A DNA stretch of 23,217 nucleotides, taken from NCBI GenBank assembly GCA_030587475.2, contig JAUQYZ020000210.1, positions 1 through 23,217 on the forward strand, given 5' to 3'. A model generated the notes under the pieces. The model was not told the DNA's origin, did not search any database, and worked only from the letters and a program-made list of their open reading frames with translations. This document shows, piece by piece, positions 1 to 23,217 of this stretch. Source of the stretch: Candidatus Sigynarchaeum calidifontis. GTDB lineage: Archaea > Asgardarchaeota > Lokiarchaeia > Sigyniarchaeales > Sigyniarchaeaceae. Within the stretch, counting starts at the first letter, position 1, and every line of letters starts with the position of its first letter. The position numbers were made by a program, and so were the translations under genes.

Positions 1-425
1 ATGAACACCTTCGTCTTCATGCCGAAGTACGCGCCCGTGATGGCCGTCGCGAACCCGTGCTGGCCGGCGCCGGTCTCGGCGATCAAGTTTTTCTTTCCCA
101 TCTTCTTGGCCAACAAGGCCTGGCCGAGCGTGTTGTTGAGCTTGTGCGCCCCGCCATGCAACAAGTCTTCTCGCTTGAGATAGACCTTGCAGCCGAGCTG
201 CTTGCTCATGTTCCCGGCGAATGTGAGGGGGGTCGGCCGTCCCGCGTAGGTCTTCCGCAGGACGTCGAGCTCCGACAAGAACGTGGGATCGTCCTTGACG
301 CGTGCATAGGCTTCCTTCAACTCCAAGATGGCGGGGACGAGGGTTTCGGGGACATACATGCCCCCGTAGATTCCGTACCGCCCGTCACTCGTCGGGAAGT
401 TTCCATAATAGTCTATTTTTTTCAT
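1..425 (-). CDS. trpB: Tryptophan synthase beta subunit (TrpB1), N-terminal part; runs off the window edge
   Basis: Not in the ORF track. Manual minus-strand translation from ATG at 425: [29 protein letters not shown]...YAGRPTPL...[41 protein letters not shown]. It contains the PLP-lysine motif (GAHK) and ETGAGQHG. Confidence 0.97.
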
Positions 426-435
426 TATAGTTCAA

Positions 436-1101
436 CTAAGTTTTATCGTCGATGATCTTGGCTTTCTTGACTTCGAGACAAAATTTCTTTATAAGCGCTG
501 GATCCTTGACGCCAGGAACCGTTTCGAGGCCGGAACTTGCATCAACGCCCCTCGGCGCGTGTCGATCGAGGAAAGGCCCGACGTTCGACGGCGAAAGCCC
601 GCCGGAAACGAGCATGTCCTTCAATGACAAACCGAGCGTTTGCTTGGCAACATCGACAACCGCGGCCAGCGCGTGCTCGTCGATGCACGTGCCCTTTCCC
701 TGGCTTCCGTCTATCAATATCATGTCGTCGGGGCCGAACACGTGAATGCTCGACGCGAGGGAGCCCGGGGTCGAGCGTGGCGAGATCCCGTAAATGATTC
801 GCCCCCCGTGAACGCGCCGCAGTTTTTCCACGAGGGTAGCCGCCATGGGCTCGTGAAATTGCACGAGATCGGGCCTGGTAGCTTCTACAAGGTCGATGAA
901 TTCCCCGGTAAGCCCGCGCGTCACGAGCACCGAGAAAGCCTTGCCGCGCAAGAACCTGACCAAGCGGCTCGCCGTCGGTCCGTCGACGTGCCGGGGCGAG
1001 TCTGGCGCGCCAACCACGATGCCCACGTAGGTGGCACCGTTTTCAACGGCCGCGGCGGCGATCGCCTCGTCTTTTACCCCGCAGATCTTGATCTCGACCA
1101 T
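436..1101 (-). CDS. trpF: Phosphoribosylanthranilate isomerase
   Basis: Motifs IKICG, VQFH, SGGLSPSNV and GVDASSGLE..PGVKD; located between trpC and trpB. Confidence 0.95.
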   Translation of the reverse strand: MVEIKICGVKDEAIAAAAVENGATYVGIVVGAPDSPRHVDGPTASRLVRFLRGKAFSVLVTRGLTGEFIDLVEATRPDLVQFHEPMAATLVEKLRRVHGGRIIYGISPRSTPGSLASSIHVFGPDDMILIDGSQGKGTCIDEHALAAVVDVAKQTLGLSLKDMLVSGGLSPSNVGPFLDRHAPRGVDASSGLETVPGVKDPALIKKFCLEVKKAKIIDDKT

Positions 1102-1102
1102 T

Positions 1103-1927
1103 TTACCCGCCTCTCTTGCATGCGTCGATGAATTCCTTTATGGTAATACCGAGCTTGACGTGCGGGGTGTTCATGAAAGCGGTTCCTATCAAGAAACCGT
1201 CCACGCCCACTTTAACGAGGCGCGCGGCATCGACGGGCGACTCGATACCGCTCTCGCTGATGATCACGGGCTCGTCACCCAGCAAGCGCCGCACGGCTGG
1301 AACCAGCTTGGCCGTCGTCGACGTGTCCACGCGCAAGGTGGCAAGGTTCCGGTTATTGATGCCAATGATGTACTTGCTCGGGTCTTGTCGCACGACCGGC
1401 ACGATGGCATCGAGATCTTCTCGATCGTGGATCTCGAGCAGCGGCTCAAGGCCGAGATCAAAGCACTTTCCGACGAGGGCAAGCGAAGGCCTCACTTTCG
1501 CGATGATCAGCACGGCATTCGTGCCGAGGTTCGCGGCCAGCTCCAGCTGGCCTTCTGTCACGATGAAATCCTTGCACAAGATCGGCACGTTTGTTTCGAC
1601 CACCGCGCAAGCCAGGTCGTCGAAGCTACCATTGAACCAATGCGGTTCCGTGAGGATGGATATGCCATGGACGCCAGCCGCGTCGTAAGCTTTCAAGCGC
1701 GGCACGATCGAAGCCATGTCGCTCGCGAAGAAGCCGTGGCTCGGCGATGCCCGCTTCACCTCGGCAACGATGCCAGCTCCCCCGGCACGCGCTGCACGCA
1801 AGGTGCCGATGAGGCTCCGTCGTTTCGAGGAACTGGTGGGCTTAAAGGGCCCGGGCTTCCACTTGACGACCTGTTCCTTGAAGGTTACCGGGCGGCTCGC
1901 GACGACCGTGTCGAGGAAGGATGGCAT
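1103..1927 (-). CDS. trpC: Indole-3-glycerol phosphate synthase
   Basis: Motifs AEVKRASPS, ISILTEPHWFNGS, LCKDFI, IGINNRNL and ISESGI; the stop lies 1 nt from the trpF start. Confidence 0.96.
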   Translation of the reverse strand: MPSFLDTVVASRPVTFKEQVVKWKPGPFKPTSSSKRRSLIGTLRAARAGGAGIVAEVKRASPSHGFFASDMASIVPRLKAYDAAGVHGISILTEPHWFNGSFDDLACAVVETNVPILCKDFIVTEGQLELAANLGTNAVLIIAKVRPSLALVGKCFDLGLEPLLEIHDREDLDAIVPVVRQDPSKYIIGINNRNLATLRVDTSTTAKLVPAVRRLLGDEPVIISESGIESPVDAARLVKVGVDGFLIGTAFMNTPHVKLGITIKEFIDACKRGG

Positions 1928-1933
1928 GTTGTT

Positions 1934-3016
1934 TCACTTCAAGTTCATATTCTTTTCGAATTGTTGGAGGGAACCGCCGCTGGATTCGACGAGCTGGCGA
2001 AGCTTGCCCAGGGCCGCGCCGGATTCAATCGATGTCCTTGCAAGCTTGACTGCCTCCTTCATACCAGTGTTTTTTTCTCCCACCATTATGGCCAGGGCGC
2101 TGTTCATGAGAACCGCGTCGACCAGCGCCCTCGGGCCAGCACCATTCAATATGTCTATGAAGGCGCGGATCCCCGATTGTCTGTCCTTGCCGACCATCAA
2201 GTCCGAGAGCGAAGCCGCGGGGAGCCCGAAATCCGCGGCATCGAGAGTCCGCGCGGTTATCGAGCCATCGGCCAGCCGTTCATGCACGTGGTTCCTTCCC
2301 GCGGGAAGTAGCTCGTCGGCACCATGCTCGTTGTACACGAGAAAGAATCGCCTGACCCCGGCTTCGACCAGCACGCGTGCCATCAGCGGCGCGAGATCAT
2401 TGGCATAGACGCCAAGTACCTGCCCTGAAGCGCCAGCCGGGTTCGTGAGCGGCCCGAGCACGTTAAAAATGGTTCGCAGGCCGATCTCCTTGCGCGGTCC
2501 CGCCGCGTGCTTCATGGCCGGGTGGAAAACGGGGGCAAACATGAACCCGATCCCGGCGTCTCGTATTGATTTCTCCACCACTTGAGGCGGGGCCATGATG
2601 TTCACGCCAAAATGCTCCAGGATGTCAGCACTCCCGCATGTCGACGTGACGCTCCGGTTCCCGTGCTTGGCAATGGTCACGCCAGCCCCGGCAGCGACGA
2701 GGGCCGACAAGGTGCTGATGTTGATGGTCTTGAGCGTGTCGCCCCCGGTTCCGCACGTGTCGACGATGGGGGTGCCCGTGACGGGCCGTATCATGTTTCC
2801 CAAATCCTTCATGCAGCGCACGAGCGCGGCGATTTCGGACACCTCGGGTTCATGCACCTTGAGTGCCACGAGAAAAGCACCAACCTGCGCGGGCGTGGCA
2901 TTCCCAAGAAGTATATCCCGCATTGCCGCGTATGCTTCATCTGGATCGAGCGCCTTGCGCTCTATGATTTTCTTGTGGATTGCTTTCTTGATTTCGATAG
3001 CTTCTTGAACGATCAT
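1934..3016 (-). CDS. trpD: Anthranilate phosphoribosyltransferase
   Basis: Motifs VDTCGTGGD, NIST, AKHGNRS and RTIFNVLGPLTNPA. Start placed at MIVQEAI (3016) rather than 3106 because the extra 30 codons do not resemble TrpD. Confidence 0.95.
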   Translation of the reverse strand: MIVQEAIEIKKAIHKKIIERKALDPDEAYAAMRDILLGNATPAQVGAFLVALKVHEPEVSEIAALVRCMKDLGNMIRPVTGTPIVDTCGTGGDTLKTINISTLSALVAAGAGVTIAKHGNRSVTSTCGSADILEHFGVNIMAPPQVVEKSIRDAGIGFMFAPVFHPAMKHAAGPRKEIGLRTIFNVLGPLTNPAGASGQVLGVYANDLAPLMARVLVEAGVRRFFLVYNEHGADELLPAGRNHVHERLADGSITARTLDAADFGLPAASLSDLMVGKDRQSGIRAFIDILNGAGPRALVDAVLMNSALAIMVGEKNTGMKEAVKLARTSIESGAALGKLRQLVESSGGSLQQFEKNMNLK

Positions 3017-3294
3017 CGTGAATTCCTCTGATATTTTTGCATGATTCTTGTGGATCCCGCAAAAAGTTCTGCAATCAAACCGCGAGTGAATTTGAAGAAT
3101 GCCCATCGCGGCTTAATTAAATTCAAGAACGAGCATCGATTGTTGATGAGGTGCTATGTCTAAAACTCGGCGTGCAAGCCATCAACGAACGACGCAAGAA
3201 AGAGCGGCGCGGTACCTCGGATTGACATTGGATCGAGCCCGGCGCCTCGAGTTTACCCGCGCCAGGACCATGCAATGGTCCGAGGAAGTACCAT
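3017..3294 (-). promoter_or_regulatory. Putative trp operon leader/attenuator with alternative RNA stems and a U-rich tract
   Basis: Pairing segments (+ coordinates): 3265-3281 perfect 7-bp hairpin; 3259-3266 with 3238-3245; 3254-3263 with 3206-3214; 3279-3292 with 3211-3221. These are followed by CUCUUUCUU (3196-3204) on the mRNA. Confidence 0.6.
3253..3294 (-). CDS. Putative trp leader peptide MVLPRTIAWSWRG (13 aa; up to 20 aa, MHMFFFIMVLPRTIAWSWRG, if an upstream ATG at 3309 or 3315 is used)
   Basis: ATG GTA CTT CCT CGG ACC ATT GCA TGG TCC TGG CGC GGG TAA. Two Trp codons near the C-terminus, about 240 nt upstream of trpD on the same strand. Confidence 0.6.
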   Translation of the reverse strand: MVLPRTIAWSWRG

Positions 3295-3316
3295 GATGAA
3301 GAAAAACATGTGCATG

Positions 3317-3324
3317 AATAAAAA
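3317..3324 (-). promoter_or_regulatory. Putative archaeal TATA box for the trp leader transcript
   Basis: TTTTTATT on the minus strand, 23-30 nt upstream of the ATG at 3294, the spacing expected for a leaderless transcript. Confidence 0.45.
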
Positions 3325-3411
3325 GGTAGTGGGAAACAATTGGGAAATTTTATCTAATGGATAAACTTGGTTACCACTGGTTTTCTATTGCCACGAGGTG
3401 GATATCCAAGC

Positions 3412-4659
3412 ATGAACGTGGACACGAGCGCGATTCCGGCGGTCGCCGCGCGGGAGAGGATCGAGCCGGGGAAGCTCGAGCGGCTCGTGCGGGATGGCAA
3501 CGTCGTTCTCATGGGCCGGAACGATGCCACGCGGATCGCCATCGGAAAAGAGCTACGCACCAAGGTGAATGTCAACCTCGGTACTTCGCCCGTGTCATGC
3601 AACGAGGCAGAGGAGCTGGAAAAGGCTGCGATCGCGAAGCGGTATGGCGGCGACACGATCTCCGACTGTTCAACCGCGGGCGATATAGACACGCTCCGCA
3701 GGAAACTCGTTACCCGTGCCGGAATGCCCGTCACGACCATCCCGGTCTACCAGGCCGTCGTGTCGGCAGGCTCTTTCGAGGCCACGAGTGACGAGATCAT
3801 CCTTACAACCATCGAAAAACAAGTCAAGGACGGGGCGGCGTCGATCGTGATCCACGCGGGGTTCACCCTGGAAACGCTTCGGGTACTGAAGAAAAGCGGC
3901 CGGATCATGGGCATCGTGTCCAAGGGGGGCTCGATGACCGCCGCCATCAGCTTGAGCCAGGATCGGGAGAACCCGTTCGTCACGCTCTTCGACGACATCC
4001 TCGGGGTGCTCGAGGGAACCGGCGTCGTGCTCAACCTGGGCAACGCGATGCGGAGTGGCTGCGTGCACGACCTCAAGGACGAGCCCCAGCAGCAAGAGAT
4101 CCACGCCAACGCCCGCCTCGCGGCGCGCGCGAACGAGCGCGGCGTGCAAGTCATCATCGAGGGCCTTGGCGGGCACGTGAATGCCCGGGACCTGAAACAC
4201 TGGATAGAGGAGCACAACCGGATCACCGGGAACCGGCCATTGTTCGTCGCCGGGCCGCTTCCCACGGAGATCGGGGTGGGATACGACCATATCTCTGCCG
4301 CGATCGGCGGCGCGATGGCTGCCGGGTATGGTGCTGATTACTTGTGCGCGATCACGCCGGCCGAGCACCTGGGACTTCCCAACGTGGCGCACGTCCGCGA
4401 AGGCGTCGTCGCCGCGCGGATCGCGGCCCATGTCGGCGACTCGATGAAGTTCGGCATCGGCGCTTGCTTCGACGAGGACAAGCTCCTGTCGGAAAGCCGG
4501 TCGCGGAAGGATTGGCGCGCCCAGTTCGAGCACGCGATCGACCCCGATGCTGCCAGGGGCGTCCACCCGGACGAGGGGAAGGAGTGCAGCATGTGCGGGA
4601 AATTTTGCGCCATTGCCATCATGCGGAAGTACGGGTTCCATTCACCGTTCGTTGGCTAG
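3412..4659 (+). CDS. thiC: ThiC-family radical SAM enzyme, divergent paralogue (HMP-P synthase or BzaA/B/F-like)
   Basis: Motifs TKVNVNLGTS, PVYQA, GIVSKGGS, ENPF, GYDHI..AIGG, TPAEHLGLP and C-terminal CSMCGKFC. SD-like GAGGTG at 3395-3400 before ATG 3412. Confidence 0.85.
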   Translation: MNVDTSAIPAVAARERIEPGKLERLVRDGNVVLMGRNDATRIAIGKELRTKVNVNLGTSPVSCNEAEELEKAAIAKRYGGDTISDCSTAGDIDTLRRKLVTRAGMPVTTIPVYQAVVSAGSFEATSDEIILTTIEKQVKDGAASIVIHAGFTLETLRVLKKSGRIMGIVSKGGSMTAAISLSQDRENPFVTLFDDILGVLEGTGVVLNLGNAMRSGCVHDLKDEPQQQEIHANARLAARANERGVQVIIEGLGGHVNARDLKHWIEEHNRITGNRPLFVAGPLPTEIGVGYDHISAAIGGAMAAGYGADYLCAITPAEHLGLPNVAHVREGVVAARIAAHVGDSMKFGIGACFDEDKLLSESRSRKDWRAQFEHAIDPDAARGVHPDEGKECSMCGKFCAIAIMRKYGFHSPFVG

Positions 4660-4734
4660 GCACATCGATGATGTACTTTGGGAAAACAACTCGAACACCC
4701 TTGACTAAAGGGCACGGATGCTTCTTGCGAGGTA

Positions 4735-5739
4735 ATGGCTTCCATAGCACACCAAGAACCTGAGGTCGAACATGCCGCGCGGATCTCGAAGGCAGATTCC
4801 CCTCCTTCTCGCCTTCGCGCCATCATCGCTATCATGCTCGTGCTTTTTGCCACGATCGTGTGGGGATCGCAATACATCATCATCAAGCAAGGCGCGGCGG
4901 CAGTACCCCCGTTCTTCTTCCAGGGTATGCGACACGTCGTGGCTTTCGTGGGATTCTGCCCCTGGTGGGGGCGCTTGCGCAAGATGAACCGTACCACGTT
5001 CGTGGGGGCGCTCCTGGTCGCCGCCACGCTGTTCATCTTGATCGCGTTCGTGACGATAGGGCTCGGCCTCACGACGTCGAACAAAGGCGCGTTCATAGCC
5101 ACCATGTATGTCGTGTTCACGCCATTCGTCGGTTTCGCCATACTCAGATCCAAGATCAAGCCCATGCACATCGCCGGGATTGCCATCGCGGTGGCAGGGA
5201 TGGCCATCATGCTCTTCGGGAACACGGCAAGCGAGAGCGCGGAAGTTGCCTTCAACGTCGGGGACGTGCTCGTGCTCATCGGGGCGTTTTTCAATGCCAT
5301 CCAGATCGTGCTGCTCGAGAAGTACACGAACCAGGTCGACACGATGCAGTTCGTGCTCACGCAAATGTGGATGATCGCGGCGTTTAGTCTCGGCACGTCG
5401 TTCCTGATCCGGGAGCCGATGGACTGGCTGGCGATGCCCCCGGCGAGTATGGGGCAGATCTGGTTCGACTGGATCTATCTCGGCATTCTCGCGAGCACGG
5501 TCACGCTGTTCATACAGACATGGGCGCAAAAAACCATTGACGCCACCCGCGCGGCGCTCATGTACTCGCTTGAGCCCGTGTTTGCGATTTTCTTCGGCGT
5601 GACCGTCGGGGGCGAGCCGTTGTACTGGGCGTTCGTGGTCGGCGCCCTGCTCATCATGGCCGGCATCATCACGTCGTCGGTCAAGATTTCTTCGAGGAAG
5701 AAGAACGAGAAAGCGTGGAAGGGGAACGAGCCGGTTTAA
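4735..5739 (+). CDS. DMT/EamA family transporter
   Basis: About 10 hydrophobic helices in two repeats; motifs IVWGSQY, GDVLVLIGA, QTWAQK and SLEPVFA. Confidence 0.92.
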   Translation: MASIAHQEPEVEHAARISKADSPPSRLRAIIAIMLVLFATIVWGSQYIIIKQGAAAVPPFFFQGMRHVVAFVGFCPWWGRLRKMNRTTFVGALLVAATLFILIAFVTIGLGLTTSNKGAFIATMYVVFTPFVGFAILRSKIKPMHIAGIAIAVAGMAIMLFGNTASESAEVAFNVGDVLVLIGAFFNAIQIVLLEKYTNQVDTMQFVLTQMWMIAAFSLGTSFLIREPMDWLAMPPASMGQIWFDWIYLGILASTVTLFIQTWAQKTIDATRAALMYSLEPVFAIFFGVTVGGEPLYWAFVVGALLIMAGIITSSVKISSRKKNEKAWKGNEPV

Positions 5740-6404
5740 CGCGGATTGCACTCGATGACATGGCGGGTGCTTAAATAATCCAGCTTGGCCTTGGCTGGAC
5801 CGGTTAGCGCGAATATTTTGGTACCATCCGCGTCTACGGAGACGAGACCCACCACTCCACTTGATTTCAACCTTTTCACGTGTGCCGAGATTGCTTGTCG
5901 TGACATGCCAATGGTACGGGCTAAAGTGGCAATGCTGTGCCTCTTCTTGTCGTCCTTGTACAGTTCCGACAGGATCTGCTTGTCGAGGGGATGGTTCCAT
6001 GCAGCGACGATGGTGCGCGTGAAACCGTCGCGCAAGGTCGAGTTGTTGACGACATACCTCGCGTACCGCCCGTCACGGAACTGGCTGATGTTCTTGAATG
6101 CCATCAGCACCTGGACGTGGTATTGCACCACGCCCACTTCCTTGTCGGCTACCTGGCAGATCTCGCGGAAATGGATGCCCGGATGCTGTTCGATGATGGA
6201 AAATATCTGGCCACGCGTGCTATCGGGAGCGATGATTAGCTCGTTCTCGTCATTGGTGATGTGGATGTACGATGTCGAGAACGCGACTCCATGATTGGAC
6301 GATATGCCTACATCCGGGGCCCTGGTAGAGAAAAGCAATTGGCCGGCGGTAGTTATCACGATCGAGATCACGAACAAGGCGAAAACCAGCTTTTTGGACG
6401 CCAT
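5736..6404 (-). CDS. Membrane-anchored double winged-HTH transcriptional regulator (archaeal COG3398-like)
   Basis: N-terminal hydrophobic helix, then TRGQIFSIIEQHPGIHFREIC...GVVQYHV and a second HTH IATLARTIGMSRQAISAHVKRLKSSGVV. Start placed at MASKK (6404). Confidence 0.8.
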   Translation of the reverse strand: MASKKLVFALFVISIVITTAGQLLFSTRAPDVGISSNHGVAFSTSYIHITNDENELIIAPDSTRGQIFSIIEQHPGIHFREICQVADKEVGVVQYHVQVLMAFKNISQFRDGRYARYVVNNSTLRDGFTRTIVAAWNHPLDKQILSELYKDDKKRHSIATLARTIGMSRQAISAHVKRLKSSGVVGLVSVDADGTKIFALTGPAKAKLDYLSTRHVIECNPR

Positions 6405-6464
6405 CGATATAAGGAAGAACGTGACTCCATAAAAAAACAATTGGTACGAACCGAAGCACGCGTT

Positions 6465-6845
6465 TCACGAGCTGGGCTCGTGCAAGAGGATCCAGGTGAA
6501 CAGGACCCCGTAGACGACGTCGACAGCGCATAATCCCAGGATGATGGCGCCCATGCCCCCCGCGAAAAAGTACCCGACCAAGATGCCAGGGATGAAAAAC
6601 TTCTCGCACGCGCCGAGCAAGGCGATGCCGCGCCGCGCCGGCGGGTCCTTGTAGGCAATTAAAAAGGCAACGCCGATCAAGCCCACGAAACCCAGGAATG
6701 TATGAAACCACACCATCATGTTCGGGATGGTAAAGCCGAGGATGGTGAATGCGGAAGGCGCGACCACCGACACGAGGAAAAACAAGGCCGAGGCCACGAT
6801 GTTCCAGATCGCTCCCGTTAAAAAGATGATGCTATTCTTTTCCAT
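6465..6845 (-). CDS. Small 4-TM membrane protein of unknown function
   Basis: 126-aa ORF with four hydrophobic segments; TATA-like TTTTTTAT about 24 nt upstream (6869-6876). Confidence 0.8.
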   Translation of the reverse strand: MEKNSIIFLTGAIWNIVASALFFLVSVVAPSAFTILGFTIPNMMVWFHTFLGFVGLIGVAFLIAYKDPPARRGIALLGACEKFFIPGILVGYFFAGGMGAIILGLCAVDVVYGVLFTWILLHEPSS

Positions 6846-6902
6846 GTTTTACCGTTTGACGTGGATCCATAAAAAACCACGTTTCCACGGCACACGACTT
6901 CG

Positions 6903-6909
6903 AAAAAAA
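6903..6909 (-). terminator. Oligo-U archaeal-type terminator of the candidate ncRNA
   Basis: T7 run on the minus strand (CTCCTTTTTTTC) just after the second hairpin. Confidence 0.4.
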
Positions 6910-7095
6910 GGAGACCCCAAGGCATTAGGTTCCCACGGGATTTCCTTAGACCGACAGTCCCTCGAACGCCCGTGGGAACCGTGCACCAGTATCCAAACTG
7001 TTGCTTGTCAAACCGAATGCATCAATGATATCCGATACCTATTACATAGCATCAACTACCAATCGCATGTATAGATTCTTCCTCACTGGTGCACG
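6903..7095 (-). ncRNA. Candidate structured non-coding RNA of unknown class (~190 nt)
   Basis: Perfect 11-bp inverted repeat 6980-6990/7085-7095 and perfect 12-bp inverted repeat 6928-6939/6969-6980. Internal G-U-containing stems favour the minus strand. TATA upstream, U7 at the end, and no credible ORF. Confidence 0.5.
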
Positions 7096-7118
7096 TGGAA
7101 TACATAGGAAAATTCCCA

Positions 7119-7126
7119 TTTATAAA
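7119..7126 (-). promoter_or_regulatory. Consensus TATA box (TTTATAAA)
   Basis: Lies 24 nt upstream of the first base of the terminal stem (7095). The motif is palindromic, so orientation is inferred. Confidence 0.5.
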
Positions 7127-7440
7127 GTTAGCGGGTGCTCGTGTAAAAATTGCAGCTATGCCACGTTCTCTGATGTCGCTTGATGCCATCCGTGCAACAT
7201 CGAGTCATGGCTTGCAGAAACCAATGCTGGCGGACAATTGGTGATGCACAAGCTCATGATGCCCCTATCGGGCACGCGTGCCCAAGATCACGGCTGCCAG
7301 GTCGCGATCTCGGGGAACGCGCTCGATAATTCTCGTTCCGGCACGGGCATCCGCGCCCATCGGGAGCCGGTGCGTTCGAGAAACAATTCATAAATAGCTG
7401 GCGGGGGGTATCTTGCTTGACCACACGAGGACACTTTGCC

Positions 7441-7938
7441 ATGGCAGAACCAACGCAAGCCGCGCCGGGCGAGAAACCGGCCGAGAAGAAGGAGAAGAAA
7501 AAGCGCCTGAAGGGGTTCGCGGGCATGATCGCGAACATGTTGAAGCCACTGAACGATAACGATAGGTTCAAGGAGCGATTCGGTGCTGAAGTGCTGACTT
7601 TCGTCATCAACGCCACGGATTTCCCGCCCGCCGCGGTGATCAAGGTCGACAAGGGCACCATCGTCTTCGAGGAGGCACAGCCCGACGAGGTAAAGAAGAT
7701 CAAGGGTGCATTGCTCCAGGGCACGATGGACAACATCATGAAGGTGGCATCGGGGAAGCTCGACCCGATCAAGGCCATCTTCAAGCGGCAGATCAAGGTC
7801 AAGGGCGCGCTCAAGTTGCTCAAGCTGAACAAGATGTTCTTGTATGCTATGAAGGCCGCGACGGCAGGTACCTCGCCGGCACCTGCACAGCAGCCGGCTC
7901 CCGAGACAAAGCCCGGCCCAGCTCAGGGCAGCGCGTGA
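7441..7938 (+). CDS. SCP2 sterol/lipid-binding domain protein
   Basis: C-terminal SCP2 signature IMKVASGKLDPIKAIFKRQIKVKGALKLL; Ala/Pro/Lys-rich termini. Confidence 0.85.
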   Translation: MAEPTQAAPGEKPAEKKEKKKRLKGFAGMIANMLKPLNDNDRFKERFGAEVLTFVINATDFPPAAVIKVDKGTIVFEEAQPDEVKKIKGALLQGTMDNIMKVASGKLDPIKAIFKRQIKVKGALKLLKLNKMFLYAMKAATAGTSPAPAQQPAPETKPGPAQGSA

Positions 7939-8187
7939 ATCCCCCGCGCACGAACCATCCCCCGTCTTTCCATCGTCCTTTTTTTCCATCGTGGCTCTCG
8001 TGGGACATCGCAATTGATATAACGATGCAACACGATTCATGGCGTGCGCCATGGCGTGCGGAATAATCTCATTTCTCCATGCTTATTATAAAAACGTGGT
8101 GTCAAAGACTACGCTATGGATATGACAAAAAACCAAAGAAAAGGATAGGAAAAACGGGAGCGCGTGCATTTTCAAGACGCGTGGGGC

Positions 8188-9330
8188 TCATTCCTTGTAA
8201 TAAATGTCGACACCCTTGAAATCGGACCACGCGTCGGGCACCCAGACTGCCTTGCCCGTGTGCGACGACTCGATCGCCGCCATGGACACGGCGAACGACT
8301 TGAACGCCTCGACGAAGTTCGTGTCGGGCTGGATCTTGCCCTTGCTGTCGATGCCCTTGCTCATCTGCTCCAGGATGACCAGTTGTCCCGAATACTTCGT
8401 GCCGCGGATCGGGCCGGCGTCGACGGGCAGGTAGCCATCCTCCTCGAACTTCGTGCGGTTGGTCATGTCCGGGTAGACCTTGATGTCGAGCCCCAACCCG
8501 CTGATGGTAAACTGCCCTTTCTTGCCGAAAAACTGGAAAGTGCTATGTGGCGGCCCGCCGAGCTGCCAATCGCCAAAAAGGTCGCACCAAACCCAATTAT
8601 GGCGATGCTTGTATTCGCCAGGCCTTGCTAAGGCGAGATTAGCGCAGATCGTCGATGCCCCGTGCCAGTCGCTGTAACGGGGCATGAACGTGTCAGCCTT
8701 TACTTGGACGATGTCCATCCCGGTAATCCAGCGAATGGCATCGAACCAATGTGGGCACTGATCCTCCGGATATATCTCTGCGAGATGCCGGCGCCAGCCC
8801 CAACGTGTTTCTCCTCTATATCCGTAGTCTTCCCATCTAATGAAACCCAGTTGGCCGATCGATGGCTCTTCTTGCGCCAGGTATTGCTTGGCGGTCCAAA
8901 ACCCGGGATTGAACCTGTTCTGGAAGCCGGTTGCAGTACACAGCTCTGGATGGTCTAGCGCGCACTGCACCATTTGCCTGCCTTGCTGAAGCGTCGATGC
9001 GAGATTTTTCTCGCATATCACGTTGATCCCCAGCTTCATGACTTCTCGCACCAGCGAATGATGCGTGTTGATGGGCGTCGCGATGATGGCCAGGTCGGGC
9101 TTCTGGTTATACTTCACGAAATCTTCGATAGCAGTGTCAGTGGCCACATCCTTGAGATAAGGGCTCATGTGCGGGACATTCTCGAGCATTTCCGTGTCCG
9201 TGTCGATGATCCCTATCAGATCATAATCTGGGTGCGTCTTTAGAGCATTCAACCAGCTCCCGCGGGCATGGCCTCCGAATCCTATGATAACGGCCTTTTT
9301 CTTCACGTTCACATCACCTTGTGCAAGCAT
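8188..9330 (-). CDS. Gfo/Idh/MocA family oxidoreductase
   Basis: Rossmann motif AVIIGFGGHA, then IIATPINTH, VICEKNLA, GFQNRF and DQCPHWFD. Confidence 0.9.
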   Translation of the reverse strand: MLAQGDVNVKKKAVIIGFGGHARGSWLNALKTHPDYDLIGIIDTDTEMLENVPHMSPYLKDVATDTAIEDFVKYNQKPDLAIIATPINTHHSLVREVMKLGINVICEKNLASTLQQGRQMVQCALDHPELCTATGFQNRFNPGFWTAKQYLAQEEPSIGQLGFIRWEDYGYRGETRWGWRRHLAEIYPEDQCPHWFDAIRWITGMDIVQVKADTFMPRYSDWHGASTICANLALARPGEYKHRHNWVWCDLFGDWQLGGPPHSTFQFFGKKGQFTISGLGLDIKVYPDMTNRTKFEEDGYLPVDAGPIRGTKYSGQLVILEQMSKGIDSKGKIQPDTNFVEAFKSFAVSMAAIESSHTGKAVWVPDAWSDFKGVDIYYKE

Positions 9331-9560
9331 GTTCTTCGCATCATGTGGAATGAGGTATCACGTTCTGGGAACCCATAAAAAGAGATACTTGGAAAATTAA
9401 AGACCCCGCGCCTACCTTTACAATCCCAAATGAATGTTTATTCCTCGTGTCATTGTCATGGGAATGCATTTATCGGCATCATGCAATGCCATACATGCAG
9501 ACTTCATCTCGATACATGGCGGGATCGTCTTCACTCGATGGAAAGGAGGAAGAGAACGAC

Positions 9561-11135
9561 ATGGAGCGAAAGCACTTCAACCGAGGTCTCGGTCTTGCGG
9601 CATTGCTCGTATTGAGCGCGGCTTGCGCCATTTTCGCGATCAATAGCCCGGTAAAGACAAGATTAACTTTTTAAACGAACGCGGTGCAAAGCTCCGCCAT
9701 CGTACTTAGCGGCAATGCGGCAGTCGACGCGTATTTCGCGGGGAATTCCACGATGGACGGGAGCGCGGCCAAGCCTTACGTGTTACAGAATAAAATAATC
9801 GCTGCTTCGACGGGGGGCAATCGCAATTGCATAACTCTAACAAACACGAACCGGTACATCACGATTCGCAATTGCTCGTTGAATGCATCCAATGTTGTTA
9901 CCAATCGTGGCACGATCGATTTCCAAAACGTGACGCACGTTTACGTGACCTTGTGCAGAATCAGTTCGAATAGATTCGGTGTCAGGCTCGTGGATTCAAA
10001 CTCCAACACGTTCTTCAAGAACAACATCACGAGCACGAGTTACGCGTTCAGCATCACCACCTCAACTGGCAACAGCATCTACATGAACGCGATCGTCAAT
10101 TCGAACACGGGCAGCGCGACTTGCGCGTCCACGGGCAATCTTTGGGACAACGGCGCCAGCGGCAATTACTGGAGCCATTACCAGCAAGAGAATCCAACGG
10201 CGACGCACAACGGCGTTTACTGGACCACGCCATACAGGATAGCAGGAGCCGCGAACGCGACCGACACCCGTCCCCTCGTCCGGTCGCCGTTCGTGGTGAA
10301 CGTGGCCCCGCGATTGACGGCACCTTTCGTTACCCCCGGCACGGGATATCAAAACACGCAATTCACGTTCCAGATCACCTACACGGACGTGAACAACGAT
10401 GCCCCGATGCGGGTTTCCGTCGTCGTCGGCGGCGCGACCCAAGCGATGAGCAAGGTCAACGCCGCCGATTATATTTACACGGATGGATGCTTGTACCGGT
10501 ATGTCGGGTTTTTGCAACCCGGCAGCCATCAATACTACTTCACGTGCAGCGATGGCTTGGCGAACACGACCCGGTCATACGGGCCCATCAACGTGGGCTT
10601 AAGCAACTCTCAACCGCCTCGATTGACGAACGCCAACGCCACGCCCGCAACGGGCGACGAGAACACCGTGTTCACCTTCCGCGTCATGTACACCGATCAA
10701 GACAACAACGCCCCAGCGAGCATCACGGTGACCATCGACGGCGCCGCCCATTCCATGACCAAGGAGGATCCCTCGGACACGAACCTCATGAACGGTTGCT
10801 GGTACAAGTACACGACGACCCTCGGCGCTGGCAGCCACGCGTTCTCGATGCAATGCACCGATGGCGTGAATTCGAATAGCACCAGCACCATGCAAGGCCC
10901 CATCGTCACGCTATCCGCCGGTGCCCAGGCTGCCCATTTAGCGATCGCGATCATGATCCCGGTCGCCATCGTCGCGGGATGTGTGGTTATCTTCGCGGTC
11001 CTCGTTCTCAACCACGATAAACTGCCCCGGAAGCTGCAGCGGATAGTCCCGGATAAGCGGGCGTTTTCAAGCGCGAAATACAAGATTCGCACGTATTTTA
11101 GCGACCTGGCGTTCAAGATCAAGCACCGGCATTAA
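9561..11135 (+). pseudogene. Secreted, C-terminally anchored NosD/CASH beta-helix protein with two Ig-like repeats, interrupted by an in-frame TAA at 9672-9674
   Basis: SD GGAGG at 9545-9549 and ATG 9561 encode a signal peptide (MERKHFNRGLGLAALLVLSAACAIFA). The same frame continues past TAA into the 9684-11135 ORF, which has beta-helix repeats, a GNYWS..Y motif and a C-terminal TM. Confidence 0.7.
10299..10907 (+). repeat. Two tandem ~100-aa Ig-like protein repeats
   Basis: PRLT...TP.TG..NT.FTF...YTD..N.AP....GC.Y.Y...L..GSH......C.DG......GPI occurs twice (10299-10595 and 10608-10907). Confidence 0.85.
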
Positions 11136-11236
11136 ACCATCAATTCCAATTTCCCTTTTTTTCCCTCCATTCAGGCCCAATTGCATCGTCCTGGGAATAC
11201 CATGTCCTTTTGTACTCCCGCGACGGACTTCGATCC

Positions 11237-13051
11237 ATGATCGACCTCGATCCCGACAGCGAGCTAAAGGAAGGCCAGGCCCGCGCACGCCAGGGCGCGA
11301 GTGACGTCGCCCGGGGCGCATCGACCGCGGAAGCACGGCGCAAGCGGGCCACAGCGCCGGAAGAACGCCTGGCCTTTGGCAAGGGTGCTCGCCTCGCCAG
11401 CCTGATCGCCCGCGCGGGCCTCGTGGCGTGGGCATTCTATTTTTTCATCCCTCAATTCGCCGCGACATGGATGCTGGAGGCCCACGCCACGAGCCGCGCC
11501 TATACGGCGTTCTACTGGCTCGTGAACGGCTTCTTGCTCGCCATCACGCTGCTCGTGGCGTGGAAATACTACCACCCGCTTTCGTTCTTCGGCTTCGTTC
11601 CCATGGTCGCCGCGTGCGGCTATTCCATGACTCGATTCTTCGTGGAAGGCCCCCTCTTCTTGAACGTGCCCGGCACCGTCGCATCGATAGCACTCGTGGG
11701 CATCATGCTCTTCAACATCGTGTTCCAGGTCTTCCTGCTCGTCCGCAACTTCGCGACCGGGCGGTTCGTCGAGGCCTTCTCGGCATTGCCGAGGAGCAAG
11801 GTCTTCAAGGTCGCGCTGGTCAGTAGCATCGCGTGGGCGGGCGTCACGTCATGGTCCTACATTGGTTTCGGCCAGGTCTACACGGTCCGGGACTTTCACC
11901 AGCCGAGCTTCTCGATCTCGTTCTGGGGACTTCCTTCCATGGGTTTCTCGGTTGGCGAGTACAAGACCGCGGACGGGATCGCAGAGATGAACCTCTACGC
12001 GCAGCTCAACGCGTCGTTCTATTGCAGCATCGATGATCACGCCTTCGACGGAGATATGAGCGATTGGGAGAAAATGCTCAACGAATGGGCGCCCTATAAC
12101 GTGAGCTTGATCCTCTGCATCAACCCGCGCAGCGACCCGTCCGACTACAACAGCCAGGATTTCTGCTCGTACTACCACGTGCAGCAGATGAACGCGTCCA
12201 TCCGGTCCATGATGGAATGGATGGACACGCTTAACACTACCGTGCGGTCGAGGATCCGCGGCTTGTCGTTCGACGTCGAGGGACCGAACTACCAGCCACT
12301 CGACCGGTACCCGATCTCCCGCGAGCAATACAAGCTCGCCGTGCGCTCCTATCAAGGTATCCTCGACGAGTTCCAGCAGAACACGAGCTGCTCGACGCAC
12401 CTCATTGCGATGTCGGGCATCTTGTTCGACGCGATGGATGGCAAGGCCGACCACGATCTCGACATCGCCCAGCGGACGGTCTCGACCGAGCTCCGCTGGA
12501 CGCAATATGGCTTCATGACCTACATGATCAATCCCGATCCCGTGTCCCGCTACGAGTTCGTCCAGCACTGCCAGCTCGGCGTGGAGCAGTGGGGAGCAAA
12601 ATTCGTGCCGTGGGTCGGCTGGTGGTACGACGTGAACCTGGCGGCCGGCGAGACACCCCAGATCGAGCTGCCCGGCGTCTACGAGCAATCGATCGAGCAA
12701 GTCAAGATCGCCAAGAGCAGCGGTGTGCCCGAGGTCGTGCTTGCCCCGATACGCGGTTTTTTCAGCCAAGGCAACAATGCGACGAAGATCCAGCAGCGGC
12801 TCGGCGACCTCGTCGCCATCAAGAATGGCTTCGAGACGTTCGCGATCCCGATCACCCAAAACATGCGGATCTTGAACAACTGGAACTTGTACTGGCAGAA
12901 GATCGTCCCGTATTACATCTGGTCGAGCGAGAACGTCGTGCTGGACATGCTCATGGGCACCCCGGGCGAATGGCTCGCGATCATGCAAGGCATATCCATC
13001 GGCATTGTCGCCGCCATCGCGGTGCTCCGCGGCCGCAAGGTGCTGCTCTGA
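11237..13051 (+). CDS. Multi-pass membrane protein with a large soluble glycoside-hydrolase-like (TIM barrel?) domain
   Basis: About 5 N-terminal TM helices, a ~350-aa alpha/beta domain with GLSFDVEGP (DxE), and a C-terminal TM. The fold is inferred and the start is uncertain. Confidence 0.65.
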   Translation: MIDLDPDSELKEGQARARQGASDVARGASTAEARRKRATAPEERLAFGKGARLASLIARAGLVAWAFYFFIPQFAATWMLEAHATSRAYTAFYWLVNGFLLAITLLVAWKYYHPLSFFGFVPMVAACGYSMTRFFVEGPLFLNVPGTVASIALVGIMLFNIVFQVFLLVRNFATGRFVEAFSALPRSKVFKVALVSSIAWAGVTSWSYIGFGQVYTVRDFHQPSFSISFWGLPSMGFSVGEYKTADGIAEMNLYAQLNASFYCSIDDHAFDGDMSDWEKMLNEWAPYNVSLILCINPRSDPSDYNSQDFCSYYHVQQMNASIRSMMEWMDTLNTTVRSRIRGLSFDVEGPNYQPLDRYPISREQYKLAVRSYQGILDEFQQNTSCSTHLIAMSGILFDAMDGKADHDLDIAQRTVSTELRWTQYGFMTYMINPDPVSRYEFVQHCQLGVEQWGAKFVPWVGWWYDVNLAAGETPQIELPGVYEQSIEQVKIAKSSGVPEVVLAPIRGFFSQGNNATKIQQRLGDLVAIKNGFETFAIPITQNMRILNNWNLYWQKIVPYYIWSSENVVLDMLMGTPGEWLAIMQGISIGIVAAIAVLRGRKVLL

Positions 13052-13170
13052 GCGCCATCTAGGGTTCATCCAAATGGGACTGCGACGGGGCAATTCAATG
13101 CAGTAAAAGAAAGGGATAAAATGAGTAATCGATTGGCGGGCGGGATGGCCCGGCGGGATACCTTCTCCCG

Positions 13171-14457
13171 TCACTTGTAGCTTCGCGGGAGCAGCACGCC
13201 GAGCTGGTGGGCCTTGAACACGACCAACGCGGCCGCCGCGAGGAACGCGATGAGAATGATCCAGAGGGCGGCCTCGATCAGGGGCGTGCCCGTGGGGCCG
13301 GGGCCTTGGCCAGTTATCAAGTCGATGCTCACGAGGGGAAAGTAGTCGTGATCGGCCGCGTACGTCGTCTCGTTGATCGCGTAGGGCGTGTTCCAGACGT
13401 TGCCCGACTGCGTCGCGGCGGGGTACCGCTCCCGGTAGTCCCCCCAGTAGTTACCGATGCCGCCGACGTCCCAGTCGTTCTCCGTCGGCACCATCCAGCG
13501 GGTCAACGATTCCCCGTCACGGTTGTGCACGAACGCGTTGTACCAGATCTTGTTGCCCGTGATGTTGTCGTTGCCGTTGTAGAAGCGGATGCCTGCAAAG
13601 CCGCAATACGTGACCAGGTTGTGCGTGATGTTGCTGTCGCAGCAGTCGTTGAATATCTCGAGGCCGTGATAGCTGCACCGCGTGACGATGTTGTTGTCCA
13701 CCACGACCATGCTGCTCTCGGTGATCGAGATGCCGGTGTAGGAACAGTTCGTTATCCGGTTGCCGGTGATGCGGCCTTGGTATACCCCGCCCGTGAACCA
13801 GATGCCATACGCCATCGGGCTCGACATGTTGTTTAACTGCACGGTCACGTTAGTCGCCGTCTCGACGTTGATGCCTATCGATGTCAAGTTCGACGCGCCC
13901 GTGATGGTATTCTGGGAAACCATGACGTCGCGTACATCGTACAAGCTGATACCGATCCTAGCGTTCGAGGTGATCGCGTTCCCCTCGATCATGACGTCAT
14001 GCGACCCCGCTTCGACGTGGATGCCGTGATAGGCATTGTTGGCTAGCGTGTTCCATCGCACGATCACGTTCGTGCAATTGTTGAGGCGGATGCCCGCGGA
14101 CCCAACGGTGTTGCCCGAGCCTTGCACGTTGCAGGATTGGATGATGAGGTGCTTGTCCGTGTCCTCGATGTAGATCGCGGATCCGGTGCCACCGGCGTTG
14201 ATCTCGAAGCCCTGGATGACGTACGGCTTTCCTGAGGTGCCGTCGCTGGTGTTGCCGGCGAAGAACGCGGCCAGCTGGGTGTTACCGACTATGTTGATCT
14301 TCCCGTGGGCGATGGAGGGCACGATGACCGTGGATACTAGGAGGGGATCCTCCGCCGTACCCTCACCCGTGCCGGCATTCGCAGCGAAAGTGACCAAGGA
14401 TGACGAAAAAAGAATGACTGTCACGAGAAACATGTTCGTTTTGGTGCTCATGTGCAT
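13171..14457 (-). CDS. Secreted, membrane-anchored right-handed beta-helix (NosD/CASH) protein
   Basis: Signal peptide, many GI.l....n..I..N.I repeats, GNYWGDY motif and C-terminal TM; paralogous to 9561-11135 (FAGN..DG...KPYV). Confidence 0.9.
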   Translation of the reverse strand: MHMSTKTNMFLVTVILFSSSLVTFAANAGTGEGTAEDPLLVSTVIVPSIAHGKINIVGNTQLAAFFAGNTSDGTSGKPYVIQGFEINAGGTGSAIYIEDTDKHLIIQSCNVQGSGNTVGSAGIRLNNCTNVIVRWNTLANNAYHGIHVEAGSHDVMIEGNAITSNARIGISLYDVRDVMVSQNTITGASNLTSIGINVETATNVTVQLNNMSSPMAYGIWFTGGVYQGRITGNRITNCSYTGISITESSMVVVDNNIVTRCSYHGLEIFNDCCDSNITHNLVTYCGFAGIRFYNGNDNITGNKIWYNAFVHNRDGESLTRWMVPTENDWDVGGIGNYWGDYRERYPAATQSGNVWNTPYAINETTYAADHDYFPLVSIDLITGQGPGPTGTPLIEAALWIILIAFLAAAALVVFKAHQLGVLLPRSYK

Positions 14458-14746
14458 TCTCCGGACGATGAATGCTATACCTCAACGAGTGACCATTTTT
14501 AGAATTTATGAACCGCTCGGATTCGTTTTTTTCAAGATCGGCGCGCGTGGGAAAAAAATGAGCCGACGGGCAGCACCGCGAGCGTCGCCACCCCCACGCG
14601 GCGAGTAGGATCACCGGGAACCATATGAAGGCCGGCGTGGTCGACCCCCGCATCTTCCCTTTTCTTCCCTTTTACACCACAACCGTGCCATTTTTTTGCA
14701 TCCACGAGCAACAATACTAAACACGTTGTTAAGATGTGATGAAAGC

Positions 14747-15502
14747 ATGATCGGTCAACTAGGAGCTACTTCAGTGCACGGGTTTTATTTCGAAACGGGC
14801 GTCATTGTCGTCGTCGCGACGATGACCGCCTTGGCCCTCGCCAAGTATTTCCAGAAGGGCAGGAACAGGCCGGCGTTCTTGCTGTTCATGGTCTTCTTGA
14901 ACTGGACGATAGGGGTCGTGATCTCGTGGCTCGCGAAGATCTTTTCCGGATTCCTCGGGTTGGACACCATCCACATCACAGATTTCACGTCATACATGAT
15001 CCGCATGGTTCTCGATTTCCGCTTGCTTTTCGTGTTCGTCGCCATCGCGCTCTATTGCTCGTACGTGCTGCGGGTCTTGCTGTTCGAAAAAGAATACAAT
15101 CGCGGCGAGCAAGCCGTGAACGTCGTTTTCCTCATCTCGATCCCCGTCTTGTGCTTCGTTCTCGAGACGAGCGATGCCATCAATTCCTTCTACACGATCA
15201 TCGTGTTCCTCGTCGTTTTCTTGGACATGCTATTCGTCTATTCGCGGTTCATGAAACATGCACTTGCCCAATACAAGACGGCGAGCGAGAAATTCAAGGG
15301 TGCGTTCAAGGCCCTCACATTGCAGGCTTTATTCTTCATTCTCACGTTCTTGTTCTTCTTGCTCGATCAAGTCATGATCCCCATCCAGGAGGCGTTCGGG
15401 GACCCGAATCCCGGCTACACGGTCTTCTATTTCGGGGCCTGGATCTCTGCGGTCGTGGGCATGGTGCTCACCTACTACGGTTACATCAAGCCAAGGGCGT
15501 AA
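14747..15502 (+). CDS. 7-TM membrane protein (Asgard-type putative sensor)
   Basis: Seven hydrophobic helices with short loops and no soluble output domain. Start placed at MIGQLG. Confidence 0.8.
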   Translation: MIGQLGATSVHGFYFETGVIVVVATMTALALAKYFQKGRNRPAFLLFMVFLNWTIGVVISWLAKIFSGFLGLDTIHITDFTSYMIRMVLDFRLLFVFVAIALYCSYVLRVLLFEKEYNRGEQAVNVVFLISIPVLCFVLETSDAINSFYTIIVFLVVFLDMLFVYSRFMKHALAQYKTASEKFKGAFKALTLQALFFILTFLFFLLDQVMIPIQEAFGDPNPGYTVFYFGAWISAVVGMVLTYYGYIKPRA

Positions 15503-15589
15503 CATGTCAGATCGCTTCTCGGAACCTCTAGTCAAATTTATTTTTTCGACCTTCGTTTATGAAGTGTAACGTTGAGGAAGTAACCCCCC

Positions 15590-16000
15590 ATGTCGAAACT
15601 GCTTCAAGACATATGGATAATGCGAGCGGACGGCACGGTACTGTTTAAACGGGTATTCGAGGAGAAGCTGAACGAGCAGCTTTTCGGCGGGTTTATGAGC
15701 GCTATGGAAACCTTCGCGTCGCAGCTCGACGAGCATGGTCTATCCAGCTTCGAGATCGGGAGCAAGAAATTCATCCTCAAGAAGGAACAAGGTATTTATT
15801 TCGTTGCCAACTTCGACAAGAAGGTCAACTTGAAGAAAGCCCAAGCCGAGCTAGAAACCGTGGCAAAAAAATTCATGGCCACGTACCAGGTCGAGCTCAT
15901 GGCGTTTCGCGGGAACATCGAGGTATTCAAGGGGTTCGAGAATCATATAGAAGACTCCCTCGAAGACGTCGTCCAGAAATTCCAAGCGAGCTTCTGGTAA
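15590..16000 (+). CDS. Stand-alone longin/roadblock-like domain protein (eukaryotic signature protein type)
   Basis: Pattern IWIMRADGTVLFKR / LFGGFMSAMETFA / LSSFEIGSKKF / IYFVA / LETVAKKFMATY / FKGFE fits the longin topology of TRAPP/sigma-adaptin-like proteins. Confidence 0.8.
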   Translation: MSKLLQDIWIMRADGTVLFKRVFEEKLNEQLFGGFMSAMETFASQLDEHGLSSFEIGSKKFILKKEQGIYFVANFDKKVNLKKAQAELETVAKKFMATYQVELMAFRGNIEVFKGFENHIEDSLEDVVQKFQASFW

Positions 16001-16039
16001 TTCGCTACCGCGTGCCCGTGCTTTAAAAAGAAGAGAAAA

Positions 16040-16195
16040 TCAAGAGACGGCCTCGACAACGATCGTCGCCTTGATCCCCTTGCTGGCCAACTTGCCGGCG
16101 AAGTCACGTGCGGCAGATCCGGCAGTAAAATGGAAAATCTGGGTCATCGGTCTCTTACCAACTATTACCACGTAGCGCTTGATGATCTCTTCCAT
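16040..16195 (-). CDS. Small hypothetical protein (51 aa, or 95 aa from 16327)
   Basis: MEEIIKRYVVIVGKRP...FTAGSAARDFAGKLASKGIKATIVVE looks like a small folded alpha/beta domain; it lies downstream of the MFS gene on the same strand. Confidence 0.5.
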   Translation of the reverse strand: MEEIIKRYVVIVGKRPMTQIFHFTAGSAARDFAGKLASKGIKATIVVEAVS

Positions 16196-16348
16196 TATAT
16201 TTTCCCTGTACTCGGTTTTTCCGGCACCACCGTGCCGATCGCGGGATGCCACGGACTTATTCGAGTTGTCCGAATATGAATGCGCCTCATCCGAAAATGG
16301 ACTTGCTCCCCGGTCATTGGAATTCATGGTGCAAAAAGGTTCCCTTCT

Positions 16349-17755
16349 CTATCGAGCCGATTCCTTCTCGTCCGTGGTGATGCCCGGTGCCGAGAGCTGT
16401 TCGGCAAGATATGGCTTCAATCGCTTGAGCGCGAGCAAGTACGGGCCGATCAACGATAGTTCGATGAAAATGCTCGCGACGAACGGGCTGGTAATGCCGA
16501 TGGTATCGACGAGCCCGCCCCCGAGGATCGGCCCCAGCGAGCCCCCGAGGTTGTTGGCGGCCGATCCCGCCCCGATGACCTTGCCCCGGTGCTTTATCGA
16601 CACGCGGGAGAAGATGTTCGAAAGTACCAGGCTGCTCGCGTTCGCAAATACCATGTCCGCGATGAGGATGGCAGAAAACAGGAATATGTTACGGGTTAGG
16701 AGAATGGCGATGGTTGCCGTGGCGCCGAGCGCGCTGAACAGCGCAATACCCATGTACGGGTTCATCCGGTCTGCGAGCTTTCCAAGCTTCGGCGACGCGA
16801 GCATGGTTAGCACCCCGGCCGGTGCATACGCGATTAGAACGAGGGTCGGGCTGTCGGTGACGAGCCGGAGAAGGTATATCTGCAAGAAAGGCTTCGCCAT
16901 CATGCCGTTGACGGAGCTCAAGAAATAGCTCACGAGGAGCAGCGTGAACCCGAGCAACAATCCCCTTTTTGACTGCGCCGGGGTACTCCCGTTATCTGGA
17001 GGGTTCTTGAGGGTCGTGGCATCGTCGCTCGATTCACCGGCACGCTCGCCATGATGCCTGGATCCGTTGGTCAAGACCCTGCTGGAGTCCCATGTTTCAG
17101 TCGTGTCGGATGCCCGGTAAAAAACGTGCTCGTCGACCCTGCGCGTGAACAGCCAACCACCGATCACGTTACTTGCAAAGTAAAGGAGCATCGGGCTAAA
17201 AAGGAGGGCATCGTTGCCGGGTGTGAACTCGCTAGAAAGGATAAATATCGTGACACCGATTAAACCCCCGATAATTTGCCCGCGTCCAACGGCAGCGTGC
17301 CGCTTTCCGAATGCATACGATCGATCATCTTTATTGGACTTGTTCGAGACAAGCGCATCGAAGGGAACCCAGAAGAAACCGACCAAGAGCCCCAGGATGA
17401 ATGTTCCCACGCTCATGGTCGGTATCGAGCCCAGGAGGATGCCCGCGTACATGACGATATACGACGTCCCCCGCCCGATCGAGCCGATGAGGATCAGCGT
17501 CGTCTTGCGCGTTTTATCGGTCAGGAAACCGACCAACACGGAGGAAATCGCGCTTCCTAAAACAAGGAACGAGAACATCAAGCCAATGCTGAGCCCACTC
17601 CCACCAAGCGTAACACCGGCGTATGGTATCATGAATTCCGTGAAGAAAAAGCCGGCGCTGTTCCAGCTCACGATCGATATCATCGCATCAAAGTCGGGGG
17701 TTACCCTCGGCCCCGTTCTCCCCGCTCGTCCGTTCGGATCCTTTTGCCCGCGCAT
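16349..17755 (-). CDS. MFS transporter
   Basis: 12 TM helices in two halves with a long central loop; motif A-like GFLTDKTRK and GKLADRMNP. Start placed at MRGQK. Confidence 0.92.
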   Translation of the reverse strand: MRGQKDPNGRAGRTGPRVTPDFDAMISIVSWNSAGFFFTEFMIPYAGVTLGGSGLSIGLMFSFLVLGSAISSVLVGFLTDKTRKTTLILIGSIGRGTSYIVMYAGILLGSIPTMSVGTFILGLLVGFFWVPFDALVSNKSNKDDRSYAFGKRHAAVGRGQIIGGLIGVTIFILSSEFTPGNDALLFSPMLLYFASNVIGGWLFTRRVDEHVFYRASDTTETWDSSRVLTNGSRHHGERAGESSDDATTLKNPPDNGSTPAQSKRGLLLGFTLLLVSYFLSSVNGMMAKPFLQIYLLRLVTDSPTLVLIAYAPAGVLTMLASPKLGKLADRMNPYMGIALFSALGATATIAILLTRNIFLFSAILIADMVFANASSLVLSNIFSRVSIKHRGKVIGAGSAANNLGGSLGPILGGGLVDTIGITSPFVASIFIELSLIGPYLLALKRLKPYLAEQLSAPGITTDEKESAR

Positions 17756-17838
17756 GTGCCAGGGAAAGGCAATGAAACGTCTGTAATGAAAAATGCGGGC
17801 CAGGCCTAGGGAGAAATGAATGAATCGCCGATACCCGA

Positions 17839-18912
17839 TCACTTCGTGCTAGGGAGTGGGTACTCGGACTGCACGTCGATCCATCGTCGCTCCCGCGCTG
17901 ATCGTTTCATTCCGAGCAAGATGGCGTGGCTGTTGATGTTATCATGCAAGTCGGTAACAGGTGCCCTGTCTTCCTTGATCGCGTGATGAAAGTCCTCCAA
18001 TAGATATGCGATCTTGTCAAAATCGATGAGGGGAAGGTATTCATCGGCATTATCCCCGTACTTGTCATCAAGGCCGACCGCAGCCGCTTTGCCCTCTTGA
18101 TAGAAGTAGGGCTGTCCCGAGCTGTCCCTAAACAAGCATCCCTTCTCGCCAAACACGTGCACGCGGCCATACCAGCCGACATCGTGCCCCTTGCAGCTCA
18201 TCGACCCGAAATAGGACACGTGGATGTCGTCGTCAAGGATCCACGTGCTCGCCGCGGACGTGCCCGTGATCTGCTTGATCGGGTACGATGGTGGCGTCCA
18301 CGTCGATGCAACGAGCGATTTACATTTTTTATTGCCAGATAGCATGCGTATCGTGTCAATCTGGTGGATCCCGATGTCGTCAAGGAACATGTCAGGTAAC
18401 CGGAATCGCCAGTTCCGCGGGTCGGATGGATCGGCCACCCAGTTCCAGTGCGACTCGAACACGATTTGCTCGACGCGGCCGACGATGCCTTGTTGCAGGT
18501 GGTATTCCATCATGCGCAAGTTCACCTCGCCGCGCAAGGTCTGGCCGACGATGGCTTTCTTGCCCGGGTGCGCGTCAAGGCGATGCACGAGGTCGACCGC
18601 CTGCTCCCAGGTTTCCGTGATGGGTTTTTCCAGGATCAAGTTCAGGCCGGCATCGAGCACCTTGCAAGCCAGCGGGTAATGCATCTCGTTCGGGACCGCC
18701 ACGACCACCGCGTCCAGGTCTTTGCAACCCTCCAGCGCGGCGTCGAGATCCTGGTACAAGTCTTTTTCGGGAACGTTGAACTTCTTGCCCGCCTCGTCGA
18801 GGCTTGCTCTCGTTTTCGCCACGATCCCGGCGATTTCCCAGTTCTTGCTGCGCTTCGCGGCGGACATCCACTCGCTGCCGAAGCGCGTGCCGACCACGAG
18901 TAATCGGTTCAT
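17839..18912 (-). CDS. Gfo/Idh/MocA family oxidoreductase
   Basis: Motifs LLVVGTRFG, VVAVPNEMH, ILEKPI and DDIGIHQID. Confidence 0.92.
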   Translation of the reverse strand: MNRLLVVGTRFGSEWMSAAKRSKNWEIAGIVAKTRASLDEAGKKFNVPEKDLYQDLDAALEGCKDLDAVVVAVPNEMHYPLACKVLDAGLNLILEKPITETWEQAVDLVHRLDAHPGKKAIVGQTLRGEVNLRMMEYHLQQGIVGRVEQIVFESHWNWVADPSDPRNWRFRLPDMFLDDIGIHQIDTIRMLSGNKKCKSLVASTWTPPSYPIKQITGTSAASTWILDDDIHVSYFGSMSCKGHDVGWYGRVHVFGEKGCLFRDSSGQPYFYQEGKAAAVGLDDKYGDNADEYLPLIDFDKIAYLLEDFHHAIKEDRAPVTDLHDNINSHAILLGMKRSARERRWIDVQSEYPLPSTK

Positions 18913-18981
18913 GACCGATCCTCGGCTCCCAGAGTTAAAAAATGATGGCGAGAAACGGGTAATGCTCCCCGTGCCGTCCGG

Positions 18982-20139
18982 TCAGAAGATCGTGAGTAGC
19001 GGGTCGCCATGCAAGGAAACGCCCATGGACTCCGGCTTGTGTGGGCCGTGCAAATCCTCGTAATTCGGGGTCCACCACTGCCTGAATGCATCGCCGAAAC
19101 ATTCTCCCCGCCCGAGCGGGACGTAGAAGAAATGGTTCATGGTCATCCCGCCGTTGTTTTTCGTGGATGCAACGACCGCCAACGTGCTGCCCGAAAAAAG
19201 ATACGAGACAGCGAGGCAATCTGATAGCGTGTATTTGGCCGCCTCGCAGCAATATAGGTTATAGAATAAAGGCTTCGGATTGGCAGCCTGGACCTGGCCA
19301 GATGTGAGATCGTAGGCCGGATGGGAGAAGGTCATGTACGAGACCTCGTGCCACTGCGCGTTGTGGACGGCGTGGCAAAACAAGTGAACGAACTCGTAAG
19401 GAATCGTCGTGATATTGTTAAGGTATGCCGACGCGGTCGTCGGGGTCGCGTTCATGTAGAAGGTGACGTTGGTATAGGCAGTGATGTTATTGATCCAAGG
19501 CGTGTATGCCCACGTGTCCTCCTGGTAGACGAGCATGCTGTGCGGGCGGGACAAGGAACCATTCCGGTAGGCATGCAGCCGGTTGAAGTAATCGTGATAA
19601 AGTTGCACGTTGTAAATCGATAGGGTCTCGGGTCGCAATCGTGAGACCCAGATCTCCGGGAGCATGTCGCCGTGCCCTGCCGCGTGAAGGTCAAGGATCA
19701 AGTCTCCATCCGTGTCGTTCCAGTCACCATCGAGATCCATGAAATAAAGCTCCTGGGGAAACACCTCTCCGGTTCCCGTGTAATTCCGGAGCTGGTAGGG
19801 TTGGTTCCCGACGAGAATGGCTCCCTTTATACCAAGCATGTTATATGCCTGGGTTAGGTTTACCTTCATTTGCGAGGCGTTCGTCCACGAGACATTAAAA
19901 ACGCGCAAATCATAACCATCTGCCTCGACATCTTGCTCGTATTGATTGATATCATTGATGATCTGGCTGTAAGTGTAAGGATCGATGTAGAGATACACGA
20001 TCTTCGGATTAACGGGTGCTGGATTTTGAGGCGGAGACAACACCACGTAAATGGCTAGTGCGGACACGCCGACCACGGCGATGAGCCCGATGGCCGCCGC
20101 GAGCCGTCTCCCTTTCCCCCGTCGTTTCTCAGCTGACAT
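18982..20139 (-). CDS. Membrane-anchored peptidase C25 (gingipain-like) family protein
   Basis: N-terminal TM anchor, GAILVG, YFMDLDGDW.D.DGD, PEIWVSRL, putative catalytic His (FCHA) and Cys (YCCE), and C-terminal GDPLL. Confidence 0.75.
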   Translation of the reverse strand: MSAEKRRGKGRRLAAAIGLIAVVGVSALAIYVVLSPPQNPAPVNPKIVYLYIDPYTYSQIINDINQYEQDVEADGYDLRVFNVSWTNASQMKVNLTQAYNMLGIKGAILVGNQPYQLRNYTGTGEVFPQELYFMDLDGDWNDTDGDLILDLHAAGHGDMLPEIWVSRLRPETLSIYNVQLYHDYFNRLHAYRNGSLSRPHSMLVYQEDTWAYTPWINNITAYTNVTFYMNATPTTASAYLNNITTIPYEFVHLFCHAVHNAQWHEVSYMTFSHPAYDLTSGQVQAANPKPLFYNLYCCEAAKYTLSDCLAVSYLFSGSTLAVVASTKNNGGMTMNHFFYVPLGRGECFGDAFRQWWTPNYEDLHGPHKPESMGVSLHGDPLLTIF

Positions 20140-20295
20140 GTTCAATCTACGAATACCTATCGATTTCGACGATATAAACCCAAGGGGGCACTGAAACTTG
20201 CCATATTACGACTCTCTTTATCTTGCGAGTTCTCGATGTCGATTACCAGGAACAACTTATATCCCCCACGATGCTTTCACGTTCACGAGGAACCC

Positions 20296-20808
20296 ATGAT
20301 TCGCAAGTGTACCTGCGCCGATTTCGAATCTATTTTGGATGTCATCAACGATTCCGCCATCGCTTACAAGGGTCGCATCCCGGACGACTGCTGGCACGAA
20401 CCGTACATGACACGCGAGTACCTCCAGCACGAGATCGACGCGAAGGTCGAGTTTTGGGGGTACGAGGAAGGCATCACTCTCGTGGGCGTCATGGGTATCC
20501 AGGACGTGCAAGATGTCACGTTATTCCGCCACGCATACGTACGGACGGCCTTCCGCAACCAGGGTATCGGCAGCAAGCTCATCGCGCGCCTCGACCAGCT
20601 CGCCCGTCGCCCCGTCATGATCGGGACATGGAAGGCGGCGACCTGGGCGATCCGCTTCTACGAGAAGCACGGCTTCCATCTCGTCGACGAGGACACCAAG
20701 AACATGCTCTTGAAAAAGTACTGGACGATACCCGAGAGACAGATCGACACGTCCGTGGTGCTCGTGCAGAAAAGCAGCAAATACTTGAAATGGCAAGGAT
20801 CCACGTGA
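20296..20808 (+). CDS. GNAT family N-acetyltransferase
   Basis: Acetyl-CoA motif YVRTAFRNQGIGSKL and AIRFYEKHGF. Start placed at MIRKC. Confidence 0.92.
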   Translation: MIRKCTCADFESILDVINDSAIAYKGRIPDDCWHEPYMTREYLQHEIDAKVEFWGYEEGITLVGVMGIQDVQDVTLFRHAYVRTAFRNQGIGSKLIARLDQLARRPVMIGTWKAATWAIRFYEKHGFHLVDEDTKNMLLKKYWTIPERQIDTSVVLVQKSSKYLKWQGST

Positions 20809-21375
20809 TCATGGATTGCCCGCGTTGATTTCATCTATTACTTCAAATATATATCTTAGGCCTTCGCCCGTGCGTGGCATCGAGAGCACCACGTTGATAC
20901 CAGGGATCCTTTTTTTCACGGCGCTCAAGCAGCGTGCGAGGTCGTCGACGAACAGCACCTCGGAAGGATGCAATGGCTCGTCCTGGCACTCGGCGATGTT
21001 GAAGTCGTGGATGATGGCCTCGACCCATGCACCCTTGCGGGAGCAATCTTGCTGATAGTCGCCTTTTTGGGCCATGAACGCGTGCCGGAACAAGGCACCC
21101 ATCTCGAATGCCTCGATCATGAAGGGCGTGTAGTCCGGTTCGGCAGAACTCGCCACGCCAAGCCATATGCCACGCCGGCGCAGCTCGCGCAGCACCTCCT
21201 GGACGTGCGGGAAGGTCCTCTCCACGAAGCCTTTCCGTGAAGGCGGGGCGACCACCACGGGATACCCGGCTTCGTCCCGCTCGAGCACCTCCCACTTGCC
21301 CGTCCCGGCCGAGCGAGGGTCCGGTTCCACGTGGAATAACGTGTCGCCGAAATCGAAGATGACGAGGCGGATCAC
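20809..21375 (-). CDS. HAD-superfamily phosphatase (MDP-1-like)
   Basis: Motif I LVIFDFGDTL, motif II LGVASS and motif IV LFVDD; GTG start with GGAG upstream. Confidence 0.85.
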   Translation of the reverse strand: MIRLVIFDFGDTLFHVEPDPRSAGTGKWEVLERDEAGYPVVVAPPSRKGFVERTFPHVQEVLRELRRRGIWLGVASSAEPDYTPFMIEAFEMGALFRHAFMAQKGDYQQDCSRKGAWVEAIIHDFNIAECQDEPLHPSEVLFVDDLARCLSAVKKRIPGINVVLSMPRTGEGLRYIFEVIDEINAGNP

Positions 21376-21548
21376 GAGCTCCTATAGCACCCCTTTTATT
21401 TTGAGTTGGATACAGGTAGCCGCGTGTGCTGGCAAGTCGACCGCCCGATCTTTTCTATGAACAAAGGATCAACTTGGCGCATTATAATCTTGAGACCACG
21501 GCTTGTTTGGCTTGTCATGATCTGTGCGGGCACTTTGATACAAAAAAA

Positions 21549-22118
21549 TTAGAGATCGTTATCGTCGAGGTCGTCATCGGGGAAAGGAAGTTTTTCGTCC
21601 TTCTTGTCTCTCTTGATCTCGTCGAGGACCTCGTCCTCTTCGTCGTTGTATGCTTCCTTGAGCAGGTCCTCCGTGATTTCTTCATCTTCCTCTTCGACAG
21701 CTTGGATGTTCGTGATCGACGTCTTTTCCTCTACCTTGGCTTTTCTCGGTGTCGATGCCATGGCCGCGGGACTGGCGGGAACCAATTCTGCTACTGGCGT
21801 CGCATCGGCGACAGGCTTGGCCCCGTTGCTCTTTGCTTCCGCTTCGGCCCGTGCTTGCTCCGATTGCTTGTCCCCGGCTTCGCCGTAGAAGGCATCGACG
21901 AGCATCGCGTACACGTCCACGGGATCGGTCAGGGGCCCGGCGTCGTACCTTTCCTCGAGCAAGCAACTGCTGCACTTGATGATCGCGAAGCCGGATCCTT
22001 CCGTGCGCTTGAGCTTCTCGACCTTCATGGTGTTTTGGCCGCAATTAGGGCACGCGAACTGCGTGGGAGCCTTGCGTATCGGCCGGTACGACACGGACTT
22101 CCGTTTTCGTCTACCCAT
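21549..22118 (-). CDS. elf1: Transcription elongation factor Elf1 with a long acidic C-terminal tail
   Basis: MGRRKRK, zinc ribbon FACPNC...CSSC and DPVDVY motif; SD-like GAGGT upstream. Confidence 0.92.
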   Translation of the reverse strand: MGRRKRKSVSYRPIRKAPTQFACPNCGQNTMKVEKLKRTEGSGFAIIKCSSCLLEERYDAGPLTDPVDVYAMLVDAFYGEAGDKQSEQARAEAEAKSNGAKPVADATPVAELVPASPAAMASTPRKAKVEEKTSITNIQAVEEEDEEITEDLLKEAYNDEEDEVLDEIKRDKKDEKLPFPDDDLDDNDL

Positions 22119-22365
22119 TGAAATCTACCTACCTCAGATTGATTCGTTATTATGTTGCACCCGCTGATGACAGTTAAAGATGCATAATAAGGTTTTTTGA
22201 TCATTTCGAGATATCGCATCATTCCAGCCTTCATCGATGGCTCGCTCGATACTGGTTAGAAAGAATTACGGTAACATGTTGAATCCGATGAGGCTTGCAA
22301 GGCGCTAAGCCGAAATGGCAGCGCAAAAAAGGAAATAGATAGATTAAACGATAAATCGTTATATA

Positions 22366-23217
22366 TCAAAGATTATCATCAATTTTGGTAAAATCTCTCT
22401 TGGCAATCATCTTTGCTTGCTCCGGGCTGAGTTCTAACACGAGCACGCGCAAGGCGAGGCCCTTATCGGTCAGGTGCGGGGCGGGTAGCTTTGGATCCAC
22501 CGCGCCGAAATTGATGAGCTGTTGAATCGCAGTTCGACGAATGTCTTGATTTTTAACGGGATCTTCACTGCCGTGAATGATGTAGATCATTGCGCGCACG
22601 ATCGATATGATAGCTGATAATGGCACGTCTTTTCCGAAGATGTCGATTCGAGGTGCGATTATTTCATTGAGGAAATGCGCTTCCAGCCCTTCTGGCGGGC
22701 CATGATACCACCGCATTTTATACATCGACACGTCGCCGGATCGCAAGTCAGATATGATATCGATCTCCTTGCCATCCACTAGGATGGGACTCGCCTCGCG
22801 CAATAACTGGTTCGTCGCGACATCATCTATGATAATGGGCAGGGGCACGATGAACGGCTGGACATTGATGGTTGATGTACTCCCTTTCGCTGGAAAATGT
22901 TCAATCTTCCATTTCGCCGGGGCGCTATCTAGTTGTTGCGCGTTTGCACGCATTAAATCTTCAGCTCGCTCGTTAGCATTAACGGGGATCGGATGAATGG
23001 ATTGTTGGCCTCGAGATGCGGGGGGCGAGAGACCGGCTTTCAAGGAAGATACCTGGGACGTGCTTTTTTCTTGACCCATCTCCCCCTCGATAGGTTTCGA
23101 TGCCGCGGATGGGCGGGAGCTGACCATCAGGCCAGTTCTGGCGGGAATTCCCCTCGCTGTTGGGGGAGAATGCACCTTCGATGCATGTGTATTGTGGGTA
23201 TCGCCCAGAATATCATC
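22366..23217 (-). CDS. Hypothetical protein, C-terminal part (frame open to the window edge)
   Basis: No stop between 23217 and the GTG at 23175. A low-complexity S/P-rich linker precedes a folded-looking C-terminal domain. Confidence 0.65.
   Translation of the reverse strand, partial: DDILGDTHNTHASKVHSPPTARGIPARTGLMVSSRPSAASKPIEGEMGQEKSTSQVSSLKAGLSPPASRGQQSIHPIPVNANERAEDLMRANAQQLDSAPAKWKIEHFPAKGSTSTINVQPFIVPLPIIIDDVATNQLLREASPILVDGKEIDIISDLRSGDVSMYKMRWYHGPPEGLEAHFLNEIIAPRIDIFGKDVPLSAIISIVRAMIYIIHGSEDPVKNQDIRRTAIQQLINFGAVDPKLPAPHLTDKGLALRVLVLELSPEQAKMIAKRDFTKIDDNL

Follow-up and report, generated by a model that had tools for sequence, protein, structure and literature searches.

A candidate tryptophan-sensing leader peptide and RNA switch upstream of the trp operon in the Asgard archaeon Candidatus Sigynarchaeum calidifontis

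Upstream of the trp operon of Candidatus Sigynarchaeum calidifontis there is a short leader open reading frame (ORF) within a conserved RNA fold, which is very probably a cis-regulatory element that senses tryptophan and is read by the ribosome. The output of this sensor is a far more evenly balanced matter, with the model favoured here being premature termination of transcription that would not need a hairpin and would probably depend on the nuclease aCPSF1. The leader is found in the window, by which is meant the whole 23,217-nt stretch of DNA that was analysed, a contig (C208) of a 5.0 Mb genome that is 89% complete. A sequence-only reading of the window had already proposed a Trp leader peptide and attenuator, and the 13-codon ORF ending in W-S-W-R, the TATA-like box and the pyrimidine tract it described were all confirmed at their coordinates; helix 2:3 and the hairpins at 3195-3133 and 3118-3073, which are described below, were absent from it.

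The gene behind the leader is trpD, whose product has as its nearest named relatives proteins labelled Lokiarchaeota, Sigynarchaeota or Promethearchaeota, which places the host among the Loki-type Asgard archaea. The left end of the window truncates trpB, and 57 identical bases there overlap contig C17, which carries the remainder of trpB followed by trpA, trpE and a trpG-like gene; the operon continues on this overlapping contig and trpD therefore heads a complete operon. The trpD start in relatives is the equivalent of 3016, the one with a Shine-Dalgarno (SD) site, and the version called by the ORF finder (1934-3106, minus strand) begins at an ATG at 3106 that is within hairpin E. Divergent from the leader is thiC (window 3415-4659, plus strand), as is also the case in L104 and L105, with 3415 the probable start in preference to a TTG at 3367. 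At other loci (L005, L006, L007, L049, L051 and L057) an ORF of 85-110 amino acids is found immediately 5' of trpD, from about -350 to -4, and it sits between leader and trpD wherever a leader was found.

The leader ORF runs from an ATG at 3294 through Trp codons at 3270-3268 and 3264-3262 to a TAA at 3255-3253, and ends 236 nt before the trpD ATG. Two further in-frame ATGs (3315 and 3309) just behind the TATA box are missing from most relatives and are expected to fall upstream of the predicted transcription start. Shuffles of the leader region yield a comparable ORF in only 0.5% of cases. Orthologous ORFs of 13-15 codons are present in 12 close relatives, and the changes in length among relatives keep the frame. 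For a wider survey a leader ORF was defined as one that starts with ATG, is 8-36 codons long and has W-x-W or WW within its last nine residues, and was sought upstream of 49 trpD loci with at least 300 nt of upstream sequence, drawn from across the class and from close protein homologues, kin that are not independent of one another; the count of in-frame TGG codons is circular and was excluded from the evidence. Such an ORF was found at 37 of the 49 loci, against 0 of 49 on the antisense strand, 0.8% of shuffles and, in a near-identical test, 15 of 1727 upstream regions of this genome (0.9%, including those of trpD and trpB2), thus the conservation upstream of trpD that the sequence-only reading called for is borne out.

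The 12 misses include three loci with an ATG ORF in which two Trp codons are spaced more widely, one with a TTG start, three where trpD is internal to an operon behind trpEG, two with Trp-rich frames that have no ATG, and three where nothing was found within 600 nt upstream. In L040 and L048 the region from -330 to -50 before trpD holds frames with three final Trp codons and a stop, without an ATG, which may be leaders of another order that have a non-canonical start or have decayed. The pattern covers several families and two genes (trpD and trpB2), with leader peptides that share little sequence across families beyond the clustering of Trp at the end.

Table 1. Features of the trp leader, the first genes of the operon and related leader ORFs (positions are those of the window unless another locus or contig is given)
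Feature	Position	Strand	Remarks
TATA-like box	3317..3324	minus	-30..-23 from leader ATG
Leader ORF	3253..3294	minus	codons 9 and 11 of its 13 encode Trp
GGAC inside ORF	3278..3281	minus	near-invariant across trpD and trpB2 leaders
Segment 1	3259..3266	minus	5' arm of helix 1:2, over the second Trp codon; 1:2 paired in 93.6% of cells, with C-G replaced by U-A in 3 relatives
Segment 2	3238..3246	minus	shared arm; partner is segment 1 or segment 3
Upper stem of 2:3 hairpin and loop	3216..3237	minus	3237-3234 with 3219-3216; 86.5% paired; both sides changed in L109
Loop motif CA-N-N-GUY	3230-3224	minus	invariant in 16 trpD and trpB2 leaders
Segment 3	3206..3210	minus	3' arm of helix 2:3; 87.7% paired as aligned automatically; L105 and L109 show compensatory changes
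Pyrimidine tract 1	3196..3204	minus	candidate archaeal-type termination or cleavage signal
Hairpin D	3133..3195	minus	basal helix 3195-3190 with 3138-3133; 96.2% paired, compensatory changes on both sides
Pyrimidine tract 2	3125..3132	minus	
Hairpin E	3073..3118	minus	strong; sequence varies between relatives
Shine-Dalgarno-like site of trpD	3024..3028	minus	genome uses SD at -15..-12; 16S tail with anti-SD
trpD	1934..3016	minus	first gene of trpD-C-F-B-A-E-G; TIGR01245 over cut-off
trpC	1927-1103	minus	
trpF	1101-436	minus	
trpB2 leader ORF	L064:1149-1205 (G000:C203)	plus	18 codons; same RNA core as trpD leader
ilvB leader ORF, probable	L136, about 2157-2240 (G000:C250)	minus	26 codons, Ile/Leu/Val-rich; SD and TATA
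pheS leader ORF, candidate	G000:C199:1734-1799 (L139)	plus	21 codons, four Phe, two of them tandem
hisG upstream ORFs, possible His leader	G000:C29:5643 and 5698 (L138)	plus	one with three His, one with two terminal His

From its sequence the promoter is expected to give a leaderless transcript that starts at about 3294-3296. The placement of the TATA-like box for such a start, which had been proposed for this window, is kept in seven close relatives, where the box is at -28/-30 and in one of them is a canonical TTTAAA; in the remaining leaders it is found at -52 to -60. Across the genome TATA-like peaks before divergent first genes are near -30, -39 and -57, and the positions seen in the leaders agree with these peaks of leaderless and short-leader genes. 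No conserved internal TATA was found between leader ORF and trpD and a sigma-70 scan of the leader was empty. Promoter control of the TrpY or Tar type could coexist with the leader.

The leader RNA folds more stably than shuffles of it, with z of -2.5 for 3296-3185 and -3.5 for the whole leader. At its core are helices 1:2 and 2:3, which are mutually exclusive because segment 2 is common to both and which are close in energy (-15.4 and about -14 kcal/mol). Helix 2:3 is formed by 3246-3242 with 3210-3206 plus the upper stem, and is 87% paired in an alignment of 13 close trpD leaders, from relatives that are not independent. Five of its pairs are changed on both sides, none of 500 shuffles matches its covariation score and slid controls score far lower, whilst most of the unpaired cells stem from four rows whose register is shifted by one base and which do pair when each is folded singly; segment 3 is register-shifted yet paired in L032, L107, L108 and L112. 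The first codon over the GGAC varies between Arg, Gly and Trp, therefore the constraint acts on the RNA, and the fold taken up without a ribosome allows the GAC to pair with the loop motif's GUY. The alignment of relatives, which had been suggested as a check, thus finds ORF, Trp codons and compensatory pairs kept in the 13 close leaders.

The particular stems proposed from the sequence fared less evenly. All four can form and they do overlap, but, helix 1:2 apart, their conservation is incomplete and the stem before the tract is kept only in its core. The hairpin at 3281-3265 is partly kept (83%), as is the helix 3285-3279/3221-3215 (76%), with no compensation in either, and both may belong to the ribosome-free fold. 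The stem between segments 1 and 3 (3263-3254/3214-3206), put forward as the terminator, has 68% of cells paired in 13 relatives and is intact in this genome only, and the 4-bp long-range extension (3292-3289/3214-3211) has 35%; both were ruled out as conserved elements by these values. A search of Rfam with the leader at E up to 10 gave chance matches only and no T-box, and a search of the genome with RF00513 found nothing, with the E. coli control positive.

The effect of a ribosome was modelled on the nascent RNA of 17 leaders with a footprint that blocks 15 nt counted from the codon in the P site, as measured in Haloferax (PMC7261190). Without a ribosome the median modelled probability of 1:2 is 0.80 and that of 2:3 is 0.05, with the latter rising to 0.99 when the ribosome is at either Trp codon and standing at 0.37 when it is at the stop. 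With the ribosome on the first Trp codon 2:3 exceeds 0.5 in 16 of the 17 leaders, so the idea of a ribosome-dependent structural switch, proposed from one sequence, holds up in the model, here as a flip from 1:2 to 2:3; at the stop 2:3 still exceeds 0.5 in 8 of the 17, that is, it is removed only partly. The loss of 1:2 is built into the model, as segment 1 is covered; what is informative is the presence of a partner, itself covarying, that is ready to pair. The stop codon is 0-6 nt before segment 2, and in 12 of 13 trpD leaders segment 3 ends 56 nt past the last Trp codon, even though the stop shifts by up to two codons. With no ribosome present, segment 3 often finds a new partner in the 5' part of the ORF, hence it is not simply exposed, and in this equilibrium model the pairing of tract 1 hardly alters between ribosome states.

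A paralogous leader is found in the same genome upstream of a stand-alone trpB2, with the same R-T-I-A-W-x-W core as the trpD leader. Among 30 other trpB2 loci about 20 have Trp-rich leaders, as do all four of the nearest. The core common to the trpD and trpB2 leaders stops at tract 1, with a spacer of anything between 158 and about 275 nt before the gene. A covariance model built on this core gives significant matches to trp leaders only, one of which is outside the training set (E 3e-6), and on other leader families gives no useful E-values; as the core model does not reach these families, their folds differ. Further downstream this genome's trpB2 leader has a strong hairpin and a U-rich run, the 5' arm of the hairpin being able to pair with segment 2. 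A classical 3:4 terminator was considered for this leader and dropped, as the three related trpB2 leaders that were read show no such hairpin and U-rich run at this position.

The step from sensing to output would involve the pyrimidine tract that follows. Tract 1 is found in 17 of 17 leaders of the family, in which segment 3 ends 46-56 nt past the last Trp codon, and helix 2:3, the fold of the starved state, stops one base short of it. Its longest U run here is U3, with no U4, and several relatives have U4-U6. In this genome hexamers of the tract are 3-6-fold enriched on the sense strand behind gene ends, with ratios such as 23:4 and 24:7. Termination in archaea uses U-rich RNA and aCPSF1/FttA, with no hairpin required (PMC8716108, PMC11616081); Loki aCPSF1 recognises U tracts without need of a hairpin and is functional in Methanococcus (PMC8716108), and FttA contacts RNA from -1 to -36 with a preference for U-rich sequence (PMC11616081). 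The genome has an aCPSF1 gene, which scores over the cut-off, and neither TrpR nor TRAP was found in this 89% complete assembly.

In the proposed mechanism the transcript would begin at or near the leader ATG and be translated during its synthesis. When charged tRNA-Trp is scarce the ribosome would stall at a Trp codon and cover segment 1, leaving 2:3 to pair, and the stalled ribosome together with the 2:3 hairpin packed on the tract would keep the termination factor off, a protection that we infer. When Trp is ample the ribosome would reach the stop, weaken 2:3 and depart, allowing 1:2 to take over, and with the ribosome released aCPSF1/FttA would gain the tract and terminate transcription at or just after it. 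Gating of termination by 2:3 and a stalled ribosome is favoured because there is no 3:4 terminator, control of the binding site is unsupported, the shared core ends at the tract, the tract hexamers are gene-end-like and aCPSF1 is present. A hairpin that abuts a U-rich tract does resemble a terminator, but as such it would have the wrong sign: it would close the operon under Trp shortage, so 2:3 must be the ON state.

The same sensor could instead control the translation of trpD, with a relay through hairpins D and E hiding or freeing the ribosome binding site and polarity silencing the remaining genes. The genome does use SD sites, the length of the leader to trpD is constant (278-283 nt in 11 relatives), tracts in some relatives are able to pair with the SD and, in L107 and L112, the 5' arm of D is open to invasion by segment 3. 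This output, also allowed by the sequence-only reading, is nonetheless unlikely: in equilibrium folding the SD and start are equally accessible wherever the ribosome is placed, the pairing of tracts with their own binding sites is no better than with those of others (permutation p 0.48; the window's tract pairs no better with its own SD than with 89% of the SD sites of the genome), and the paralogous trpB2 leaders retain just the core up to tract 1. It is slightly less likely still that the sensor acts after synthesis, with aCPSF1 or another nuclease cutting the finished mRNA at the tract and leading to its decay, or the leader protecting it. The endo- and 5'-3' exonuclease activities of aCPSF1 (PMC8716108, PMC11616081) would suit such a role, and hairpins D and E keep their fold and not their sequence, as stability elements do; however, the placement of the stop at segment 2 and the fixed spacing from Trp codon to tract are typical of co-transcriptional attenuators, and nothing here indicates action after synthesis.

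Classical attenuation of the bacterial type, with an intrinsic hairpin-plus-U terminator, whether this is the 1:3 stem, a stem of segments 3 and 4 or hairpin D ahead of tract 2, is improbable. Helices 1:2 and 2:3 do follow the classical order, L107 and L112 have a 7-bp 3:4 stem, and the strong hairpin and later U-rich run of this genome's own trpB2 leader could be read in the same way. A terminator scan of the leader found no terminator-like site, though, and pairing between segments 3 and 4 amounts in most leaders to just 2-3 bp, with the tract inside the stem and not after it and with no U run following; hairpin D is present when the ribosome is stalled, which is the wrong sign; the 1:3 stem is as poorly paired among relatives as described above, and the trpB2 hairpin is not kept in place in the three related leaders read. 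Since both 2:3 and the 1:3 stem end at 3206, starvation also leaves a hairpin ahead of the tract, which rules out a bacterial hairpin-plus-U terminator as the switch. The loop motif, invariant and unpaired, and the GGAC could mark a binding site or a tertiary contact, and bacterial trp leaders can work in trans (PMC7298713), which might indicate that the element is an RNA bound by a protein or ligand, an arrest peptide responding to free Trp, or the source of a trans-acting peptide or small RNA, without the charging of tRNA-Trp being read. Such readings are very unlikely, as the peptide is unconserved across families save for its terminal Trp codons, no Rfam family matches, and an Ile/Leu/Val-rich ORF before ilvB and a Phe-rich one before pheS make a cognate-codon pattern. 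That the ORF is due to chance, or is a non-functional relic, is already largely refuted and scarcely credible: short ORFs are common and the relatives are not independent, but an occurrence of 75% against under 1%, length changes that keep the frame, two gene contexts and compensatory pairs all stand against it.

Comparable leaders are known from bacteria. Like the leader here, the enterobacterial trpL (RF00513) has 13-14 codons with Trp codons near the end, the first trp operon gene behind it, exclusive 1:2 and 2:3 helices with segment 1 over the control codons, and a stop just before segment 2. It differs in that the Trp codons here alternate (W-x-W), the promoter is of the TATA type and probably leaderless, there is no GC-rich 3:4 hairpin with a U run and there is no sequence homology; it is the sensing half that works like trpL, whilst terminator and homology are lacking. 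To our knowledge archaea are without Rho, and aCPSF1/FttA would stand in for it. E. coli tnaC and Salmonella mgtL are leader-peptide attenuators that depend on Rho, with TnaC an arrest peptide that senses high free Trp in a catabolic operon, whereas the leader here fits starvation for a cognate codon before a biosynthetic operon. What would be shared with tnaC, mgtL and the corA leader is that ribosome position or an exclusive fold sets the access of a termination factor with no intrinsic terminator, although the corA switch is described as structural (PMC13675443). Set beside such factor-dependent attenuators, the leader has aCPSF1 in its genome and a gene-end-like tract, and in the model it is the fold 5' of the tract that switches, not the pairing of the tract. 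Actinobacterial trp attenuators share three short GC-rich complementary segments starting from the Trp codons, and are also found before a trpB2 operon, but have GC terminators with poly-U; it is the actinobacterial cys leaders that have no terminator hairpin and carry polypyrimidine motifs, proposed to be for Rho (PMC1262725).

Early papers on the Haloferax trp genes are said to have noted alternative leader folds, and Xie and Reeve reportedly suggested in 2005 that charged tRNA-Trp might be sensed through the one Trp codon of trpY, which is its second codon. Control of the archaeal trp genes has hitherto been known only through DNA-binding proteins, namely the TrpY repressor of Methanothermobacter, which the sequence-only reading had named, and the activator Tar (TK0271) of Thermococcus (PMC6737238). 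These serve the same pathway but bind DNA and act at initiation, whereas the leader is a cis-acting translated RNA. No archaeal leader-peptide attenuator was found in the literature covered, beyond which most subscription papers lie.

A conserved leader-peptide switch implies that in Asgard archaea transcription and translation are coupled closely enough for regulation, a matter on which direct evidence is scarce, and if true it would be a regulatory use of such coupling in the lineage nearest to eukaryotes. The element is a portable one of 100 nt, with predicted mutants and compensatory pairs by which both coupling and the gating of aCPSF1 could be tested. It may not be alone, as an unbiased scan of the genome ranks second among upstream ORFs one before acetolactate synthase in which 17 of 26 codons are for Ile, Leu or Val. 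With probable ilv and phe leaders alongside trp, cognate-codon leaders thus look, from their sequences, like a general habit of the organism. That Loki-type Asgard archaea attenuate the operons of amino acids, those of trp and trpB2 and probably also ilv and pheS, by means of a stalled ribosome and an RNA switch that gate the CPSF73-like nuclease aCPSF1, and not by a hairpin terminator or Rho, is a proposition for which we see the case as about level. Past the stop of the ilvB leader there is an 8-bp stem, the loop of which shows a pyrimidine tract complementary to the leader's own SD.

Follow-up and report, generated by a model that had tools for sequence, protein, structure and literature searches.

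Intergenic trans-acting small RNAs (sRNAs) are known from archaea and bacteria, examples being those catalogued in Haloferax, Methanosarcina and Sulfolobus, and sRNAs associated with Hfq or SmAP proteins. The element described here resembles them in what appears to be its own promoter, an intergenic position as a putative stand-alone gene, a stable hairpin near the 3' end with a U-rich tail after it, a predicted size within 50-300 nt, conservation confined to close relatives, and a weakly structured conserved stretch that is a candidate contact region. It differs from them in that its invariant stretches (27-33 nt) are much longer than the usual seed regions and 18 nt lie between its hairpin and the U-tract, and its layout, a rod made of a clamp plus a hairpin, is that of no described sRNA.

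The archaeal SRP (7S) RNA gene of the same genome (RF01857; G000:C173:6613-6919) shares the TATA spacing and the 3' T-run with the element, and likewise holds its 5' and 3' parts in long helices. The element is about half the size of this RNA, is found in one genus only, and has no sequence or covariance-model similarity to it. Box C/D and H/ACA guide sRNAs are also small archaeal RNAs with UGAUG-like motifs and hairpins, but the element has no CUGA, no K-turn and no ACA after either hairpin, and the bases that would form a guide pocket differ from species to species.

No prokaryotes known are closer relatives of eukaryotes than the Asgard archaea, and full-text literature searches turned up no paper on such small RNAs in this group. 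The element belongs to an Asgard (Promethearchaeota) MAG, 5.0 Mb in size and 89% complete, and lies within a stretch of 23,217 nt that was analysed as a whole (the window). The best explanation, held with moderate confidence, is an independent small non-coding RNA gene, present once per genome and so far seen in only one Asgard genus. A promoter-driven, strongly conserved and uncatalogued RNA would be one more entry in the Asgard non-coding RNA inventory, and it provides a concrete locus for probing in metatranscriptomes. Most prokaryotes carry many lineage-specific small RNAs. The weight of this one is limited by its one-genus range; it would be of greater importance as a true cis-acting sensor, or as the partner of a lineage-specific protein.

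Locus, conservation and range

The element is read on the minus strand and sits in a gene-free gap (6846-7416). Its apparent upstream neighbour, a minus-strand ORF at 7288-8052, looks spurious, because it is antisense to an SCP2-domain gene and matches no Pfam family. The real upstream neighbour is the divergent SCP2 gene itself (7417-7938, plus strand; PF02036, E = 1.6e-6; 88% identical in the same-genus MAG G001), which sets the far boundary of the gap. Downstream lies a gene for a putative membrane protein of 126 aa (6465-6845, minus strand), listed as 4-TM in the initial annotation, that belongs to no Pfam family. This protein has 58% amino-acid identity to its G001 ortholog, and only 11 proteins among 5.8 billion, including the window's own, match it with E <= 1e-5. 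Nine closer relatives, one of them NMC04495.1 (locus GYA24_04745), have 69-82% identity. The 126-aa gene is a neighbour, and its membership in the RNA unit is not shown. Two genes downstream of the RNA is a winged-helix regulator gene (5736-6440, minus strand); the protein begins with a hydrophobic stretch of ~35 residues that looks like a membrane anchor.

The element is single-copy in its own genome, where BLAST returns only the element itself. Two further copies were found, one in G001 (JAFGBX010000218.1, isolate Zod_Metabat.1055, from Zodletone spring), the only other species of the genus compared, and one in the metagenome contig Ga0172366_10001193. Both sit between the same two flanking genes as in the window. 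The RNA core (6926-7098) is 90.1% identical to the window in G001 and 93.6% in the metagenome contig. For the neighbouring coding sequences the corresponding nucleotide identities are 73% and 80.5% (126-aa gene), 76% and 86% (winged-helix gene), and 88.5% and 82% (SCP2 gene). The upstream gap is essentially unalignable in G001 and 72% identical in the metagenome contig, and the 3' spacer has no match in G001 and 73% identity in the contig. The initial annotation had named conservation as a check on its candidate, and the contrast between a core at 90-94% and flanks at about 72% or unalignable bears the candidate out.

In the three-way alignment, high conservation sets in ~70 nt ahead of the predicted start, becomes almost complete between 7097 and 6927, and drops abruptly within ~3 nt past hairpin 2 (6928). 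Substitutions concentrate in a linker at 6993-7013 and in the apical part of hairpin 2, and the longest invariant runs in the core are 33, 28 and 27 nt across the three sequences. Protein coding in any frame was ruled out: there are stops in all six frames, no frame is open throughout in all three sequences, and there is no codon periodicity. As judged from these alignments, the element is a real, conserved, uncatalogued and non-coding sequence under purifying selection.

The inverted repeats of the element look terminal, as those of a mobile-element remnant would, such as a MITE or an IS200/IS605 end with a guide RNA. The initial annotation had raised this itself, as an outcome that copy number would reveal. 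The single copy in a 5-Mb genome and the same chromosomal neighbours in three organisms are at odds with such an origin. Searches of phage, plasmid and viral-contig collections with the element gave no match. The Pfam-scanned ORFs of the window have housekeeping roles (among them trp genes, oxidoreductases and an EamA transporter), with several long ORFs unmatched; among those scanned, which are part of the ORFs, there is no transposase, TnpB, reverse transcriptase, Cas, integrase, Orc1/Cdc6, recombinase or partition gene. A mobile-element origin is thus largely refuted and is given very little credence.

The range found so far is one genus of Asgard archaea. BLAST in 60 relatives found one same-genus homolog. 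A covariance model built from the window and G001 sequences retrieved genus members only, among 151 genomes of the order and 150 of the phylum. With laxer filters and E <= 10, the model found no homolog in three family and order relatives, a set that covers the other genera of the family. Synteny gives the same picture, with no such RNA beside the 126-aa ortholog in G003 or the G002 ortholog of the SCP2 gene. Scanning metagenome contigs with 20-mers returned one real copy (Ga0172366_10001193) and one chance match in an unrelated low-GC contig.

Searches for partners by complementarity were negative. No extended complementarity to the element was found elsewhere in the genome, and a match of 18 of 19 positions in contig C104 is at chance level. 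Complementarity to the 16S rRNA of a family member was not above that of shuffled sequences, and duplex-energy target prediction against neighbouring start regions gave output too noisy to use.

Helices and the A/U-rich interior

On the minus strand, CGUGCACCAGU (7095-7085) starts 23 nt after the TATA box and is the perfect complement of ACUGGUGCACG (6990-6980). Directly after it, GGUUCCCACGGG (6980-6969) perfectly complements CCCGUGGGAACC (6939-6928). The initial annotation had described these as perfect abutting stems of 11 and 12 bp. The complementarity stands and both stems are present in the minimum free energy (MFE) fold, but G6980 had been counted in both. The actual pairing is either 10 Watson-Crick pairs plus G7084-U6991 in the first helix with 12 bp in the second, as in the MFE fold, or 11 and 11. 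Helix 1, the clamp, thus has its 5' arm at 7084-7095, which is invariant in the three sequences, and its 3' arm at 6980-6991. Hairpin 2 (6928-6980) has an invariant 12-bp stem, 6969-6980 with 6928-6939, and an apical part of 29 nt (6940-6968) that varies at seven positions. The two helices abut without a spacer and, on the model, can stack as a rod of ~22 bp, in which the 5' start would lie next to the end of the conserved 3' part.

Simulated 23-kb windows are expected to contain about one perfect inverted repeat of at least 11 bp with a loop of at most 100 nt. Chance would not be expected to produce two such repeats that abut exactly within an intergenic gap and stay unchanged in three organisms. 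In each of the three sequences the core is more stably folded than its dinucleotide shuffles (z = -4.5 to -5.6), and the antisense strand of the core folds as well as the sense strand in the same comparison. The source of this fold signal is the two perfect repeats. Neither helix varies among three sequences that are 90-94% identical, so there is no covariation for or against an RNA structure.

The 92-nt interior (6992-7083) is A/U-rich, with two invariant runs, 7065-7097 and 7014-7041, and the variable linker (6993-7013). The first of these runs takes in the 5' arm of helix 1 as far back as the predicted start. Folding of the interior does not exceed that of shuffled sequences (z = -0.25 to -0.40). 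The initial annotation had drawn two sub-hairpins here, and with this score and with no informative variation at the proposed pairs, they are possible but unsupported. It had also suggested a pseudoknot or switch between UCUAAGG (6950-6944) and CCUUGGG (6922-6916) in the 3' tail. Both segments are present at these positions, as is the U7 at 6909-6903. In the metagenome copy one of the pairs changes with compensation (A-U to C-G) and another is broken. The tail (6910-6927) is poorly conserved, and the five nucleotides deleted from it in G001 remove the tail segment of the proposed pairing. Taken together, these changes leave the pairing unsupported. The broader proposal of an independent RNA gene or a leader survives insofar as the element is conserved, single-copy and without an Rfam family; the detailed structural reading does not.

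The same repeats could act at the level of DNA, with the inverted repeats and the conserved A/T-rich stretch binding a regulator, an origin-binding protein or, in an invertible switch, a recombinase. As DNA, the helices are inverted repeats without mismatch or variation, with the palindromes CACGTG and GTGCAC inside them, and the interior has a GC content of 0.40-0.43 compared with ~0.55-0.60 around it. The equal folding of the antisense strand and the interior that has no RNA fold beyond chance also suit such an element. However, a 170-bp block with invariant runs of 27-33 nt far exceeds the size of an operator, and the block begins exactly as far from a canonical TATA box as expected and stops short of the T-runs. 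The orientation of the interior does not differ among the three organisms, and no recombinase, Orc1/Cdc6 or partition gene is among the Pfam-scanned ORFs, with some long ORFs unmatched. A function in DNA alone therefore appears improbable.

In the preferred reading as an independent gene, the RNA would consist of a GC-rich clamp of 10 or 11 bp around a 92-nt, A/U-rich, nearly invariant segment that has no stable fold, with a 12-bp hairpin directly after it. The architecture suggests that such an RNA may act in trans as a regulatory or protein-binding RNA. The weakly folded, invariant interior could be where an mRNA or a protein makes contact. Stability, and a candidate binding site for an Sm-like protein, may come from the two rigid helices together with the U-rich tail.

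Comparison with known RNA classes

Rfam 15 at gathering thresholds gives no match over the whole window. At E <= 10, the region 6700-7350 has four chance-level matches of 13.5-15.1 bits, none of them to 5S rRNA, SRP RNA, RNase P RNA or a riboswitch, and ARAGORN finds no tRNA or tmRNA gene in the window. This agrees with the initial annotation, which had recognised no tRNA, 5S, SRP, RNase P or common riboswitch in the sequence.

Box C/D sRNAs carry a box C (RUGAUGA) and a box D (CUGA) paired as a K-turn. The element has UUGAUGC twice, 30 nt apart, but no CUGA anywhere in the RNA that could serve as box D or D', as the initial annotation had remarked, and the UUGA in the linker is not conserved. 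A box C/D sRNA was thus rejected. A K-turn has a 3-nt bulge followed by tandem G-A and A-G pairs beside a Watson-Crick helix, and such an L7Ae site had been suspected at the first stem from its resemblance to a box C strand. The 5' strand at helix 1 could provide GAG and GA, but the partner strand fails. The strand facing GUGAGGAAGA reads GGAU ahead of the helix, so that the GA is one position off from where it is required, and its G is an A in G001.

In H/ACA sRNAs the hairpin carries a pseudouridylation pocket, its upper stem holds a K-turn or K-loop, and an ACA follows on the 3' side. Neither hairpin of the element is followed by ACA (UAA, UAU or UUA follows hairpin 2), and there is no K-turn. 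The internal-loop bases that would form the guide pocket are also the ones that differ between species, which is unfit for a conserved rRNA target. An Sm site was rejected on inspection of the alignment. A retron ncRNA was rejected since helix 1 closes the first domain only, and no reverse transcriptase is encoded among the Pfam-scanned ORFs of the window. A circular RNA processed at a bulge-helix-bulge (BHB) motif, judged by eye, was also set aside: because the predicted start coincides with the base of helix 1, nothing is left on the 5' side for pairing, and the 3' tail lacks conservation.

It was also considered whether the element could be a highly divergent or reduced form of a universal RNA, either RNase P RNA or 5S rRNA. 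Neither RF00373 nor RF00001 has a match in this genome or in G001, and RF00373 is found in none of four genomes of the family, compared with 19 of 21 in two sister families. UGAGGAA directly after helix 1 resembles UGAGGAAC of the RNase P RNAs of the order, and in the alignment six of seven pairs are possible between 7076-7070 and 6997-6991. In RNase P RNA, CR-I and CR-V form P4, P1 closes the whole molecule, and the distribution is universal. The P4-like pairing candidate of the element is broken in G001 by a G-to-A change, and hairpin 2 falls outside the closing helix, unlike in any RNase P RNA. Rfam gives no match of the element to either RNA, and nhmmer, run with a profile made from 13 of the order's RNase P RNAs, has no match on it even with all filters off. 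A universal RNA could not be so restricted that two other genera of the family have no homolog even at E <= 10. The 5S rRNA of the family member G002 is recognisable, with its loop C motif (CCGAAC...GGAA), and the element is unlike it. The missing 5S rRNA is an assembly gap, since 16S and 23S rRNA are likewise missing from these MAGs. A disguised universal RNA is the most implausible of the identities considered.

Putative promoter, U-tract and the downstream genes

The TATA box TTTATAAA is located at 7119-7126 on the minus strand, where the initial annotation had placed it. Its relatives read TTTATTAA and TTTATAAG, and the initial T-T-T-A-T is invariant across the three sequences. TTTATAWW has only three matches in the window, two of which are this palindrome counted on both strands. 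Adjacent to it is a purine-rich, BRE-like hexamer, GCTAAC (7127-7132), which reads GGTAAC and GGAAAG in the relatives. The archaeal BRE pattern is RNWAA, and the hexamer fits it. Its place on the minus-strand side sets the orientation of the otherwise palindromic TATA box. Because the octamer is palindromic and the antisense strand folds equally well, the strand assignment rests on this hexamer, the T-runs and the side of the extended conservation.

Promoter geometry predicts transcription from A7096 or G7094, at a distance of 22-24 nt from the TATA box. In this genome the gene for SRP RNA has TATTTAAC 22-23 nt ahead of position 1 of its Rfam match, which is the same spacing, and a T4 run after its 3' end. 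The likely terminator of the element is the U7 tract at 6903-6909, which is U4 in the metagenome copy and only U3 in G001. RNA polymerase would start at A7096 or G7094 and stop at this tract, giving a transcript of probably ~170-190 nt, of which the conserved core (7096-6926) would make up ~170 nt. Archaeal transcripts end by U-tracts together with aCPSF1, and a Lokiarchaeota ortholog of aCPSF1 was shown to act likewise with U-tracts (PMC8716108). The U-tract after the RNA is consistent with this mode of termination. Since the tract is weak in G001, read-through into the 126-aa gene may be possible there.

A T-rich box, TTTTTTAT (6869-6876, minus strand), lies 23 nt ahead of the ATG of the 126-aa gene, and the distance is 22-23 nt in all three organisms. 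No Shine-Dalgarno sequence is conserved ahead of this gene in the three-way alignment. The T-rich box is likely to be the gene's own promoter, producing a leaderless mRNA.

These observations bear on whether the element could be a cis-acting 5' leader, riboswitch-like or a protein-binding attenuator, that governs the 126-aa and winged-helix operon through a choice between stop and read-through at the U-tract. Strand and position are correct for a leader, as the element is on the same strand as the 126-aa gene and ends ~80 nt ahead of its ATG in all three organisms. Its size suits a large aptamer, as do its invariant unpaired stretches and variable peripheral loops, and the weak U-tract of G001 makes read-through plausible. 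However, the T-rich box at a constant distance fits a separate promoter for the 126-aa gene, conservation extends to no Shine-Dalgarno sequence or expression platform, and is lowest of all in the spacer. The 126-aa ortholog in genus g3 has an upstream gap of only ~100 nt that contains no such RNA, the element is seen in one genus only, and its interior has no fold beyond chance. A leader is thus unlikely, and is kept at a small but appreciable probability because of the weak U-tract in G001 and the read-through that it would allow. More specifically, the core might be the sensor of a new archaea-specific class of riboswitch or attenuator that gates U-tract read-through into the membrane-protein/winged-helix operon, which is doubtful and slightly less probable than a leader in general.

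A leader peptide, translated as part of an attenuator, would require an 8-9-codon frame that begins at AUG 7068, after GAGGA, and stops at 7044 or 7041. None of the three sequences interrupts the frame (MRLVVDAM, MQLVVDAM and MQLVIDAMY), and the change at position 7042 turns UAA into UAG, or into UAU followed by UAG. All three substitutions fall at codon position 1, codon position 2 or the stop, and no third position varies. The spacing of 12 nt from GAGGA to AUG is long, the peptide has no run of a single amino acid, and conservation continues for ~100 nt past the frame. Such a peptide seems very improbable.

An independent gene is favoured over a leader because the TATA spacing is that of the SRP RNA gene and a U-tract follows the core, because the 126-aa gene has the T-rich box and no conserved Shine-Dalgarno, and because the g3 ortholog lacks such an RNA upstream. 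In sequence, the element has what is expected of an independent archaeal ncRNA gene, namely a BRE and TATA box at the correct distance, an end at a U-tract, no coding capacity, and conservation above that of its surroundings. A riboswitch or leader is by definition co-transcribed with the gene that it regulates and has an expression platform which overlaps a terminator or the ribosome-binding site. Here the strand and position are right for one but the downstream gene appears to have a T-rich box of its own, no conserved Shine-Dalgarno and a poorly conserved spacer.

On the other side of the ledger for a gene are the weak U-tract of G001, the palindromic TATA box, the equal antisense fold, and the fact that no target or partner was found.

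A conserved block, CGTGGCATAGCTGCAA (7150-7165, minus strand), lies 24-39 nt upstream of the TATA box and is nearly invariant in the three-way alignment while the remaining upstream gap diverges. The block is unique in the genome, and near-matches to it are not enriched over a control, so an upstream motif common to a regulon was dropped. The block may be a regulator binding site. Expression of the RNA could then be regulated through it, possibly via the membrane-anchored winged-helix regulator encoded two genes downstream.

Structural RNAs in family f1

RNase P RNA (RF00373) is present in 19 of the 21 genomes of two sister families of f1, the family of the window genome, and was undetected in all four f1 genomes (G000-G003, completeness 63-89%). 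In the window genome, G000, an nhmmer search with a profile built from RNase P RNAs of the order gave nothing convincing for this RNA, nor did a simple CR-I/CR-V descriptor. Either the RNase P RNA has diverged strongly in this high-GC family, or it was overlooked by the first-look filter.

With RF00001, 5S rRNA falls under the cut-off of 38 bits in families f1 and f4, at only 25-29 bits, and reaches 53-69 bits in family f2. The genomes concerned are the f1 genome G002, with its 5S rRNA at G002:C2:11659-11779 (equivalent to L048:260-380), and G018, G012, G022 and G024. The G002 5S rRNA has an unusual look in its 3' half. The SRP RNA of the window genome (contig C173, 6613-6919) reaches 80.8 bits against the RF01857 gathering score of 96.5, and no SRP RNA was detected in G001, a second species of the same genus.

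The short frame and the flanking genes

The candidate ncRNA gene contains an 8-9-codon frame, MRLVVDAM (7044-7068, minus strand), which is open in all three organisms compared (the window genome, G001 and metagenome contig Ga0172366_10001193). Its stop varies, with UAA changed to UAG, or to UAU and then UAG, and the way the substitutions fall does not resemble coding constraint.

The adjoining downstream gene (6465-6845, minus strand) encodes a 126-aa membrane protein that has no Pfam family and belongs to a tiny family, with 11 proteins at E <= 1e-5, including the window's own, among 5.8 billion searched, all of them 126-127 aa long. G001 encodes a second paralogue on a different contig, distantly related at 32% identity.

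On the other side, the listed TTG start of the SCP2-domain gene (7417-7441 region, plus strand) is TTA in G001, and translation probably begins at ATG 7441, which has GAGGA 9 nt 5' of it; a ATAAATAG box, also conserved, lies some 50 nt upstream of this ATG.

Other features of the window

A second strong TATA-like octamer, TTTATAAT (8085-8092, minus strand), lies in a low-GC gap between the convergent genes for the SCP2-domain protein and a GFO/IDH/MocA oxidoreductase. The only evident feature downstream of it is the beginning of an ORF (8052 downwards) that is probably spurious. The octamer may be a promoter for a small ORF or for another small RNA.

ORF 11210-13051 (613 aa) has no Pfam match. 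Inside it, at 11403-11571 (plus strand), GCCCACGCCACGAG and its complement make up three inverted-repeat arms, all perfect and 13-14 bp long, which are packed together with a 37-nt direct repeat into about 170 nt.
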